Source: a virus (lineage: Duplodnaviria; Caudoviricetes). From it: a stretch of DNA of 58,786 nucleotides. How positions within the stretch are numbered: position 1 is the first letter of the stretch; every line of letters starts with the position of its first letter. Shown here piece after piece: positions 1 to 58,786 of this stretch. A program made the translations under genes and the position numbers. A model generated the notes under the pieces. That model saw nothing but the letters and a program-made list of their open reading frames with translations, did not search any database and was not told where the DNA came from. The stretch is taken from the IMG/VR virus record IMGVR_UViG_3300036846_001130, positions 1 through 58,786 of that record; one strand, given 5' to 3'.

Positions 1-168
1 ACGCGGAACACGGCGGATTTTTCGGGAGCGCTTACCAGAGCGCTCCCGAAATCTTGTGCGGTGATCATCGCCCATCACTCGCATGATCCAGCGCCGCGCG
101 GTCTCGCGGCTCACGCCGTACTGCTCCGCGATCTCCTTCGGGCTGAGCCATCGTTCCAGCGGTGTCAT
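1..168 (-). CDS. Excisionase-like HTH DNA-binding protein (runs off the left edge)
   Basis: Not in ORF track; hand translation MTPLERWLSPKEIAEQYGVSRETARRWIMR...RKIRRVPR; ATG overlaps stop of 165..656. Confidence 0.65.
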   Translation of the reverse strand, partial: MTPLERWLSPKEIAEQYGVSRETARRWIMRVMGDDHRTRFRERSGKRSRKIRRVPR

Positions 169-656
169 GGTTCGTTTTTCCCTTTGCTGATCAGTTCGTG
201 CATATCGCGCACGGGCACCTCGATCAGCGGCTCGACGTCGGCCCGCGATTTCCGGATGGCTGGGAAGCAGCCGCTGATGGTCACGTCCTCGGCATCCACG
301 TTGGCCACCTCGATCCAGCGCACGCAGTCAGTGAAGCGCACCACAAACAGCGCGGGCACTCCCAGCCCGACTGCAGCCAGCGACAGGCCCAGCCACTTGC
401 GCACGCTGAAAAATACGGTCGGGTACTTCGCGCTGTCGTGCGCCCGGCACTTTAGTTCCAGTACCCCCACGATCCGGCCATCGCGTTCGGCCCACCAATC
501 AATCGGGGTGAGCTTGGCGAAGGAATGCAGCGTGCAGTTCCACGCCGCGCCCAGCAGCTCGCCGATCATCTGCTCGTTCTTCTCATCCTCAGGCGTCTTG
601 AAAATCGGTGTGCCATCAGAGTGAGTCGCCGGAGTCCGGCTGTAGTAGTCGTTCAT
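165..656 (-). CDS. PD-(D/E)XK nuclease-like protein
   Basis: PIDW...VLELKCR motif; start reassigned to ATG 656 (MNDYY), overlapping the upstream stop. Confidence 0.6.
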   Translation of the reverse strand: MNDYYSRTPATHSDGTPIFKTPEDEKNEQMIGELLGAAWNCTLHSFAKLTPIDWWAERDGRIVGVLELKCRAHDSAKYPTVFFSVRKWLGLSLAAVGLGVPALFVVRFTDCVRWIEVANVDAEDVTISGCFPAIRKSRADVEPLIEVPVRDMHELISKGKNEP

Positions 657-829
657 ACCTTCGAATCGGAATCGAAATGCACCGTCTCGGTCTCCAGAAT
701 GTGCCGGGCATACATCGCGAGGATTTCCCAGATCGAGCAGTTGCCCTTGTACTGTGAGGGCAGCTGCTCCCACCACGCATGCGCCTTCCGCTTCTCCTCG
801 CCTGTAAGCGTCTTGGGGTTCGCGTTCAT
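653..829 (-). CDS. Hypothetical protein
   Basis: ATGA-coupled with neighbours (MNANPKTL...). Confidence 0.55.
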   Translation of the reverse strand: MNANPKTLTGEEKRKAHAWWEQLPSQYKGNCSIWEILAMYARHILETETVHFDSDSKV

Positions 830-1026
830 AGCACGTCTCTCCACCACCGGGCGCTATCCGCCCGGCGTGTGGTCCCGATCCCTTCGTCAGAAGCGCCGGA
901 TACCAGTGGCGGCGGTGCTTCGCCGCGCCGGGAGTCCGATCCTCCGCACTCTGACGAAGGGGTCGCGGCCTGCAGATACTCGCCAACGATCTCGTCGATG
1001 GCTGACTCTGCGGGGTGCGAGTTCAT
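826..1026 (-). CDS. Hypothetical protein
   Basis: Fills operon gap, MNSHPAES... Confidence 0.4.
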   Translation of the reverse strand: MNSHPAESAIDEIVGEYLQAATPSSECGGSDSRRGEAPPPLVSGASDEGIGTTRRADSARWWRDVL

Positions 1027-1030
1027 GGCG

Positions 1031-1753
1031 TCACGCGACAATGTCCGCACCTTCCAGCTCCTTCTCGAAGTACTCCTTGATCGATTTGATGGCTTCCATC
1101 TTCCACGCTCCGCCATCGGCCTCGAACAGCGCGCAGCTGGGCATCTGGCCGGAGCGCGAGCGTAGCCGCAGGATGAAGTCGGTCGAGGGCTGCGCGACCT
1201 CATGGAACGTGCGGAAGGGTGCGAGGCTCACGCGCGGCGAGACTTTTTCTTCGGTTTTTGAAACCATTCCTTGCTTTGTGACGACCTGCTGCGAGTAGCC
1301 ATCATCATTCGAGATAGTCACCGCTTCGGCGGCGAGGCTGCTCACTAGCTTCACGACTTTCGCGTGGACCGACCCAAAGGCCGCATCATCGAACAGCGTC
1401 AGGAGGCCGATGACAAATTCGTCCGGGTCCATCCATTGGCCAAAGCGGAAGCGCGGCGCATCGTTTGGAATCTGCGCGTGCACCAGCGCCGGGCGGCGGT
1501 TCCACTCGTCCACCTCTGCGGCCATCATCCACACCGAGGAGTGATCCTGAATCTGGATGATCACGGATTGCTCAGCGCGGTCGTGCAGCTTGTACAGATC
1601 GCGCAGCCCGGCGAGTGTCTGCACCGTGATGGGCGTGATCAGCGGAGTCTTGATCTCGACCAGCTGCTTATCGGAATAGACGCGGCCATCTTCCTCGACT
1701 CGCATCGATGGTTCAGCGAGCGAAACGATTTTTTCAACGAACTCTTTCAACAT
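1031..1753 (-). CDS. Conserved phage protein (YfdQ/DUF2303-like)
   Basis: LAPFRTFHEVAQP..FILRLR...ALFEADGGAWK; GGAGGA RBS before MLKEF. Confidence 0.7.
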   Translation of the reverse strand: MLKEFVEKIVSLAEPSMRVEEDGRVYSDKQLVEIKTPLITPITVQTLAGLRDLYKLHDRAEQSVIIQIQDHSSVWMMAAEVDEWNRRPALVHAQIPNDAPRFRFGQWMDPDEFVIGLLTLFDDAAFGSVHAKVVKLVSSLAAEAVTISNDDGYSQQVVTKQGMVSKTEEKVSPRVSLAPFRTFHEVAQPSTDFILRLRSRSGQMPSCALFEADGGAWKMEAIKSIKEYFEKELEGADIVA

Positions 1754-1854
1754 GCCATCCTCCTGTGCTGCGGCTGCCCCCAGATTGCGGGGCATCAGTC
1801 CGACGCTCTGGTTGTACTGCTCGAATATTTGTCGTGGTGGTCCCATGGCTTCAC

Positions 1855-3045
1855 CTACTGCAGGTAAATCGGCTTCAGGCCGAGATGCACTTTTTGGTCT
1901 GCAATCGGCGTTGTGGTCCCGGTGATATCGGTCTGCTTGGTGAATTTCGTTTGTCCCAGCGCGTACTCTTTCGTCGAGCAGCAACTGGAAGTGCATGTCT
2001 GCGAGCTGTCCCAGAGCACCATGCCATTGCCCACCAGCATGCGATAGACGGTGCCCTCGACGCGCACCTTCGAGGTTGACTTTTCCTGCAGCCAGCCCGT
2101 GATGGTGTTCCACGCTGTGCCCGCAAGATTGGCCTGCAGGCCGAGGTTGTCATTCGCGTCCCAAAAATAGATGTACTGTCGCTCCAGTGGAACGCTTGCC
2201 CGCAGCATCAGTTCACGCGCAGCAAAAGAGGCGAGCGTATCCGGGTCGGTGATGGCGTCGCCCGTGGTGATACCGTGCTCGTCATCCCAGATCGCCGCGT
2301 CGATCTTGTCGCGCGCCAACTCGTCGACCACCATCTGCCATACCGCGAGGAAATTTTCAGGCGGGTAGTTGGGCTTGGCCCGCATGTGGACGTTGACGAT
2401 GTCGAACATCTCATGCCACGGGTGCGCCTCCACCAAAGGCCGGAAGTGAGAACTCATGGAGACCCCATGGAACGAGGGCGAGAGAATCACAGCGGCGGGG
2501 TCAATCGAGCGAATGATGGTCGCCGCTTCCTTCGCGTAGTCCGCCATCTGCTGGATGGTTCCCGTCCAGAAACACTTGCAGTCCGGTTCGTTCCATGTCT
2601 CATAGAAGGCGATGCGGCCCTTGTAGCGCGTCACCAGCGCCGTCACGAATGCTTTGTAGTCTTCGAGCTTCGGGATGGAGCAGGCATTCGGGAACGTGCT
2701 ATTCAGGCACTGCGGCGGCGGAGCCGGGTCAATCGCCGCCCATGTCGGAGTGCCGCCGAAGGTGTACAGCACATCCTGCTTCTGCGCTTCCGCCTTCGAA
2801 ATCCAGTCGTCCATCTTCGCCCAGTCGTAAACGTCGCGCGCGGCCTGAATGTGCATCCACTTCACGCCGTCATCCCACAGCCGGATACCTCTGCCGACCG
2901 CGAGCTTGCTGTTGCCGTCTATGCCGGGAATAGTCGAGAGCTTGTTATAGGTGAGGCTGAAAAACTTCAGGTTGACAGACGTTTGCTGCGCGGAACAGAG
3001 AGTGCAGCACAGGATGAATAGCAGCATGGCCCCAAGTCTTTTCAT
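1855..3045 (-). CDS. Secreted clan GH-A glycoside hydrolase (GH39/GH5/GH10-like)
   Basis: Signal peptide MKRLGAMLLFILCCTLCSAQ; YETWNEP acid/base motif; IWDDEHG nucleophile region. Confidence 0.75.
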   Translation of the reverse strand: MKRLGAMLLFILCCTLCSAQQTSVNLKFFSLTYNKLSTIPGIDGNSKLAVGRGIRLWDDGVKWMHIQAARDVYDWAKMDDWISKAEAQKQDVLYTFGGTPTWAAIDPAPPPQCLNSTFPNACSIPKLEDYKAFVTALVTRYKGRIAFYETWNEPDCKCFWTGTIQQMADYAKEAATIIRSIDPAAVILSPSFHGVSMSSHFRPLVEAHPWHEMFDIVNVHMRAKPNYPPENFLAVWQMVVDELARDKIDAAIWDDEHGITTGDAITDPDTLASFAARELMLRASVPLERQYIYFWDANDNLGLQANLAGTAWNTITGWLQEKSTSKVRVEGTVYRMLVGNGMVLWDSSQTCTSSCCSTKEYALGQTKFTKQTDITGTTTPIADQKVHLGLKPIYLQ

Positions 3046-3230
3046 TTTCGCTTCCTCCTCATCGAAAGCTTGCTCGCCAGTCGCTTCCTGCCGAGAAAAT
3101 CTCTGATCACCTGCGCCGCCGACATGCGCGAGGTTTGATCGCTCGGCATCTTCGGATAGCGCAACACGTCGACCGCGAGCAGCAGCGCGGCGTGCAAACC
3201 GCTACGAGCCTGCTGCCTGCGTCTTGCCAT
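3042..3230 (-). CDS. Small basic hypothetical protein
   Basis: ORF track; stop overlaps start of the GH gene. Confidence 0.35.
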   Translation of the reverse strand: MARRRQQARSGLHAALLLAVDVLRYPKMPSDQTSRMSAAQVIRDFLGRKRLASKLSMRRKRK

Positions 3231-3561
3231 CGGTGGCTGGCTCCTCGTCGCCAAACAACAGCTCCTGTCGCAGATCGCGGGAGAACGCGGTATACACGCC
3301 TTCTCGCTTCGCCAGATAAATCGACCCGGTCACTGACGAGGCATCGAGCGCGCACGGCGAGGCCTTGCAGTTGAGGGCCACGCTCGCCCCGCTCCGATCA
3401 GGGAAGGGCGTGAAGACGAACTCCATCGTTACCTTGCGCGGCTTCGTGGCTGAGGTATTCGGGTCGGCGATGTTGGCGATGATCTTCGCCATTTCGTGCG
3501 CGAAAATTTCCTTGACCGAGCCTTTGCAAATTGTGAGTAGCGTGAGTTCTTGAGCTTCCAT
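3202..3561 (-). CDS. Conserved phage protein (YfdP-like, often annotated 'replication terminator protein')
   Basis: IIANIADPNTSATKPRKVTMEFVFTP motif. Confidence 0.65.
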   Translation of the reverse strand: MEAQELTLLTICKGSVKEIFAHEMAKIIANIADPNTSATKPRKVTMEFVFTPFPDRSGASVALNCKASPCALDASSVTGSIYLAKREGVYTAFSRDLRQELLFGDEEPATDGKTQAAGS

Positions 3562-3803
3562 CATTGCCCCCTGCATCGCCTGTGTTTGTGCTGCTGCATG
3601 GCATAAACGCCATTGCCCAGCACGCCCAGCACGGCCATGAATTTGATCCCGTTGCCCTTTTCACTCTGATTGAGCAGGTTGACTACGTCTTTCATCAGCT
3701 CGGTGCTCTCTTCCATCTCCTGCTCGGTCATGGTCTCTCTGCAGCCATGCGCGATGTCATGCGCCTGCTGGAGCATTTTGATAACTTGGCAATGTTCGCT
3801 CAC
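3561..3803 (-). CDS. Hypothetical protein
   Basis: ORF in tight operon. Confidence 0.5.
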   Translation of the reverse strand: MSEHCQVIKMLQQAHDIAHGCRETMTEQEMEESTELMKDVVNLLNQSEKGNGIKFMAVLGVLGNGVYAMQQHKHRRCRGQ

Positions 3804-4160
3804 CTAAAATTCCTCGAACTGCCAGCTCTGATCCGGCATCAGCGTCGCCGCCACAAACTTCAGCGGGAACAAATCGGCAGCGCATTTCACCTTCACCCGG
3901 CTGTCTTCCTGCCAGCCCGCGCGCTCCGCTCCGCGCCAGTAGGCCTTCACTTCGTGCGCCTCGATGTGGAAGTCGGCGGCCACCACGATGAAGTCGGGCG
4001 TGTACCACGTCCGGTCGGCCAGCCGCAGCTTCCAGCACTCATAACCCCACCACAGAATTTCTCCGGTGATCAGACGGTCCTGCAGGTGCCGCGAGTACTT
4101 TTCCTCGGTGTGATTCATCTCGCGGTGCTGCATGATGGCGAGGCCTCGAATTCCTGTCAC
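3804..4160 (-). CDS. DUF1064-like PD-(D/E)XK endonuclease
   Basis: MNHTEEKY...YTPDFIV...AHEVKA. Confidence 0.75.
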   Translation of the reverse strand: MTGIRGLAIMQHREMNHTEEKYSRHLQDRLITGEILWWGYECWKLRLADRTWYTPDFIVVAADFHIEAHEVKAYWRGAERAGWQEDSRVKVKCAADLFPLKFVAATLMPDQSWQFEEF

Positions 4161-4312
4161 CGCAGATTTCCTTTCGCAGTTGATGATCCGTGCGCAGCTC
4201 TGTCTGCGCGATTGTTCCTCCTCGAATCCACGCGATCAGGCGATGGTCGAGGTTCATGTGATCCGCCAGCTCTGCCCAGCTATCGAAGGTTTCACCGCAC
4301 GGCCCTACTGCT

Positions 4313-4582
4313 CTAGAGGACTGAATCGCGCAGATGAATTTCATTCGATGGCTCCGGTGGCGGCGACTGCAGCAATGGCTCCAAAAACTTGGCCAGCGGT
4401 TCATCGAACGCTTTGGCCAGTTGTTCCAGTTCCGTCAGTCGCGGGTTCTTTCTCAACTCCTCCAGCTGATACAAATTGCTGAAGGGCATCTTGGCGCGAT
4501 CCGCGAAGGCGCGCAGGGTGAGATTCTGCTCCCTGCGGCGCTGCGCCAGATAGCGCCCGAATCGTCCGAGCAGGTTCTCCAC
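4313..4582 (-). CDS. XRE-family HTH regulator (repressor candidate)
   Basis: FGRYLAQRRREQNLTLRAFA...NPRLTELEQLAKAFD; GTG start with AGGAG RBS. Confidence 0.85.
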   Translation of the reverse strand: MENLLGRFGRYLAQRRREQNLTLRAFADRAKMPFSNLYQLEELRKNPRLTELEQLAKAFDEPLAKFLEPLLQSPPPEPSNEIHLRDSVL

Positions 4583-4738
4583 CTGCTCCTTACGTCGCCG
4601 TTGCTTCTTCCGCAGAACGTGCCCCACCCTTGTACGTCCGTTCTTTCGTAGCCTCATCCTCAACTCTGTGCCGCGTGATGTTCTTGCTTTGCGGTTCCTG
4701 CTCCTCTGCTTCCCCCGTGCGGACCCCACGACGCGCGC

Positions 4739-4903
4739 TTACTCCTGTGCGATGTGATAGCTCGCGCCATGGAATTCGTGGGTCTTGCCGTTTTTATCCG
4801 TGAAGGTGAGGTTTTCCCCGTCGCCGTTCACGTCGCTGCAACCGTCGAATACATCGCGTGCTTGCGATGTGGTCACGGTCACCGTGTACTTGTCATCGTC
4901 CAT
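4739..4903 (-). CDS. Small acidic hypothetical protein
   Basis: MDDDKYTVTV...; protein-like composition. Confidence 0.55.
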   Translation of the reverse strand: MDDDKYTVTVTTSQARDVFDGCSDVNGDGENLTFTDKNGKTHEFHGASYHIAQE

Positions 4904-4925
4904 GTGTCCCACTTCGTTTTTCCTC

Positions 4926-6011
4926 CTATTCGAAATTGAGTGGTACGCCTTTTGTTTCGTCCTTTGCTTCTGGAGCGGAGCCGGGCTGAGCGCCAGCAGA
5001 GTCCGGCTCCTTCCCTGATGCAGGGGGGTGCGCCCCCTCCTGCACTTCCGGTGCAGGCGCAGAAGGGGTCTCCTGCGCCTGCGAGGCAGCTTCCGCTTGA
5101 ACTGCCTCAATCTTTTCCTCGACGGCCTTCTTCTGCCGCTTGGGTGCAGAGCGCAGCGGGCCGATCTCGATCCCGGTTGCCTCCGCATATTTCTCTTTGA
5201 TGGTGGCCACGTTGCTCTTGCTCTTGTCGGCCAGCTTGGTGTCCTCGGTGGACTCCGGCGCGAAGGCGCGCTCGGCGGTGATCTCGTTCTCGCGAATCGC
5301 GTTGTAGATTCCGCGCAGGGTGACGAGGTGATCGAGCATGATGTCCTCGATGCCCTTCACGCCCAGCTTGGCGAAGACCTGCTCCGGCTTTACCCCTTGC
5401 AGCTGGAACTGCTTGATGGCTGCCTGTCGCCGCGCGTCGAGAGTCTTGATGTCGCCCGCGACGGCCTTGCGCGCTTCGGCATAGACCTTGCGCCAGATCG
5501 CTTTCGGGATGCCGCGCAGGATCGCATTGCGCAGTGCAATCGAGCAGGCTGCATTCGAGGTGGTGCCGATCATGTCGGAGTTAAAGCGCTCGCCTTTCTT
5601 GTTGGTGATGCGGCGCTTCACCTCATAGGCAATCGCAACGTTGGCTTCGAGATCAAAGAACGTTCCCATGGCAGTGACGAACTCTTCGTCCTCGCCAATC
5701 ACGCGCGCCCCGCACCGCGAATTGCCCCAGCTGTAAGCCATGACCTCGGCAAAGCGCACGCTGGGGCCTTCGATCACCTTGCCCCCGCGCGGCAGCGCGA
5801 AGATGCACTCGTCGGCAGTCTCTCCATCGGCGGTTACCAGCTGGGTGGCAGTAGTCAGCAGCTTGGTGATGGCGCGCGGGTACTTCTTCGCGGTCGCAAT
5901 CTGCTGATCGATCTCGGCTTTCTGGATGGTGGCCAGCGTGCCCGAATCCATCAGCTGTGCGGGTGCGAGCAGTTCCTGCTCGCTCTCGTCGTCAAACTCT
6001 TCCGTTACCAT
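4926..6011 (-). CDS. Putative single-strand annealing/recombination protein
   Basis: QIATAKKYPR...PRGGKVIEGPSVRFAE; acidic disordered tail; downstream of YqaJ exonuclease. Confidence 0.55.
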   Translation of the reverse strand: MVTEEFDDESEQELLAPAQLMDSGTLATIQKAEIDQQIATAKKYPRAITKLLTTATQLVTADGETADECIFALPRGGKVIEGPSVRFAEVMAYSWGNSRCGARVIGEDEEFVTAMGTFFDLEANVAIAYEVKRRITNKKGERFNSDMIGTTSNAACSIALRNAILRGIPKAIWRKVYAEARKAVAGDIKTLDARRQAAIKQFQLQGVKPEQVFAKLGVKGIEDIMLDHLVTLRGIYNAIRENEITAERAFAPESTEDTKLADKSKSNVATIKEKYAEATGIEIGPLRSAPKRQKKAVEEKIEAVQAEAASQAQETPSAPAPEVQEGAHPPASGKEPDSAGAQPGSAPEAKDETKGVPLNFE

Positions 6012-6313
6012 TGCGGTGCCCTCATTCCTTCGTGTTTGCGCAACTCGCGCAGGGTTCGCCTCGGCACATGCACGTCGCCGACGCGGCCTTTAGGTTCGGT
6101 GCAGCCCTTGCCGCAGGTGCCGAGAATCTTGTCGTGAATGCAGAAGACGACAGGCGCGAACATGGTGCGCACGTTGTCGAGGGCCTGCTCGATGCCCGAG
6201 CCGTGATTGCGCCCGCCGCAGATGCAGTTACACTTTCCCTTCGTCGCGTTGTAGCAGCGCGCGTCGCATCTCTGCGTTGGCCCCTGCCCGACTTTTTGTG
6301 TCATCAAAATCAC
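6005..6313 (-). CDS. Cys-rich phage protein
   Basis: CDARCYNA.KGKCNCICGGRNHG. Confidence 0.65.
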   Translation of the reverse strand: MILMTQKVGQGPTQRCDARCYNATKGKCNCICGGRNHGSGIEQALDNVRTMFAPVVFCIHDKILGTCGKGCTEPKGRVGDVHVPRRTLRELRKHEGMRAPQW

Positions 6314-6822
6314 AGTTGCAGGACTCCCAGCCCGTAGCTTCCCGATTCGTAAATCGGATACTTGCCGATCCCCTCCCCGTACTCATCGAGCGCTTGCCGC
6401 ACCCCTGCGCCTGCGAGGTCGGTGTCGTGCATGAGAATCAGGCCGCTGCCCTTTTTCACCAGCGCGCCGTAAGTCTTCAATTCGTAGCGCGTTGTTTCCA
6501 GCGTGTGATCGCTGTCGATAAAGAGCACATCGAGCAGCGGGGGCAGCGCTTCGAGAATCCGGCGCGCGTCGATGACCGAGTGCCCGTTGAGAAACGTCCA
6601 TTGCGGGTCATCCGCGTACAGGTGGCCGCAGTTGCACACATCGAGGCTCCAGAGGTGCCCGCCATTCCCTTTCAGGCCCACCAGCAGGGCCGCTGTGGAC
6701 ACTCCCGTGCGGACTCCGATCTCGAAGACGTCGCCCTTCGCGAAATTCTTGAGTGTGTCGAGGTGCCCGCTGATGTCGGTCCCACCTTGCCGGGCAGATT
6801 CGTAAACGTCGGCTGCGCTCAT
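6310..6822 (-). CDS. Class I SAM-dependent methyltransferase (Methyltransf_24-like)
   Basis: VFEIGVRTGVST, DVLFIDSDH, LILMHDT. Confidence 0.85.
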   Translation of the reverse strand: MSAADVYESARQGGTDISGHLDTLKNFAKGDVFEIGVRTGVSTAALLVGLKGNGGHLWSLDVCNCGHLYADDPQWTFLNGHSVIDARRILEALPPLLDVLFIDSDHTLETTRYELKTYGALVKKGSGLILMHDTDLAGAGVRQALDEYGEGIGKYPIYESGSYGLGVLQL

Positions 6823-7934
6823 GCGACCCTCTTGTCGTGCAGGGCATAGACCCGCAGCGCGCGGGTGCCTGTGGGCCTGCTCACAAAATATTTCTTGTAG
6901 ATTTCCGGCTGTTCTTCCTTCAGGCGTGAGATGTCCATGCCCCGATAGATGTGATCGCGCAGGTACACCTTCCAGTGCTGGTTGACCAGCACCGCCTCCT
7001 GATCGCCGATCAGTTCCTTGATGCGCCGGGTCACCAGTTGCAGCGCGCCCAGCTCGTCGGGATCGTCGCTCTCATTGCTGAGCGCTTCCATCTCGGAGAG
7101 GATCAGGGCACGGTCAGCCAGCGCCTGATCGAGTTCATCATTCGCCATGGGAGTCAGCGCGGTCTTGCCTTCACGCTCGGCGAGCAAGCGATGGTACTCC
7201 TCAGGGTCGAGAGTCTCGCCGCGACAGGTCAGCCGGAAGGGGCAGACCTTGCAGCGCTTGTCATCCGCATCGCGCAGTTGTGGAGGCAGGTCGCCCGCCC
7301 TCAGCCGCGCCCAGAATTCCGGTACAGCGTGCTCGAACAGCAGCATGGCGTCGGGATCGCGGGCCACATCGAAATGCTTCAGGGGCAGCTCGCCGAAGAC
7401 GCCGAGCACAATGAACACGCCCCACTGATGCCCGGTGCAGAACATACTCCACTGCAGCTGCAGGCTGTGCGCTGTGGGCAGACCGTTGCGCAGAATGTTC
7501 AGGAAAGGCCCTTCGCCGTGCGTCTTGATCTCGGCATCGCCTGTGCCGCGCTCGTCGAGGGCCACGACGATGCGGTCGGTGTGGACGGCTGCGCCGGGAA
7601 AGTCCGGATGACGCACCAGCCGCGCCCGGCGCAGCAGGGAGCGCCCGGTGGCGTTCATGTAGAGCCGGGCCGCAAGGTCTTCGAGCAGGTGCCCGCGATG
7701 CAGGATACCGCGCATCCCAATCGCGCGCTCTTTGGCGGTCGCGGTGGGCACGTCTTCGGGGGTCTGCAGCTTGCGATAGGCTAACGCCCGCGCGCATCCC
7801 CGCCCGTAGTGCGACTGATAGAGCAGCTCAAAGGCCTCGCTGCCTCCGATGAAGGTATGTCGCAACTCCGCATCCGGAGCAGCTGAATCGATTTGAGCAA
7901 GGCGAGGCTGGTCGCCCGAGGTACTGGCTGCCAT
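6819..7934 (-). CDS. YqaJ/lambda-exonuclease family recombination nuclease
   Basis: IGGSEA, HRGHLLED, AEIKT, LQLQW. Confidence 0.85.
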   Translation of the reverse strand: MAASTSGDQPRLAQIDSAAPDAELRHTFIGGSEAFELLYQSHYGRGCARALAYRKLQTPEDVPTATAKERAIGMRGILHRGHLLEDLAARLYMNATGRSLLRRARLVRHPDFPGAAVHTDRIVVALDERGTGDAEIKTHGEGPFLNILRNGLPTAHSLQLQWSMFCTGHQWGVFIVLGVFGELPLKHFDVARDPDAMLLFEHAVPEFWARLRAGDLPPQLRDADDKRCKVCPFRLTCRGETLDPEEYHRLLAEREGKTALTPMANDELDQALADRALILSEMEALSNESDDPDELGALQLVTRRIKELIGDQEAVLVNQHWKVYLRDHIYRGMDISRLKEEQPEIYKKYFVSRPTGTRALRVYALHDKRVA

Positions 7935-8013
7935 GACGTTCCGACTCCACAAACGGGATCGTCCGGGCGTTGGCTGGTAGGCTGTGCCGATAAGGCTAAC
8001 GCGGAATTCCGTG

Positions 8014-8042
8014 AGCCTACTCGCCCTCGCGTTTCATGTCAA
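8014..8042 (-). promoter_or_regulatory. Sigma70-like promoter for the recombination operon
   Basis: TTGACA-17bp-TAGGCT on minus strand, intergenic. Confidence 0.6.
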
Positions 8043-8090
8043 GCAATTCTTGATTTGTACGCGGAACACCGCGCCCAGCGCGGGGAATCA

Positions 8091-8951
8091 CTATCCGGCG
8101 AGGATGCCGGGCATGGTTTTGGCGGGGCATGCTGCGAGAGTTTTCCTCAGGATTTCCACCTCGCGGATTTGCGAGAAAATCTGAAAGCCGGAAGTCTGCA
8201 AAGCGAGCCGTTCAGGGAGCTTAGCCACCAGATCGCGGCAGGCCTCTGCGAGGTCCTCATAGGGCACATTGCGCAGTGCTGTGGTAAACACCTCCGGGAA
8301 GTCATCAGAAATTTCGCTCACTACCGCTTTTAGGTTGGACAGCAGGTAGGACACCCTCACCCATTCGAACAGTTTCGGGGAATCGTAGTAGTGCATATTC
8401 AGGACGACTTTGCTTTGCGCGATGGCTTTATCGCGCAGCCAGCCAAAGGTTTGGATGGCGGCCACGTTCAGGCCTTTCTGCTTCAGCTGCTCGATGATCG
8501 CGGCCCGGCGCGGGCTGAGCACGCCATAGAAAAGCACGTCGATGTCCTGATGGGCGGCGGGCGGGATGCGAGTCAGCTCGCGCACATATCCGACTGGGAC
8601 ATACTCGGCCTCGATCCCGTGCTCTTGCCAGTACTTCATGTTCGCCGTGCTGTAGTCCCACACCCGGCAGCGCTGCAGCAGCTTGTCCGACAGGTTCGCC
8701 GCAGGGTGCCCGCCGATCTGTTCGAGGTTGTAGAGGATCGTGCCGTCAGGGAATTCGGTCTCGCTGCTGGCGAGGTGTGGCCCCAGCACGATGTTCTGCG
8801 CGCCCACCAGAAAGCCGTTCGCCTTGTGACTCACCTGATGACCCAGCGCGAGCAGGCCATAGGCGAGAGTCTCGGTCACCTCGTTGAAGGCCTGCGTGAA
8901 GAAGCGGCCCCGATCCGTCTGGGGCCGCATGATGGTGAGATGGAACCGCAT
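8091..8951 (-). CDS. Glycosyltransferase (GT-B-like)
   Basis: DIDVLFYG...RDKAIAQSKVVLNMHYY...FEWVRVSYLL. Confidence 0.75.
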   Translation of the reverse strand: MRFHLTIMRPQTDRGRFFTQAFNEVTETLAYGLLALGHQVSHKANGFLVGAQNIVLGPHLASSETEFPDGTILYNLEQIGGHPAANLSDKLLQRCRVWDYSTANMKYWQEHGIEAEYVPVGYVRELTRIPPAAHQDIDVLFYGVLSPRRAAIIEQLKQKGLNVAAIQTFGWLRDKAIAQSKVVLNMHYYDSPKLFEWVRVSYLLSNLKAVVSEISDDFPEVFTTALRNVPYEDLAEACRDLVAKLPERLALQTSGFQIFSQIREVEILRKTLAACPAKTMPGILAG

Positions 8952-8961
8952 AGTGTGACTT

Positions 8962-9591
8962 TTAAATCACACTTTTCAATTTTCGCCGGACCAGCCCGCC
9001 GATGGCGAGCAGGCCCGCGCCCAGCATCCCGAGGGTGCCCGGCTCCGGCGTCGGCGTGATCCGGATATTCTGGCCCGTGATGTTGATGTCGCCGGAAGCC
9101 AGCGTCCCCGAGCCGTTGAAGAATCCGGTGCCTGTGTTCATGGTCAGCTGCACGGTTGCGCCCTCCACGGTGATCCCGGTGAACCATGTGCCCTTGAGCG
9201 CAGCTGTGAGCGTGTACTGGTGCGTTCCATTCGAGAGCGTGATCAGCGTCCACGTGGCTGGCTCACTGAAGGTGCCCGTGAAGATTGCGCCGTTGGGAAT
9301 CCCGTCTGTGCCATTGCCGATGATACTGAAAGACCCGCCCGCATCGAACACGCCCCCGTGCTGCAGGTCGCCCGAGATCAGGGAGTTGGTCGAGAAGCTG
9401 ACCGTGCCCAAGTTACCCGTGAGCAGGCCCGAAGACCCGCTGTTGATGCTGGTCAGGATGGAGCCGCTCAAGGTCAGCCCGGCGTTGCTGCCCGTGAGTG
9501 GTCCCCCAGAATTGCTGAAGTCCACACTGCTGGCGAGCACTGGAGTCGCGAGCAGCATGAGACCGAGCAAAAGCAAAACTGCGAACTTCAT
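8962..9591 (-). CDS. PEP-CTERM sorting-domain surface protein
   Basis: Signal peptide MKFAVLLLLGLMLLATPVLA; Ser/Thr/Gly-rich body; C-terminal TPEPGTLGMLGAGLLAIGGLVRRKLK. Confidence 0.92.
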   Translation of the reverse strand: MKFAVLLLLGLMLLATPVLASSVDFSNSGGPLTGSNAGLTLSGSILTSINSGSSGLLTGNLGTVSFSTNSLISGDLQHGGVFDAGGSFSIIGNGTDGIPNGAIFTGTFSEPATWTLITLSNGTHQYTLTAALKGTWFTGITVEGATVQLTMNTGTGFFNGSGTLASGDINITGQNIRITPTPEPGTLGMLGAGLLAIGGLVRRKLKSVI

Positions 9592-10205
9592 TTTGAGCCT
9601 CCATTGGCTGCGCTCCGTTCGAGAATCGCGTTTACTGTCTGACGATAGCGGCGCTCGTCTTGCCAGTCCGGCGCTTTTCTCCAAGACTGATCGCGCAGTG
9701 GCCGATATTCTACTTCGCATCCGGCGATCTCGCCAACAATCATTCCTTCGCGGTCGAGGAACCGCTGGGCAGCCGGGAAGGCGAGGAAGTCGGGCAGCAC
9801 GATTCCCTTCTGAGGGCGGTTAGCCTGACAGAGCGAGGCATCGACGAGCACGTCCTGCACATGGCAGACCACGTGCCCTCCGAAAGCGGGGTAGCCGCGC
9901 GCCAGAGACTCCAGCGCGCTCTCCGGCACGATTCCGAGGCACCATGCTCCCGTCGCTTCCATCCACCTGCGCACGGCCTCCTTATCGTCGGGAATGACCA
10001 TCCCTGCGTCGCGGCATTCCACGAACCTACGATTGCGGATGATCACGCTGACGGCCAGCCCTCGCGGGTTAAAGCCATGATGCCGCAGCACCCGGCAGAG
10101 TACGGCCACGGTCGCGACGCAGCAGTTGGGTGCGCAGACCTTGAGCATCTCCTCGCGCACCACGGGCTGCAGGCGTTCAAGGATGTCGCTCAGGCGCGGG
10201 GTCAC
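9588..10205 (-). CDS. Hypothetical protein (possible Cys-His-Asp papain-like fold)
   Basis: NCCVA...GGHVVC...LVDASLCQ; GTG start. Confidence 0.55.
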   Translation of the reverse strand: MTPRLSDILERLQPVVREEMLKVCAPNCCVATVAVLCRVLRHHGFNPRGLAVSVIIRNRRFVECRDAGMVIPDDKEAVRRWMEATGAWCLGIVPESALESLARGYPAFGGHVVCHVQDVLVDASLCQANRPQKGIVLPDFLAFPAAQRFLDREGMIVGEIAGCEVEYRPLRDQSWRKAPDWQDERRYRQTVNAILERSAANGGSK

Positions 10206-10366
10206 GGTCTCCGCCTCCACATCTCGAAGGCCATGCCCGCGCCCACGATGACCACATACAGCACCACTGCGGCGAGCATCAAGAGTAACGCCGCGCCGGG
10301 ATGATGCCAGAGCAGGCTCCAGCGCGCCCGTTCCAGCGCCCACGTCTGCCGGAGAAATTCGCTCAC
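10202..10366 (-). CDS. Small membrane protein
   Basis: Hand translation MSEFLRQTW...LLLMLAAVVLYVVIVGAGMAFEMWRRRP; overlaps both neighbours. Confidence 0.55.
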   Translation of the reverse strand: MSEFLRQTWALERARWSLLWHHPGAALLLMLAAVVLYVVIVGAGMAFEMWRRRP

Positions 10367-10554
10367 GGCTGGATCACCTCCACGTCGGCGATGGGAATCT
10401 CGATGCGGCGCTTGCCCACGATGGGCGGAATGAGAACCGCGATCTTGGGGCGCTTGGGCGGCTCCGGGCGCTCGAAGTACGCGGCGTGCCAGCCGTTCTT
10501 GTAATACCGCACAAGGGTGCCCTCCCTCAAATTGAGAATCTCGCTGTGCTCCAT
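10363..10554 (-). CDS. Hypothetical protein
   Basis: MEHSEILNLREG...; GGAGG RBS. Confidence 0.6.
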   Translation of the reverse strand: MEHSEILNLREGTLVRYYKNGWHAAYFERPEPPKRPKIAVLIPPIVGKRRIEIPIADVEVIQP

Positions 10555-10558
10555 GGCT

Positions 10559-10738
10559 CTATCGACCTCCTTTGCGCTTGGCGATCTTCCAGCCGCCCTT
10601 CTTCTTCCAGTCCTGCTCAGGAATATTAAACACATCAGCGGTCGCGGCATAGTCTGTGCCGCACTTGGGACAGACTCCGTTGACCAGCTCGACCACCTCG
10701 ACTCGCTTGTTGAGACACTCACCGCAGCACATTGCCAT
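10559..10738 (-). CDS. Small zinc-ribbon protein
   Basis: Hand translation MAMCCGECLNK...VCPKCGTDY; AGGAGG RBS. Confidence 0.65.
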   Translation of the reverse strand: MAMCCGECLNKRVEVVELVNGVCPKCGTDYAATADVFNIPEQDWKKKGGWKIAKRKGGR

Positions 10739-10840
10739 TGTTCCCTCCTGAGAACATTATCTCACCCGCGTTTTCGCGAATGTGCGTTTCAGGCCCTGTT
10801 CATGCGGGTTAGAGCGAGGTCAGCGTTGCAGGCAAAGGAA

Positions 10841-10878
10841 ATAAAAAAGGCTTGACAGGTCATCGCCCCCGTCAAGCC
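10841..10878 (-). terminator. Intrinsic terminator closing the leftward early transcripts
   Basis: Minus strand GGCTTGACGGG...CCTGTCAAGCC followed by TTTTTTATTT. Confidence 0.7.
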
Positions 10879-10925
10879 CTCTTCCCGTTTTTGTAGTCTA
10901 GTGAATGGATTGCGGCAATTATACC

Positions 10926-11213
10926 TCAGGGCTTCATAGCTTGAGCCGGGTTCGTGTGGGCGAGGGCGAACTGGTAGCCGCAATTCAGGCCACAGAAGCG
11001 GTTGTTGCCGAACCTGCCATAGGTGCCTTTGAAAATCTTGTGCTCGCGCTCGAAGGCCCGGCGCTTTGCGCCGTCATAGTCCTCGCTGAACCACGGGCGC
11101 TCCACGTCGTAGCCGTAATTCGGGCGCAGCTCGCGGTTGCAGTGTAGGCAGCGCGGGCGCAGGCCGACAGCTCTCGGCTTGAGCTTCGTGGCCTTCGTGA
11201 CCTGTACGCTCAC
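10926..11213 (-). CDS. Zn-binding hypothetical protein
   Basis: CLHC...FCGLNCG; GTG overlaps upstream stop. Confidence 0.65.
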   Translation of the reverse strand: MSVQVTKATKLKPRAVGLRPRCLHCNRELRPNYGYDVERPWFSEDYDGAKRRAFEREHKIFKGTYGRFGNNRFCGLNCGYQFALAHTNPAQAMKP

Positions 11214-11761
11214 AGCTGCACCGCTCCGCCCGTCTCGGCCATGATGATCGCGAGCTTCACCGCGTCGGCGATAGTCTCCTCGCCTTCGAGGAGCAGAGCG
11301 CCCGGCGAGAGTGGATGGATGTTCCCGCCCTCTTGCCAGAATTTGCTGATCGCTTTCAGGACGATGAGCATCTGCGGCCCGGCCTCTTTCGCGAGCCTCA
11401 CTTTGTATTCGGCGGCAGCCTGTGCGAGTCGCTCTTTCTCCTCCTGCGCAAGTTTTCGCTCGCACTTTTCGAACAGCCGCCCAGCTTCGGCTTGGGCCAT
11501 GGCATCCTCCACCATGGCCTTGTTCTTGGCGATCCTCGCATCGAGGTAGCGGACCTCGTTCCGATACCGTCCGGTTCTGGGGTGCTTGTCTGTCGGCGGA
11601 ACCGTTTTGTAAACGGCAGGGTAACCTCGCCCGCTCCCGATTGCGGGCGTTACTTCGAGGCTCGGGATGCGCAACCAGACGTGGTAGTGATCCTGCTTCC
11701 ACGACCACGATAGGCTGTACTGCTCGCCGCTGCGTCCTACGCTTACGTTGTGGACTGGCAT
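11210..11761 (-). CDS. Hypothetical early protein
   Basis: GGAGCACAGACGAATG start motif. Confidence 0.75.
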   Translation of the reverse strand: MPVHNVSVGRSGEQYSLSWSWKQDHYHVWLRIPSLEVTPAIGSGRGYPAVYKTVPPTDKHPRTGRYRNEVRYLDARIAKNKAMVEDAMAQAEAGRLFEKCERKLAQEEKERLAQAAAEYKVRLAKEAGPQMLIVLKAISKFWQEGGNIHPLSPGALLLEGEETIADAVKLAIIMAETGGAVQL

Positions 11762-11814
11762 TCGTCTGTGCTCCTTTCGGAATTTTCTCGCTCTTTGGTG
11801 CCCGGCGAAAACTT

Positions 11815-12627
11815 TTACTCTGTCGCCGCTTGTTCTGGTTGTGCTACCGCCTCGGCTGCGGGTGGCACTAGAGCCTTCACGCTCTCCGGCAGTTTCTCGG
11901 CGTAGCCCACCCAGCTGCCCCCGCTCCAGCTGAAGCCTGCGGCCTTGAGTTCGTTCAGGATTTCACGCTCCGGTTTTTCGGCGAAGGTGACCTGCGCCCA
12001 GCTGTTGCCGTGGCCGCCCGTCTTGATGAGCACTCCGCCCGGCGCTGCCTCGGCGTCTGCCGTTCGCTTCTGCCGGGCCTTCACCGCTTCGAGGCGCTTG
12101 CGGTCTGCGGTGATCCTGCCGCCCAGATTGGAGAGTTCGTAAGGCAGGTGAGGCGCTTTGCCCCAGTAGCTGCCTGCTGCCGCTAGCTTCACCTTGAGCG
12201 CTTCGAGATCGAGGCCCAGAGCTTTGAGGCCTTCGGCATCGCCCTTTTTGTACAGCTTGTTGACCAGCTTCATGCGCTCGCGCTCAGCTTCGCGCTCCGC
12301 GATGCGTTTCTCCAGCTCCTCGACCGCGTCGGAGTCGTCGGAGAAAATCGAGTTATCCAGCGCCCGCTCGATCCCATCGGCTGCGCTGCGGTGATGGTCG
12401 GCCAGTTTGCCCAGCTCGACCGATTTGCCCATCTTATTCCACGCCCGGTCGCGGTAATTGCGGTCGCGTTTCTCGCTGTGGTGGCCGACGAGGATTGGTT
12501 GACCCATCGGGATGATCGACATCATGTCGTGGGATTGCTTCGATAGGCTGGTGGAGCGGTCCTCAGCTTTGTCCGCCCACTCCAGCCGCTTCTCCATTTT
12601 CCGTTCGAGTCGCTCACGTCTGGTCAT
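11815..12627 (-). CDS. DUF3560-domain protein (polyvalent-protein associated)
   Basis: GQPILVGHHSEKRDRNYRDR motif; C-terminal FAEKPEREILNELKAAGFSWS. Confidence 0.85.
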   Translation of the reverse strand: MTRRERLERKMEKRLEWADKAEDRSTSLSKQSHDMMSIIPMGQPILVGHHSEKRDRNYRDRAWNKMGKSVELGKLADHHRSAADGIERALDNSIFSDDSDAVEELEKRIAEREAERERMKLVNKLYKKGDAEGLKALGLDLEALKVKLAAAGSYWGKAPHLPYELSNLGGRITADRKRLEAVKARQKRTADAEAAPGGVLIKTGGHGNSWAQVTFAEKPEREILNELKAAGFSWSGGSWVGYAEKLPESVKALVPPAAEAVAQPEQAATE

Positions 12628-12657
12628 TTCGCTGTGCTCCTTGTTGACTACAGTTTA

Positions 12658-12686
12658 ATAATAGACTCGGTGCGCCTATTTGTCAA
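12658..12686 (-). promoter_or_regulatory. Repeated early promoter/operator, copy 1
   Basis: TTGACA aataggcgcaccgagtc TATTAT. Confidence 0.9.
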
Positions 12687-13150
12687 GAGTTTTTGATTGG
12701 CTCCGAGGTCTGCCGGATGTGGCAGTTCCCGCGATACTGCCAGCCTTCGGCAGTTTTCTTGATGGTCGGGAAAGTGGGCCTCCCATTCACATGGCTGTAA
12801 GGTTCGCCGACTTGAATCAGCGCGCTCAGATGGGTGGCGGGTGGCAGAACACAGAGGAAATAGTCGGCCATGTCCTCATCGACTAGATCGCCGACCTGCA
12901 GGAACTCGTTCAGGTTCTGCCTGCTCTCGCCCCACTGCTTGCGAGTTTTGATGGTCTTCGGTTCGCCCGGTCGTTTGACGATCCAGCCAGACGCGCTGTA
13001 CTCGGTGCCGCATTCGCAGAAAACCCCGCCGCGCTCGGGCATGGAAACCTTTTTGCCGCAGATGCAGACGAGGTACATCGGTGCGGGAACTCCCACCGGA
13101 TACCCCTCCTCGCGAATCAGAGCCTTTTTCATGAATCCGCTGTAAGACAT
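12683..13150 (-). CDS. Hypothetical early protein
   Basis: Start motif; VGDLVDEDMADYFLCVLPP...QVGEPY. Confidence 0.75.
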   Translation of the reverse strand: MSYSGFMKKALIREEGYPVGVPAPMYLVCICGKKVSMPERGGVFCECGTEYSASGWIVKRPGEPKTIKTRKQWGESRQNLNEFLQVGDLVDEDMADYFLCVLPPATHLSALIQVGEPYSHVNGRPTFPTIKKTAEGWQYRGNCHIRQTSEPIKNS

Positions 13151-13171
13151 TTCGCTGTGCTCCTTTCAGGT

Positions 13172-13405
13172 TTAGAAAAGTTGTGCTTGCCCGGTCGCTG
13201 CCCGGTCGTGCTCCGGCTTAACCCAGTTTTTGTAGTACTCCGACCAGACCATACCTTCGGCCTTGTTTTTCGCGGTGCAGGCCTTGCAGTAATCGCCGCG
13301 CAACAGCCTGCCCATTTCCGGGTGGCACTTGGGGCAATGATCGCAGCGCCAGCAGCATCGCGGGCCGCGCCCCCCGCCGTGCATCCCACAAGTTACGAAT
13401 CCCAT
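13172..13405 (-). CDS. Cys-rich hypothetical protein
   Basis: CCWRCDHCPKC; GGGGCACAGCGAATG start. Confidence 0.65.
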   Translation of the reverse strand: MGFVTCGMHGGGRGPRCCWRCDHCPKCHPEMGRLLRGDYCKACTAKNKAEGMVWSEYYKNWVKPEHDRAATGQAQLF

Positions 13406-13433
13406 TCGCTGTGCCCCTTTCCCTTACAGATAC

Positions 13434-13462
13434 AGAATAGACGCACCGCGTCCATTTGTCAA
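13434..13462 (-). promoter_or_regulatory. Repeated early promoter/operator, copy 2
   Basis: TTGACA aatggacgcggtgcgtc TATTCT. Confidence 0.9.
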
Positions 13463-13671
13463 GAAGTTTCTTCTACAGCAGGCCTCCCGACTTGGCCGTC
13501 GCGCAGGGGCGAATTCGCCCACGCCCGGCAGGTGCGGCGGGCGCATCTCTGCGGCAGTTCCTTGCCTTCGCTAATCCAGACGTGCTTGCAGTCCTCGCAG
13601 TACAGGATGAGCACTTTGCGTGCCCGCAATGCCTTCTGCAGGTCGCTCCAGTTGGTGATTTCCCTCAGCAT
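13459..13671 (-). CDS. Small zinc-finger protein
   Basis: CEDCKHVW...PQRCARRTC. Confidence 0.6.
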   Translation of the reverse strand: MLREITNWSDLQKALRARKVLILYCEDCKHVWISEGKELPQRCARRTCRAWANSPLRDGQVGRPAVEETS

Positions 13672-13928
13672 GTCTCCCCCTTCAGCCTGACCTGTGTCAG
13701 GTACAGTTCTCTGGTATTGCCGTGAACGTCGTGCACCGCCAGCTTGATGCCTTCCGCGCCGTCAACCCACGCCGCGTCGATGGTCGCCAGCATCTCGCCG
13801 CTGAGGTTGGGCCGCAATCCAACCCAGATGCGACCGTTTACATCGTCCTTGCTGGCAGTGCTGCCATACTCCGGTTTTGGCACAATCATCTTGCCCAGCA
13901 GTTGATTCGATAGCCCGCCTTTTGCCAT
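13665..13928 (-). CDS. Hypothetical protein
   Basis: GGAGGAG RBS; operon context. Confidence 0.6.
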   Translation of the reverse strand: MAKGGLSNQLLGKMIVPKPEYGSTASKDDVNGRIWVGLRPNLSGEMLATIDAAWVDGAEGIKLAVHDVHGNTRELYLTQVRLKGETC

Positions 13929-14114
13929 CTAACTCCTCCTCGGTGGAAAGTGTGTGACTCCGGTGCGCGGGTCGGTCCAAGCTTTGCCGTAGTGCATCGC
14001 ATCGGCCAACTGCCAGTCGAGGATCGCGTCCTCGCGCAACAGGCGGCCTGCAATCTCTTCCAGCTGGGCGAGCAATTCGGCCCGGCGCGCGTAATAGCTG
14101 CAGTCGTGAATCAC
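13929..14114 (-). CDS. Hypothetical protein
   Basis: Operon context; WTDPRTG motif. Confidence 0.55.
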   Translation of the reverse strand: MIHDCSYYARRAELLAQLEEIAGRLLREDAILDWQLADAMHYGKAWTDPRTGVTHFPPRRS

Positions 14115-14227
14115 GCTGCCAGCCTGCGATACTTGATCATGGCTGACAGGGCGAAAGTGCTGAGCACGATACCCGCGTAAAACAGCATTGTGGCCATCTG
14201 TTCGAGATTCAGAGTGTTATCGGTCAT
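14111..14227 (-). CDS. Small single-TM protein
   Basis: Hand translation MTDNTLNLEQMATMLFYAGIVLSTFALSAMIKYRRLAA; GGAGCACAGCGAATG start. Confidence 0.7.
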   Translation of the reverse strand: MTDNTLNLEQMATMLFYAGIVLSTFALSAMIKYRRLAA

Positions 14228-14255
14228 TCGCTGTGCTCCTTGTACTCAGAATTTA

Positions 14256-14498
14256 TCAACTCAATTCGGACATCAGCTCTAAGCCATAGTTCTCGGCGGT
14301 GATTTTGAAGTGGAAAACCAGATCATTCCAGTTGCCTTCGGCGAACCGGACATAGCCGTCGTGATCGATGTAGTTCCAGCCGGACACGATGCGCGACTTG
14401 TGCCCGAGTATCACGTTCACCGCGCGCGGCACGCGCTCGATTTTCCAGCGGTACTCGCGGCCTTCGGAATCCTTGAGGCGGATGGCCAAGTTTTTCAT
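14256..14498 (-). CDS. Hypothetical early protein
   Basis: First gene after promoter copy 3. Confidence 0.65.
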   Translation of the reverse strand: MKNLAIRLKDSEGREYRWKIERVPRAVNVILGHKSRIVSGWNYIDHDGYVRFAEGNWNDLVFHFKITAENYGLELMSELS

Positions 14499-14515
14499 TT
14501 GTTTCCCCCAATTCA

Positions 14516-14544
14516 AGAATAGACATAGCGCGTCTATTTGTCAA
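14516..14544 (-). promoter_or_regulatory. Repeated early promoter/operator, copy 3
   Basis: TTGACA aatagacgcgctatgtc TATTCT. Confidence 0.9.
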
Positions 14545-14806
14545 CAGGTTTTCGCGGTCGGGGGCCTCGACCGAAGTGCACCGCCACTGTATTGGAGAGG
14601 TCTGCAATGCCGGGCGTGCCATGTGCACCGCCCATGTTCAGGACCCAGCCCCCGTGCGCGCTGCGCATCACCGCGCGCCCGGTCGCTTGCTTCCACTCCT
14701 GCCCCTCGCGCCCGATGCCTGCGGGCACAAGGATGGTCACCTTGTCCCCGTGGCGGATGCGAGCAAACTCGGCGTCGGTCACGGTCACCACTTTCGAGTT
14801 TTCCAT
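14534..14806 (-). CDS. Hypothetical protein
   Basis: GRAVMRSAHGGWVLNMGGAHGTPG. Confidence 0.65.
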   Translation of the reverse strand: MENSKVVTVTDAEFARIRHGDKVTILVPAGIGREGQEWKQATGRAVMRSAHGGWVLNMGGAHGTPGIADLSNTVAVHFGRGPRPRKPVDK

Positions 14807-14807
14807 G

Positions 14808-15038
14808 TTATGCCTCGCTTTCGTAGTCTTCCGGATGCGGCACTCGCGGCCCGGTGTAAGCCGGGTTCGCGTACCACACATCACGGTCGCTCAGAATCCA
14901 AGCCTGCTCTGGATGCTCAGCCCCCTTGCGACTGGCAAACTCGCGATCCTCATCCGCGATGCTCATGGGAAAGCTCTGCTCCTCGCGTACCAAATCGAAA
15001 TATTCCTCTTCCGTCAGGGGCAAATCGCGCCAGCTCAT
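14808..15038 (-). CDS. Small acidic hypothetical protein
   Basis: QAWILSDRDVWYANPAYTGPRVPHPED. Confidence 0.7.
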   Translation of the reverse strand: MSWRDLPLTEEEYFDLVREEQSFPMSIADEDREFASRKGAEHPEQAWILSDRDVWYANPAYTGPRVPHPEDYESEA

Positions 15039-15283
15039 ACTTTCCTCGCTTTCGGTCGCTTGCCGTGTAACTCGGGATAGTGCACGGTGGTGGTGTAATC
15101 CGGGCGGTGATCAGTGGGCGGATATTTCCCGATAGCTAAGGTGTCCCAGTACGCTGGGGAGTGGCTCTTGCCATTGTCCGAGCAGTAGTCACAGGCGCAG
15201 CCGCCCGGAATTTCCCGCCACAATTCCCGTGGCAGCGGGACGAAAATCGTATCCTTTACGCGCTTGATCGGGGTGCTTAACAT
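15035..15283 (-). CDS. Hypothetical early protein
   Basis: GGAGCACAGCAAATG start; CACDYC. Confidence 0.7.
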   Translation of the reverse strand: MLSTPIKRVKDTIFVPLPRELWREIPGGCACDYCSDNGKSHSPAYWDTLAIGKYPPTDHRPDYTTTVHYPELHGKRPKARKV

Positions 15284-15311
15284 TTGCTGTGCTCCTCTCG
15301 ACTACAATTCC

Positions 15312-15340
15312 AGTATAGGTACGATGCGCCTATTTGTCAA
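15312..15340 (-). promoter_or_regulatory. Repeated early promoter/operator, copy 4
   Basis: TTGACA aataggcgcatcgtacc TATACT. Confidence 0.9.
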
Positions 15341-15597
15341 GCGAAAATATACTCGATGCAAGAGTGCACCATGTAGTAGCAAGGCCGTCCCTTGTAGGTG
15401 CTGCGGTAGTAGCTCACAGCCCAATCCCGAGAGAGAACTAGGCCGCCGCGCTGGTATCCCATCTGGCTGGCAAGTTCCCGCCAATCGCAGTGCCGGGCGA
15501 AAGTGCCGAAAGTGATCTCGCGGGCCGTGTCGGTCATGGCGTTGATGGCCTCAGCGGTCGAGTTCACACAGCAGGTGAGATATTGGAACTTGGGCAT
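15337..15597 (-). CDS. Conserved small phage protein
   Basis: DWAVSYYRSTYKGRPCYYMVHSCIEYIF. Confidence 0.7.
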   Translation of the reverse strand: MPKFQYLTCCVNSTAEAINAMTDTAREITFGTFARHCDWRELASQMGYQRGGLVLSRDWAVSYYRSTYKGRPCYYMVHSCIEYIFA

Positions 15598-15598
15598 T

Positions 15599-16084
15599 TT
15601 ACTTCGCCTCCAGTCGTTTCATCTTGTTGGCGCAGCGCAGGCAGGCAGGAACTTCGCCCAGCACTGGGTGCGGCATCTTGGTGGTGGCTTCGTGAGTGCA
15701 CATCGCGAAGACTTGGCAGGCCGGGCGCGGAATGTACTTGATCCCCGCATCCTGCGCCTCGATTTTGCGGCACAGCTGATCGACCTCGGTGCCTGCGCCA
15801 ATCCACTCTTCGAGGTTGATGGTGTAATCCGCGAGCACATCGAAGCCGTCATTGCCGTAAACGAATTGCGCATAGCCCGCGCGCTTGCCGTCGCGGTACG
15901 TGATCAGAACGTCTTCGTCGGTCGCCTGCAGCCCCTTGTAGAGCTTGCGCTCGTCCGAGGTGCGCTCTACTTCCATCTCATCGCCGCCGTTATTGATGGC
16001 CAATTCAAAGCCTGCCCGCAGTAGCGAATCCACCGTCAGCCGGGCGATTCGTTTCTCTGCGTTGATTCGTTTTTTAAGTTCCAT
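15599..16084 (-). CDS. Hypothetical early protein
   Basis: FVYGNDGFDVLADYT; first gene after promoter copy 5. Confidence 0.7.
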   Translation of the reverse strand: MELKKRINAEKRIARLTVDSLLRAGFELAINNGGDEMEVERTSDERKLYKGLQATDEDVLITYRDGKRAGYAQFVYGNDGFDVLADYTINLEEWIGAGTEVDQLCRKIEAQDAGIKYIPRPACQVFAMCTHEATTKMPHPVLGEVPACLRCANKMKRLEAK

Positions 16085-16101
16085 TGTTTTCACCCAAGAA
16101 C

Positions 16102-16130
16102 AGAATAGGCGCATTGCGTCCATCTGTCAA
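16102..16130 (-). promoter_or_regulatory. Repeated early promoter/operator, copy 5 (left of divergent pair)
   Basis: TTGACA gatggacgcaatgcgcc TATTCT. Confidence 0.9.
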
Positions 16131-16154
16131 GCCCTAAAATTAAATTCTTTTCTC

Positions 16155-16183
16155 TTGACAAATAGGCGCATTGGCCCTATTCT
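16155..16183 (+). promoter_or_regulatory. Repeated early promoter/operator, copy 6 (right of divergent pair)
   Basis: TTGACA aataggcgcattggccc TATTCT. Confidence 0.9.
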
Positions 16184-16207
16184 CAGAGTGTAGCAAGGAG
16201 GAAACAA

Positions 16208-16375
16208 ATGGCCAAGATGGCTCTCAAGTGCAACGAATGCGGCAAGGCCTTCCGGGTCTCCGACTCCAATCCTGATCCGCAATGCCCGCGCTGCAATAGT
16301 GTGGATTTCGAAGTCGAGGGCGTGATTCGGTTCTATCGGCCCGCCAAGCCTGTCAGCCCTGCGGAGGTGCGGTAA
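16208..16375 (+). CDS. Small zinc-ribbon protein
   Basis: Hand translation MAKMALKCNECGK...QCPRCNS; AAGGAGG RBS. Confidence 0.7.
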   Translation: MAKMALKCNECGKAFRVSDSNPDPQCPRCNSVDFEVEGVIRFYRPAKPVSPAEVR

Positions 16376-16481
16376 TGATCGCGTTCGCAAACTTCATCGA
16401 AATGATTCTCGACTTTTTCAGCAGTGCAGTGCCCGTGCCGATAGAGCGCCGGGTGGTGTACCGAAATTACGCGGAGGTGAT

Positions 16482-16793
16482 GTGATGGCGGCAGCAACCT
16501 ACGGCACCATGACGTTCAGCGAATATCAGGAATTCTCCCGCAACCTGCGGGAGCGGGCAGAGCGGCTCTCGCAGCGCATACGCGAGCAGGCGCGGGACCT
16601 CGGCGAGCGGGAACTGGGCAGCGGGCGCGATATGGCCTTTCTCGCGGCCCACAACTGGCAGGGGCAGCGCTGGATGTCTCCCTTGCAGAACCGGGCAGCG
16701 CGTTTGATCCTCTGGCTGCAAGAGCAGAGTTTCCTCCCCAGCCGCATGGCCGACCGCATCCTCAACCGCGCATGGCGCAAAGTTTCCGCTTGA
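16482..16793 (+). CDS. Hypothetical protein
   Basis: GGAGG RBS; stop lies within the next -35 box. Confidence 0.6.
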   Translation: MMAAATYGTMTFSEYQEFSRNLRERAERLSQRIREQARDLGERELGSGRDMAFLAAHNWQGQRWMSPLQNRAARLILWLQEQSFLPSRMADRILNRAWRKVSA

Positions 16794-16819
16794 CACAATA
16801 GGCGCATTGCGCCTATACT
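16790..16819 (+). promoter_or_regulatory. Repeated early promoter/operator, copy 7
   Basis: TTGACA caataggcgcattgcgcc TATACT; near-perfect palindrome ATAGGCGCATTGCGCCTAT. Confidence 0.9.
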
Positions 16820-16836
16820 GTAATCGAGGTGAAAAG

Positions 16837-17151
16837 ATGAAATGCATCCTTTGCAAAGCGCCCGCGCTACCGGGTCTGATCTATTGCGCACCGCACTATG
16901 AACACGCCTCACGTCTCACCCTCGCCGAGAAACTGGCTGAGCAACGCGCAGCTGGTTGGATCGCCGACATCCCTCTGCCGGGCTTTGAACGGGTCGAGGG
17001 CGAACGGGCTGCGGTGATGGCCACCGAGCAGGGCGAGCAGCTGAGCGCCGAACTGCTCAAGCCGAAGGCCAGCATCGAAGCGAAAGCAGGCGCAATCGAA
17101 ACGCTGTCACCACTATTCCGGGGCCATGGCCCACAGGGGGAACTGTTCTGA
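16837..17151 (+). CDS. Hypothetical protein
   Basis: GAGGT RBS; MKCILC. Confidence 0.6.
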   Translation: MKCILCKAPALPGLIYCAPHYEHASRLTLAEKLAEQRAAGWIADIPLPGFERVEGERAAVMATEQGEQLSAELLKPKASIEAKAGAIETLSPLFRGHGPQGELF

Positions 17152-17327
17152 TGAAACGCGAAGACTTTGATTTAATCGCCCGCTCACTCTCCGACTCCTT
17201 ACGCGCAGCCATCAACCCGACCGAGCGCAAGACTGTGAAGGCCGTGGCCTTTACCCTCGCCGCCAACCTGAGCGAGTCGCCTGCCTTCGATCCCGACAGA
17301 TTCCTGCGGCTCGCGGGGGCACGCTGA
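17151..17327 (+). CDS. Small phage early protein
   Basis: Hand translation MKREDFDLIA...PAFDPDRFLRLAG; TGATG coupling at both ends. Confidence 0.65.
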   Translation: MKREDFDLIARSLSDSLRAAINPTERKTVKAVAFTLAANLSESPAFDPDRFLRLAGAR

Positions 17328-17554
17328 TGAAAATCACGGCGCAAGTTTTGAATGGGGCCACGGGCGAGGTCAGAGAAGTAATCGCCAACATCGCCGCAGC
17401 CAGCGAGCAGGAAGCCGTTGACAAACTGTTCGCCCGCGCTCGCCGCGACGATTACTACTACCGCTTTCTCGGGAGCAGCGGTGTGATCCCTCCGACTGAT
17501 CCCACTGCAGCCTCAGTGCTCCACGAAACTATGACGTACTGGGCGCGCGAATAG
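17327..17554 (+). CDS. Hypothetical protein
   Basis: Coupled ORF. Confidence 0.55.
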   Translation: MKITAQVLNGATGEVREVIANIAAASEQEAVDKLFARARRDDYYYRFLGSSGVIPPTDPTAASVLHETMTYWARE

Positions 17555-17569
17555 GTTACCAAAGACTTC

Positions 17570-17599
17570 TTGACTCTATAGGCGCATCGCGTCTATTCT
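17570..17599 (+). promoter_or_regulatory. Repeated early promoter/operator, copy 8
   Basis: TTGACT ctataggcgcatcgcgtc TATTCT. Confidence 0.85.
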
Positions 17600-17626
17600 C
17601 AAGATGGACAAAGGAGCACAGCGAAA

Positions 17627-18178
17627 ATGCCAATCATCCACATGAGAAGTAAAGCGGAAGACATCCCAGCCGATGCGGTGAACGTGCGCAAGCTGGAAGA
17701 GTACAGCGGGCAGAAGATGGACCTGTGGCTGTACGATTCGCACGTCGGCCTGTGCGTGAAGGAATACGAGCGCAACGGCTACAACGATTCCGACTTTTAC
17801 ATGGTCGTCTGGAACGAGGAACTGGGCAAGCCCGAGTCCATCGAGTTCGCCTCCACGCGCGGCTGGTCCTACCCTTGCATGGGTTCGCGAGTCGATGCCA
17901 GCCCGGAAGTGCTCGCCAAGTACAGCGCATGGGAAGCCGAAGAAGCCCGCAAGTATCGCGAGGCCCGGATGGCGGAGGAGGCAGCCCGCCCGGCGCGGGG
18001 CAAGATGCTCAAGGTAGTCAAGGGGCGCAAGGTGCCGAAGGGCACCACGGGCGAATGCATCTGGATTGGTGACGGGCGCTGGGGCAAGCGCGTAGGCATC
18101 AAGGATGCGGCAGGAACGGCCCACTGGACCGCCATCGCCAACGTCGAAGTAGTGACGGGAACGGAGGTGACCAGCTAA
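17627..18178 (+). CDS. Conserved phage protein with KOW/SH3-like C-terminus
   Basis: ERNGYNDSDFY...KVVKGRKVPKGTTG; GGAGCACAGCGAAAATG start. Confidence 0.8.
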   Translation: MPIIHMRSKAEDIPADAVNVRKLEEYSGQKMDLWLYDSHVGLCVKEYERNGYNDSDFYMVVWNEELGKPESIEFASTRGWSYPCMGSRVDASPEVLAKYSAWEAEEARKYREARMAEEAARPARGKMLKVVKGRKVPKGTTGECIWIGDGRWGKRVGIKDAAGTAHWTAIANVEVVTGTEVTS

Positions 18179-18187
18179 GTTTTCCCC

Positions 18188-18216
18188 TTGACACACAGGC
18201 GCATTGCGTCTATTAT
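18188..18216 (+). promoter_or_regulatory. Repeated early promoter/operator, copy 9
   Basis: TTGACA cacaggcgcattgcgtc TATTAT. Confidence 0.9.
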
Positions 18217-18240
18217 TGAGTTGTGAGAGGAGCACAGCGA

Positions 18241-18900
18241 ATGAAACGAATCGAGTCGAATGGCAAGGGCAGTTACATTCTGGGCCGGGTGGCCCTGCGC
18301 AGCACCAAATCCTTCACCCAGCATTACGAGTGCGCGGCATGGCATAAGACGGTCGAGTGCCCGCCGCAGGTTGTGGAGTTACGCTTCACGCTGCACGGCG
18401 ATGGAGGCTATCCCAGCTTCTATGCGACCTTTGCGGGCAAGGTGACCAGTTCGAATTTCGTACCGCTGTTTGGCGGGGTGCGCTGCGGCTCGGGCGGGAT
18501 CGACGAAGAGGTCGGCAAGGATGCGACGCACACGGTGTGCTTCGAGGCGCAGCATCATCTCGCCGGGTCGGTGCTGAACCGCTCCGACTTCACCTACAGC
18601 TTTGATCTCGATCTCGATCTGGTGTCGATTGAATGGACGGTATGGAAGTCGGCAGGCTACCTGCCCGACGACATCCTGTACCGCGAGGGCGAGCCGTGGC
18701 ACAATCTGGCGACGACCAACCTGAAGGCCATGATCACGCCGCACGATCCCAAGCTCATCGAGGCCTTGCGCTATAGCGCGGAGGCCACGCTGCGCGATCA
18801 TCCTGAGGCCATTCCGGGCGAGTTCACGCGCTACTGGGAACACCGCCGCGATTACATGGCGGCGCTGCTGACCCGGCTCCCGAAGGAGGACGCGAAGTGA
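18241..18900 (+). CDS. Hypothetical early protein
   Basis: GGAGCACAGCGAATG start (MKRIES). Confidence 0.75.
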   Translation: MKRIESNGKGSYILGRVALRSTKSFTQHYECAAWHKTVECPPQVVELRFTLHGDGGYPSFYATFAGKVTSSNFVPLFGGVRCGSGGIDEEVGKDATHTVCFEAQHHLAGSVLNRSDFTYSFDLDLDLVSIEWTVWKSAGYLPDDILYREGEPWHNLATTNLKAMITPHDPKLIEALRYSAEATLRDHPEAIPGEFTRYWEHRRDYMAALLTRLPKEDAK

Positions 18901-19370
18901 CCAAAGCGGAGCGCGAGCTGAAGCGGTATCTCGAATTGCTGCGCGACTGCGGGCTGTGCCTGCCGCATGGCATTGCGCTCGATGCCGATGCGGCTCGCCG
19001 CGCGGTGCTGCCGGGCTGGCACTACAAGGGGCCTGCCGACCTGTTGCTGCGCGAGGGCCAGTTCTACCCTCCGCCTGCGACCGTGCACCCGTGGAAGCAT
19101 GCCCTGCCGCAGGCCTGCTTTCGCAATGCGGCGCTGTACGCCATCGAGCACGGCATGCGCTACGTCGAAGGTTATGCGGGCGTGATCATCCCGGTGCATC
19201 ACGGCTGGTGTGTGGACGCGCATGGCCGGGTGATCGAGGTGACTTGGAAGGAACCCGGCTACGTGTACTTTGGGGTCGAGTTTCCCCCGTGCAAGGTGAT
19301 GAAGGGGGCAGTGCTGTTCAATCCCCGGCAGGGCACGAAGCTCTACCGCAAGCCCCTCGCCGCGCGTTAG
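18897..19370 (+). CDS. Hypothetical protein (papain/transglutaminase-like triad candidate)
   Basis: ACFRNA...YVEGYA...HHGWCVD. Confidence 0.65.
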   Translation: MTKAERELKRYLELLRDCGLCLPHGIALDADAARRAVLPGWHYKGPADLLLREGQFYPPPATVHPWKHALPQACFRNAALYAIEHGMRYVEGYAGVIIPVHHGWCVDAHGRVIEVTWKEPGYVYFGVEFPPCKVMKGAVLFNPRQGTKLYRKPLAAR

Positions 19371-19382
19371 AAGCCTGCCTGC

Positions 19383-19412
19383 TTGACAATTCTCTTTTTC
19401 AGGGTGTAGTGT
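19383..19412 (+). promoter_or_regulatory. Promoter of the replication operon
   Basis: TTGACA-18bp-TAGTGT; lacks the early operator. Confidence 0.6.
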
Positions 19413-19419
19413 GTCGGGG

Positions 19420-19608
19420 TTCTTCTGCTTCCCAGCGTAGAACACCTGCCGGGTGAGAGGTGATAGCCTCACTCGGCGACTTGCCGAATCGAAGGTGATA
19501 GCTCGGTTGGGCAAGAGCAATCGTTTCTCGCCTCGTCGCGGACCACTGAACGAGGGCGACGCCTGACTTGCGTGCAAAGCGAGATCAGCGCGTCGCCTGC
19601 CTTTTTCT
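19420..19608 (+). ncRNA. Structured leader RNA with twin identical-loop hairpins and a terminator-like stem
   Basis: Hairpins 19448-19477 and 19480-19515, both with loop AGGTGATAGC; GGCGACGC...GCGTCGCC stem then TTTTT. Confidence 0.6.
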
Positions 19609-19628
19609 CAACTCTGAAGAGAGGGCCA

Positions 19629-20663
19629 GTGGCACGCTACAGAACTGTCAAACCCGAGTTATTCACCGACGAGAAGCTGGCGAAGTGTTCCATTCCTGCC
19701 CGTCTGCTGTTCATCGGCCTGCTGTGTTTCTCCGAGGACATGGGGCGCAGGCGTTACAACCCTGCCCGCATCATGATGGAAGTTTTCCCCGGCGACGGTA
19801 CCGAGATCACTCCCGGCACTATCGATGACCTCGTCGGCGAACTCGCGAAGGTCGGCGTCGTTGAACTCTACGAGGTGAAGCGCAAGCGCTACCTGCGCAT
19901 TCCTCATTTCCTTGATCACCAGTACGTGCGCAAGCCTTCCCACTGCACTGCTCCGCCTGCGCCTTCCGAAGGTCCGGACGCGGTTATCTGCTTGTGTGCC
20001 AACTGCAAGATGGAGCTGGCTAAAAGTAATGGTCGAATGTTCCTGCAGGAACGTACCTCACTAGGACCTCACTCGGAACGCACTAGTGACGCACTGGTAC
20101 CTCACTCGGACGACACTAGTGAGGTACGAGTGCCGACAGGAATTGGAATTGGAATTGGAGTAAGTACTCTCTATGGTAAGAGTAGAGAAGATTTATACAC
20201 ACACGGTGCACTGCCGGAAAGCGCTGAGGATGCCGACCCTCAAGGCTATGCTCCCAGCGAGGAAAACCGTCGCGCTCAGTCCGGAGCACTCGACGAAATT
20301 GCTAGGAAGATGATCGCGCTGCTTCAAATCCCTCCTAACTCATTGAATCTACATATAGTTACTGACACACTCAAGGTCAGGGCGAGGACCAAAAACTTCA
20401 GTCTAGAGGCATCTGCCCAGCAACTTACTGCAAAGGCAGCACTTATCGGCGCTGAGAATCCTCCCGAGGACTGGAACGATTGGTTCTTCGATGCGCGCTA
20501 TGAGTATGTGCCGCAAGGGGATAGCAGGCTAGGCGACAAGCGCCTCGAAGCACGGGCAACCTGTGGCGGCCCGAGGTGCTATGAGGGCTGGGAGCCTGTG
20601 CGGATCGGGACCGAGATGCGCGCCCGCAGGTGCCCGGACTGTGTGAGGCTTTGGCATGTCTGA
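19629..20663 (+). CDS. Phage replication initiator (lambda O/replisome organiser-like)
   Basis: N-terminal ARYRTVKPELFTDEKL...ARLLFIGL; central repeats; upstream of DnaB. Confidence 0.8.
   Translation: MARYRTVKPELFTDEKLAKCSIPARLLFIGLLCFSEDMGRRRYNPARIMMEVFPGDGTEITPGTIDDLVGELAKVGVVELYEVKRKRYLRIPHFLDHQYVRKPSHCTAPPAPSEGPDAVICLCANCKMELAKSNGRMFLQERTSLGPHSERTSDALVPHSDDTSEVRVPTGIGIGIGVSTLYGKSREDLYTHGALPESAEDADPQGYAPSEENRRAQSGALDEIARKMIALLQIPPNSLNLHIVTDTLKVRARTKNFSLEASAQQLTAKAALIGAENPPEDWNDWFFDARYEYVPQGDSRLGDKRLEARATCGGPRCYEGWEPVRIGTEMRARRCPDCVRLWHV
20052..20200. repeat. Iteron-like repeats inside the initiator gene (candidate origin)
   Basis: ACCTCACT(A/C)GG x3, CACTAGTGA x2, inverted GTACCTCACTAG/CTAGTGAGGTAC, (GGAATT)3, then AT-richer tract. 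Confidence 0.65.
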
Positions 20664-20963
20664 ATTGTGTCCAGTGCCGCGCGTTTTGGCCATAAGTCCT
20701 TTCGATACGCTAGTGTCGGGGGTTCGCTCCGAACCCTTCGCAGCCGCGCATGGCAGGCGCATCGCGTCTAATCCTCGATTTTCGCTGAGGGGTCCGACCC
20801 TCCGCCATTACCCGACCCACCCGTCACCCCCAACGCCGGGCGGCGGCCTGTTTAAATTTAACCTCCTCCACTCTCCACCGTATACGAAAAATCGTATGCA
20901 AGTTGTTGCAAAACTGAGGGTTGGGAGTCTCAAAATTTTAAAAAATTCTGGAGAAAAAATGCT

Positions 20964-21446
20964 ATGGAGACGATGCGGATCAATTTGCCGGGCGAGCTGA
21001 AGCAGTGGCTGAAGGCGGAGGCAAAGCGTCGAGGGTTGAGCATGCGGGCGTTCGCGGTGGGGCTACTTTGGGGGTCATTTGAGGGGTCATTCAAGAGTCC
21101 GATTAAGAGTCCGGATCGGGCCTCTGGGACAAAACAGGGACAAAAGCGGGACTCCGAGGGCTGGGTCGCGGAGGATCATCCGGGCCGGGCTGAGTTTGTG
21201 GCGAAGGCGAGGGAGCACCACCGGGCGAAGGGGTACAGGTTCAGTCTGGAGGGTTGGCTGGGTCACTACGACTCGAACGGGGGGCGGGTGGGAAAGAATC
21301 CGATGAAAAGCTGGAAGGGATCGATGGTGACGTTTGAGAAGAACCGGGTGGAGATGGAGCCGGAGTCAGGGAAGGCGGTCACGCCGCCCAACCCGGCAGA
21401 GATTCGGCGGGCGCAGGAAGCCCGCGCGCGAGGAGAAGGCGTATGA
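20964..21446 (+). CDS. Ribbon-helix-helix-like DNA-binding protein
   Basis: MRINLPGELKQWLKAEAKRRGLSM; C-terminal YDSNGGRVGKNPMKSWK replication-protein-like motif. Confidence 0.65.
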   Translation: METMRINLPGELKQWLKAEAKRRGLSMRAFAVGLLWGSFEGSFKSPIKSPDRASGTKQGQKRDSEGWVAEDHPGRAEFVAKAREHHRAKGYRFSLEGWLGHYDSNGGRVGKNPMKSWKGSMVTFEKNRVEMEPESGKAVTPPNPAEIRRAQEARARGEGV

Positions 21447-22723
21447 ACAGCACATGGGAGGAGACTCTGCTGGAGGCGTTGCTGGTGACGGACTATGGGC
21501 ACGGGGTGGATGAGGCGATTGCGGCGGGGGTGACGTCGGACGATTTCATTCAGTCGGACTGCCGGGCGCTGTGGCGGGCCATGACGGAGCTGCAGGCCCG
21601 AGGCGAGCCGATTCAGACGCTGGGCCTGCTCGATGAGATGGTCAGCGCCGGGGTCAAGGAGGCGGACGGGGTGGCGACGCTGGCCCGGACGATGGACGGC
21701 GCGCCTGTCGGCGGCAGGATCAAATATCTGGCGGGGAAGGTGCGCGACGCCGCCAATCAGCGGCGCTTCGAGAAGACGGTAGAGCTGGCCAACACCCGGC
21801 TGGCGGAAGGCGAGGACGAAGCTTGGGTGCGCAACGAGCTGCTCGACGGGATCGCGAACATCGAGGCGAACAAGCTGGAAGCGCGCGATTACTCGCTCGC
21901 CGAGATTCAGCCTCCTACCATGCAGGCCATGGCGGATCGGCTCAATGGGGATCAGGCTCAGCAGGGGCTGCCCACTTCGCTCGCGGACCTCGATCTGGCT
22001 ACCACCGGAATCAATCCCGAGGAGCTGTGGGTCTGTGGCGGGCTGCAGGGACGGGGCAAGACGGCTTTCGGCTTACAGGTGGCGCTGCACGTTGTGGGCA
22101 AGGGCTTCCCGGTTTATCTGGTATCGCTGGAGATGACCCGCGCGGCCATCTTCCGCAGGCTGCTGCGCATCAAGTTCGGCTCCGGCGTGCTGGCCAGTCC
22201 CGGCCAGCGCTGGCAGGAAGTCTATGACTACTCCGAGGACTTGCGCCGCCTGCCGCTCTACATCGCCGACTCGGCTTCACTGGAGGCCTCCGAGATCGCC
22301 GCCCGCGCCCGCATGGCCATCCAGCGCCGTGGCATCCGCCTGATTGTCATCGATTACCTGCAGCTCATCCACGCCGAAGGCAAGGATCGCCGCGAATCGG
22401 TGGGCAACGCGGCCAACATCCTGCGCGTGCTGGCGAAGGATACGGGCGTGCCCGTGCTGCTGCTCTCGCAGCTGCGCAGGCCGCTCTCCCTCGACGACCG
22501 CCCCACCATGATCGATCTCAAGGAGTCAGGCGACATCGAAGGGCATGCCCACGTGGTGCTGCTGATCTACCGCCGCTATGACCGCCAGACCTCGGCCTTC
22601 ACCTGTGAGGACGAGATCATCATCGGTAAACAGCGCGAGGGTCCGGTGGGCAGCGTGCCCGTGACTTTCTTGGGCGAGCATGGCATCTTCCAGCCCCGCA
22701 TGGGAGAAGGAACCGACTTTTAG
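21443..22723 (+). CDS. dnaB: Replicative DNA helicase, DnaB-like
   Basis: GLQGRGKT, SLEM, IVIDYLQL, LSQLRR, DLKESGDIE, KQREGPVG. Confidence 0.95.
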   Translation: MNSTWEETLLEALLVTDYGHGVDEAIAAGVTSDDFIQSDCRALWRAMTELQARGEPIQTLGLLDEMVSAGVKEADGVATLARTMDGAPVGGRIKYLAGKVRDAANQRRFEKTVELANTRLAEGEDEAWVRNELLDGIANIEANKLEARDYSLAEIQPPTMQAMADRLNGDQAQQGLPTSLADLDLATTGINPEELWVCGGLQGRGKTAFGLQVALHVVGKGFPVYLVSLEMTRAAIFRRLLRIKFGSGVLASPGQRWQEVYDYSEDLRRLPLYIADSASLEASEIAARARMAIQRRGIRLIVIDYLQLIHAEGKDRRESVGNAANILRVLAKDTGVPVLLLSQLRRPLSLDDRPTMIDLKESGDIEGHAHVVLLIYRRYDRQTSAFTCEDEIIIGKQREGPVGSVPVTFLGEHGIFQPRMGEGTDF

Positions 22724-22739
22724 ACAAGGAGAGTCTATT

Positions 22740-23081
22740 ATGACGAAAGCGAAGCCGCCCCTGAACCTGACGCCGCGAAACCTGAAAGGACCGAAACCTT
22801 TAACCGTCTCCGAGGCGTGGGCGCAGCTCATGCGCGCCCGTCGCGAGGATAACCGCTTCCCCCGGCTCTCGGCGCGGGTGCGCTATGCCGTCGACCGCAT
22901 CGGTGGCCTGCCTGCCCTCAAGCGCATGGCGGATGAGGAGCTGGTCTTTTTGCTGCGCGATTTCGCGGCGGCCTATAACGAGTGGCCCCTGCCGGACGAT
23001 GGCGGCGTGGCCCGGCCTGCGGAGCGGGTGCGCCGGGTGGCAGGATCGAGCGCCCCGCTGATCAATGGGAGGGCGGAGTGA
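22740..23081 (+). CDS. Hypothetical protein
   Basis: AAGGAG RBS. Confidence 0.6.
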   Translation: MTKAKPPLNLTPRNLKGPKPLTVSEAWAQLMRARREDNRFPRLSARVRYAVDRIGGLPALKRMADEELVFLLRDFAAAYNEWPLPDDGGVARPAERVRRVAGSSAPLINGRAE

Positions 23082-23714
23082 GCGGGAGCATGCAGGAATC
23101 GCGCCGCTGTCTGAAGTTTTTTTACCGGGTGATGGAACGCATCGCCGAGGAGAATCTGGATCAGGCGCGTTCCCGAAATCTGGCTCGCGCTGCCCTCGAT
23201 CTGGGGTGGACCGATTTTGCCGATGCCCTCATCGCAGCCGGGCTACGCTTTTCCAAAGCCGGGAAGGAAAGACTGAAATGACCCACACCTGCCCGGCCTG
23301 CGGCAGGGAGTGGGAGTGCGCCTGCACCGACATAGTCAAGCGCGAGCACGCTTTGCTGTTCGGCGGGCATGAAGAGGAAATTGCCTGCTCGGAAAAGTGT
23401 GCCCGGCATCTGCTGGCCCTGCGGAATTTTTTAAGGAGGCATCGCTGATCATGATGATGATGAGCCGGATTCCCTCGACAAAATGCGAGAGCTGTCACTG
23501 GCGCTATCCCATGGCCCTGCTCAGCCCTTATCACTCCAGCGCGGGCAACGTCGGCCCGGTGTGCGGCATCTGCGCGTTGCTGATGTCCAACAAGGATTTA
23601 GGTATTGAGCGCCTGAAATTCACCGGGCCGCACGCCGAGCATCTGCGGCAGATGGCCCTGACATGGCGGGAGCGTCATCCTGACCTCGCGCCCCCTGCGG
23701 AGGCCACGTCATGA
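23078..23714 (+). CDS. Three small coupled hypothetical ORFs (23078-23281, 23278-23448, ~23448-23714), two Cys-rich
   Basis: ORF track with overlapping start/stop codons. Confidence 0.5.
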
Positions 23715-24265
23715 CGACGACGAAGCTCGACATCACCTGCCGGGAGTGTGGCCGCAATATCGAGCAGGTCGAGCCGGGCCGCCTCGGCTGCCCTTACGGC
23801 TGCGAGTGTGGCTTCCCTATCCGGCCCGAGTATCGTGCCCTGCTGGTCCGCCTCACCTGCCCCTGCTGCGGGGAGTGTGATCTCGATGTGCGCCTCGTCC
23901 CCGCGCTGCTCAGGCTGTGGAACCTGACCGAGGGGGCAGGCCTTGAAATCCTCTCCGGCTACCGCTGCAGCAAGTACAATCGCAGCCAGCCGCGCGGCTT
24001 TCCCAAGCTGGCCCACGCGCAGGGCCGGGCGGCAGACCTGAAGATTCCCGGCAAGACCCAGCGCGAGGCTTTTGCCCTTGCCGAGAGCGTGCCCGAGTTC
24101 CGCGCGGGCGGCATCGGGGCGCATGACGATGGCTCCCTGCACGTCGATGTGCGGGTCTTTCCCACCCGCTGGGCGCGGGTCGCGGGCAAGTATGTCAGCC
24201 TCAGCCAGCTGGAGTGGCGCGAGGAGCCAGCCTTTGTTCTTGACAGGAAACAAACGGTGGAGTAA
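23711..24265 (+). CDS. Peptidase M15-like zinc peptidase (endolysin candidate)
   Basis: ILSGYRC..YN...AHAQGRAADL...GIG...LHVDVR. Confidence 0.85.
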   Translation: MTTTKLDITCRECGRNIEQVEPGRLGCPYGCECGFPIRPEYRALLVRLTCPCCGECDLDVRLVPALLRLWNLTEGAGLEILSGYRCSKYNRSQPRGFPKLAHAQGRAADLKIPGKTQREAFALAESVPEFRAGGIGAHDDGSLHVDVRVFPTRWARVAGKYVSLSQLEWREEPAFVLDRKQTVE

Positions 24266-24334
24266 GAAAAATGCAAGCTTCAGACCCCGGAGTCTAACTT
24301 CCCGTGAAAGGAAATCAAATCAGTGAGGAGAAAT

Positions 24335-25105
24335 GTGAATGGCCACGAACAAAGTAATCCCCATCTTCAGGCGGGCCTCGCAACAGGCTACCTTTGCCGC
24401 CGTACCGAAGAAGAGTTACGAACCATCGCAGCAGCGACAGGCAGTATCGTTTCTGCGACAGAACTTGGAAACTGGCTGGGAAGGTTTCTTCTTTCAAAAT
24501 CTGAGGCGCACACGAACGGGCTGGACCATCACCAACGTGTGTCCCAAGTGCGGGGAGATGCCGCCGAAGGATATGCACTCGCCGCTGGCGCGGAGGAGAT
24601 TCATGTTCGCCCACGCTATAAGCGCGCACTGAGTGTCGAGGCTCGCGCCGCGATTGCGAAGGCGCAACGCAAACGCTGGCGGCTGGCCAAGAAGGCGGCG
24701 CTCGGCGGGCACAAGGGACCGCTGCAGAGCTTCAAGCCCGCCTCGCGCTCGCACTCCATCGCCAAAGCGCACGGGCAGAAAACTTACTGGGCCGGGATGA
24801 CGCCGGAGGAGCGTTCGAAGGAGATGCTGCGCCGCGTGAAAGTGCGCAAGGGCGACGCCCGGCCTGTGGGCCGTCCGAAGCTGAACCCGCGCGTCGGGAA
24901 CATACTGCCCAAAGGCTTCTGGCAGAACGAAACCACCCGCCTGCTGGCCAAAGGTCCCACCCCTCGCGCCGAAGTGAACGCGGCCCTGCTCAAGGTCAAG
25001 CCCGGCAAGAAGAATGCGATCACGGTGGCGCTGGCGACCATGAAGCGCCATGGCGTGATCCGTGAGGCGGACGGCATCATGACGCTGGGCGAGGCCCGCG
25101 CATGA
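24335..25105 (+). CDS. Basic DNA-binding/nucleoid-like protein
   Basis: LSVEARAAIAKAQRKRW motif; Lys/Arg-rich; winged-helix-like C-terminus. Confidence 0.65.
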   Translation: MNGHEQSNPHLQAGLATGYLCRRTEEELRTIAAATGSIVSATELGNWLGRFLLSKSEAHTNGLDHHQRVSQVRGDAAEGYALAAGAEEIHVRPRYKRALSVEARAAIAKAQRKRWRLAKKAALGGHKGPLQSFKPASRSHSIAKAHGQKTYWAGMTPEERSKEMLRRVKVRKGDARPVGRPKLNPRVGNILPKGFWQNETTRLLAKGPTPRAEVNAALLKVKPGKKNAITVALATMKRHGVIREADGIMTLGEARA

Positions 25106-25389
25106 CCCCTGCCCGCCTCTATCGCGACTTCCTGAAGCTGCCGGGTGGCAGCCAGTGGCAGTTCGTCGCCATGGTGGAATTGTGGCGGCAGAGGCGAAAA
25201 GAAAAACTGTACGGCGTGGCGCGCGCGATCAATCACGAATTCGGTTTCGACTGGACCGACCCGCGCACAGGCCGGACTTACCCAGCGCCAGAGAAAGCGA
25301 AGTTGAGTCATGGAAGTCGAGCTGTTGCACATCCATCACGGCGACAAGAAAAAGAAAATCGACACCTCGGTCGCCGCAGGAAAAAATGA
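25102..25389 (+). CDS. Hypothetical protein
   Basis: ATGA coupling; WTDPRTG. Confidence 0.5.
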   Translation: MTPARLYRDFLKLPGGSQWQFVAMVELWRQRRKEKLYGVARAINHEFGFDWTDPRTGRTYPAPEKAKLSHGSRAVAHPSRRQEKENRHLGRRRKK

Positions 25390-25657
25390 AGTCGAGCGCC
25401 TGCTGAAAACCCTCTGCGAGCAGAAGTGCGCGATCTTCCTCGAACGCGGCAAGGAAACCTATCGGCTCACAGGCTACGACAAGGACACTGATCAGCTGAT
25501 CGTCGAGCGCCCCCGCCGCGCCGGGCGCAAACCCAAAAATTTGCCTCCAGCCGTCGACCGCATGACGGTGAAAGAGGCGGAGCGCGCCTATTGCCGGGTG
25601 GATGCCGCCAGCGCGAAGGTGACCGCCGTGGCTCCGGTCGCGGGCGGATCGAGGTGA
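25310..25657 (+). CDS. Small protein with near-terminal GG (ubiquitin/ThiS-like candidate)
   Basis: Ends AVAPVAGGSR. Confidence 0.55.
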   Translation: MEVELLHIHHGDKKKKIDTSVAAGKNEVERLLKTLCEQKCAIFLERGKETYRLTGYDKDTDQLIVERPRRAGRKPKNLPPAVDRMTVKEAERAYCRVDAASAKVTAVAPVAGGSR

Positions 25658-25661
25658 TGTC

Positions 25662-26672
25662 ATGGCCTCGATTCCGGTCGACATTTCTGCCGCCCAAGCT
25701 ACCCGCCTCGGCTTCCGCAGCGCCCGCCAGATGCAGCGCCTCGGGGACCGCGCGTTCCGCAGGCGCGCCCTGAAGCAGGCCGCCCTCGAAGCCGTCCTCG
25801 ACGCCGAGGATGACATCATCGCGGATCGCATGGCACAGCTCAAGGTCATCTGCGGCGTCACTATCGCGGAGCAGGACCTCTCCGACGCCATCCAGAATTA
25901 CCTCACCCTGATGGCCTTCCGCACCGCGCAGGGCGTGGAGGTCAGCTATGAGGAGGCGCATGCCGCCATCAACCAGATTGCCGAGGAGCACGGCTTTCTC
26001 TCCGGCGTCCCTATCCCCATCGTGCGCCGCGACGGGAATGAGGCTCCCGATCTGGTGATGGCGGCAGGGGTGCCGCTGGCCGAACTGTTTCACATGAATC
26101 AGGCCCAGCGCCGGGCGGAGCGCACCGAACTCGAAGGCAACCTGCTGCGCTCCCATCTCCGGGTGCGCAATTCGTGGCACATGCTGGGCGATCAGACTAT
26201 CGCCGTGGTCGAGACCGAGAAGGGACCGATGGCGCTGCCCGAGTACGATGCGGGCACACGCCTGCGCAAGCTCATCACCGGGCATCAGGTGCGCTTCCAT
26301 GCCCACCAGCGTGCCGAGGCGGAGATGAAGGCCCTCGAATCGCTGCGCGCCCGCATCTCGGAATCGCAGTTTGACAGCTATGTGCTCTCCGGCATTTTTC
26401 CCGAGCGCTCGCCGCGCTCCGATGTCTGGTACTTTTTTCGCAAGGGCCTGCCCACGCTGGCAGTTTCGTTTCACGGCCAGCATGCGGAAAATGGCAAGGT
26501 GCTGTGTGCCCTCTGCCTGCATCCCATGGGCTACTATCAGGGCACCCACGTCGGGCTGATGATTCCCACCGACGAGGTCATCGCTCACCTGCTCTTGATG
26601 CGCGCCGACGAAAGAAAATTCTGGGCGAAGTCGGGACAGTGGCGAGCGGAAGATACCCGGAGCGGAATATGA
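25662..26672 (+). CDS. Conserved hypothetical protein
   Basis: LCALCLHPMGYY...PTDEVIAHLLLMRADE.KFW. Confidence 0.75.
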   Translation: MASIPVDISAAQATRLGFRSARQMQRLGDRAFRRRALKQAALEAVLDAEDDIIADRMAQLKVICGVTIAEQDLSDAIQNYLTLMAFRTAQGVEVSYEEAHAAINQIAEEHGFLSGVPIPIVRRDGNEAPDLVMAAGVPLAELFHMNQAQRRAERTELEGNLLRSHLRVRNSWHMLGDQTIAVVETEKGPMALPEYDAGTRLRKLITGHQVRFHAHQRAEAEMKALESLRARISESQFDSYVLSGIFPERSPRSDVWYFFRKGLPTLAVSFHGQHAENGKVLCALCLHPMGYYQGTHVGLMIPTDEVIAHLLLMRADERKFWAKSGQWRAEDTRSGI

Positions 26673-27412
26673 GTTACTTCGATCCCCCCGACAAAACGCA
26701 ATCGGTCTCGGCCCGTCTGGCGAAGACTCTACATCCTGCGCTGCCCCCGCTGCCCGGCCAGATGAAGGCGCGCCCCATCGACGAGCGCGGCTTTCCCGTG
26801 CCGTGGTTTGTGCAGTGGTTCCACGCCGATGGCAGCAAGGCCAAGCTCGATTACGGGGTCCTGCCCGGCGACTATCCCGACTTTCGCGTGATCGATTCCC
26901 GCAAGATGAAGCGCGCGGTCGAAGAACAGCTGTGCTGGGTGTGTGGCGGCCCGCTGGGAAAATTTCTGGCCTTCACCATCGGCCCCATGTGCGCCGTCAA
27001 CCGCACCTCGGGCGAGCCTCCGGCGCATCGCGCCTGCGCCGAATTTTCCGCGCGCGCCTGCCCCTTCCTCACCAAGCCGAAAGTGGAGCGCCGGGAAAAC
27101 GATTTGCCCATGCCCGAGGAAATTCGGGTGCATCCCGGCATGCTGACGCGCAATCCGGGCGTGGCCATGGTCTGGATCACGACTTACTATCGGCTGCACC
27201 AAGACCCGAATGGAGTGCTGTTCCGCATCGGCCCTCCGGTCGAGGTGCTCTATTTTTGCGAAGGGCGTCCGGCCACGCGCGCCGAGGTTATGCACTCGAT
27301 TGATACCGGAATGCCCATGCTGCGCGAGGTGGCGGAGAAGCAGGGAGCGGAAGCGCTCACCGCGCTGAATGCGATGTACGAGGAAGCGATCCTGCTGGTG
27401 CCTGCGCGGTGA
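26669..27412 (+). CDS. Conserved Zn-binding phage protein
   Basis: RGFPVPWF...LCWVCG...EPPAHRACAEFSARACPFL. Confidence 0.8.
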   Translation: MSYFDPPDKTQSVSARLAKTLHPALPPLPGQMKARPIDERGFPVPWFVQWFHADGSKAKLDYGVLPGDYPDFRVIDSRKMKRAVEEQLCWVCGGPLGKFLAFTIGPMCAVNRTSGEPPAHRACAEFSARACPFLTKPKVERRENDLPMPEEIRVHPGMLTRNPGVAMVWITTYYRLHQDPNGVLFRIGPPVEVLYFCEGRPATRAEVMHSIDTGMPMLREVAEKQGAEALTALNAMYEEAILLVPAR

Positions 27413-27589
27413 AAACCACGGTGCGGGTGCTTCACATTGTCTGCATCGAGGCGATGTGCTGGCTGGCAGGCGTAATCGGGATCAAACTGCTCGCCGAGGA
27501 GTGGTTGCGCATCGGGTTTGCGATTGGCTGGCTCGGCTTGTTCGCCCGCAGACTGAGGAGATACGGGCAGCTGTGGTGAGGAGGATCGC

Positions 27590-28381
27590 ATGAAAACCTT
27601 ACGCGAAAGTTTAGGCAAGCCTGTGCTGTTCCATTGGGTCGGCTGGGCAGGCAAGAACGGCGAGACCGCAGATCAGACGCTGGAGGGCTATATCTCAACC
27701 GACCCCGACGTGATCGCCCGTCAGTTGCAATGCATGCGCGCATTCGGCGGCGAGGGCGCGGGCGTAATCGGCCTCACCTACGGGCCGACCGCGTCGCCCT
27801 TCATGCACGAAGCCTCGCGCAGAATGGGCATGGCGTGCAACGCCACCGGGATGCCCTTCGCGCTTTGCTACGACCCATGGACCACGAAGAATACCGCCGA
27901 CAAGTCGCAGGCCATGATCGACGCGCTGAAGAATCCCGACACGCAGGAACTGCTCAACATGGATTGCTACCTGCCGGGCAAGCCTGTGCTCGACTTCAAC
28001 ACGGGCGCGAACAAGGACAAGGTGCTCGCTGCCGTGCCCGGCATCCAGTACTGGCAAAAGGACGTTGACTACGACTGGAACCTGATTCCGCCCAAGCCCA
28101 ACAAGACGCAGTTGCCGTGCGGCTACATTCAGTTCGACGACGGCACCGGAGAGGATCGAAACAAGCAGTGCTGGAATCAGTCGCAGCCCGTGCGCCTCGT
28201 CGCCTCGAAGGGCGGGCAGATGTTCTGGGGCCGCGACATGAGTGCGGGCACCTACATCCAGATCGTGACGTGGAATGACTACCATGAGCAGACCGCAGTC
28301 GAGCCGTGGGCCTCGCTCGCGACTGGAATCCGAATCGGGAAGGAAATCATTTTTCAAAGGAAACCATTTTTCAATGAGTAA
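27590..28381 (+). CDS. GH99/GH71-like glycoside hydrolase
   Basis: YISTDPDVIARQLQCMR...IQIVTWNDYHEQTAVEP. Confidence 0.65.
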   Translation: MKTLRESLGKPVLFHWVGWAGKNGETADQTLEGYISTDPDVIARQLQCMRAFGGEGAGVIGLTYGPTASPFMHEASRRMGMACNATGMPFALCYDPWTTKNTADKSQAMIDALKNPDTQELLNMDCYLPGKPVLDFNTGANKDKVLAAVPGIQYWQKDVDYDWNLIPPKPNKTQLPCGYIQFDDGTGEDRNKQCWNQSQPVRLVASKGGQMFWGRDMSAGTYIQIVTWNDYHEQTAVEPWASLATGIRIGKEIIFQRKPFFNE

Positions 28382-31330
28382 GGACGCTGGTGCCCGTCGC
28401 ATGAGTGAAATTCCAGCCGGAGCACGCGAGAATGCGAACTACATCACCTGCCCCCATGGGCACAAGGTCTTTGTAATCTGGTCCTCGCAGTTTAAGAAAT
28501 TTGCCTTCACCTGCGATGAGTGCGAGGAACATTCGGTGCGCGCCATTTCGCCCATGACCGGGCACGTGGTGGAGGTGCGAGTCGTGAGCAGGATGAGAAG
28601 GCGGGAGGTTTGAGCAGTGAGTAAGGATAAGGACAATCCTGTCAATACAAAATTGCCCGGCTATGAAGTGCATCACGCGGGAGCGGAGCGCGCCCTGCGT
28701 GTAATCGCGGGAGCCATCGACGAAGAGATGCCGCCCGGCTTCGGCTTCGCGCTTTTCATCTTCGACTACGGCGAGCACGGCAACATGTTCTACATTTCGA
28801 GCGCCCAGCGCGACGATATGGTCAAGACCCTGAAAGAATTCATCGCCAAGCAGGAGGGAGAAAAGCATGCCTGAGCTGGACGACGAAGATAAGCAGCTGT
28901 TCCGCGAGGTGCGCCGTCAGGAAATTATCGACGACGCCGTCATGGCCGCCGACCACATCATCCTCAAAGGCTCCGATGGCTCACTGGAAGAGACCAACTT
29001 CCTCACCGCGAAGGTGGCGCACCGTTTCATGGAAAAGGCGCTCATGCCCTATTCCCACGCGATTCTGAAAAAGGACATCGGACTATGAACAAACTGTACG
29101 GCGAAGACGAGCACAGCAAATTCCTGCTCTGCATTCTGGAGCCGGGCAACATCCACCGCCTGACCACGGAGCGCCAGCCCATCGAGATCAACCTCAACGA
29201 CAAGGACGGGCCATGGGCCAAAGGCCTGCCCGCGAAGGTGACCATTCACATCGCCTATTCGGAGACTCCGGTCTCGGACGCCAGCGAGCTGCGCAAGCTG
29301 ATGCCCGATCTCAAGATCAAGGATCGCCGCGCGGCGGTGGTGGCCGCGAAGCGCCCGCATTGCCCCGAATGCAAGTCGACGGTGGAGGAGCTGGGGGTGT
29401 GGCGCAGCGAGGAGTCGCCGCTGTGGATCGTCTTCTGCGCGTCGTGCGGCGCAGTCTTCGGAACGACGCCGCCCGTCGCCGGGCTGGAGAAGAAAAAACC
29501 ATGAACTCGCTCCACTGGACGCAATTAGCCTCCGCTCTCTGCCTCATCGCCGCCGTTGTCGTGAACCTCGTTCTTACCCTGCGAAGTGTTCGGGAGTTGC
29601 GCGAGAACCGCGCCATCCGTGAAATTCTCTGGGCCTATGAGCGCGAGATGAAGGAAAGAGGAGTAACCCTGCCGCCGCGCTGCGCATGGTGCTGTGAAGT
29701 TCTGCCCGACCACGTAGGGAAATGCCCTTTGAGATGGGAGTACCCCGACGCACTGCTGACTTCGCGCTTCACCCGGCCCAAGATCAAATACTTTCCCAAC
29801 GGCGAGCAGCCGCCCGACACGGGCGACAAGAGGAAAATGAATTGAGCAAAACCGTAAAACGCGGAGACGTCATCGCGCAGGAGATGGAGCTGGGCGAGGT
29901 GATGGACAATGATTCGGTGACCCTCGCCTTCATCAAGCTTTTCAAAAACGGGAGCGAGGGGCGCGTCGCCATTCTCTGGTCGACTGACATATTTACCAAT
30001 CCCGAGCTGCCCTTGCCTGATGAATTGCGCGAGGGGCTGGTGTATGCCCTGCGCCTGCACGCTGACAAGCTCGAATCGCGCGAGACCGATGCGCGCGCGC
30101 AGGAGCATGCCCGGCGACCGGGTCAGGCATGAGCTACCGCGAAGAGAACGGCGAGGTGGTGCTCACCCTGAGCGCGGATGATTATTGGCTGCTGCTGCTG
30201 CTGCTCGGCCTCGCGGTGGGGACGCTGCTGCCCGATCCAACTCCGGTCGACCGTGCGATCCGAATGATCAATCGGTTGAATGAAGGCAACCCGCAATTTA
30301 CGCCGTATCAGGTGAAGCCATCATGAGCGGGGAGCCGATCTGCGATTTTTGCAGCGCGCCCTTGCCCGTGCGAGTGTTCAAGGCCGGGCTGCCGGGACTA
30401 AATTCCAGAGGCTCATGGATGGCGTGTTCCGCCTGTAGCACAATGATTGACGCCGGGCAATGGGATCGCCTGCTGCTGCACGCCGTCGACCGCTTCGCGC
30501 TGAAATATTCCATCATGCCGCGCCGCATCCTGACCGACACCGTGAAGCGCTCGCACGATCTGTTTCGCGCGCACTGGAAGAAATGAGCGCCTTCGATGAT
30601 CTCTTCGACGATCCGGAGCTGGCGCGCTATCTGGAGCACGCGGAGAAGGACATGCTGCCCAAAATGAAATCTTCGGCGCTCACCATCATCATCACGGCAG
30701 AGCCGGACATCAAGCTGTGCTGCGAAGTGGGCGCTGCCGTGATGTACGACAAGCCCTTCGTTCTGCTGGTGCCTCCGGGCCGCCGCGTCCCCGCCAACCT
30801 GCGCAGGCTCGCCTCGGTCATCGTCGAGGGCGACGTTACCGATCCGGGGGTCATGAAGCGGCTGCAGCGCGCTTTGGAGAACGTAATGAAAAACGACGCA
30901 CGCTGTAAGGAGCCGATCCAATGAGCGAAGCCGCCGCCGATCTGGAGCAGAAATATCCGTGGATTCCATGGCGCAGTCCCGTGCTGATGATGACCCCGAA
31001 GCGCAATGGCTACGCCTGCCGCTTGTGCATTGGGCGGCTGGGCTTCCGCGCTTGCGATGCGGAGTCTTGTCCGTTTCTCTTCGATACCGCGACCGAGTGC
31101 GAACGTCACATTGCGGAGTGTCACCCATGAGCGAAGCCTGTCACCTGCGGCAAGGCATTTTTGCCCGCTGGTTTATTTTTCACCCCGAGAACCGCTTTCG
31201 CGGATGGAGTGGCAGCCAGTGGGTGGAGTGCAGCCCCGAGGGCCTGCCCACGCACATCCAAGTCTGCAACTTCGAGAGCGAAGAAGAAGCCCGCGCCTAT
31301 TGCCAAGAGCATGGACTAATCCCCGATTGA
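28374..31330 (+). CDS. Run of about 11 small coupled hypothetical genes (e.g. 28617-28874, 28867-29088, 29085-29504, 29501-29845, 30129-30326, 30323-30586, 30583-30924, 30921-31130)
   Basis: Consecutive ATGA overlaps, several CxxC motifs. Confidence 0.6.
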
Positions 31331-31364
31331 GGGCTATAGTCCTCAGCATTGGAGGGTAGCCACC

Positions 31365-33482
31365 ATGCGGACGCTGATTCTGGGAGTGTTTTTGCTGGGG
31401 ATCACCAGCGCACAGGCGCAACGACAGGAGCCGCAGCCACAGGACTGGGGTTCTCCCACGCTGGATGCGGTCCTTGCTCCACCGGAAGTTTCCGTCAGCG
31501 CAGCGCCCACCAGCGGCGCAGCTCCGCTCATCGTGAACCTCGCAGTGCAGTGCGACACGTGCGCGAGCTACCGCTGGGACTGGGGCGATCCCGGCAACAA
31601 GTATCAGGTCGCGGGCGCGAATCAGTGGCACACTTACAATTCGCCGGGCACCTTCACTGCCACCGTCACCGGGACCGATCAGCAGGGCCAGACCGCGACG
31701 GCTTCCATTGTGGTGACCGTGCAGTCGCTGGTTCCGCTGGGCGAGAATGATTACTGCGCCAAAGGCGATGTCTGGATTGGACCGAAGATGGACCGCGCTG
31801 CGCATCTGCCCGTGGCCTGCATTTACACCGGACTCGACGGCTCGCCCTCGACGGGAAATAAAATCATCGTCAGCGAGGCCACCATCACCGCCCTGAATCT
31901 GGCAGCCTCGGCGGCCACCTGTGGCGATACGATTCTCATCCCGGCGACCTTCGAGGCGCAGATTTCCACGTGGACGCTGCCCGCCCGGCCTTGCGATGCG
32001 GACAGCTGGATCACCATCCGCACCGCCGCTGACGACAGTGAGCTGCCCCCGGAGCACGTGCGCCTGACGCCGTGCTATGCGGGCCTCGCCTCGCTGCCCG
32101 AGCGCCCGGCGTATCAATGCCCCACGGTCAAGCGCGTGATTCCCAAGCTCTACGCCAAAGGCTCCGCTGACGTGATCTCTTTCGCGGCAGGCGCAAATCA
32201 CTACCGCTTCATCGGCCTTGAGATCGCGCGCACGCCGGGCACGGGCATCAACTACGGGCTGATCGAGACCACCGGAGCGGACCACATCATCTTCGACCGC
32301 ATGTGGATTCACGGCTCCGACTACGGCGAGGACTCGAAGAACGGCGTCTTTCTCGCTGACTCCACCAACATCGCCATCGTCAATTCCTACATGACCGAGT
32401 TCAAGTGCGGTCCCACAGCCTGCGTCGACGGGCACGCTGTGTCGGGCGCGGATGGCAAGCTGGAGATCGAGGGCGTGTGGAAGTTCTATAACAATTTCGT
32501 CGAAGCCTCGACCGAGAACATGCTGTTCGGTGGCTCAACGAAGGGCGTCGCCACGCCCACCGACTTCGAGGTGCGCCTCAATCACTTCTTTAAGCGCCCT
32601 TCGTGGAATCCCAAGCATCCCGACTTCGTGCCTCCGGTGCCCCGCTCGAAAGGCTACATCGTCAAAAATCTCTTCGAGCTGAAGAATGCGCAGCGCGTGC
32701 TGTTCGAGGGCAATTACGGGGAGTACAGCTGGGGCGGATTCTCCCAGACGGGCTGGTCGATGGTACTGACCTCGCGGGGATCATGGGCAGCGGTCGCGGA
32801 CGTGACCATCCGCTTCAATAAATTTTCTCACGTCGGAAGTGGCTTCCAGCTGATCGCAGCCCTGACGCCGCAGCCCCGTGCTGATTCGAAAGAGGCGGCA
32901 CGCTGGAGTCTGCACGACAACGTGATCGACGACATGGATGCCGCGTTTTACCTCGGCAGCGGGCAGGCCTTCTCGATGATCAGCGAGTACACCGCACGCA
33001 CGCCGCTCAACAACGTCACCATCAGTCACAACACTTTTTTCAATTCCACCCCGCAGCCGGGCAACATGTTCAACCTCGGCGTCGAGGCGGCGAATCCGCA
33101 GAAGCCATTCCAGATTCACGTGACCGACAACATCATGCGGGCGGCGAAGTATTCCGTGTGGTCCACAGGCAAGGGAACCTGTGTGGTCTCGGGCAAGCCG
33201 TGGACAACCTTCACCCAGTGCTACGACACGTTCCACATCGCCAACAATGTGCTCGCAGGTTATGCCGACCCGAAGTTCAGTCAGGGATTCTTTCCCGGCA
33301 ACTTCCAGACCACCGACCCAATGGGCAGCATGGACTCCATCCAGTTTGTAAACTGGAACAATGGCAAGGATGGCGACTATCACCTGCAGCCCACCTCGCC
33401 CTATCACAACGCGGCCAGCGATGGCACCGACCTCGGAGCCAACATCGACGCCGTCAATCAGGCGGTAAAGCTCGCCTACTGA
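31365..33482 (+). CDS. Secreted PKD-domain plus right-handed beta-helix (pectate-lyase-like) protein
   Basis: Signal peptide; APTSGAAPLIV..WDWGD..HTYNSPGTFTA PKD; NLFELKNAQRVLFEGN; DYHLQPTSPY. Confidence 0.85.
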   Translation: MRTLILGVFLLGITSAQAQRQEPQPQDWGSPTLDAVLAPPEVSVSAAPTSGAAPLIVNLAVQCDTCASYRWDWGDPGNKYQVAGANQWHTYNSPGTFTATVTGTDQQGQTATASIVVTVQSLVPLGENDYCAKGDVWIGPKMDRAAHLPVACIYTGLDGSPSTGNKIIVSEATITALNLAASAATCGDTILIPATFEAQISTWTLPARPCDADSWITIRTAADDSELPPEHVRLTPCYAGLASLPERPAYQCPTVKRVIPKLYAKGSADVISFAAGANHYRFIGLEIARTPGTGINYGLIETTGADHIIFDRMWIHGSDYGEDSKNGVFLADSTNIAIVNSYMTEFKCGPTACVDGHAVSGADGKLEIEGVWKFYNNFVEASTENMLFGGSTKGVATPTDFEVRLNHFFKRPSWNPKHPDFVPPVPRSKGYIVKNLFELKNAQRVLFEGNYGEYSWGGFSQTGWSMVLTSRGSWAAVADVTIRFNKFSHVGSGFQLIAALTPQPRADSKEAARWSLHDNVIDDMDAAFYLGSGQAFSMISEYTARTPLNNVTISHNTFFNSTPQPGNMFNLGVEAANPQKPFQIHVTDNIMRAAKYSVWSTGKGTCVVSGKPWTTFTQCYDTFHIANNVLAGYADPKFSQGFFPGNFQTTDPMGSMDSIQFVNWNNGKDGDYHLQPTSPYHNAASDGTDLGANIDAVNQAVKLAY

Positions 33483-33487
33483 GGATT

Positions 33488-33643
33488 ATGGAACACTCCG
33501 AGCGCTCGCTGCTGCTGGATGCCATTGTGCTGTACGAGAAACTCAAGAGCGAGGGCGGTCTGCTGGACGCTGAGGTCGAGAACTGGGAGCGCTGGAAGCG
33601 CCTCGCCCTCGGTGTTTTGTATCCCAACGGGACGACCCAGTAA
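33488..33643 (+). CDS. Small hypothetical protein
   Basis: GAGGA RBS; MEHSERS. Confidence 0.5.
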   Translation: MEHSERSLLLDAIVLYEKLKSEGGLLDAEVENWERWKRLALGVLYPNGTTQ

Positions 33644-33802
33644 AATTTCGCTTGCGCTTTCGAGGGTTGAGGGTGCATCCTCTGAAGCCAATGAGGGTAT
33701 CATCCCCTCATTTCCCCAAAACGAGACTGCGCGCCAGAGCAGTCCGGGCCTGCGCGAGCCTTCCCGCGACCTGATGACCTCGACCGTAGGTGTCACTGCC
33801 GG

Positions 33803-34099
33803 ATGCATTCCAACGGTATTTGCATTCTCAGCCCCAGCCAAGCTTTCCAGCTTGAAACAGACGGGATCATTCCCGACTGCCGCCAGCATCGCCACCTTTC
33901 GCGGGGCAAGGCCATAGGCCTGATCGAGGACCACTTCGTTTTTCGCGACGATCAGGGCGACTATGTGCGCTATCTCGAAGCGCGCTGGGTGGGCAAAGGC
34001 AAAAAATATGTGACATTCATACGCTCCCGCGAGTGGAAGCGCATGGACTCGGCAGGCACCACGGTCATGCAGCTGGTCCCGGCTGGGGGCGCGTGGTGA
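33803..34099 (+). CDS. Hypothetical protein, first gene of the late cluster
   Basis: ORF after a 160-bp intergenic gap. Confidence 0.55.
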   Translation: MHSNGICILSPSQAFQLETDGIIPDCRQHRHLSRGKAIGLIEDHFVFRDDQGDYVRYLEARWVGKGKKYVTFIRSREWKRMDSAGTTVMQLVPAGGAW

Positions 34100-35643
34100 A
34101 GCGCTGGCCGCTCTTACTCACCCTCGTTTTCTTCCCTCTCTTCGCCCACTCCCAGACCGCTACCGTTTCCGGCAATTTGTATCTCCCGCCCGGCACCGCC
34201 GCCCAGAATTCCATGATGCGCATGCAGCTGGTGTACTGCGGCGGGAACTCGGGACGGGTTCCTGCTCCGCCCGGCAGCGGAACACCCGCCACAATCATCA
34301 GCTTCCTACCCTTCGATGTGCACGTCGACAACGCCGGGCACTGGACCACTGCGCTCTACGGCAACGACGCCATCATCTGCGGCACCGATCTCAGCGGCGG
34401 CTCGCGCTGGCGCATGAAGCCGATCTTCAACGGGGTGAGCGGCGCGGCGGTCGACTATCAGGTCGAATCCGGCACCAGCTTCTCGCCGGACACGGCACTG
34501 CAATGCTCGGTGACCCGCACCACGAACTGCGCGGTCAACTATCCCTACACGACGCCACCTCCGCCGCCCGTTCAAGGGCCGCCCGGTCCTCCCGGTCCTG
34601 CAGGCCCACCCGGCTCTGCGGGCGGCGGTGTAAATTCCGGCACCGCGACGCACCTTGCGCTCTATCCCGTCAATGGCACTACAGTCGGCCCCTCGGCGGG
34701 CGCGACCGATGACGGCGCGACTCTGGGCTATACCGGAGACACCTACGTCGCGGGCACTTCCACCGTCGACAATCAGGTGCTGATTGCGGGCGCGTATCTG
34801 GTCGATAGTCCGATCCCCGGCTCGCCCATGGCCGCCGCTCCGGACGCATCGCATACCGATTTCGGCGTCTCCAGCGACGGGTGGCTCTATGAATCCGCCA
34901 ACGGCCTGCCCATCGCCAAGATTTGCACTTCAGGGGATGCTACCTGCGGGGTGAACGCCACCATCAACGGGCAGACCCTCACGCCGGGCGGCACGGTTAA
35001 CGTGAACGCGGGCGCAGCCAATCATTCGCTGGCGCTGAATCAGGGGAGCGGCAACGCCATCGCGGGCCTGCCCCTGCTCGCCAACCAGATCGCGGTGGGC
35101 CGCAGCGCGATCCTCGATCCCGTGGCCTCGACTATCCCGACCTGTCCGAACGGCCTCGCATTTTCGGGCAGCCTGCCCCTGACCTGCGTCGCCTCGGGCA
35201 AGGCCGATCAGGGCAGCGGAATTTTCACCATCAATGTCGACGTGCCCGTGAGCGCGTCAACCGATACTACTTGGCTCACCAAGACCGTGACCATGCCGAG
35301 TTCGGGCTGCCCCTGCCGGGTTTTTCTGAGCTACGGCGTTTACTACGCCGCGACCGACAGCGTGGCCTTCTTTGCGTGGGTGGACGACAGCATCAACGGA
35401 CCCATCGGCAGCGCGCAGGGCAATCAAAGCGGATCAGCCTCGGGCGGCTCCGGCCTGAACGGCTCCAGCTTCACCAAAACCACCTACACCAATTCGACTG
35501 CAGTCGTGTTCCGCGCGCGGGTGTGGACGACCGGAACAACCATGATCGTCAAGGCTGGCCCGGCGCACGCCAGCGGCGGAGTCTGGCAGAACTCTTGGCT
35601 CAATATCGTGATCTTCACTTCCACGGGCACGGCCATCCCATGA
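34096..35643 (+). CDS. Fibre-like protein with signal peptide and short collagen-like repeat
   Basis: MKRWPLLLTLVFFPLFAHSQ; QGPPGPPGPAGPPG; G/T/S-rich. Confidence 0.7.
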   Translation: MKRWPLLLTLVFFPLFAHSQTATVSGNLYLPPGTAAQNSMMRMQLVYCGGNSGRVPAPPGSGTPATIISFLPFDVHVDNAGHWTTALYGNDAIICGTDLSGGSRWRMKPIFNGVSGAAVDYQVESGTSFSPDTALQCSVTRTTNCAVNYPYTTPPPPPVQGPPGPPGPAGPPGSAGGGVNSGTATHLALYPVNGTTVGPSAGATDDGATLGYTGDTYVAGTSTVDNQVLIAGAYLVDSPIPGSPMAAAPDASHTDFGVSSDGWLYESANGLPIAKICTSGDATCGVNATINGQTLTPGGTVNVNAGAANHSLALNQGSGNAIAGLPLLANQIAVGRSAILDPVASTIPTCPNGLAFSGSLPLTCVASGKADQGSGIFTINVDVPVSASTDTTWLTKTVTMPSSGCPCRVFLSYGVYYAATDSVAFFAWVDDSINGPIGSAQGNQSGSASGGSGLNGSSFTKTTYTNSTAVVFRARVWTTGTTMIVKAGPAHASGGVWQNSWLNIVIFTSTGTAIP

Positions 35644-36701
35644 AAAAGGCTCTGATCCTCCTCTTCATCGCGGGGTGTGTGCTGCTGGCCGCGCAGGTGG
35701 GACGCGACCGCAACGACCGGATCGAGCGCACCACCAGCTATAGCCACACGGGCGGCAAATCAGCTTCGGGCTATACGAAATTCGGCGGCGCAGGAGGCGG
35801 AGGAGGGGGCGGCGGCGGAGTCTCGCCCGGCACCGCCAACCAGATCGCGTTCTATGCCACGACAGGCTCGACGGTATCAGGCGACACGCGCCTATTAGAT
35901 GACGGCAGCCAGCTGAAATACTCCGGCTCGCAGGTCTGCACTGCTGCCAACGGCGCATGCGGTGGTGGCGGAGGCGGCGGCTCGGTGGGCACGGGCATCC
36001 CGACGCCGACCGGGACCGCGCATTCTTTCATCTTCAACAACTCAACCGCCATCTCGGCATCGAGCGGGAACAACTCGCCGGGCGGGCTGTGGTCGCAGCT
36101 GGGCGGAGCCTTCGCGGTAGGCAGCAACGTGGCAGGAGCCGGGACCGGAGGGGCCGGACAACTGGCTTACTACGCTCTGGCCACTGGGGTCGGAGGCGGG
36201 AACGCTTCTCTCGCCGAGGATGCGGTCAGCCAGCAGGGCACGCTCAACCTGTTCGGCATGTATACCTTCACGGGCAGCCAGAACAGCACGGCCACCGATC
36301 AAATCGTTTTCTTGGGGATGAGCACGGCGCTCTATGGCACGCTCAACGCGGTTCATCCTGCCGGGCTGATCTTTGCTTTCCGCTATGCAGGCGCGGGCGC
36401 GGGCGGTACGGACACGCACTGGAATGCTTACGTCTCGACCGACGCGACGCACTTCACCGAAGTCGATACCGGGATCAGCATCGACACCGCGCAGCACCAG
36501 TGGGCCATCGCGAAGAATGGCACAGGCGGCCTCGACTACTACATCGACGGCACCAAGAAGGCGACTATCGCGTCCGGCTCGACCGGATTTCCCTCCGGAG
36601 CTGCGCTCAACACGCCCGTGTACTGCGTGAGCAATATCGCGACGCCTTCGGTGACGCACAGTTTGTTCATCAGTTCGATTCGCTGGTGGCCGCTCGAATG
36701 A
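35640..36701 (+). CDS. Fibre-like protein with signal peptide, poly-Gly linkers and lectin-like C-terminus
   Basis: MKKALILLFIAGCVLLAAQ; GTANQIAFY; LDYYIDG. Confidence 0.7.
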   Translation: MKKALILLFIAGCVLLAAQVGRDRNDRIERTTSYSHTGGKSASGYTKFGGAGGGGGGGGGVSPGTANQIAFYATTGSTVSGDTRLLDDGSQLKYSGSQVCTAANGACGGGGGGGSVGTGIPTPTGTAHSFIFNNSTAISASSGNNSPGGLWSQLGGAFAVGSNVAGAGTGGAGQLAYYALATGVGGGNASLAEDAVSQQGTLNLFGMYTFTGSQNSTATDQIVFLGMSTALYGTLNAVHPAGLIFAFRYAGAGAGGTDTHWNAYVSTDATHFTEVDTGISIDTAQHQWAIAKNGTGGLDYYIDGTKKATIASGSTGFPSGAALNTPVYCVSNIATPSVTHSLFISSIRWWPLE

Positions 36702-36720
36702 AATTTGTGAGGAGGATTCT

Positions 36721-36945
36721 ATGCCAGTTCAAACGGTAAACACCTACGCCTTCTGCGTGAAGCGCCTCTCGGGGATCAGCAGCTCCGGCGTGCAGAACGG
36801 GCAATACGAAGGCGAGCAAGTCTACGTCGTCGCCACTTCGCTGGCGAATGCGCAGGCCACGCTGGCCGCAAACTACGGCTCCGATCTCGGCCCGGTAACC
36901 GGAGGAGCCGCGAAGACTCCGGGGGCCATCACCCAGTTGGCGTGA
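36721..36945 (+). CDS. Small protein, paralog 1 of 3
   Basis: MPVQTVNTY...YGSDL; GGAGG RBS. Confidence 0.75.
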   Translation: MPVQTVNTYAFCVKRLSGISSSGVQNGQYEGEQVYVVATSLANAQATLAANYGSDLGPVTGGAAKTPGAITQLA

Positions 36946-36955
36946 GGAGGGACAA

Positions 36956-37225
36956 ATGGCAGTTCAAACGACGAACGTTTACCGCTGTACGGCTGTGCTC
37001 AAATCGGCGAGCCAGACGGGCGCTCACGCCGCCGAGATAGTGGTGTGCGCGCAGAATGCAGCTGGGGCGCAGGCCGTGGTGGCCGCCGTCTTCGGCAGTG
37101 ATCTCAACTTCATACGCGGCCCGGTGCTAGCCATGCAGGGCGTGTACACCACCATGACCGGAAGCTTGCTGGATGCGCCGCTTGACCATCAGCGCGGCGA
37201 GCATGTGGCGCACGCCAAAAACTGA
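36956..37225 (+). CDS. Small protein, paralog 2 of 3
   Basis: MAVQTTNVY...FGSDL..IRGPVL...TTMTGSL. Confidence 0.75.
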   Translation: MAVQTTNVYRCTAVLKSASQTGAHAAEIVVCAQNAAGAQAVVAAVFGSDLNFIRGPVLAMQGVYTTMTGSLLDAPLDHQRGEHVAHAKN

Positions 37226-37237
37226 AAAGGGGGAGCC

Positions 37238-37546
37238 ATGGCAGTCCAAATCATGAACGTCTACCGCTCTACCGTCGTCCTGAACTCTCTGATCGATGGG
37301 GGCTACGGCATGGCCGGAATCGAAGTCGCGGTGATCGCGGAAAGCCCGGACGCGGTGATGCCAATTCTGCAGGCCCAGTACGGCAGTGACATCGCGAGCG
37401 TCCGTGGTCCGGTGCTGGTCGTCGAGGGAGCTTTGACCACCATGACCGGGTCACTGCGGAAGGCACCAGCGGCACCAGCTCCGCCGCCTGCCGATGAAGA
37501 AGAGAGCGAGCATCATCCGGCCAAGCACGCCGCGAAAAAAAACTGA
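37238..37546 (+). CDS. Small protein, paralog 3 of 3
   Basis: MAVQIMNVY...YGSDI..VRGPVL...TTMTGSL. Confidence 0.75.
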   Translation: MAVQIMNVYRSTVVLNSLIDGGYGMAGIEVAVIAESPDAVMPILQAQYGSDIASVRGPVLVVEGALTTMTGSLRKAPAAPAPPPADEEESEHHPAKHAAKKN

Positions 37547-37599
37547 AGCCGCCGCCGCGTCCGGCCAAAAAGAAAGTTCCAACGAGGAGAAGGTGAGTC

Positions 37600-38034
37600 A
37601 TGGGTGCAGGCAATCCGGAAAATCTGACCAGCAAGGGCAAGCGCTGGGAAAAAGGCCAGTCGGGCAATCCTTCCGGCAGGCCCACGCGCATGTTCACGCT
37701 GGTCACCATGGCGCTGCGCGAGAAGCTGGCTGCGGTCGATCCCAAGACCAAGAAGACCTACGCGCAGCGCATTGCCGACCTGCTGCTCAACTGCGCCATC
37801 GATCCCGATCCCGAGCTGGACAAGACGCGCATCATGGCGCTGTCGGAGATCATCGACCGCTGCGAAGGCAAGCCCAAGCAGCAGCTCGATGTCAACGACG
37901 TTACCGCTGAGCTGCGCGCCCGCTCCGATGAAGACCTGATGTTCAAGCTGGAGCACGGCTACTGGCCGGAGGACGCCTCCATGGAGAAACGCAACCGCAG
38001 GATTCTGGAAGCAGGCAAAGAAATTACGCAGTGA
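37600..38034 (+). CDS. Terminase small subunit candidate (DUF5681-like)
   Basis: WEKGQSGNPSGRP; EIIDRCEGKPKQ; directly upstream of TerL ATPase. Confidence 0.75.
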   Translation: MGAGNPENLTSKGKRWEKGQSGNPSGRPTRMFTLVTMALREKLAAVDPKTKKTYAQRIADLLLNCAIDPDPELDKTRIMALSEIIDRCEGKPKQQLDVNDVTAELRARSDEDLMFKLEHGYWPEDASMEKRNRRILEAGKEITQ

Positions 38035-38720
38035 GTGATACCGCACTTTCGCTCGGCAACCGCGAGCGCGTCATCACCGACATCCTGATCAAGCAGGAAC
38101 TGGAACGCAGGCGGATATGGACACTGTGTGCCCAAAAAGTCGCGAGCTTCGAGGCCGGGCCGATGCTCTGGTTGACCAAGCACACGGCCACCGAGGATTT
38201 GCACTGGCTGCAAAAGGGCACGCCTCCGGTCGCGCCTTTTCCGGCGAAGCCCTATCTGCTGGTGGCGATGAGCTACCTGCTCACCAACGACACGATTTTC
38301 ATTCCCAAGTCGCGGGAGATGATGACGTCGTGGCTGGTGTGCGGCTACATCTCTTGGATGTGCCAGTGGCTGCCGCACATCTTCTGGATTCTGCAGACCG
38401 AGAAGGAAGACAAGGCCACGCAGCTGATCGACTACTGCCGCATTCTCTACAACCGCCAGCCCGACTGGATGAAGGAACGCAATCCGCTGGTGGTCTCGAA
38501 CTCGGTCGAGATCACGCGGGCCAACGGCTCGCACGTGCTCGCGGTTCCGCAGGGAGAGAACCAAGTTCGTTTGTTTCACCCTTACGGCTACATGCAGGAC
38601 GAAAGCGCCTTCCTGCCTGAAGCCGAGCAATCGTTCAACGCGGTGCGCCCGGTCTGCAAGCAAATCGTGGCGGTCTCTTCGGATGAAATCGGCTGGTTCC
38701 ACAACGAGTGCAAGCGCTGA
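38031..38720 (+). CDS. terL: Terminase large subunit, N-terminal ATPase part
   Basis: Walker A-like IPKSREMMTSW, Walker B YMQDESAF, coupling motif VAVSS, then GWF. Confidence 0.85.
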   Translation: MSDTALSLGNRERVITDILIKQELERRRIWTLCAQKVASFEAGPMLWLTKHTATEDLHWLQKGTPPVAPFPAKPYLLVAMSYLLTNDTIFIPKSREMMTSWLVCGYISWMCQWLPHIFWILQTEKEDKATQLIDYCRILYNRQPDWMKERNPLVVSNSVEITRANGSHVLAVPQGENQVRLFHPYGYMQDESAFLPEAEQSFNAVRPVCKQIVAVSSDEIGWFHNECKR

Positions 38721-39079
38721 TGCTGACTTCTGGGGGTTACACCATCAGGCCGGACGGTTCGCTGGTGATCTCGACCACGCTGCAAGCGGGAGCGAGTAAG
38801 ACCACCAGAGGTTTGATTTTCAATCCAGATGGTTCGCTGTTCACGGCCACCCTTACCATGCCGACCGGGAGCTATGTCAGTTCCGAGGGATGGCGCTATG
38901 ACCCGAACGGCGCACTGGTGACCAACGTGACCAAGAAAGCCGGAGCATTTCTAAATTCTGACGGCTTCACTCTTAATCCGAATGGTGCTGTCTTGATTTC
39001 GGGAACTAAGCAGGCGGGCGCAGTCACCACCAGCCGCCAGCTCACCTTCAACCCGGATGGTTCTCTGTTCGCATACTAG
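38720..39079 (+). CDS. Protein of five ~25-aa NPDGSL repeats
   Basis: RPDGSL, NPDGSL, DPNGAL, NPNGAV, NPDGSL; TGATG coupling. Confidence 0.7.
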   Translation: MLTSGGYTIRPDGSLVISTTLQAGASKTTRGLIFNPDGSLFTATLTMPTGSYVSSEGWRYDPNGALVTNVTKKAGAFLNSDGFTLNPNGAVLISGTKQAGAVTTSRQLTFNPDGSLFAY

Positions 39080-39089
39080 GAGGCAAACT

Positions 39090-39242
39090 GTGATCTCAAT
39101 CATCCTGCTCGTATTCGCGTTCGTCCTTGCATGTCTCGCGGCGAAGAATATCGGCGCGCCGAACTGGTCTCTGGGCTGGGCCGCCATCGCGTTCTATTTT
39201 TTGAGCCTTCTGCTCGGCAGCATAGGCACGCACTGGCACTGA
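39090..39242 (+). CDS. Small two-TM membrane protein (holin candidate)
   Basis: Two hydrophobic segments; AGGAGG RBS, GTG start. Confidence 0.6.
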   Translation: MISIILLVFAFVLACLAAKNIGAPNWSLGWAAIAFYFLSLLLGSIGTHWH

Positions 39243-39255
39243 AGGGAGTTAAGTC

Positions 39256-39486
39256 ATGGCAATCCTGTCAGAGGCCGCCAAGAGAGCGGTGCCGAAATCG
39301 GAGCGCGGCGTGCCCGGCAAATCCGGCACAGGCAGCTATCCCATGCCCAATGCCCGGCATGCTGCAGCCGCTGTGGGCTTCGCCGCGATGCATCACGGTG
39401 CAGCCTTCGCTTCCAAGATTCGCGCCAAAGCCCGCAGGCTGGGATTCGCGGGCGGCAAAAAGAAATCGGCGTTTTACGGAGAGTGA
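39256..39486 (+). CDS. Small basic protein (DUF6582-like) ending SAFYGE
   Basis: SYPMPNARHAAAA...KIRAKARRLG. Confidence 0.75.
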   Translation: MAILSEAAKRAVPKSERGVPGKSGTGSYPMPNARHAAAAVGFAAMHHGAAFASKIRAKARRLGFAGGKKKSAFYGE

Positions 39487-39489
39487 AAC

Positions 39490-40122
39490 ATGTTCGGCGA
39501 TCCCGATCAGCGCGACCACATGCTGGCAGGTATCAAGCGGGCCTATAACTCGCCGAAGACACCGGAACACTTGCGCCCGCATCTCGGGCGACGACTACAA
39601 GGAGGCACCATGGCATTCCCACCTCGCAAAACGATTGTTGGTCCGCTCGGACGCTCGCCGATTGTGACGCGCACCTCGCGTACCGCGACCACGCCGATCA
39701 AAACTTTGGTCGGCTCGACTGTGCGCCCTCCGGTGAAAACACAGGTGGGCAATCTGGCTGCGCCTCGACCGAAAACACTGGTCGGCAATCTGGCAGCTCC
39801 GCCTCCGAAGACCACACCCGCGAATCTGGGCAAGGGCGGGACCAAGCCGCTGGGCATGCCTGCGGCAGATCGCGGCGCGATCCAGACCACGAACCCGATC
39901 TCCAGCTCGCGTAGCTTCGGCATGAGCGACGGTAATCCCGGTCGCAGCGTGTCCCCGATGCCGAAGCCTGCCGGAGGTCCGGTCAATCCCACTTTCGACT
40001 TCAAGCGCGCTCTGAATGACACCTCGATTCAGGACGGCGGCATGGGACCGACTGCCAAGCGCATGGGGCGCGCTCCGAGTCGCGGGTCGCGCACCCGGCG
40101 CAGCGCATTCTTCGGCGAATGA
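39490..40122 (+). CDS. Basic Pro-rich repeat protein ending SAFFGE
   Basis: KT.VGNLAAP repeats; possible second start at 39610 (GGAGG RBS). Confidence 0.7.
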   Translation: MFGDPDQRDHMLAGIKRAYNSPKTPEHLRPHLGRRLQGGTMAFPPRKTIVGPLGRSPIVTRTSRTATTPIKTLVGSTVRPPVKTQVGNLAAPRPKTLVGNLAAPPPKTTPANLGKGGTKPLGMPAADRGAIQTTNPISSSRSFGMSDGNPGRSVSPMPKPAGGPVNPTFDFKRALNDTSIQDGGMGPTAKRMGRAPSRGSRTRRSAFFGE

Positions 40123-40125
40123 GCC

Positions 40126-40335
40126 ATGGCAAGAGTCTCGGCTGCGTCCGTCGACTACATGGAATTGCAGGGGGCACGCAAGGATGCCGACTGCGATCAC
40201 GTCGTGGTGAAGGGCGGAGTCAGTTCGCGGCTGGGTTGCTGCAATGACTTCCGCCCTGATCCCGGCACGCAGGCCTTCAAGTGTGGAACCTGTCAGCACC
40301 TCGTCCGCATCCACGATCCTCTGTACGCGCGGTGA
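40126..40335 (+). CDS. Small Cys-rich protein
   Basis: DCDHV..GGVS..LGCCNDF...CGTC. Confidence 0.65.
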   Translation: MARVSAASVDYMELQGARKDADCDHVVVKGGVSSRLGCCNDFRPDPGTQAFKCGTCQHLVRIHDPLYAR

Positions 40336-40338
40336 ACC

Positions 40339-40527
40339 ATGCCCACTGAACATTTCAAATCGCAAGAGGCCTATCGCAAGTGGACGGCCTACCGCCACAT
40401 TCACGGCATCCCGGCCCCGAATCTGAAGACTGCCATCGTGGCAGGGAAGCCGCACAAGGTGAAGCACAGCGAGCTGTCGCTGCCTGCGATGCGGGAAAAG
40501 AAGCGCGAAGCTTTTTATGGCGAATGA
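40339..40527 (+). CDS. Small basic protein ending EAFYGE
   Basis: FKSQEAYRKWTAYRHIHG; overlaps start of TerL-C. Confidence 0.7.
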   Translation: MPTEHFKSQEAYRKWTAYRHIHGIPAPNLKTAIVAGKPHKVKHSELSLPAMREKKREAFYGE

Positions 40528-41566
40528 CAACGTAGAGCATCCCCACATCGGGATGTCTTCGTGGAAAAACCATCACGGGATCACCATCCTGCGGCTGCAC
40601 TACAGTGCCGATCCGGACAAAGGCGAAGGCGAGACCACCTACGTCAAGGAAATCAACAAGCATCTCTCGCCGTGGGCGCTGACCGCTTACGGGCGCATGA
40701 CCGATCCCACGCTGTACCTGAAAGAGTACGAGATCGATGCCGAGGCCACGCTGGGCGCGAAGCTGTTCCAGTTCACCGAGGAGGTCACAGTCGAGCCAGT
40801 GCGCGAGATTCCGCCCGAGTGGACGCGGCGCATGTCGGTCGATCCGCATCCCGGCATCCCGCACGCCCACCTTTGGGCCGCTACCGATCCATGGGGAGAT
40901 CGCTGGTACTACCGCGAAGTGTGGCCTTCGAAGGTTTGCTACGAGTGGAGGAACGGCATTCTCTACGGCAAGCCCGGCCCCTGCCCGCAGGATGAGCGCG
41001 GGCCGAACATCCTTGAGTACGCACAGACCATCAAGTACCTCGAATCCGCCGAGAACCCGGAGAATCGGCAGGGCAAGGAAGCGTTCGAGGAGGAAATTTT
41101 CGCGCGCGTGATCGACTACGCGGCGCGCGCCTTCGGCAAGGGCACCAACGACGACCCTGAGCAGGAAAACTATCAGCAGCGCTACGAGAAGCACCTCAGT
41201 GATCTCGAAGTAAGCCGTCCCTACTTCGATGACGCCAAGAAAGATCGACAGGTCGGCGTCGAGGTAGTGAATGAGGGCCTGAAGATCATCGAGCGCATGG
41301 GCAACGATGGCGAGTATCACAAGACCAGCCGCATTCACATTCTCGGCGAGCGCTGCCCTGAGCTGATCCACCAGCTGAAAAGCAATCGCCGCCAGCTGCT
41401 TTCGCCGCTACAGATCGAGCGGCAGGACCCCACAGGCAAGCCCGTGAAGGTTCGCAACCACATGACCGACAACCTGCGTTACATCGAGATGGCCAATCCC
41501 ATCTACGTGGCGAAGGAAGTTTTTTACGACTCTTTCCAGCCTGTTGCTCGCGGATTTTCTTACTAG
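40517..41566 (+). CDS. terL: Terminase large subunit, C-terminal lid plus RNase-H-like nuclease part
   Basis: LRLHYSADPDK, KEYEID, MSVDPH, NHMTDNLRY; precedes portal. Confidence 0.85.
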   Translation: MANDNVEHPHIGMSSWKNHHGITILRLHYSADPDKGEGETTYVKEINKHLSPWALTAYGRMTDPTLYLKEYEIDAEATLGAKLFQFTEEVTVEPVREIPPEWTRRMSVDPHPGIPHAHLWAATDPWGDRWYYREVWPSKVCYEWRNGILYGKPGPCPQDERGPNILEYAQTIKYLESAENPENRQGKEAFEEEIFARVIDYAARAFGKGTNDDPEQENYQQRYEKHLSDLEVSRPYFDDAKKDRQVGVEVVNEGLKIIERMGNDGEYHKTSRIHILGERCPELIHQLKSNRRQLLSPLQIERQDPTGKPVKVRNHMTDNLRYIEMANPIYVAKEVFYDSFQPVARGFSY

Positions 41567-41568
41567 CC

Positions 41569-44289
41569 ATGGCAGCCCGCCAGAGACCCATTCTTGAGAA
41601 CGAGCACCGACTCGTCACCGACATCATTGAGCGGCGCAACGAGAGCCGCAAGTGGATGCGGAAGAACATGCACGACGAGATGACCGAGGTATGGCGCGCC
41701 ATCAAGTGCAAGACCGCGCCGATTTTCAAGAAGGACCGGGCAGGCGTCGACACACAGGCGGAAGACAAATCGCGCACCAACGTGGCGATGCCCGACCTGA
41801 ACATCATCTATCGCCGCAACGCGGCGCGCATGACCGCCGCGCCCTATCGCCTGCGCTACACCGGAGGCGATCCCCTGACCGCCGAGATGCTTTCCAGCCT
41901 CGCCATGCAGCAGTACGCGCGCTCCGATGAGCCGTTCCACGATGTGCGCTGCGTGCTGGCCTCGGAGGCCTTCGGCTGGGGCTACACCAAACTTTACTGG
42001 GACAAGCTGGTGCGCACGATGACCTTCCGCAAGGCCATCATGAAGGGCAATGACGTCGTCTACCGTGACCGGGGTTCGATCATGCGCTCGCAGGGCGCGA
42101 ACGACAACGAGATCGAGGAAGCCATCGGCGCGATGGGGCCGGAGATGGACGACACCGAGATCGCGCGCTTCATGGCGAAAAGCGGCACGGAGGTGCAGGT
42201 GCCGCAGGAGACCACCCAGTATGAAGGCCCGCTCGTAAAGTGGATTTTCAATGGCGACCTGTACATCGAGCCGAATGCGCCCACGCTGGAGCGGTCGAGC
42301 TACTGCATCGAGCAGTTCACCGAGAACGATTTCTGGCTGGAAAAAATGTCGCGGCTTACCTACGAGGACCCCGACAGTGGCGAGGAAGTCTCCGCCTTCG
42401 ATCCCGAAGCGCTGCAGGAACTGATCGACACCGGAGGCGATACCGAGACCAAAGATCAGGAGCCGGGTGACGATCTGCGCGACATGTTCAACGCCGCCAT
42501 CGGGCGGGAGCGCGAGCAGGAGTATTACCTGCCGAAGAATCTGCGCCCGCGCAAAAAGTTCAACATCATCGAGCAACACTCACAGGATCGCGACGATGGC
42601 AGGTTCTACATTTCGTGGTGCTCGGAGAAGTGGCGTGACCGACTGCTGGGCCGTATGCCCTACCAGTTCGATCTCTACGGCAAATATCAGTACACCGACA
42701 TGTGCCCGCTGCCCGACCTGATCCTCAGCTACGGCGATTCCACGCCCCGCCTGCTGCGTCACATTTACATGATGCACAACCTGACGGTCGCGCAGAATTT
42801 CGATTACGTGACCAACCTGCTGAAGCCTTTCCTGCTCCGCCGTATGGGCGTGAACATCGAGCCAGAAGTGGTGGTGCGCGGACTCTTCCGTGAGCTGCAG
42901 GTCGCCGACCTGAACGGCGTGAAGCTGCTGCAGGAACCGCCGCTGCCTGCGGGCGCATTCGAACGCGAGGCCCAGCTGATGCGCATGATGGCGCTGGCTG
43001 AGCCATCGCTCACCTCGACCGAGAGTGGCACGGGAGCCAACCCGCAGGCGGGCAAGACGGCGACCACCGCGCTGCTGGCTTCGAAGTCTGCCGACGCTCT
43101 TACGCAATTCAAGCTGGACGGGCGCAATCGCTACCTGCGCGAACTGGGCCTCAAGAAGCTGTGGATGAATCAGCAGGGCCGCGAGCAGAACCAGCGCTGG
43201 ACGGTGGAGGCGCGCTACTGGGGAGAAGGCCTGCGCAAACGGGTCGAGGCCATCGAAGGCCCGCCGCCCGACTGGGCAATGACCGAGCGCTATGGCGGCA
43301 AGGTCTCGGCGATCAAGCTCGATCCGATGGACATTCAGGAAGATTTCGAAGTCGAGCCGGAGGCAGGTTCCTATCTGGCCGTCGACGACGAGATGCGCCA
43401 GCAGGCGGCGCAGAATCTCACGCAGGTCGCGATGGGCAATCCCGACATCATCGACCGCCGCAAGGTGATCCGCTTTCAGATGTCGACCATTCGCGGCATC
43501 GGCAACCCTGACGATTATTTCCTGCCCGAGATGCAAGGGCCGCCACCGCCACCGCCGCCGAAGATCAACGTGAACATTCAGGTGCCGATGGACAAGATGC
43601 CGAGCGACGTGGTGAATCAGCTGCTGCCGGAAATCGGCCTGCAGCCTTCGCAGATGCTGGAACACAAAGACGCGATGAGCGCGGTGACGCAGGCAGGCGA
43701 GGCTTCCGAAGCTGCCGACTCGATGATGAGTCCCGGCGAGAGCGAGCAGCAGGAACATGAGATGGGGGCCGAGCATGCCATGCAGGTCTCCGATCAGGCG
43801 CACGAAGCTGGGCTGCAGAGCGATCAGCAGGACCACGACATGCTCATGAAGGTGCATCAGGCCGCGCACGAACGCACCCAGCAGGATCGCGAGCACCGCA
43901 ACGCTCTCGATCAGAATGCGCAGCAGCACGTGCACTCCGTGGTACAGGCCGAGCAGCAGCACAGGCACGCGCTCACGCAAGGAGTGCAGCAGCAGGCGGG
44001 ACAAGCCGCGCAGAAAGGCGCAGAGATCGCCTCGAAGGAGCGCCAGCAAGGTGCCGGGCTGAAGTCGCAGGAACGCATCGCCAGCCAGCGCAACAAGCCC
44101 AATGGAAAACCCAACGGCAAACCGAAGGCTGCGGGCGGTGGCGAGAAGCAAACGCAGCCGCCGATGGTGCTGCACCTGAAGATCGATCACGGCACTGAAG
44201 GCGCTCCCAAGCGCACCAAGAAAACCGTGAAGCTGATTCGCGGCGAGGACGGCGTGACCACAGGCGCGGAGATCAACGAGGAAGAGTGA
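41569..44289 (+). CDS. Portal protein (P22/podovirus-like) with long C-terminal coiled coil
   Basis: 906 aa after terminase; GWGYTKLYW, KTATTA; Gln/His-rich tail. Confidence 0.85.
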   Translation: MAARQRPILENEHRLVTDIIERRNESRKWMRKNMHDEMTEVWRAIKCKTAPIFKKDRAGVDTQAEDKSRTNVAMPDLNIIYRRNAARMTAAPYRLRYTGGDPLTAEMLSSLAMQQYARSDEPFHDVRCVLASEAFGWGYTKLYWDKLVRTMTFRKAIMKGNDVVYRDRGSIMRSQGANDNEIEEAIGAMGPEMDDTEIARFMAKSGTEVQVPQETTQYEGPLVKWIFNGDLYIEPNAPTLERSSYCIEQFTENDFWLEKMSRLTYEDPDSGEEVSAFDPEALQELIDTGGDTETKDQEPGDDLRDMFNAAIGREREQEYYLPKNLRPRKKFNIIEQHSQDRDDGRFYISWCSEKWRDRLLGRMPYQFDLYGKYQYTDMCPLPDLILSYGDSTPRLLRHIYMMHNLTVAQNFDYVTNLLKPFLLRRMGVNIEPEVVVRGLFRELQVADLNGVKLLQEPPLPAGAFEREAQLMRMMALAEPSLTSTESGTGANPQAGKTATTALLASKSADALTQFKLDGRNRYLRELGLKKLWMNQQGREQNQRWTVEARYWGEGLRKRVEAIEGPPPDWAMTERYGGKVSAIKLDPMDIQEDFEVEPEAGSYLAVDDEMRQQAAQNLTQVAMGNPDIIDRRKVIRFQMSTIRGIGNPDDYFLPEMQGPPPPPPPKINVNIQVPMDKMPSDVVNQLLPEIGLQPSQMLEHKDAMSAVTQAGEASEAADSMMSPGESEQQEHEMGAEHAMQVSDQAHEAGLQSDQQDHDMLMKVHQAAHERTQQDREHRNALDQNAQQHVHSVVQAEQQHRHALTQGVQQQAGQAAQKGAEIASKERQQGAGLKSQERIASQRNKPNGKPNGKPKAAGGGEKQTQPPMVLHLKIDHGTEGAPKRTKKTVKLIRGEDGVTTGAEINEEE

Positions 44290-44699
44290 TCGCCTCAGGC
44301 ATTGCAACCAGCTACAAGCGGGAAATTCTCGACGGCATCCACGATGCTGGTGACGAATACATGATCGCTCTCTTCAGCGCGGGCGCGGACATCGGGCCGG
44401 ACACCAAGAGTTACACCGGGCAGGATGGCGAAGTGCACGGCTCCGGCTACGTGAAGGGCGGGCAGCAACTTAAAGGGCGCGCCTCAGGGACATCGGGCAC
44501 GACAGCCTACGTGACATTTTCGAACCCGCGCTGGTCTGGCGCATCGTTCACCGCGCGCGGCGCGCTGATCTACAACGCGAGCAAGGAAGATCGCGCGGTC
44601 GCGGTGATGAATTTCGGGCAGGACTACACCTGCACCAGCGGCGAGTTCGCCGTCAGCCTTCCGGCAGCAGGCAAGGACGCAATCGTGGTGGTGGCATAA
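44286..44699 (+). CDS. Conserved virion structural protein
   Basis: TSYKREILDG.H...GSGYVKGG...FTARGALIYN. Confidence 0.75.
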   Translation: MIASGIATSYKREILDGIHDAGDEYMIALFSAGADIGPDTKSYTGQDGEVHGSGYVKGGQQLKGRASGTSGTTAYVTFSNPRWSGASFTARGALIYNASKEDRAVAVMNFGQDYTCTSGEFAVSLPAAGKDAIVVVA

Positions 44700-45917
44700 A
44701 TGGGCGTTTATACCCCAATTCGACACCTGTACAAGCCAGCGGACGGAGAGACAGGCTGGGGCGGTCTGGTCGATGCGAACTGGGATGATCTCGATACCGT
44801 TGCGGATAAATCCTACGTCGATACGCAGGACACTTCCACGCTGGCGAGCGCAAAAGCTTACACCGACGCAGAGATCGCGGCGCTGCCGCCTGCAGGGGTC
44901 ACCTCTGTCTTCACGCGCACGGGCGCTGTGGTGGCGGCGGCCATGGACTATGGGGCGGTCGACAACTTGGAGCTGGGCGACAACTCTGGCAGCTCAATCC
45001 TGTTCGACTCTGGCCTTAACGCCGTCGAAGTTCAGGCCGGAGGTGGTACCGGGCCAGTTACTGTTGCGGCTTCGCTGGTCGACCTGTCGACGTCGGTGAC
45101 CGAAGTCGATGTCCCGACGCCTGCGACAGCGGACAACTCAATCAAGGCCGCTTCCACTGCTTTCGTGAAAGCGCAGGGCTATCAGGCGACCGCACAGAAG
45201 GACGTCGCGAACGGCTACGCGGGCCTCGATGCGGGCGGAAAGCTGAAGACCGCTGAGGCTCCGACGTGGAACCAGAGCACGACTGGAAGCGCGGCCAGCC
45301 TGAGCGCGGCCTCTGCGCTGCCGAACGGGACGACGGGGACCACGCAGGCAGCGGGCGACAACAGCACGAAGCTGGCTACGACCGCCTACGCAGATGCGGA
45401 AGTTGCCACGTTCACCGGAACAAGCAACGCGGTGTTTTACGGGTTTACGGTGTACCGCCCTGCTACCCCAGATACGATTGCAACAGGCCCAGAGTGCGCT
45501 CCCAACGTCGTCTACTGCTTCCCTTTCATTCTGCCGTTCAAGTTCACCGTCAGGTCCATAGTCACGAAGATGGCCGCTGCGCTAGTAGGCACTTACGACG
45601 CAGGCCTGTTTGACGCATCCGGTAACAACGTGGTGAGTCTTGGGGGGCTGAGCACCAACACGACCGCGCCCACCACGACCACGGTTGCTGCCGCCACTTT
45701 GCCCCCCGGCCTCTACTACCTGTGCTTGTGTGCTTCGGTGGCCAACGTCAATTTTTTCGGCATCTCCAACGGAATCAGCGGCACGTTGAATTTCTCGACG
45801 TACTACACCGCCGCGAACCCCGCAATCAGCGGGGTTCTCCCCAGCACGCTAGGCGCGCTCACGGCGCAGAACAATACGAGCGTGTACCCACTTTTGGCGG
45901 TGTTCAGGAATAGCTGA
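44700..45917 (+). CDS. Tail fibre-like protein
   Basis: VTSVFTRTGAV, DNSTKLATTAY, NGYAGLDAGGK fibre motifs. Confidence 0.8.
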   Translation: MGVYTPIRHLYKPADGETGWGGLVDANWDDLDTVADKSYVDTQDTSTLASAKAYTDAEIAALPPAGVTSVFTRTGAVVAAAMDYGAVDNLELGDNSGSSILFDSGLNAVEVQAGGGTGPVTVAASLVDLSTSVTEVDVPTPATADNSIKAASTAFVKAQGYQATAQKDVANGYAGLDAGGKLKTAEAPTWNQSTTGSAASLSAASALPNGTTGTTQAAGDNSTKLATTAYADAEVATFTGTSNAVFYGFTVYRPATPDTIATGPECAPNVVYCFPFILPFKFTVRSIVTKMAAALVGTYDAGLFDASGNNVVSLGGLSTNTTAPTTTTVAAATLPPGLYYLCLCASVANVNFFGISNGISGTLNFSTYYTAANPAISGVLPSTLGALTAQNNTSVYPLLAVFRNS

Positions 45918-45927
45918 GGGAATTTTT

Positions 45928-46218
45928 ATGGGACTAGCGACAGGTTCTCTAAAGCTCAGTTTTATCGACACCGGAACTTTTATTGTCATGCCCCCCACGG
46001 CGGATGTGCTGGGAACGCTGACCGCGCCCAGCGCGATCTCAACTGCAGCGAGCAAGGTCTATGCGGTGCCCTACGTCAACACGCCGACAGTGATTCTCAT
46101 CCCCACCACGAACTGCGGGGGCTTCTACCTGTCGGCATCGACCAACACGGGTTTCACCGTCACCTTCACCACTGCGGGGACGCACAAGTTCTCCTATCTG
46201 GTGATCAGTAACGACTGA
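45928..46218 (+). CDS. Small structural protein
   Basis: Thr-rich, TNTGFTVTF. Confidence 0.65.
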   Translation: MGLATGSLKLSFIDTGTFIVMPPTADVLGTLTAPSAISTAASKVYAVPYVNTPTVILIPTTNCGGFYLSASTNTGFTVTFTTAGTHKFSYLVISND

Positions 46219-46226
46219 AGGGAAAT

Positions 46227-46760
46227 GTGGCATGCGGAAACGGTTGGGGTCAGTCACCATGGGGCATTTCGCCGTGGGGCACGGGACAGGGCTGGGGCAC
46301 GGGACCGTGGGGCGGCGAGCCATGGGGCGGTTGCTACGTCACAGCGCAGCCGCAGCCTCCGCTGCAGACAGCAGGCTGGGAGCGGGTCTCCCGCTATTGG
46401 GAAGAACCCCGCCGCGAGCGGATTATCCGCAACGTCCTGTTCGCGGTCGAAGGCCTGCGGGCCAGAGCACGATGCGGCAAAGCGCAAATTCTCGCGGGCC
46501 GAGGCACATGGCTCCGCCTGCGTGCTCGCCGGGCACATTGCGAACTGGGTCTCGTCGAGGTTCACGCCGACAGCGCGCTGATCGCGCCTCTATTGCCCGC
46601 GATCCTGTGCGAATGCGGAGAGGTGGAAGTTAATGCGAACGCCGCAATGAATGTTTTCCCTGAGCGCTCAAGCATGGCAAACGTGGGGATCGCGAGCGTG
46701 CGCGCGGTGCGCAACCCGACCGACGAGGAAATTCTGATGATGCTGGCGGAGATTGTCTGA
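46227..46760 (+). CDS. Protein with N-terminal WG/PWG repeats
   Basis: GWGQSPWGISPWGTGQGWGTGPWGGEPWGG. Confidence 0.65.
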   Translation: MACGNGWGQSPWGISPWGTGQGWGTGPWGGEPWGGCYVTAQPQPPLQTAGWERVSRYWEEPRRERIIRNVLFAVEGLRARARCGKAQILAGRGTWLRLRARRAHCELGLVEVHADSALIAPLLPAILCECGEVEVNANAAMNVFPERSSMANVGIASVRAVRNPTDEEILMMLAEIV

Positions 46761-47014
46761 TGGATGCGTGGAGCGAGATGGAGCAGGGCGCAGTGGCAAA
46801 TTTTCTGGCCGCGCCGGGACCGCTGAAGAGTGGCCTCGAAAAGTTTGTCGGGAATCTCTCGGAGGATCACAAGACTGCATGCGCCCGCGCCATGGCGACA
46901 GTGCCGCGCAATCCCGAGCTGGCCGCCGATCACGCCGCGAAGGCGCAGCTGCTCGATGAATTCTGGAGCACGCTGACCGATGTTCTCTCCGGAGAACGCG
47001 GCACACAAGTTTAG
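46760..47014 (+). CDS. Small helical protein preceding scaffold
   Basis: TGATG coupling; typical position. Confidence 0.65.
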   Translation: MDAWSEMEQGAVANFLAAPGPLKSGLEKFVGNLSEDHKTACARAMATVPRNPELAADHAAKAQLLDEFWSTLTDVLSGERGTQV

Positions 47015-47059
47015 GTAAGACCCTCGCGGGAGCCAACCCCGCGCGGTTAGGAGGAGTCA

Positions 47060-48403
47060 ATGGCCGACGAATCAACGGCTGCGGTGAGCCAACCACCGGA
47101 GACCGAAGAATCGCAACAAGGGACGCCGAGTACTGATTACTCATCGTTCCTAGGACCGCCATCTGCTGAAGTCGATCTCTCTGCGGAAGAACGTCCCGCA
47201 CCCGGCGCAGAGCAACAGGCTGAAGGCGAGCCGGAACTTTCCGGCGAGCCAGAGCAAGAGGGCGAGCCACAAGAAGAACAGGAAGCGGAAGCGGAAGCCG
47301 CACCCGAAGTCGAAGCTGAGGCAGAGGCTGAACAGCCACCCTCCGTGGAGGAACGCCTTAAAGACCTCACTCAGCGCGAATCTGATGAGTACGCGCAACG
47401 CTATCCCAGTGCGTGGAAGGCACTGCAGGACCCGAAGACGCCCGAGGACCTGAAGCACCTTCTGCTCGACAAGATCGACGGCGATCACGAAATTCAACGG
47501 CGCATCGCCCAAGAACAGGCACTCGCGGAAGAGGAAGGGGAGCCAACCCCCGAGTACGAAGCCGAAGTGCCGCAAACCGCTGCTGCTACGCCGGAAGCTA
47601 TCGCTGAGCAGCGCACCGCGTACTACAGCCAGATTGACAATCTGGTGAAGACGCAATTCGATCCGCAATCTGTCAAAGAAGTCGGAGACAGTCTGCTGCG
47701 CATGTTCAATGTGAACGTGAAGGCGCTGCAGGACCCGAACGTTTCGCCGGAAGACAAGGCGGTACTGCAGGGGCTTGTCAGCAGTGTGCAGCGTGAGGCT
47801 CCGGTCCTCGCCCGCTTCATGGCGGATGCTGTGGCCACCGTCGTCCCTCATGTGGTGAGACCTGCCATCGAAGCAGCGATGCCGGGCTTCACCGAGATGT
47901 ATGAGCGGCAGATGTATGGCAACGCATACGAGAACGTTCGCGCTCAGACCGATGAGCGTGGCCGCCCACTGTATCCGGGCCTGCCCGCGTATCCCATGGT
48001 CGCAGGAACTCCGGAGGCGCAAGCCTTCGCGGACAAAATGCGAGCCGCTGCGCAAGAGGTACCGGGCTTTGACGAGATGACGTTCCGCGACAAGGCGGGC
48101 AGGCTTCTGCCCGACCAGCAGCAGGCGCAGATCAAGTACACGATTCTGCTCCGGCACATGGCGGGACAGCGGGTGAATCCGGCAGTAGTGGCACAAGCCG
48201 TTGAAACAGGGCGCAGGCTCGCCGGGCGCGCGGATAATCGCCGCGCCGCCGCGCGAGTAGCGGGAGCGGGACAAAGAACAGCTGGCCCTCCGGGCCGAGG
48301 CGGAGCCGAAGACGAAGACCCGATGTTGGCTGCACTCGATGCCGAGATTTCCCGGCAGGAAGTGAACTACAGGCAGCCCGTTCGGGGTCGTAGCGGACGC
48401 TGA
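47060..48403 (+). CDS. Capsid scaffolding protein
   Basis: Very acidic E/P/A-rich N-terminus; immediately upstream of capsid gene; AGGAGGAG RBS. Confidence 0.75.
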   Translation: MADESTAAVSQPPETEESQQGTPSTDYSSFLGPPSAEVDLSAEERPAPGAEQQAEGEPELSGEPEQEGEPQEEQEAEAEAAPEVEAEAEAEQPPSVEERLKDLTQRESDEYAQRYPSAWKALQDPKTPEDLKHLLLDKIDGDHEIQRRIAQEQALAEEEGEPTPEYEAEVPQTAAATPEAIAEQRTAYYSQIDNLVKTQFDPQSVKEVGDSLLRMFNVNVKALQDPNVSPEDKAVLQGLVSSVQREAPVLARFMADAVATVVPHVVRPAIEAAMPGFTEMYERQMYGNAYENVRAQTDERGRPLYPGLPAYPMVAGTPEAQAFADKMRAAAQEVPGFDEMTFRDKAGRLLPDQQQAQIKYTILLRHMAGQRVNPAVVAQAVETGRRLAGRADNRRAAARVAGAGQRTAGPPGRGGAEDEDPMLAALDAEISRQEVNYRQPVRGRSGR

Positions 48404-48436
48404 AGCAAGGGGGAGCAGCGCTAGGAGGAATAACCC

Positions 48437-49639
48437 GTGGCTGTTCGAGGCATTTCGACCTTTAACTCCTTCGTGACCGAAACGTCGAACGTGCGCGACG
48501 TGTCGACTCGCTTGCTCAACCTTGAGCCTGACCGCACACCGCTCTATGTCCTGACCAACAACTCGAAGCGCAAGGTGAGTGTGTTCGCACCGCGCATTGA
48601 GTTCTTTGAAGATGCCGATCTGGTGATGCTGGGCGCATCGAACGGCACCGTTTTCTTCAGCAACGCTTCCTCGACCGTGGGCGTGGCCGATGTCACCATC
48701 TTTGGCATTGGCGATGTCGTCGCGGTCCAGAAAGTGGCGGAGAGCACCGCGACCGTCGAGGAATTGATTCAGGTCATCGGTCTCTCGCAAGGTGCCGGGA
48801 CGGCGGGAACCCTCACCGTCACGCGCGGCTTTGCCCTGACCACCATCGACACCATCAGCCAGACTGCGACGCTCAAGATTCTGGGCGTGGCGCAGTCAGA
48901 AGTCGGAGCCATCCAGAATCCGCGCACACCCGTGAAGTCTCCCAAGACCAGCGGCGCGCAGATTTTTGAGTGGCCGATGCAAATCTCGCGCACGGCGGCG
49001 GCTACCAAGATTTACGGTGACCGTCCGGAACGCGCTCGCATTCAGTGGCTGGGAATGCGGCGCACCAAGCTGGAGATCGAGAACGCTGGCTTGTTTGGCA
49101 GCTACTCGGAGACCTTGAACGGCACCGCATCGATGTACACCTCGATGGGCGTGCGCTCGATCATCTCCAGCTTCTTGAGTGATGCCGGAGGCACGACCAC
49201 TCCGACCACCCTGAAGGTCTTCCTCGACTGGTCGCGTATGGCGTTCCGTTATGGTTCGCCGGAAAAACTGCTGATGGCCGCGCCGCTGGTGAAAGAGGGC
49301 CTCGACTATTGGGCGGCAGGCAAGCAGTTTGTGCGCGCGGAGGATAAAGTCTTCGGCGTCTCGCTGAAGCGCTTCGTCACTTCGAACGGCAACTGGCTGA
49401 TCGCCAACAACTACAACATGGACGGAGGCGTCGCCGATGAGGCGATTGGCATTGACCTGCCTTCGGTCGAGTACTGCCCGCTGGTGAACAACGGACAGAA
49501 CCTCGACACTCGCCTCTATCCCGACTACGACCCCACCAATCCGAAACTGCTGAAGGATTTGATCCTGACGCAGGCGGGCTGGCGTGTCTGGCATCAGGCG
49601 CGTCACGCACGCATTTACGATTTTCAGGCCTTCGCCTGA
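48437..49639 (+). CDS. Major capsid protein (SU10/DUF5309-like)
   Basis: RDVSTRLLNLEPDRTPL, QIFEWPMQISRT, KLEIENAGLFG, FGVSLKRF; followed by terminator. Confidence 0.85.
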   Translation: MAVRGISTFNSFVTETSNVRDVSTRLLNLEPDRTPLYVLTNNSKRKVSVFAPRIEFFEDADLVMLGASNGTVFFSNASSTVGVADVTIFGIGDVVAVQKVAESTATVEELIQVIGLSQGAGTAGTLTVTRGFALTTIDTISQTATLKILGVAQSEVGAIQNPRTPVKSPKTSGAQIFEWPMQISRTAAATKIYGDRPERARIQWLGMRRTKLEIENAGLFGSYSETLNGTASMYTSMGVRSIISSFLSDAGGTTTPTTLKVFLDWSRMAFRYGSPEKLLMAAPLVKEGLDYWAAGKQFVRAEDKVFGVSLKRFVTSNGNWLIANNYNMDGGVADEAIGIDLPSVEYCPLVNNGQNLDTRLYPDYDPTNPKLLKDLILTQAGWRVWHQARHARIYDFQAFA

Positions 49640-49667
49640 GAAGCTGTTTTACCTGAGCCAAAGCCTA

Positions 49668-49695
49668 GGGGTGCGAGAGATCGCACCCCGTTTTT
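49668..49695 (+). terminator. Intrinsic terminator after capsid gene
   Basis: GGGGTGCGA-gaga-TCGCACCCC-gTTTTT. Confidence 0.85.
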
Positions 49696-49707
49696 CTGGA
49701 GATCACA

Positions 49708-50226
49708 ATGCTGAACGTGCGAGGAATCAAAGCAAAAAACTGGGAAGCAGTCTGCATCATGTGCGGCAAGAAATTCAAATACGCGGATGGCTTCGAGTGC
49801 GAGGCGCAGCCGGGCCGCCACAGCGTCGAGCCTAAAGAGTATTTCCACCTCGGAGCGGGACACATTCAATCCAAGCGCGACCGCGACCAGTTCACTCCCA
49901 GCGTGAACCTCGTCTCCGACATTGAAATTCGCGACAAGGTCACGGGGCAGGTGACCCGCATCGAGGGCCTGATTGTCCACTTCCGCGCGCGCGGACGCTA
50001 CGAGACTTCCGACCCGCTGGAGCAGTACCACCTCGACCTGCATCCTGCGGTGAGGTCGGGCACGGAAGGTCTGGAGGCGTGGGAAAAGATGTTCTATTCG
50101 CCGGAGCAGCAGACCGCCAAAGCGCAGGCCAAGCTGGCCGAGCTGCAGAAAGAAATCCGCGAGTCGAATGCTCTGCTCGATCTGACCAAGCAGAAGAAGG
50201 AAAAAGATGTCGTGGGAGTGCGGTAA
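49708..50226 (+). CDS. Hypothetical protein
   Basis: GGAG RBS; C-terminal coiled coil. Confidence 0.7.
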   Translation: MLNVRGIKAKNWEAVCIMCGKKFKYADGFECEAQPGRHSVEPKEYFHLGAGHIQSKRDRDQFTPSVNLVSDIEIRDKVTGQVTRIEGLIVHFRARGRYETSDPLEQYHLDLHPAVRSGTEGLEAWEKMFYSPEQQTAKAQAKLAELQKEIRESNALLDLTKQKKEKDVVGVR

Positions 50227-50596
50227 CTGCGGGCAGCAAGCCTCGCGCGGCGCGGTCAGCTTCGACCGTAAAGGGAATCCAGTGCGGGAGCGCTGCTCGA
50301 ACTGCGCTCCCGAAGAATTCGATGGAGCCTTCCGCATGCCCAGCGACGACAAAGTCTACACCGGGCCGCAGGCGATGCCGAACCTCTACAAGCGCGACCG
50401 CAACGATGTGTTTCAGGCGAAGGATGAACTCATCGCGGACACCGCTGCGCTGTGGGATGAAGGACCGACCGAGCGCGCCCGCCGTCACAAGCAACAGACC
50501 CGGCGCACCGAGCCAATGAGCAAAGAAGAGATCGAGAGCGCCAACCACTGGGGCCGCGAGGTGCTGGCTCCGGTGATACGTGAAGGCATGAAATGA
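50207..50596 (+). CDS. Zinc-ribbon protein
   Basis: CGNC...CSNC. Confidence 0.65.
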   Translation: MSWECGNCGQQASRGAVSFDRKGNPVRERCSNCAPEEFDGAFRMPSDDKVYTGPQAMPNLYKRDRNDVFQAKDELIADTAALWDEGPTERARRHKQQTRRTEPMSKEEIESANHWGREVLAPVIREGMK

Positions 50597-51576
50597 AAGA
50601 CGACCTCGAAGCCTTCCAGAAAGAAGCGCAGCGCGTCCAGAGCTTGGACCCGGTCATTCTCGAAAATCAGAAGCGCCGGGTGCAAAGCTTGCTGAAGCTG
50701 CCGGAGGGCCGCGAGGCCTTGCGGCGCGAGCTGGGCTACGACTTTCTCTTCGCCGATGACGCGCTCAAGGATGGCCGCCCGCTGGTGAGCCTGCTGGTGC
50801 CTACGCGCAGCGGGCCTAAGCCGGAAACCTCGAAAGCGGTGGATGCCATGATGCGCGCCTCGCGGCCTCACTGCATTCTCACGCCCGAGCCGGGCATCTC
50901 GCAGAGCGTGGTGCACTGGTCGCGCAATGATCTCATCCTCAAGCTGCGCAAATCGGGCCGCCCGGCTGACTATGTGCTGTTCATGGATGACGACATGACG
51001 CCGCCGCCCGATGCGCTGGTGAAGCTGCTGGCCCATGATCAGGACATTGTGGCCGGAGCCTGCACCGTGCGCACGGACCCGCCGCTGCCCAACTTCCGCA
51101 TCTGGATGCCGGACGTTCTCAGCTTTCGCACGGCCTTTGAGTGGACCGATCAGAACGGCATGCGGATGGGTGAGGGTTTGGTCGAGGTGGGCGGCGTGGG
51201 CGCGGCTTTCATGCTCATCACCACCAGCGCTCTCGACAAAATCGGCGAGTACTACCTCTCTTGCCAGTTCGAGCGCAAGTACATGGGCATGAGCGACGAG
51301 GTGGCGCGCGATCTCGAAGCGGGCCGCCGCCGCTATGCGAAAGAAACTGGAAACGAATTCTGGTTTGAGTTCCTGAAGCATCCTCTCGGCGATGGGGAGT
51401 TCGGCGAGGACCTCAGCTTCTGTTTCAAGGCGCGCGAGTGCGGCTACAAGATTTACGTCGACACCAGCGTGTGTCCCGGCCACATCGGCTCCTATGCCTA
51501 CGGCATTCCCGATTTCCTCAGCTACCAGTGCGAACTGCTGGCGCGTGAAGCAGTGAAGGAAGAGGTTGCACCATGA
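50593..51576 (+). CDS. Glycosyltransferase family 2 (GT-A)
   Basis: VSLLVPT, RNDL, YVLFMDDD, GAAFMLI, GEDLSFC, VCPGH. Confidence 0.9.
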   Translation: MKDDLEAFQKEAQRVQSLDPVILENQKRRVQSLLKLPEGREALRRELGYDFLFADDALKDGRPLVSLLVPTRSGPKPETSKAVDAMMRASRPHCILTPEPGISQSVVHWSRNDLILKLRKSGRPADYVLFMDDDMTPPPDALVKLLAHDQDIVAGACTVRTDPPLPNFRIWMPDVLSFRTAFEWTDQNGMRMGEGLVEVGGVGAAFMLITTSALDKIGEYYLSCQFERKYMGMSDEVARDLEAGRRRYAKETGNEFWFEFLKHPLGDGEFGEDLSFCFKARECGYKIYVDTSVCPGHIGSYAYGIPDFLSYQCELLAREAVKEEVAP

Positions 51577-52646
51577 GCACCCTGATCCCGGCACCCAGAC
51601 TCGGCGGCTGGACGCGCAGCATGCTGATCGAATTGGCCGACCGCCGCACCGAGCGCCGAGGCTCGAAGACGCTTGACCTGAATTCCGAGTTCCTGATGGC
51701 GCTGCAGATGCTGTGCATGGAGCGGCGCTGGTTCTGGCGACGGCGCACGGCATTTTTCCAGATGCTGCCGAACCAGTGGCAGTACGATCTCTCGCTGGTG
51801 CCGCCTGTGCCGTTGACGGTGAGCAGCGCTACCGCGACTTTCACGGATGGACTCTCCCCGAATTCGATCTTTGCGACCTATACCGTGCTCTCGACGGTGG
51901 GAGTGTTCGTAGGTCAGAACGTGCAGGTGACGGGGTGCAACAGCATCGCGGGCGCGCCTGCCGATTTCTTCAATGGCACTTTCCCTGTGACGGCTGTCGG
52001 TCCCGGCAACGTCGTGCAGTGCATCGTGGGCACCACTCCCGGCACCAACACAGGCATGTTCACCTACAACGCGGTGCAAGGCTCGATGCTTTCGACGGTC
52101 GCTTTCCAGTCTCCCGACGCCGGAGACCTGCAGCAGTTCGTGAAGCATGGGGTGCGCTACTACCCGAATCCCGGCAACTGGTCGCAGTGGGGCGAGATCA
52201 CGCCGCTGTTCGAGCGCGACCTGCAGACCAGCGCCATGTGGTCGAATCTCTATCGCCCTACTCCCGCACCACCGCAGCAGTACTTCCTGAGGCCCGGCGC
52301 GTTTCTTGTGCTGTGCCTCACTCCAGTTCCCGATCAGGGCTATCCCATCAGCATCGATTTCTGGAGCGTGCCCAAAATCGTGGACGCCATCGACGAGCAG
52401 ATTCCGCTGGTGCCTGCGTTCCTGCATCACGTCTTGCTGAAATGTCTTGAGGCGCAAATCTTCCGCTACACGCTGGGCGAGGGTGCGGCGAAATATCAGG
52501 CCGCCATGGGCGAGTACACGGCGCTGGTCGCCAAATATTCCGGCATGGATGGCATGGTGCCGGGCGAGCACATCGATTGGTCGGCTGATGACGATTACGA
52601 AAGCACCTTCGAGAACGCGCAGAACTCAGTCCAGAGCACGCGCTGA
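51573..52646 (+). CDS. Head-tail adaptor/tail tubular protein A-like, with inserted beta domain
   Basis: RRWFW, LTPVPDQGYPISIDF, LVPAFLHHVL. Confidence 0.7.
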   Translation: MSTLIPAPRLGGWTRSMLIELADRRTERRGSKTLDLNSEFLMALQMLCMERRWFWRRRTAFFQMLPNQWQYDLSLVPPVPLTVSSATATFTDGLSPNSIFATYTVLSTVGVFVGQNVQVTGCNSIAGAPADFFNGTFPVTAVGPGNVVQCIVGTTPGTNTGMFTYNAVQGSMLSTVAFQSPDAGDLQQFVKHGVRYYPNPGNWSQWGEITPLFERDLQTSAMWSNLYRPTPAPPQQYFLRPGAFLVLCLTPVPDQGYPISIDFWSVPKIVDAIDEQIPLVPAFLHHVLLKCLEAQIFRYTLGEGAAKYQAAMGEYTALVAKYSGMDGMVPGEHIDWSADDDYESTFENAQNSVQSTR

Positions 52647-55582
52647 TGCCCCCACTCAAAGCGATTGAGCAAGCCGAATTCGGCGGCGTTGATTCGCGGT
52701 CCAACCCGATCAACATGCCGATGAAGCGCTTCCTGATGGCGAAGAACTGGGTGCCGCGCCCCGATGGCCATCTGGAATTGCGCGAGGGTTACACGCAGCT
52801 CACGCCCGATCCCTACGTCACCGATGGAGCCGTGCATTCGATCACCAGCTACTTTGTCGCCACCCGCGCCAAAAACTTCGATACGTCTCTGCCCGATCCC
52901 GTCCCCCTCTTCGACCGCTACACTCCCTGCGTCTTCTTCTGGCGGGGCACCACGCCGTACCTGCGACGGCTGAGCGATGGTGACACGGTCATCGTGCCCG
53001 TTGATGGCGATCCCATCGCATCCTCACAGCGCTTTCAATATGCGCTGGGCAAAAACGGCTCGCTGTACATGCACAACGGCACCGACATGAAGTTTTTCGA
53101 TGGCGTGAAGCTGCGCGACATCGGGCTGCCGATCATGAGCACCGCAGGCCTTGCGGGAGTCAATGTGGAGGCGGGCTTCTCGGCTCCCGCTGCCAGCGAT
53201 CTGGCGAACGCCAGCATGACGCTAATCGACGATACCTCCGGACTCGGCGGCTGGTGGACGACGGGGCAGGATGGCTATTTGTTCTACGGATTTTTCGATA
53301 CCACTGACAACAGCTTCGCGCCCACCACTGCGCCGATTGGTGACACGCAGTATCCCCTCGCTGATCCGGCGACTCCTCTCGACAAGCAGCACCTGCAGAT
53401 CACGCCGATGCCCGACACTCCAGCCTCGACCACGCTAGGATTGATCTCGATCTCAATGACCGGGTCGGCGGGGCCACCCACAGCGGGCGCATGCTTCGTC
53501 AATTACCGCTACCGTACTCACCCTCCCGCAGCTCCCGATCCCACCTATCCCATGCCCGCAGCAACCATGACAGCGGTCAATCCCACCACGGTGAATGTAC
53601 ATTGTCCCGGCCATGGCCTCGCTCTCAGCGGTGTCGATCCGGCCCGCACCGGACTCTATGCATGGTATAAGGCGGTCCCCTACGTTTTCTGTCTGGAGCT
53701 GGTCGACCCCACCAACCTGCCCGCATGGGAAAATGGCGGGCCGTTCGTCATCGACAGCGTGGTCGACGCTGACAACTTCACTTTCAAGGTCCCCAGCGGC
53801 TCGGCCTCTGACTACGCGGCGTATTCCGGCACGGTGAACATCATCCTGATCACCGCTTTCCCGCAAGGCTCCACCACTCTCGGCCCCTTCGATGTTCCGT
53901 TTTCTCCATGGCGCAATCAGGGCCAGCAGATCAGCCGGGACGGCAAGCTTCTGGTTCCGTTCTCCGACTCGCCAAACTCTTCACTGCTGCCCGCCTCGAC
54001 CATCGGAGGCGCGCAGCCCGGCTATCAGTTCTATGTCGCGATCTTCAACCCCTACACCGGGCACGTGGGCAACCGCACGCCCATCGGGCCACGCCTCGCC
54101 AACAAAGGCGACAGCACGGTGATCATCACAGGCCTGCCTGCTATCGGTGGCCCTTTCTCTGCGCTGAGGGAGCATCTGCAGTGGGGGAATGGCAGCGAGC
54201 TGGAGAGGCTGCGGGGAAGCCGGATGCGGCGCAACATACGGCAGGGCAAAGTCGCTGCGCGCACCGTCACAACTTTCAGCGCGGAATGGTATCTGCTCAT
54301 TGGGCGCACGGGCGATGGTGGCGAGGTGCCCTATGCGGTGATCGACACCGATGGAAACTGGGTGTGGTACAACCCCACGCGCGACGCGGGCGGCACCGTC
54401 ACCCTGCAGTATGGCCAGATCGACGGCAATTCCGAGCTGCCCTTCACCAACTTCATCCCGCCCGCCTTCGCCAACTTCTGGCGCGAGGGAGATCGCCAGT
54501 GCGGCTCGGTGGCGAATCAACCCTTTGTCTATCGCAGCGCTGCGGAACTGGATGACACCACCGGAATCTTTGTGGGTGATCCGGCAGAGGCGTGGGACCC
54601 TTCGAAGATCGAGACCTTTCCCAGCGCGCACCCGATCATCGGCGGCTTCGGCAACATGCAGGAGTCGTGGGCGTTCTCGACAGGGGAAGTGGGTGTGCTT
54701 TCCGAACTCTCCGGCGAGGTGGTGTGGAACGGTCCTTACAACTTCGGGATTGCTGGACCTTTCGCCTTCGATACAGGCTGGCAGTCGCTGCCCTTCTGGG
54801 TCACGCACGATAAGCAACTCTGCACCATGATGCCCGGCTCCAGCGGGCCGATGGCGATCTCGACCGAATACGAGGCGGCGCTGCTGGCAAAAATCGGCGA
54901 TCTCTCGCAGACAGAGGTGGTCTATTTCCTCGACTCCGTGAAAATGATTGAGGTGCTGCGCATCAAGTGTGTCGATCAGGCGGGCAATCCCTTCGTGATC
55001 ATTCACGATTTCAACCTGCGCGATGACCTGAGTCCTTACGGGCAAGGTTATGAGGACGATTACCAAGCGCCGCTGAATTCCACCGTCTTCACCATGGTGC
55101 GAATTCGCGATGCCAACGATCAGCTGCAGGTCTGGGCGGGCGCGAGCGACGGCAACCTCTACCAGTTTTACTCAGGTGGTGACGACTTCGGCACTCCCTT
55201 CACGGCGGAATCGATCAGCTTGCGCTATCTGGGCGGCGAGCGCACTGCCTGCAAAACGCTGGAGTGGTACGGCGACGAAAATATCCAGTGGTACATCATC
55301 GACAAGATGGTCGGCATTGTTTCCGATTACACGCAGTGGATCGAGCTGAGCTTCGAAATGCGCCCCGTGCCCGGCGACGTCTACAACGCGCACTGGATGG
55401 CTGACCTGCAGCGCCCGGAGATGACGCACTGCTATTTGTGGGCACGCTTGGAGAGTCACGCAGTGGACGCGCTCGATCCCGCGAAGCCGATGGCACTGAG
55501 CGATCCGCCGCACCTGCCGCTGGAAACCTATGGCCGCCTCTATTTCGCCGCTCCGATTCTGGGCGATTCGAGGGGAAGATGA
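52646..55582 (+). CDS. Tail nozzle/tubular protein B (DNA stabilisation protein)-like
   Basis: 978 aa, N-terminal EFGGVDSR...LELREGY; position after adaptor. Confidence 0.75.
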   Translation: MPPLKAIEQAEFGGVDSRSNPINMPMKRFLMAKNWVPRPDGHLELREGYTQLTPDPYVTDGAVHSITSYFVATRAKNFDTSLPDPVPLFDRYTPCVFFWRGTTPYLRRLSDGDTVIVPVDGDPIASSQRFQYALGKNGSLYMHNGTDMKFFDGVKLRDIGLPIMSTAGLAGVNVEAGFSAPAASDLANASMTLIDDTSGLGGWWTTGQDGYLFYGFFDTTDNSFAPTTAPIGDTQYPLADPATPLDKQHLQITPMPDTPASTTLGLISISMTGSAGPPTAGACFVNYRYRTHPPAAPDPTYPMPAATMTAVNPTTVNVHCPGHGLALSGVDPARTGLYAWYKAVPYVFCLELVDPTNLPAWENGGPFVIDSVVDADNFTFKVPSGSASDYAAYSGTVNIILITAFPQGSTTLGPFDVPFSPWRNQGQQISRDGKLLVPFSDSPNSSLLPASTIGGAQPGYQFYVAIFNPYTGHVGNRTPIGPRLANKGDSTVIITGLPAIGGPFSALREHLQWGNGSELERLRGSRMRRNIRQGKVAARTVTTFSAEWYLLIGRTGDGGEVPYAVIDTDGNWVWYNPTRDAGGTVTLQYGQIDGNSELPFTNFIPPAFANFWREGDRQCGSVANQPFVYRSAAELDDTTGIFVGDPAEAWDPSKIETFPSAHPIIGGFGNMQESWAFSTGEVGVLSELSGEVVWNGPYNFGIAGPFAFDTGWQSLPFWVTHDKQLCTMMPGSSGPMAISTEYEAALLAKIGDLSQTEVVYFLDSVKMIEVLRIKCVDQAGNPFVIIHDFNLRDDLSPYGQGYEDDYQAPLNSTVFTMVRIRDANDQLQVWAGASDGNLYQFYSGGDDFGTPFTAESISLRYLGGERTACKTLEWYGDENIQWYIIDKMVGIVSDYTQWIELSFEMRPVPGDVYNAHWMADLQRPEMTHCYLWARLESHAVDALDPAKPMALSDPPHLPLETYGRLYFAAPILGDSRGR

Positions 55583-56073
55583 AAAGCACTCTCGGGCCAC
55601 AAATCGGAGGCGATCATTCCAGCATGATGCAGGAGCGCGTGCGGTCGATCACCGCCATCCGGGCGCACGGCACGCAGCGCATTCCCGCTGCCCCGCGCGG
55701 GGTCGGAGTGCAACCTGCGCAAGGTGGCGCGGTGGTCACGTGGCATCTGCCGTCCAATTACGACGACGTGACGGGCTATCGCATCTACGTGGGGACCGAG
55801 AAAAATCTGTCATTACAGATTCGTGATCGCGGCACCCGGCAAATCTTTGTCCCGCTGGCTGCAGGGGCGACGCCCAAGCAAAACAATATTTTCATCAGTG
55901 TGGTCAACGGATTCCGCGAGGGACCGCGCCTGCAGGTGCAAGGCAGAGCGCTCGACAACGGCACCATGACGGAGCAGGTTGTGCCGCTGCCCGCGTTTGA
56001 TTTCGTGGAGCAATTCTCGGGCGGCCTCGATAAGACGCAGAGCGGGCAGCCCAGCGGCAAGAGGGTGCCATGA
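55579..56073 (+). CDS. Fn3-like structural protein
   Basis: PAAPRGV...VTW...VTGYRIYVG. Confidence 0.6.
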   Translation: MKSTLGPQIGGDHSSMMQERVRSITAIRAHGTQRIPAAPRGVGVQPAQGGAVVTWHLPSNYDDVTGYRIYVGTEKNLSLQIRDRGTRQIFVPLAAGATPKQNNIFISVVNGFREGPRLQVQGRALDNGTMTEQVVPLPAFDFVEQFSGGLDKTQSGQPSGKRVP

Positions 56074-56510
56074 AGGTGCAAATCTTCCAAATCTTTTTCA
56101 AGGCCAACGCCAGCGGCGAACTGGTTCCCACCGACAACGAGCTGTTCACTCTCGCCAGCGAATTCGCGGAGCAGTACATCGTCGACGAGGTGGAATTCCG
56201 CGATTACAAAAACACTTGGGTGGCCTGCGAGGTGAACGAGCAAGGCGAACCGATTCGCTGCCTCGGTCTTCTGGGCCTGCAGATGCGCGCCGATTTCCCG
56301 CTGTGCCGCTTCACCGACAATGCGGCGGTGGTCAAGCTGGTGCAACGCGCCAACGATTATTTGCATGACGTGCATGGAGCGCGCGGCAGCTACGCGCTGG
56401 TGCACTGCGCCGTGGATGATGCGCCGGAGCAACGGTGCACCGACTATCTGGATTGGATGAAGGCATTCGAACTCACGCCTGCAGATCGCTGGGCGATCCG
56501 GGTGCGCTGA
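56070..56510 (+). CDS. Hypothetical protein (GNAT-like position in podovirus tail modules)
   Basis: ATGA coupling; synteny only. Confidence 0.55.
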   Translation: MKVQIFQIFFKANASGELVPTDNELFTLASEFAEQYIVDEVEFRDYKNTWVACEVNEQGEPIRCLGLLGLQMRADFPLCRFTDNAAVVKLVQRANDYLHDVHGARGSYALVHCAVDDAPEQRCTDYLDWMKAFELTPADRWAIRVR

Positions 56511-56520
56511 GGAGGGCAAC

Positions 56521-57099
56521 ATGGGCGGCGGCGGCGTAAGTGGCGCACAGAAGAATACAGCAGCGGGGAACCTCGCGAACATGGCGACCACTGCCACTGG
56601 CAACATGAATCAGCAGTATGGGCAGGGCCAGCAGGCAGGCCAAGCCGCCACCGGATTTTTCGCCAACCGCTTGGCGAATGGTCTGCCCGGCTACCGCAAC
56701 ATGACCGACTTCAGCTCCGGCGACATCGCGCAGGCCTACGCACCGATCCGCGCGGACCTTATGCGCCGGACGGGCGGATACACCAGTACACCCTCGGGTT
56801 ATCGCGATGCGCTGTTCACCAATCTCGGAGCGCAACAGGGGCGAGCGTTCGACTCGACACTGATGCAGGCGCGGATGGCCAACGAGATGGCCAAGCAGCA
56901 AGGCGCTGCCGGGATGCAGGGCGAGCAGCAGATCGCAGGCAATCAGGCGCTCGGGTATGGATCGCTCGGAGCAGGCACGAATCAGTCGCTGCTCTACGGT
57001 CCTTCGAAGCCGACCGCGTGGGGCACTGTTGGCGGCCTTCTGCAGCAGGGCATGCAGACAGCTGGGGACTTGGCGAAGGCCGGAGCGTTTAAGGGATAA
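56521..57099 (+). CDS. Internal virion/ejection protein candidate
   Basis: G/Q/A-rich, MGGGG start. Confidence 0.65.
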   Translation: MGGGGVSGAQKNTAAGNLANMATTATGNMNQQYGQGQQAGQAATGFFANRLANGLPGYRNMTDFSSGDIAQAYAPIRADLMRRTGGYTSTPSGYRDALFTNLGAQQGRAFDSTLMQARMANEMAKQQGAAGMQGEQQIAGNQALGYGSLGAGTNQSLLYGPSKPTAWGTVGGLLQQGMQTAGDLAKAGAFKG

Positions 57100-57109
57100 G
57101 GAGCACGCT

Positions 57110-57337
57110 ATGGGAGCAGGCCTTAGCAAGATGGGAAATAATTTCCTGAGTAATTTCCAGACCCCGCAAGGGACTACTCCGGGTTCAGTGCTGGGTGGTA
57201 TCGGCGACATGGCGGACATCGCAGGGATAGGTGGGCAGAAACTGGGGCAGCAGCAGCAGCCCGCGCAGCCCGTCAATTTCAATCCGCCTCCGCAGGCCTT
57301 CATCGCGCCGCCTAAAAATCCGTTTTACGGAGGTTGA
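57110..57337 (+). CDS. Small G/Q-rich internal protein candidate ending KNPFYGG
   Basis: AAGGAG RBS. Confidence 0.6.
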   Translation: MGAGLSKMGNNFLSNFQTPQGTTPGSVLGGIGDMADIAGIGGQKLGQQQQPAQPVNFNPPPQAFIAPPKNPFYGG

Positions 57338-57340
57338 GCT

Positions 57341-58786
57341 ATGACTTCACCGACACTGGACGACATTCTCACCAACCCGTACAACGCTGCGATGACATCG
57401 GCGGGCGTGGTCCCGCCAGCTCCATCGACGGCAGACTTGCCGCTCGATTCGCGCGCCGCTCCTGCCTTGCCAGTGTCAGGCGAGCCGCCCGTCAGCGCTC
57501 TCGCGCTCAGGAAATTCATTCCGCCCTCGGTGATGATGAAGCCTGAGCAGAGTCGTTTCGCGCTCACCAAAACAGAGTCCGGCCCTCCAGCTCCGGGCAT
57601 CAATCCCGGCTACACTCCGAGCTACGGAGAGCAGATGGCGGGCGTCGCTGCGGGCGTGCCCGGTTCAGCCGCTCCAATGACGAAACTCGGGAAGTTGCTC
57701 TACATCCTCAAGGGTGTGGGCACAGGTGGAATCGTTGGGTCGACGCAGCCCACGTTGGGCACGGGCTTCGAAGCGGCGGAGCAACATGGCATGCAGCAGC
57801 AACAGAACGAGCTGGGCCTCGCACAAGCGCGCCAGAATCTCTCGCAGGTGCAGACTCCATACGGGCCGATGCCCTACTCGCTGGCAAGGACGCTCCTGCC
57901 CGCGTACATCGCGGCGGAGTCGCGCGAGAATGTCGCGGACACTGCAGGCCAGTCGCGCCAAAAGGTCGCGCAGACTGCGGCGCTATCACGCGAGCAGGTT
58001 GCCAATATCATGGCGCAGGCGAAGAGGGATGTTGCCGGAGCGGCGGGAGTCACGGTCACGCCGGAACTGGCCAAGCAATACAATCTCCCGGCGAACTTCA
58101 TCGGGACGCGAGCCAAGATCACTGACCTTGCTGCAGCGGAACGCGCGGGAGTCTTCGAAAATATTCCGATGATGAGCGCGCAAGGGCTGGTCGTGGTCAA
58201 TCGAAAGACCGGGAAGGTGCGGCAAGCTACAGGCGACGAAGAACAGACCTATGCTCCCACCGCACTGGCTGCGCCGAAGGAGATCGCCGATCCCAACAAT
58301 CCGGGTAACACGGTCATCGTGCCCGCTGGTCAATCCTTTGGCGCGCAAGGTACTCAGTCCGCCTCGTTGCAGGTCCCCCGACAGGCGGCGAAGGCGGAAG
58401 TGCCCACAAAGATTGGCGACCAGAGAGTCGCCTTCACGACGATGATTCAGCACGCCGACCTTCTGCGCACAGCGATGAAGGCCTTGCGCAATGGCGACGT
58501 GCAAACCCTGAACCAACTGAAGAATGCTTTCCTGAATGAGTTCGGCTACGCTGGCCCGATCACGGCGGCGGCGATTGCGGACGCCTACAAGGGAGAGGTC
58601 AGCAACGTCATCAACAAAGGCCACATCACCGACACCGGGAGCGAGAAGATCGCGCACACTCTAAACCCGGAGAGTCAAAGTCCCGACGAGATGGAAGGTG
58701 TCATCGGCGCATATCAAGCGCTCGCGCAGTCGAAGATGAACATGCTGAACCAGCAAGAGCAGGATGCGATCAAGAAAGCGCAAAAG
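57341..58786 (+). CDS. Large internal virion/ejection protein (truncated by window end)
   Basis: Not in ORF track; MTSPTLDDILTNPYNAA..., frame appears open to the window end; GGAGG RBS. Confidence 0.7.
   Translation, partial: MTSPTLDDILTNPYNAAMTSAGVVPPAPSTADLPLDSRAAPALPVSGEPPVSALALRKFIPPSVMMKPEQSRFALTKTESGPPAPGINPGYTPSYGEQMAGVAAGVPGSAAPMTKLGKLLYILKGVGTGGIVGSTQPTLGTGFEAAEQHGMQQQQNELGLAQARQNLSQVQTPYGPMPYSLARTLLPAYIAAESRENVADTAGQSRQKVAQTAALSREQVANIMAQAKRDVAGAAGVTVTPELAKQYNLPANFIGTRAKITDLAAAERAGVFENIPMMSAQGLVVVNRKTGKVRQATGDEEQTYAPTALAAPKEIADPNNPGNTVIVPAGQSFGAQGTQSASLQVPRQAAKAEVPTKIGDQRVAFTTMIQHADLLRTAMKALRNGDVQTLNQLKNAFLNEFGYAGPITAAAIADAYKGEVSNVINKGHITDTGSEKIAHTLNPESQSPDEMEGVIGAYQALAQSKMNMLNQQEQDAIKKAQK

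What the first reader, a model, noticed from the sequence alone, without database searches (positions are those of the whole stretch)
38031..41566. Large terminase split into two genes with six unrelated small genes inserted between the halves
Seen: 38031-38720 carries Walker A (KSREMMTSW), Walker B (YMQDESAF) and the coupling motif (VAVSS), then stops. 40517-41566 resumes with LRLHYSADPDK, the EYEID lid region and nuclease motifs (SVDPH, HMTDNLRY). The 1.8 kb between holds six tightly packed same-strand ORFs, none resembling a homing endonuclease, maturase or transposase. Known: TerL is normally one polypeptide, and most interruptions are introns or inteins. Inference: this is a two-chain packaging motor, apparently split late in the ATPase domain rather than at the nuclease linker, and the gap has become a permanent gene cluster.
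Basis: partly seen in the sequence, partly recalled or inferred. Interest (0 to 1): 0.85.

Follow-up and report, generated by a model that had tools for sequence, protein, structure and literature searches.

The report
Two-gene phage terminase with cargo slot
This uncultured soil phage encodes its DNA-packaging motor as two separate proteins, cut inside the ATP-burning core, with a block of small conserved genes between them, and its relatives share the layout.

Summary
ORF 38031-38720 (229 aa) is the first four strands of a large-terminase ATPase (Walker A, Walker B, C-motif). ORF 40517-41566 (349 aa) carries the next strand, the lid and an RNase H-like nuclease. Six same-strand ORFs fill the 1.8 kb between them.

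Together the halves are colinear with one-chain relatives, which leaves no room for an intein. Rfam finds no intron. Five of the six gap ORFs have homologues under purifying selection. The 58.8-kb record, rated 100% complete, has no other terminase.

In 44 of 44 non-redundant related loci that hold both halves (the window included), the halves are separate genes 1.2-5.6 kb apart. A complex prediction supports binding (0.89 against 0.11 for the best control) by pairing the C chain's first strand with the Walker A strand.

The gap genes are not unrelated. A g4-like gene recurs in 37 of 44 loci, and many gap proteins end in a basic stretch followed by F[YF]G[ED]. Sister clades show fused, adjacent and gapped forms.

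The best reading is a non-covalent two-chain TerL in phages of Acidobacteriota. All evidence is computational. My literature searches found no description. This scan has noted the same layout before on other DNA (e1-6233397).

The parts
37600..38034 (+). 144-aa protein in the small-terminase position (DUF5681). Its stop overlaps the GTG start of TerL-N.
   Evidence: Pfam PF18932 DUF5681, E 1.5e-08, above the cut-off. Conserved upstream of TerL-N in L002 and L003. The small-terminase role is inferred from position only.
38031..38720 (+). TerL-N, 229 aa: N-terminal helices plus ATPase core strands carrying Walker A (K93/R95/S100), Walker B (D190/E191) and the C-motif (S216). It ends after one further helix.
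   Evidence: PHROG terminase large subunit, E 7e-05. The family profile matches T4 gp17 residues 141-274, E 0.002. The AF2 model (pLDDT 90.7) matches the T4 gp17 ATPase 3cpe, E 2e-11, TMq 0.74.
38708..39079 (+). g1, 123 aa from the GTG, or 119 aa from the ATG at 38720 that overlaps the TerL-N stop (TGATG). It holds a repeated NPDGS motif. Function unknown.
   Evidence: Homologues lie in the gap of 7 loci (cluster 9). dN/dS 0.21-0.27.
39057..39242 (+). g2, 61 aa, a hydrophobic small protein.
   Evidence: Weak sub-threshold Pfam matches to membrane families only. Its one homologue lies outside the gap, in L004 at 5825-5941. This is the least supported of the six genes.
39256..39486 (+). g3, 76 aa, a basic protein ending ...KKKSAFYGE.
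   Evidence: Cluster 3 occurs in 11 loci. dN/dS 0.05-0.06 against L006 and L007. phrog_16160, E 4e-4. The Atlas look-alikes are small viral proteins, and one such cluster has DUF6582 on 11% of its members.
39490..40122 (+). g4, 210 aa, a Pro/Gly/Lys-rich protein predicted to be disordered, ending ...RRSAFFGE. It belongs to the core family of the gap.
   Evidence: Cluster 0 is present in 37 of 44 loci, and 34 of its 38 members carry the tag. dN/dS 0.18-0.30 against close relatives. The Atlas model has pLDDT 0.45.
40126..40335 (+). g5, 69 aa, Cys-rich, with no tag.
   Evidence: It shares 70% identity with L002. dN/dS 0.23.
40339..40527 (+). g6, 62 aa, ending ...KKREAFYGE. The codons of its tag contain the ATG of TerL-C.
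   Evidence: It shares 87% identity with L002. dN/dS 0.05-0.06.
40517..41566 (+). TerL-C, 349 aa: a first strand (about residues 22-27) that completes the ATPase sheet, a lid region, and an RNase H-like nuclease (D109, D200, D318).
   Evidence: PHROG terminase large subunit, E 0.0023. The AF2 model (pLDDT 84) matches the P22 TerL nuclease 4dkw (E 4e-6), D6E TerL 5oee and the SPP1 nuclease 2wc9.
41569..44289 (+). 906-aa protein directly downstream, where portal genes commonly lie. It matches no family.
   Evidence: 0 families in Pfam and PHROGs. Conserved downstream of TerL-C in L002, L003 and L004 at 46-73% identity. The portal role is inferred from position only.

Best explanation
The phage makes its large terminase as two polypeptides that join non-covalently.

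TerL-N supplies the N-terminal helices and the part of the ASCE ATPase core that carries Walker A, Walker B and the C-motif. TerL-C supplies the next beta-strand, which pairs with the Walker A strand and closes the sheet. It also supplies the lid and the RNase H-like nuclease.

All of these genes, and the genes between them, lie on one strand with overlapping or near-touching stops and starts. This suggests co-transcription and translational coupling, which would make the two chains together.

The junction between the two genes has become a stable slot for accessory genes. A conserved core (the g4 family and several small proteins with a C-terminal basic-F[YF]G[ED] tag) sits there beside changeable genes.

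What is shown: the gene anatomy, its conservation, the folds and the absence of splicing signals. What is inferred: the physical association, the activity and the co-expression.
For: 1. Identity of the halves.
- The N model matches the T4 gp17 ATPase (3cpe, E 2e-11, TMq 0.74).
- The C model matches TerL nucleases and full-length D6E TerL.
- Catalytic residues are invariant in 33 and 36 homologues.

2. Nothing is missing and nothing is extra.
- Against the one-chain relative P0273 (571 aa), N residues 22-225 align to 29-231. C residues 21-85 align to 256-306 and 280-328 to 474-522.
- In P0270, C residues 12-35 align to 218-241.
- In fused P0313 the two profiles are 28 residues apart.

3. Conservation.
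- 44 of 44 non-redundant loci with both halves (43 IMG/VR loci plus the window) have separate same-strand ORFs 1,207-5,594 nt apart.
- All 41 rows of the window's clade are gapped (SH-aLRT 95).
- dN/dS is 0.09-0.17 for both halves against six relatives.
- The same layout occurs in a prophage on a 934-kb Acidobacteriota contig (L129).

4. Complex prediction.
- The score is 0.89 and the best of 3 controls is 0.11. This mark was reached by 58 of 80 solved complexes and 2 of 110 mismatched pairs.
- The runs agree in at least 91% of contacts, and partner pLDDT is at least 81.
- N residues 88-97 (strand E88-93) touch C residues 20-29 (strand E23-27).

5. Sister clades have the same cut as plain adjacent genes with ATGA or TGATG overlaps.

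6. One A1 match and one A2 match exist in a record that CheckV rates 100% complete.
Against: - No protein or RNA data exist. No RNA run was available.
- The complex score may come from the model's memory of solved one-chain terminases, as the tool itself warns. It shows likeness, not binding.
- The record is 'linear' in IMG/VR, so completeness is an estimate.
- The five Pfam terminase models that found no second terL also fail to see the two halves themselves. Those blanks are therefore weak.
- Rfam holds only described intron families.
- In 11 loci only the C half was seen. Three of them (L019, L033, L060) hold 3.6-4.5 kb of upstream DNA without an N half, so the layout there is unknown.
Confidence: 0.8

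Rival explanations
1. The 1.8 kb is an intron (group I or II, or an undescribed kind), and splicing restores a one-chain terL mRNA, as in the Jug gut phages.
For: terL genes split by group I introns, with splicing seen in RNA reads, are described for the Jug phages (PMC12880540, passages read). Those authors used intron models newer than Rfam's.
Against: - An Rfam search at E <= 1 over 37500-42000 gave 0 matches.
- A gathering-score search of 10 related loci gave only a tRNA outside the gap.
- The gap is filled end to end with ORFs. Five of the six are under purifying selection.
- TerL-N ends in a conserved tail followed by a stop, and TerL-C has its own start.
- Gap length and content vary from 1.2 to 5.6 kb.
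- Sister forms are adjacent genes with ATGA overlaps and no spacer.
Confidence: 0.04
2. A split intein joins the two chains after translation.
For: Naturally split TerL inteins are known. I know this from earlier notes of this scan (e1-5816697, e1-5342929) and from recall, not from a call made here.
Against: - The two halves are colinear with fused relatives with no spare residues. At most about 4 residues follow the last aligned N position and about 20 precede the first aligned C position. The fused P0273 has 24 residues there.
- In fused P0313 the two profiles lie 28 residues apart, while only about 4 profile positions after the N match and 5 before the C match remain uncovered, so the split form has no more residues at the junction.
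- No Pfam intein or Hint match at E <= 0.1.
Confidence: 0.01
3. The halves do not form one enzyme. The phage runs a stand-alone ATPase and a stand-alone nuclease that act separately or only meet on the portal, or one half is a decaying remnant.
For: No binding data exist. Some packaging ATPases (phi29 gp16, from recall) work without a nuclease domain.
Against: - The cut lies inside the ATPase sheet, not between domains. TerL-N would therefore lack the strand next to its Walker A strand.
- Both halves are under similar purifying selection.
- The two halves co-occur, in this order, in 44 of 44 loci that are long enough to show both.
Confidence: 0.1
4. Assembly artefact or a dead prophage fragment.
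For: The window is a metagenome assembly. The only full holder among sequencing runs may be its own source sample.
Against: The same layout occurs in dozens of independent assemblies from IMG/VR and in GTDB MAGs. Both halves have intact frames and low dN/dS.
Confidence: 0.02

Closest known systems
Canonical one-chain large terminase (T4 gp17; also P22, D6E, SPP1, HK97 and P74-26 TerL)
   Same: Same folds and catalytic motifs: an ASCE ATPase with Walker A, Walker B and C-motif, then a lid, then an RNase H-like nuclease. Same gene neighbourhood, after a small-terminase-like gene and before a large downstream protein.
   Different: Here the enzyme is two genes 1.8 kb apart. The break is about 13 residues after the C-motif. 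By extrapolating the alignment, this is near residue 300 of gp17, and that mapping is inference. The ATPase sheet must therefore be completed by a second chain.
terL split by group I introns in Jug gut phages (PMC12880540, passages read)
   Same: The terL gene is in two or three pieces on one strand, transcribed together.
   Different: In the Jug phages, small ribozymes (about 206 nt on average) splice the RNA back together, and RNA reads show this. Here there is no ribozyme match, and the gap is protein-coding throughout.
Genes in pieces: nrdA of Aeromonas phage Aeh1, split by the free-standing endonuclease gene mobE (as summarised in PMC3653736, passages read)
   Same: [quoted passage not shown]
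   Different: A homing endonuclease gene sits in that gap and explains the split. No endonuclease family was found in this window's gap, nor among the ten gap proteins of relatives that I scanned. Here the gap holds a conserved multi-gene module, and the split is fixed across a whole clade.
Split-intein TerL
   Same: TerL is encoded as separate genes.
   Different: Those pieces carry intein halves and are ligated into one chain. These pieces have no residues to spare for an intein.
Herpesvirus terminase pUL15 gene (a spliced gene; PMC3079670, search listing and abstract only). That UL16 and UL17 lie inside its intron is recalled.
   Same: A TerL homologue whose coding sequence is interrupted by other genes.
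   Different: The eukaryotic spliceosome restores one mRNA and one chain, and the interruption lies elsewhere in the protein.

Membership tests
Large terminase (TerL) of tailed phages | ASCE ATPase fold with Walker A, Walker B and C-motif | tested here: met
   Invariant K93/R95/S100, D190/E191 and S216. The profile matches T4 gp17 residues 141-274. The model matches 3cpe with E 2e-11 and TMq 0.74. In the alignment the canonical GK[ST] lysine position is a Thr, and the invariant Lys sits six residues upstream, so this is a variant P-loop.
Large terminase (TerL) of tailed phages | C-terminal RNase H-like nuclease with conserved acidic residues | tested here: met
   D109, D200 and D318 are invariant in 36 sequences. 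The model matches the P22, SPP1 and RB49 TerL nuclease domains and D6E TerL.
Large terminase (TerL) of tailed phages | Both activities on one polypeptide | tested here: not met
   Two ORFs lie 1.8 kb apart. The same holds in 44 of 44 related loci.
Large terminase (TerL) of tailed phages | ATP-driven DNA packaging and DNA cutting | not testable with these tools
   Needs biochemistry.
Intron-interrupted gene (group I or II) | A ribozyme core at the interruption | tested here: not met
   Rfam gave 0 matches at E <= 1 over 37500-42000 and no intron family in 10 related loci. Rfam holds only described families.
Intron-interrupted gene (group I or II) | A spliced RNA that joins the exons | not testable with these tools
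   No RNA holder was listed among sequencing runs.
Split-intein protein | Intein N and C fragments at the break | tested here: not met
   The halves are colinear with fused relatives, with no surplus residues. No intein family in Pfam.
Genes in pieces made by a free-standing homing endonuclease (Aeh1 nrdA type) | A homing endonuclease gene in the gap | tested here: not met
   Pfam and PHROGs found none in the six window ORFs. Pfam found none in ten gap proteins of relatives. Only ten of many gap proteins of relatives were scanned.
Genes in pieces made by a free-standing homing endonuclease (Aeh1 nrdA type) | The two products assemble into an active enzyme without ligation | tested here: inconclusive
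   The complex prediction scored 0.89 against 0.11 for the best control. This supports binding but does not show it.

The most novel reading that the evidence does not exclude
Cutting TerL inside its ATPase core is not a tolerated accident but a working design in this clade. The slot between the halves is a privileged expression site, and its products are aimed at the packaging machine by a shared C-terminal basic-F[YF]G[ED] tag. The tag would dock on TerL-C or on the portal, perhaps at the site where the G-x-F tail of TerL-N sits. The tagged, disordered, basic proteins would then be loaded with the DNA, or would time the joining of the two chains. On this reading the split motor and its cargo genes form one co-evolving unit. 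The repeated changes between fused, adjacent and gapped forms in sister clades would show that this site is a general fission point of terminase ATPases.
Probability: 0.15. Interest if true: 0.85.

Novelty: new variant of a known kind. Interest (0 to 1): 0.7.

Why it matters
TerL is the textbook one-chain motor of tailed phages and herpesviruses, and it is the usual marker gene for finding and classifying phages.

- A natural form whose ATPase sheet is built from two chains would be a ready-made complementation system for asking how the ATPase core, lid and nuclease communicate.
- Annotation and phylogeny pipelines that expect one terL gene will miss or mis-score this large group of soil phages. 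No Pfam terminase model sees either half.
- The site between the C-motif strand and the next strand appears to tolerate fission repeatedly.
- The slot between the halves, with its tagged proteins and its methyltransferase, phosphatase and sugar-modifying genes, is a new place to look for accessory functions in phages of Acidobacteriota. These hosts have few studied phages.

Tried and rejected
Approaches that gave nothing or were rejected:

- Intron: rejected.
- Split intein: rejected on lengths.
- Second terL: none with the family's own profiles. None with PF03237, PF17289, PF03354, PF04466 or PF05876, but these models also miss the halves. Ten other large ORFs were scanned in PHROGs, and none is a terminase.
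- Fused form by the word-based search for longer proteins: none. This was misleading, because the exhaustive search did find fused relatives.
- C-half profile against PDB sequences: only a chance hit, E 0.29.
- GenBank phages: one weak N-half hit in an unannotated 484-kb phage, where it lies in a 540-aa ORF. None for the C half. None for the fused relative P0318.
- RNA evidence: no RNA holder was listed. I did not lay reads.
- Promoter and terminator scan of 36500-45000: 0 promoter-like sites and terminator-like sites at chance level. This is uninformative.
- Atlas search for g4: no usable hit, and the model is disordered.
- The FYG tag as a DNA signal (a repeat or a Shine-Dalgarno sequence): rejected, because the codons vary synonymously.
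- The tag in sister clades: absent from the 15 gaps examined there.

Literature: five searches found no description of an unspliced two-gene terL. One apparent hit (PMC5679792) concerned lysis genes. Supplementary files were not seen. The Jug-phage supplements (figs S14-S16) may bear on how split terL genes look there.

Full report
**What is there.** The window is a whole 58,786-base virus record that CheckV rates 100% complete. On the + strand it carries, in order:
- a 144-aa DUF5681 protein, 37600-38034;
- a 229-aa ORF, 38031-38720;
- six small ORFs;
- a 349-aa ORF, 40517-41566;
- a 906-aa ORF.

Stops and starts overlap or nearly touch. The stop of the 229-aa ORF lies in TGATG with an ATG of g1. 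The ATG of the 349-aa ORF lies inside the last codons of g6.

**The two ORFs are the two parts of a large terminase.**
- Pfam sees neither half. PHROGs gives weak terminase hits for both.
- A profile of 33 homologues of the N half matches T4 gp17 residues 141-274, across Walker A and Walker B (E 0.002).
- The AlphaFold model of the N half (pLDDT 90.7) matches the gp17 ATPase with E 2e-11, TMq 0.74 and rmsd 2.6 Å.
- The C-half model (pLDDT 84) matches the P22 TerL nuclease (E 4e-6), full-length D6E TerL and the SPP1 nuclease.
- K93, R95, S100, D190, E191 and S216 are invariant in the N family. D109, D200 and D318 are invariant in the C family.

**Where the cut lies.** The N model ends with strand 211-217 (the C-motif strand) and one helix. 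The C model begins with strands at 13-17 and 23-27. Against the one-chain relatives P0273 and P0270 the halves are colinear and abut, with N 22-225 on residues 29-231 and C 21-85 on 256-306. The break is therefore inside the ATPase core, about 13 residues after the C-motif, and not at the ATPase-nuclease linker. No residues are left over for an intein. In the fused relative P0313 the two profiles lie 28 residues apart, while in the split form only about 4 profile positions after the N match and 5 before the C match remain.

**No splicing signal.** Rfam at E <= 1 finds nothing in 37500-42000. At gathering score it finds no intron in 10 related loci. The gap is coding throughout. g1, g3, g4, g5 and g6 have homologues in relatives, with dN/dS of 0.05-0.30 against close relatives. 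The two terminase halves give 0.09-0.17. g2 is the weakest call. Its only homologue lies outside the gap in L004.

**Conservation.**
- The word-based protein search found 135 stand-alone N-half clusters of about 230 aa and 246 C-half clusters. None of the 120 listed C-half hits exceeds 365 aa, although lengths up to 611 were allowed.
- A scan of IMG/VR with the C-half profile gave 79 distinct loci.
- Together with the three loci and the window, 44 non-redundant loci hold both halves. All 44 have them as separate same-strand ORFs, 1,207-5,594 nt apart.
- In 11 loci only the C half was seen, mostly at contig ends. L019, L033 and L060 have 3.6-4.5 kb upstream without an N half.
- L064, which starts inside the N half, has the halves only 39 nt apart.
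- Nineteen distant loci (L065-L083) matched only parts of the C profile. Eighteen of these matches lie in ORFs of 455-529 aa.
- Four GTDB hits are all Acidobacteriota or Terriglobales MAGs. L129, on a 934-kb contig, and L131 show the same split. The hosts are therefore most likely Acidobacteriota.

**Do the chains bind?** The complex prediction scored 0.89, 0.88 and 0.89 in three runs, against 0.11 for the best of 3 controls. This mark was reached by 58 of 80 solved complexes and 2 of 110 mismatched pairs. The counts hold only roughly, because my own alignments were used. Contacts agree at 91% or more, and partner pLDDT is at least 81. The tightest contacts are N 88-94 with C 22-29. This places the C chain's strand beside the Walker A strand. 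The N tail 217-229 also touches the C chain. As the tool warns, halves of a split gene can pass from memory of solved one-chain structures. The result shows that the pieces fit like a normal TerL, not that they bind.

**The gap is a module, not six unrelated genes.**
- Clustering + strand gap ORFs from the 44 loci gives a core family, g4-like and predicted to be disordered, in 37 loci.
- A PCMT-type methyltransferase (PF01135, E 2e-26) occurs in 30 loci, though not in the window.
- A histidine phosphatase (PF00300) occurs in 12 loci.
- There are several small families, and in single loci an epimerase, glycosyltransferase-like proteins and large secreted-looking proteins.
- Many gap proteins end in a basic stretch and then F[YF]G, with at most three more residues. 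This holds for 96 of 934 + strand stop-to-stop ORFs of 40 aa or more that end in the gap. Outside the gap the figure is 8 of 3,549. On the minus strand it is 0 of 1,017 in the gap and 2 of 4,169 outside.
- Near-identical loci such as L025/26/28/29 and L007/8 inflate these counts.
- 39 of 44 loci have at least one tagged ORF.
- The codons vary synonymously, so the signal is in the protein.
- The window has three tagged ORFs (g3, g4, g6) and a fourth outside the gap.

**Wider family.**
- An exhaustive profile search with the N half found 2,833 proteins at E <= 0.001.
- Of the 150 listed, 26 are 380 aa or longer, and all 26 also match the C profile.
- On a tree of the 86 listed proteins with a near-complete N domain, plus the window (64 fragments dropped), 58 are split, 24 fused and 5 unclear. 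Well-supported branches force at least 6-7 changes of state. The window's part of the tree (26 rows) has no fused member.
- A second IMG/VR scan with a mixed clade gave 42 loci. Four are fused (L086, L089, L105, L106). About twenty have adjacent or overlapping genes, several with ATGA or TGATG overlaps. L087 and L088 have one in-frame TAA between the halves. Fourteen have gaps of 0.25-3.8 kb without the tag. Three have no detectable C half.
- A tree of 78 non-identical N domains taken from DNA loci has 53 gapped, 16 adjacent, 3 fused and 6 with no C match. The window's clade of 41 is gapped throughout (SH-aLRT 95). The three fused forms are scattered among split ones.
- The trees are unrooted quick trees, so the order of events is open.

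**Comparison with what is known.** Split terL genes are described where group I introns splice the RNA (Jug phages, PMC12880540). Earlier notes of this scan describe cases where split inteins join the chains. An enzyme split into two working chains without splicing is described for nrdA of phage Aeh1, where a homing endonuclease gene sits in the gap (PMC3653736). Five literature searches found no description of an unspliced two-gene terL. No GenBank phage in INPHARED holds a close relative. This scan has reported the same layout on other DNA (e1-6233397), and its first readers flagged it twice more.

**Verdict.** This is a real and conserved feature, and most likely a non-covalent two-chain terminase with a gene slot at the fission point (confidence 0.8). 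It is a new variant of a known enzyme. It would surprise specialists and can be tested by simple co-expression.

Noticed in passing
window 39256-39486, 39490-40122, 40339-40527; also L002-L063, L129, L131: Gap proteins share a C-terminal tag: a Lys/Arg-rich stretch, a small residue, then F[YF]G[E/D/G] at or within three residues of the end. It is strongly enriched in the terminase gap (96 of 934 ORFs against 8 of 3,549 outside it) and is encoded with varying synonymous codons. What binds the tag is unknown. The TerL-N tail has a loosely similar G-x-F-x-[DN] stretch, which the complex model places against TerL-C.
   Followed up: partly
window 56957-57337 (+): A fourth ORF, outside the gap, ends ...PPKNPFYGG. 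It lies between a 192-aa ORF and a long ORF that runs off the record.
   Followed up: no
window 36721-36945, 36956-37225, 37238-37546 (+): Three tandem small ORFs upstream of the DUF5681 gene begin alike (MxVQ..N.Y...). The tail of the first (..KTPGAITQLA) recurs in a 90-aa ORF that lies inside the terminase gap in L005, L007 and L008 (cluster 21). Genes seem to move between the gap and the region upstream.
   Followed up: no
L047:6137-6658 and 29 other loci (cluster 1): A protein-L-isoaspartate O-methyltransferase-like gene (PF01135, E 2e-26) sits directly after TerL-N in 30 of 44 loci. It is absent from the window and its closest relatives.
   Followed up: partly
window 38307-38333 (TerL-N residues 93-101): Variant P-loop. 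In the alignment to T4 gp17 the canonical GK[ST] lysine position is Thr99, while Lys93, Arg95 and Ser100 are invariant.
   Followed up: no
L087:4182-5891 and L088:428-2137: In these sister-clade loci the two halves lie in the same frame, separated by a single TAA with no clear restart nearby. This could be a plain split, readthrough or a recent nonsense mutation.
   Followed up: no
window 41569-44289 (+): The 906-aa protein in the usual portal position matches no Pfam or PHROG family. It has a long Gln/His/Glu-rich C-terminal region.
   Followed up: no

What the first reader, a model, noticed from the sequence alone, without database searches (positions are those of the whole stretch)
39256..40527. 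Shared C-terminal AF[Y/F]GE tag on three otherwise unrelated basic proteins inside the terminase gap
Seen: the proteins end KKKSAFYGE* (39486), RRSAFFGE* (40122) and KKREAFYGE* (40527). Codons differ at synonymous sites (gcg ttt tac gga gag; gca ttc ttc ggc gaa; gct ttt tat ggc gaa), which points to peptide-level conservation rather than a DNA repeat. The internal-protein-region ORF 57110-57337 ends with a similar KNPFYGG*. Inference: a C-terminal targeting peptide that loads basic cargo proteins into the procapsid, or docks them on portal or terminase, analogous to the T4 capsid targeting sequence or encapsulin cargo-loading peptides. A degron is an alternative. I know of no described phage signal with this sequence.
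Basis: partly seen in the sequence, partly recalled or inferred. Interest (0 to 1): 0.85.

Follow-up and report, generated by a model that had tools for sequence, protein, structure and literature searches.

The report
Shared C-terminal address tag on phage proteins
Several unrelated small proteins of this uncultivated soil phage end in the same five residues, and related phages use other endings that change together on all their tagged proteins, which points to a docking tag for one common partner, probably in the phage head.

Summary
Three ORFs (39256-39486, 39490-40122, 40339-40527) end in AF[YF]GE. A distant ORF (57131-57337) ends in PFYGG, and the untagged neighbour C ends in a decayed PLYAR.

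Chance expectation is 0.0012 such ends among 103 genes. The motif is kept in 25 of 25 homologue clusters of B, while codons match no more often than codon usage predicts (60 of 130 against 67.2 expected).

Homologues of protein A in other phages carry other tails, such as KLSDLA, RLTRLMGR, KLSSLRRA and GPVxEDD. Unrelated neighbours in the same genome carry the same tail: 19 of 26 genomes, 0 of 20000 permutations.

Cargo is swappable. Two unrelated families fill slot D, and one phage tags a histidine phosphatase. Tail class follows the portal and scaffold (r about 0.75) far more than TerL (0.38) or the cargo's own core (0.24).

Best reading: a lineage-specific C-terminal docking peptide for a head-module receptor, probably for virion loading. 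Neither the receptor nor encapsidation is shown.

The parts
39256..39486 (+). Protein A, 76 aa. Two-helix core, then a flexible basic linker and the tag AFYGE (codons 39469-39483).
   Evidence: 160 homologues. AlphaFold2 gives helices 33-46 and 49-62, with block-mean pLDDT of 68 for residues 61-70 and 47 for 71-76. DUF6582 appears only as a lead, on 11% of members of one neighbouring Atlas cluster. Weak phrog_16160 hit, E 4e-4.
39490..40122 (+). Protein B, 210 aa. Low-complexity, Arg/Pro-rich, with repeated KTxVG motifs. Tag AFFGE (codons 40105-40119).
   Evidence: 25 of 25 homologue clusters at 49-100% identity end in x-F-[YF]-G-[EG], while the 15 residues before it vary.
40126..40335 (+). 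Protein C, 69 aa by the longest-ORF start (58 aa from the 40159 start that my gene caller picks), Cys-rich. Decayed tag DPLYAR here.
   Evidence: The homologue in L006/G005 ends in DPLYGE.
40339..40527 (+). Protein D, 62 aa. Tag AFYGE (codons 40510-40524). Its last 11 bases overlap the start of the downstream terminase half.
   Evidence: The same slot holds this family in L001 and L006, and an unrelated DUF3008-like family in L002, L004, L005 and L008. All are tagged.
57131..57337 (+). Gly/Gln/Pro-rich 68-aa protein in the tail and putative ejection-protein region. Tag variant PFYGG (codons 57320-57334).
   Evidence: Homologues in G001 (..MNPFYGG) and G005 (..GPGFYGG) keep FYGG while the flanks differ. 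FYGG/FFGG is the tag on all three tagged proteins of L005.
38031..38720 (+). N-terminal half of a split large terminase (context).
   Evidence: phrog_5989 terminase large subunit, E 7e-5. My reading of Walker A-like and Walker B-like stretches is by eye in the sequence.
40517..41566 (+). C-terminal half of the split large terminase (context).
   Evidence: phrog_10250 terminase large subunit, E 0.0023. It follows the tagged genes in all 7 distinct lineage-1 loci.
41569..44289 (+). Probable portal protein, 906 aa. Candidate receptor.
   Evidence: No Pfam, PHROG or PDB sequence hit. Atlas feature neighbours include an SU10_portal cluster (87% of members, score 0.94). Placed by synteny between terminase and capsid genes.
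47060..48403 (+). Scaffold-like protein, 447 aa, 18% D+E with a very acidic N-terminal third. Candidate receptor.
   Evidence: Composition and position directly upstream of the capsid gene. 34 homologues (the window's own protein among them), all of this lineage. No family hit.
48437..49639 (+). Major capsid protein. Candidate receptor.
   Evidence: Pfam SU10_MCP 3.8e-22. phrog_1328 major head protein 6e-9.

Best explanation
x-F-[YF]-G-[E/G]-COOH is a short linear docking motif. It sits at the end of a flexible, usually basic linker on a set of otherwise unrelated accessory proteins of this phage. All tagged proteins are recognised through it by one common partner.

That partner is most likely phage-encoded and belongs to the head-morphogenesis module (portal, scaffold or capsid protein). 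The tag would then recruit the proteins to the assembling head, probably so that they are packaged and later ejected.

Related phages use the same principle with other tags, and tag and receptor change together.

Shown: the motif, its peptide-level conservation, co-variation among co-resident proteins, portability between cargo families, and association with portal/scaffold type.

Inferred: binding to a single receptor, the identity of that receptor, and encapsidation.
For: (1) Non-random and conserved. 0.0012 such ends are expected and 3 are seen. B homologues are tagged in 25 of 25 clusters. FYGG is kept in 3 of 3 genomes for the distant gene.

(2) Selection acts on the peptide. In lineage 1, identical residues use identical codons in 60 of 130 cases against 67.2 expected from codon usage. 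In lineage 2 the figure is 39 of 84, with Ser coded AGC in one gene and TCC in the other in several pairs.

(3) Co-variation. Among 26 non-redundant genomes holding both family E and family A, 19 have concordant tails. Examples are ..RKLSDLA with ..KKLSDLA..VRLTRLMGR with ..VRMTKLMGR..KLSSLRRA with ..KLSSLRYAG, and ..SVERLKA with ..SVAELKA. The same-genome tail score is 16.1 against 9.1 across genomes, and 0 of 20000 permutations reach it.

(4) Portability. Slot D holds two unrelated families, both tagged. L069 tags a His_Phos_1 enzyme (3.7e-29), and L025 tags a DUF3008 protein. A cores that are 80-87% identical carry different tails.

(5) The tag lies in a low-confidence, non-helical tail.

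(6) Among 30 genomes, tail similarity correlates with portal distance (r 0.76, 0 of 5000 Mantel permutations) and, in 23 genomes, with scaffold distance (0.71). It correlates only 0.38 with TerL and 0.24 with E's own core. The partial correlation is 0.71 for portal given TerL, and 0.05 for TerL given portal.

(7) Precedent. T7 gp6.7, a small protein, binds the portal barrel through short loops and is ejected (PMC11784390, passages read).
Against: - No binding, virion or expression data exist, and the phage group has no cultured member: A and E give no hit in 50,697 GenBank phage records.
- 7 of 26 genomes with both E and A have no shared tail, so the device is not universal.
- The portal association rests largely on one clade. 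12 of the 30 genomes carry KLSDLA with closely related portals. Within that clade r is 0.08, and among the other 18 it is 0.47.
- Portal and scaffold distances cannot be separated (r 0.95). No portal segment stands out in a sliding window.
- In lineage 2 the third ejection-region protein has a tag-like end in only 2 of 4 genomes, and weakly.
- 14 of 25 lineage-1 tags contain GGAG, which may also serve the next gene's ribosome-binding site, so part of the G-E end is under double constraint.
Confidence: 0.45

Rival explanations
1. The tails dock on a host protein. This could be a C-terminal degron for a host protease, or a handle for a chaperone or another host hub, so that the proteins are timed or recruited in the cell rather than loaded into virions.
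For: The motif sits at the extreme C-terminus after a disordered linker. The KLSDLA class ends in a small non-polar pair, which resembles ssrA-type ends (recalled, not tested). T7 gp6.7 and gp7.3 are degraded by cellular proteases after ejection (PMC11784390).
Against: There are many tag classes among phages whose A cores are 70-87% identical. Tail class follows portal/scaffold type much more than TerL; a host factor should correlate with all phage modules alike. FYGE, LMGR and GPVxEDD ends are chemically unlike each other and unlike known non-polar degrons (the latter recalled).
Confidence: 0.15
2. The tails bind each other or the terminase. Either identical short tails zip the small proteins into one hetero-oligomer, or they dock on TerL or TerS and modulate packaging.
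For: Co-resident tails are near-identical, which self-association would also produce. The genes lie inside the split TerL gene here and directly after TerL in the other lineage. In some genomes the DUF5681 (TerS-like) protein ends in ..KRVSDLR or ..TLKDLK, which resembles the local tag.
Against: Five or six residues are short for a stable homotypic contact (inference). The partial correlation of tail with TerL, given portal, is 0.05. The TerS-like ending is a variant of a family-wide helix (AMEKAxxRV..). It does not follow the tag in L009, L012, L015, L028 or L109.
Confidence: 0.15
3. The shared end is a by-product of gene organisation. It could come from ribosome-binding sites or start codons of tightly coupled downstream genes, or from gene conversion between neighbouring 3' ends.
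For: All tagged genes in the window are followed within 3 nt, or overlapped, by the next start. 14 of 25 lineage-1 tags contain GGAG in the last two sense codons.
Against: 11 of 25 tags lack GGAG, and the F-[YF] pair is not explained by it. There is no excess of identical codons. Lineage-2 tags are not SD-like. C is coupled in the same way but has lost the tag. B homologues are tagged in 25 of 25 clusters despite varied flanks.
Confidence: 0.03
4. The G-E or G-G end is a handle for covalent modification or ligation, Pup-like or ubiquitin-like, or a protease recognition site.
For: Small disordered proteins ending in Gly-Glu or Gly-Gly resemble Pup-type ends (recalled).
Against: Other lineages use ends with no Gly-Glu (KLSDLA, LMGR, ARAK) on the same protein families. 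No ligase was seen among the late genes that I scanned. The early genes were not scanned.
Confidence: 0.05

Closest known systems
T4 capsid targeting sequence (internal proteins IPI-III) and the P1 DarB packaging signal
   Same: A short peptide shared by, or sufficient for, several unrelated cargo proteins directs them into the assembling head. The cargo is later injected. (PMC9024508, passages read, which cites Mullaney and Black 1996.)
   Different: Those signals are N-terminal, and in T4 the signal is removed by the prohead protease (recalled). Here the signal is at the extreme C-terminus, no prohead protease was identified, and loading is not shown.
Encapsulin cargo-loading peptides
   Same: A short conserved C-terminal peptide after a flexible linker, found on different cargo encoded next to an HK97-fold shell gene. 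(Search listing only: PMC7355545 and PMC11190991. Details recalled.)
   Different: The consensus sequence is different (recalled). Here the compartment would be a DNA-filled phage head, there are many lineage-specific tag classes, and the receptor is unknown.
HK97 prohead protease C-terminal targeting tail
   Same: A C-terminal tail that carries a protein into the procapsid. (Duda et al. 2013; only the title was seen, in the reference list of PMC9024508. The paper is not held. Content recalled.)
   Different: That is a single cargo, the protease itself. Here there are three to five unrelated small proteins per phage and no protease.
T7 gp6.7 and gp7.3 small ejected virion proteins
   Same: Small proteins that bind the portal barrel or the adaptor-nozzle junction through short segments and are ejected (PMC11784390). 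Their genes lie just upstream of the portal gene (recalled).
   Different: T7 has no shared terminal motif. Contact is by internal loops. No sequence relation was tested or seen.

Membership tests
T4-type capsid targeting sequence | N-terminal position of the signal | tested here: not met
   The shared motif is the last five residues before the stop codon in every case.
T4-type capsid targeting sequence | The signal is sufficient to load foreign proteins into heads | not testable with these tools
   Needs reporter fusions and procapsid or virion purification.
Encapsulin-type cargo-loading peptide | Short conserved terminal peptide after a flexible linker, shared by different cargo of one locus | tested here: met
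   The tag is shared by A, B, D and the distant protein. The linker has low confidence and no helix. Cargo families are unrelated.
Encapsulin-type cargo-loading peptide | The peptide binds the inner face of the HK97-fold shell protein | not testable with these tools
   Needs binding assays or a structure. Sequence statistics only tie the tag to the head module as a whole.
T7 gp6.7-like portal-bound small ejected protein | Small protein encoded next to the portal gene | tested here: met
   The tagged genes lie 0-2.3 kb upstream of the probable portal gene here. In lineage 2 they lie between TerL and a P22_portal gene (1e-121).
T7 gp6.7-like portal-bound small ejected protein | Presence in the virion on the portal barrel, and ejection | not testable with these tools
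   No cultured relative exists.
ssrA-like C-terminal degron | Non-polar C-terminal residues recognised by a host protease (feature recalled) | tested here: not met
   The window's tags end in Gly-Glu or Gly-Gly. Only the KLSDLA class of other phages ends non-polar. Recognition itself is not testable.
Pup/ubiquitin-like ligation handle | C-terminal Gly-Gly/Glu together with a cognate ligase | tested here: inconclusive
   G-E and G-G ends are present. No ligase family was found among the 29 window late-region and genome-end proteins scanned against Pfam, PHROGs or both. Apart from one protein (27590-28378), the early and middle genes were not scanned. Other lineages use ends without Gly.

The most novel reading that the evidence does not exclude
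These phages have a modular, exchangeable C-terminal 'address code'. A 5-8 residue tail that co-evolves with the portal and head module loads whatever protein carries it into the virion for delivery to the next host. The cargo includes small DNA-associated proteins, disordered proteins and even enzymes such as a histidine phosphatase. Genes moving between phages acquire the local tail. This would be a natural, programmable multi-cargo protein-delivery signal in tailed phages, the C-terminal counterpart of the T4 CTS and a viral relative of encapsulin loading peptides.
Probability: 0.35. Interest if true: 0.85.

Novelty: new variant of a known kind. Interest (0 to 1): 0.72.

Why it matters
If the tag is a virion-loading or portal-docking signal, three things follow:
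- It gives a rule for reading dozens of 'hypothetical' small genes between terminase and portal in uncultivated soil phages.
- It shows how accessory and injected proteins can be swapped between phages by changing a few terminal residues.
- It offers a short peptide for loading chosen proteins into phage capsids.

It also provides a clean natural data set on co-evolution between a short linear motif and its receptor. There are about eight tail variants on the same two protein families, though several of them grade into one K-L-S-x-L theme.

Searches for 'cargo loading peptide' with bacteriophage, for short linear motif, phage, portal and small proteins, for capsid targeting terms, and for DUF6582/DUF3008 (0 papers) found no description of such a shared C-terminal tag. 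These searches cover only the held library.

Tried and rejected
**Co-fold.** One job with capsid protein (alignment A5, 119 rows), scaffold-like protein (A4, 32 rows) and protein A (A3, 32 rows) as the scored partner. Result: no verdict, score 0.23 against a mark of 0.32, controls not run. This is evidence neither for nor against binding. Portal and terminase could not be tried because the cap is one job.

**Fold of A.** AlphaFold2 gave mean pLDDT 70.8 and a two-helix core. Foldseek against BFVD gave 0 matches at E up to 0.001. The hit to an 'uncultured phage prohead protease' at E 1.8 is only a lead.

**Cultured relatives.** tblastn of A and of an E-family protein against GenBank phages gave no match.

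**PDB sequence searches.** The probable portal and the scaffold-like protein gave only chance-level matches (best E 0.18 and 0.7), and the 405-aa protein gave no match.

**Portal identity.** A profile comparison of lineage-1 portals (5 sequences) with P22-type portals (55 sequences) gave probability 37% over 57 columns, which is inconclusive. The portal assignment in the window rests on synteny and Atlas neighbours.

**Locating a receptor site.** A sliding window over the portal alignment gave r between 0.45 and 0.78 throughout, with no peak.

**TerS-like proteins as tagged proteins.** Rejected. The similar ending is a variant of a family-wide helix and does not follow the tag in most genomes.

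**Tag on lineage-2 ejection-region proteins.** Only 2 of 4 genomes show a weak resemblance. Not used as support.

**Window gene 27590-28381 (ends KPFFNE).** Its L008 homologue stops 13 residues earlier and the L005 copy is cut by the locus end, so it is left open.

**A first co-variation count was too strict.** My regular expressions for A and E found only 7 genomes. It was replaced by profile searches on six-frame ORFs.

**Rows dropped before the counts:**
- duplicate records of the same contig: L053, L054, L055, L058, L061, L062, L071, L088, L108, L116;
- near-identical loci: L003, L007, L013, L014, L068, L076, L103, L104, L105;
- L032, whose A gene is truncated.

**Gene calls.** They are from my own codon-log-odds caller, not a standard program. 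Two tagged ORFs of L008 seen in the raw ORF list were not picked by it.
Full report
**1. What is there**

The window is one whole virus record of 58,786 bp with 61% G+C. Its late region carries an SU10-type capsid gene (Pfam SU10_MCP 3.8e-22) and a weak SU10_adaptor match, so it is a short-tailed phage of an uncultivated group.

Two weak large-terminase matches lie at 38031-38720 (phrog_5989, 7e-5) and 40517-41566 (phrog_10250, 0.0023). Six small + strand ORFs sit between them.

- A, 39256-39486
- B, 39490-40122
- D, 40339-40527

In all 2583 six-frame ORFs, F[YF]GE occurs four times, and three of those are these ends. From the composition of 103 called genes, 0.0012 such ends are expected, and the binomial P for 3 or more is 3e-10. 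Without their last six residues the proteins show no similarity to each other (no pair with E below 0.08).

**2. Conservation in homologues**

*Protein A.* It has 160 homologues at E up to 0.01 in the 5.8-billion-protein collection, all metagenomic. One cluster is named from an Acidobacteria MAG.

The 27 closest clusters keep x-F-[YF]-G-[E/D/G] at the end, apart from P0019, where one residue follows the motif. Among the 120 listed clusters, 38 are FYGE-like (counting up to three residues after the motif).

*Protein B.* It has 25 homologue clusters at 49-100% identity, and 25 of 25 end in the motif. The Arg-rich 15 residues before it vary freely.

*Related viral contigs (L001-L008, L014; 7 distinct).* The same gene block lies between the same two terminase halves. 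Each contig has three to five tagged ORFs:
- L001-L004 add a fourth family (X).
- L006 has a C homologue ending in DPLYGE. The window's C ends in DPLYAR, so C is a decayed member.
- L005 uses Gly as the last residue on all three of its tags (GFFGG, MFYGG, NFYGG).

Homologues of that gene in G001 and G005 end in MNPFYGG and GPGFYGG, so the end is kept in 3 of 3 genomes while the flanks differ.

**3. The conservation is not at DNA level**

In lineage 1, 130 pairs of identical tag residues within a genome use the same codon 60 times. Codon usage alone predicts 67.2.

14 of 25 tags contain GGAG in the Gly-Glu or Gly-Gly codons, which may double as the next gene's ribosome-binding site. The other 11 use GGC, GGT or GGG-GAA, and the aromatic pair is not explained by this.

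So gene conversion is excluded, and overlap with translation signals explains only a small part of the motif.

**4. The key result: tails co-vary within genomes and differ between lineages**

A homologues keep a nearly invariant core, with 20 invariant columns in alignment A1. The core is followed by tails of several classes:
- x-FYGE
- ..KKLSDLA
- ..LSSLxRAK
- ..KLHxLM
- ..GPVGEDD

In contigs with an unsplit TerL and a P22-type portal (P22_portal 1e-121), A lies near an unrelated 57-69-aa family E (MPxFLExKL..). E carries the same tail as A in that genome:

| Locus | Tail of E | Tail of A |
|---|---|---|
| L009, L011, L015, L020, L028, L030 | KLSDLA-type | KLSDLA-type |
| L016 | VRLTRLMGR | VRMTKLMGR |
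| L018 | MVRLTRLV | MVKLTKLSGY |
| L026 | KLSSLRRA | KLSSLRYAG |
| L023 | SVERLKA | SVAELKA |

L023 has a third ORF ending in SVKELMA. L025 has three ORFs ending in GPVTEHT, GPASEDT and PPVDSNV.

A second scan seeded with family E added 80 loci and further classes: KLSEM[VA], K[LM]K[DE]LA, KMSxxL.., IGxQLME and SFGG.

Profile searches on six-frame ORFs found 31 loci with both E and A, which reduce to 26 after removing duplicates. Of these, 19 have concordant tails. The mean same-genome score is 16.1 against 9.1 between genomes, and 0 of 20000 permutations reach the observed value.

Seven genomes have no shared tail; there A ends right after its core. Codons again differ: 39 of 84 identical residues share a codon, and Ser is AGC in one gene and TCC in the other in several pairs.

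**5. The cargo is interchangeable**

- Slot D holds one family in the window, L001 and L006, and a DUF3008-like family in L002, L004, L005 and L008. All carry the tag.
- In L069 a 198-aa histidine phosphatase (His_Phos_1, 3.7e-29) ends in ..KMNLSALARA, next to an E protein ending in ..KLSQLARAHA.
- In L025 a DUF3008 protein carries the local GPVTEHT tail.

AlphaFold2 on A gives two confident helices (residues 33-46 and 49-62). The tail is non-helical and of lower confidence, with block-mean pLDDT of 68 and then 47. That is the usual setting of a short linear motif.

**6. Which partner?**

For 30 non-redundant genomes holding E, TerL and portal, I compared the similarity of E tails with the divergence of each protein:

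| Compared with | r | Mantel permutations reaching r (of 5000) |
|---|---|---|
| Portal | 0.76 | 0 |
| TerL | 0.38 | 5 |
| E's own core | 0.24 | 26 |

- The partial correlation is 0.71 for portal given TerL, and 0.05 for TerL given portal.
- The bootstrap interval of the difference is 0.22-0.51.
- In 23 genomes that also hold the scaffold-like gene, r is 0.71 for the scaffold. Scaffold and portal distances are themselves correlated at 0.95.

The tag therefore travels with the head-morphogenesis module. It does not travel with the terminase or with the phylogeny of its own cargo.

Caveats:
- 12 of the 30 genomes form one KLSDLA clade with closely related portals (mean distance 0.22 within the clade, 0.72 to the others).
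- Within that clade r is 0.08. Among the other 18 genomes it is 0.47 for portal and 0.19 for TerL.
- No portal segment stands out.

The single co-fold job gave no verdict and is listed under Tried and rejected.

**7. Mechanism proposed**

- Shown: a C-terminal motif on a flexible linker, under peptide-level selection, shared by unrelated co-resident proteins, exchangeable between cargo, and changing in step with the portal/scaffold type.
- Inferred: one phage-encoded receptor in the head module binds the tail. The tagged proteins are brought to the assembling head and are probably packaged.

Three observations fit this:
- The basic stretch before most tags (4-6 K/R in 15 residues for A, B and D) faces a scaffold-like protein with 18% acidic residues and a very acidic N-terminal third.
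- A fourth tagged gene lies in the tail and putative ejection-protein region.
- T7 gp6.7 is a small protein held on the portal barrel by short loops and ejected at infection (PMC11784390).

The rivals are a host hub or degron, self-association or terminase docking, translation-signal by-products, and a ligation handle. Each is weighed in its own section. None explains the portal-linked co-variation as simply, but only experiments can exclude the first.

**8. Comparison with known systems and novelty**

The device works like a capsid targeting or cargo-loading peptide. It is not a member of the T4/P1 class, which is N-terminal (PMC9024508). It also has neither the encapsulin consensus (recalled) nor a protease cargo as in HK97 (recalled).

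Library searches found no description of a shared C-terminal tag on small phage proteins between terminase and portal. I rate it a new variant of a known kind.

The finding is robust as an observation and as an evolutionary pattern. The biochemical mechanism remains untested.

Noticed in passing
window 38031-38720 and 40517-41566: The large terminase is split after the Walker B-like stretch (..HPYGYMQDESAF; a Walker A-like ..IPKSREMMTSW lies earlier). Six genes sit between the halves. The same split and cassette occur in all 7 distinct related loci. Phages of the other lineage have one 490-546-aa TerL, with the tagged genes after it.
   Followed up: partly
L033:4840-6660 (224-kb viral contig): One 606-aa protein joins four elements: a DUF3008-like N-terminus, Gly-rich hydrophobic segments, an A-like domain (GGYPVPDKQHARSALGFAAMHHG) and five [ND]PF motifs. 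These are found as separate tagged proteins here, and the tags KNPFYGG and RNPFFGE also contain NPF.
   Followed up: no
L009:5565-6014 and equivalents in L011, L012, L015, L017, L020, L022, L028, L030, L031, L032: A GroES-like gene (Pfam Cpn10, 2.9e-9) lies between the tagged E and A genes in the KLSDLA lineage. It is absent from that position in L016, L018 and L026, so it is unlikely to be the receptor.
   Followed up: partly
window 27590-28381: A 263-aa protein with a WNDYHE motif ends in ..IIFQRKPFFNE, one residue off the tag. Its homologue in L008 stops 13 residues earlier, so this may be a recently acquired or decaying tag on an enzyme.
   Followed up: partly
window 36721-37546; also L001-L004 inside the terminase gap, and L009:4950-5219: A family of small proteins starting MA[VI]Q[TV]xNVY is present in three tandem copies upstream of the TerS-like gene. 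Further copies lie inside the gap in related phages, and an acidic-tailed relative occurs in the other lineage. No family hit.
   Followed up: no
L017, L032, L057, L059, L102, L112 and L073 (DUF5681, TerS-like genes): The TerS-like protein ends in ..KRVSDLR, or ..TLKDLK in L073, which resembles the local tag. In most other genomes the same helix ends differently, so I read this as coincidence. Mimicry of a TerS tail is not excluded.
   Followed up: partly
TerL C-termini: lineage 2 loci (for example L009:3282-4817); window 40517-41566: Terminase C-termini are also conserved short aromatic ends: ..GDGGWMG, ..SWMA or ..DWMG in lineage 2, and ..ARGFSY in lineage 1. This is a second lineage-specific C-terminal motif, presumably the portal-docking tail.
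   Followed up: no
window 38720-39079: A 119-aa protein in the gap is built of FNPDGSL-type repeats and ends in ..FNPDGSLFAY in the window and three of its four distinct relatives examined (L001, L002/L003; L004 reads ..CNPDGSLFAY). The end is part of its own repeat, not the shared tag.
   Followed up: no
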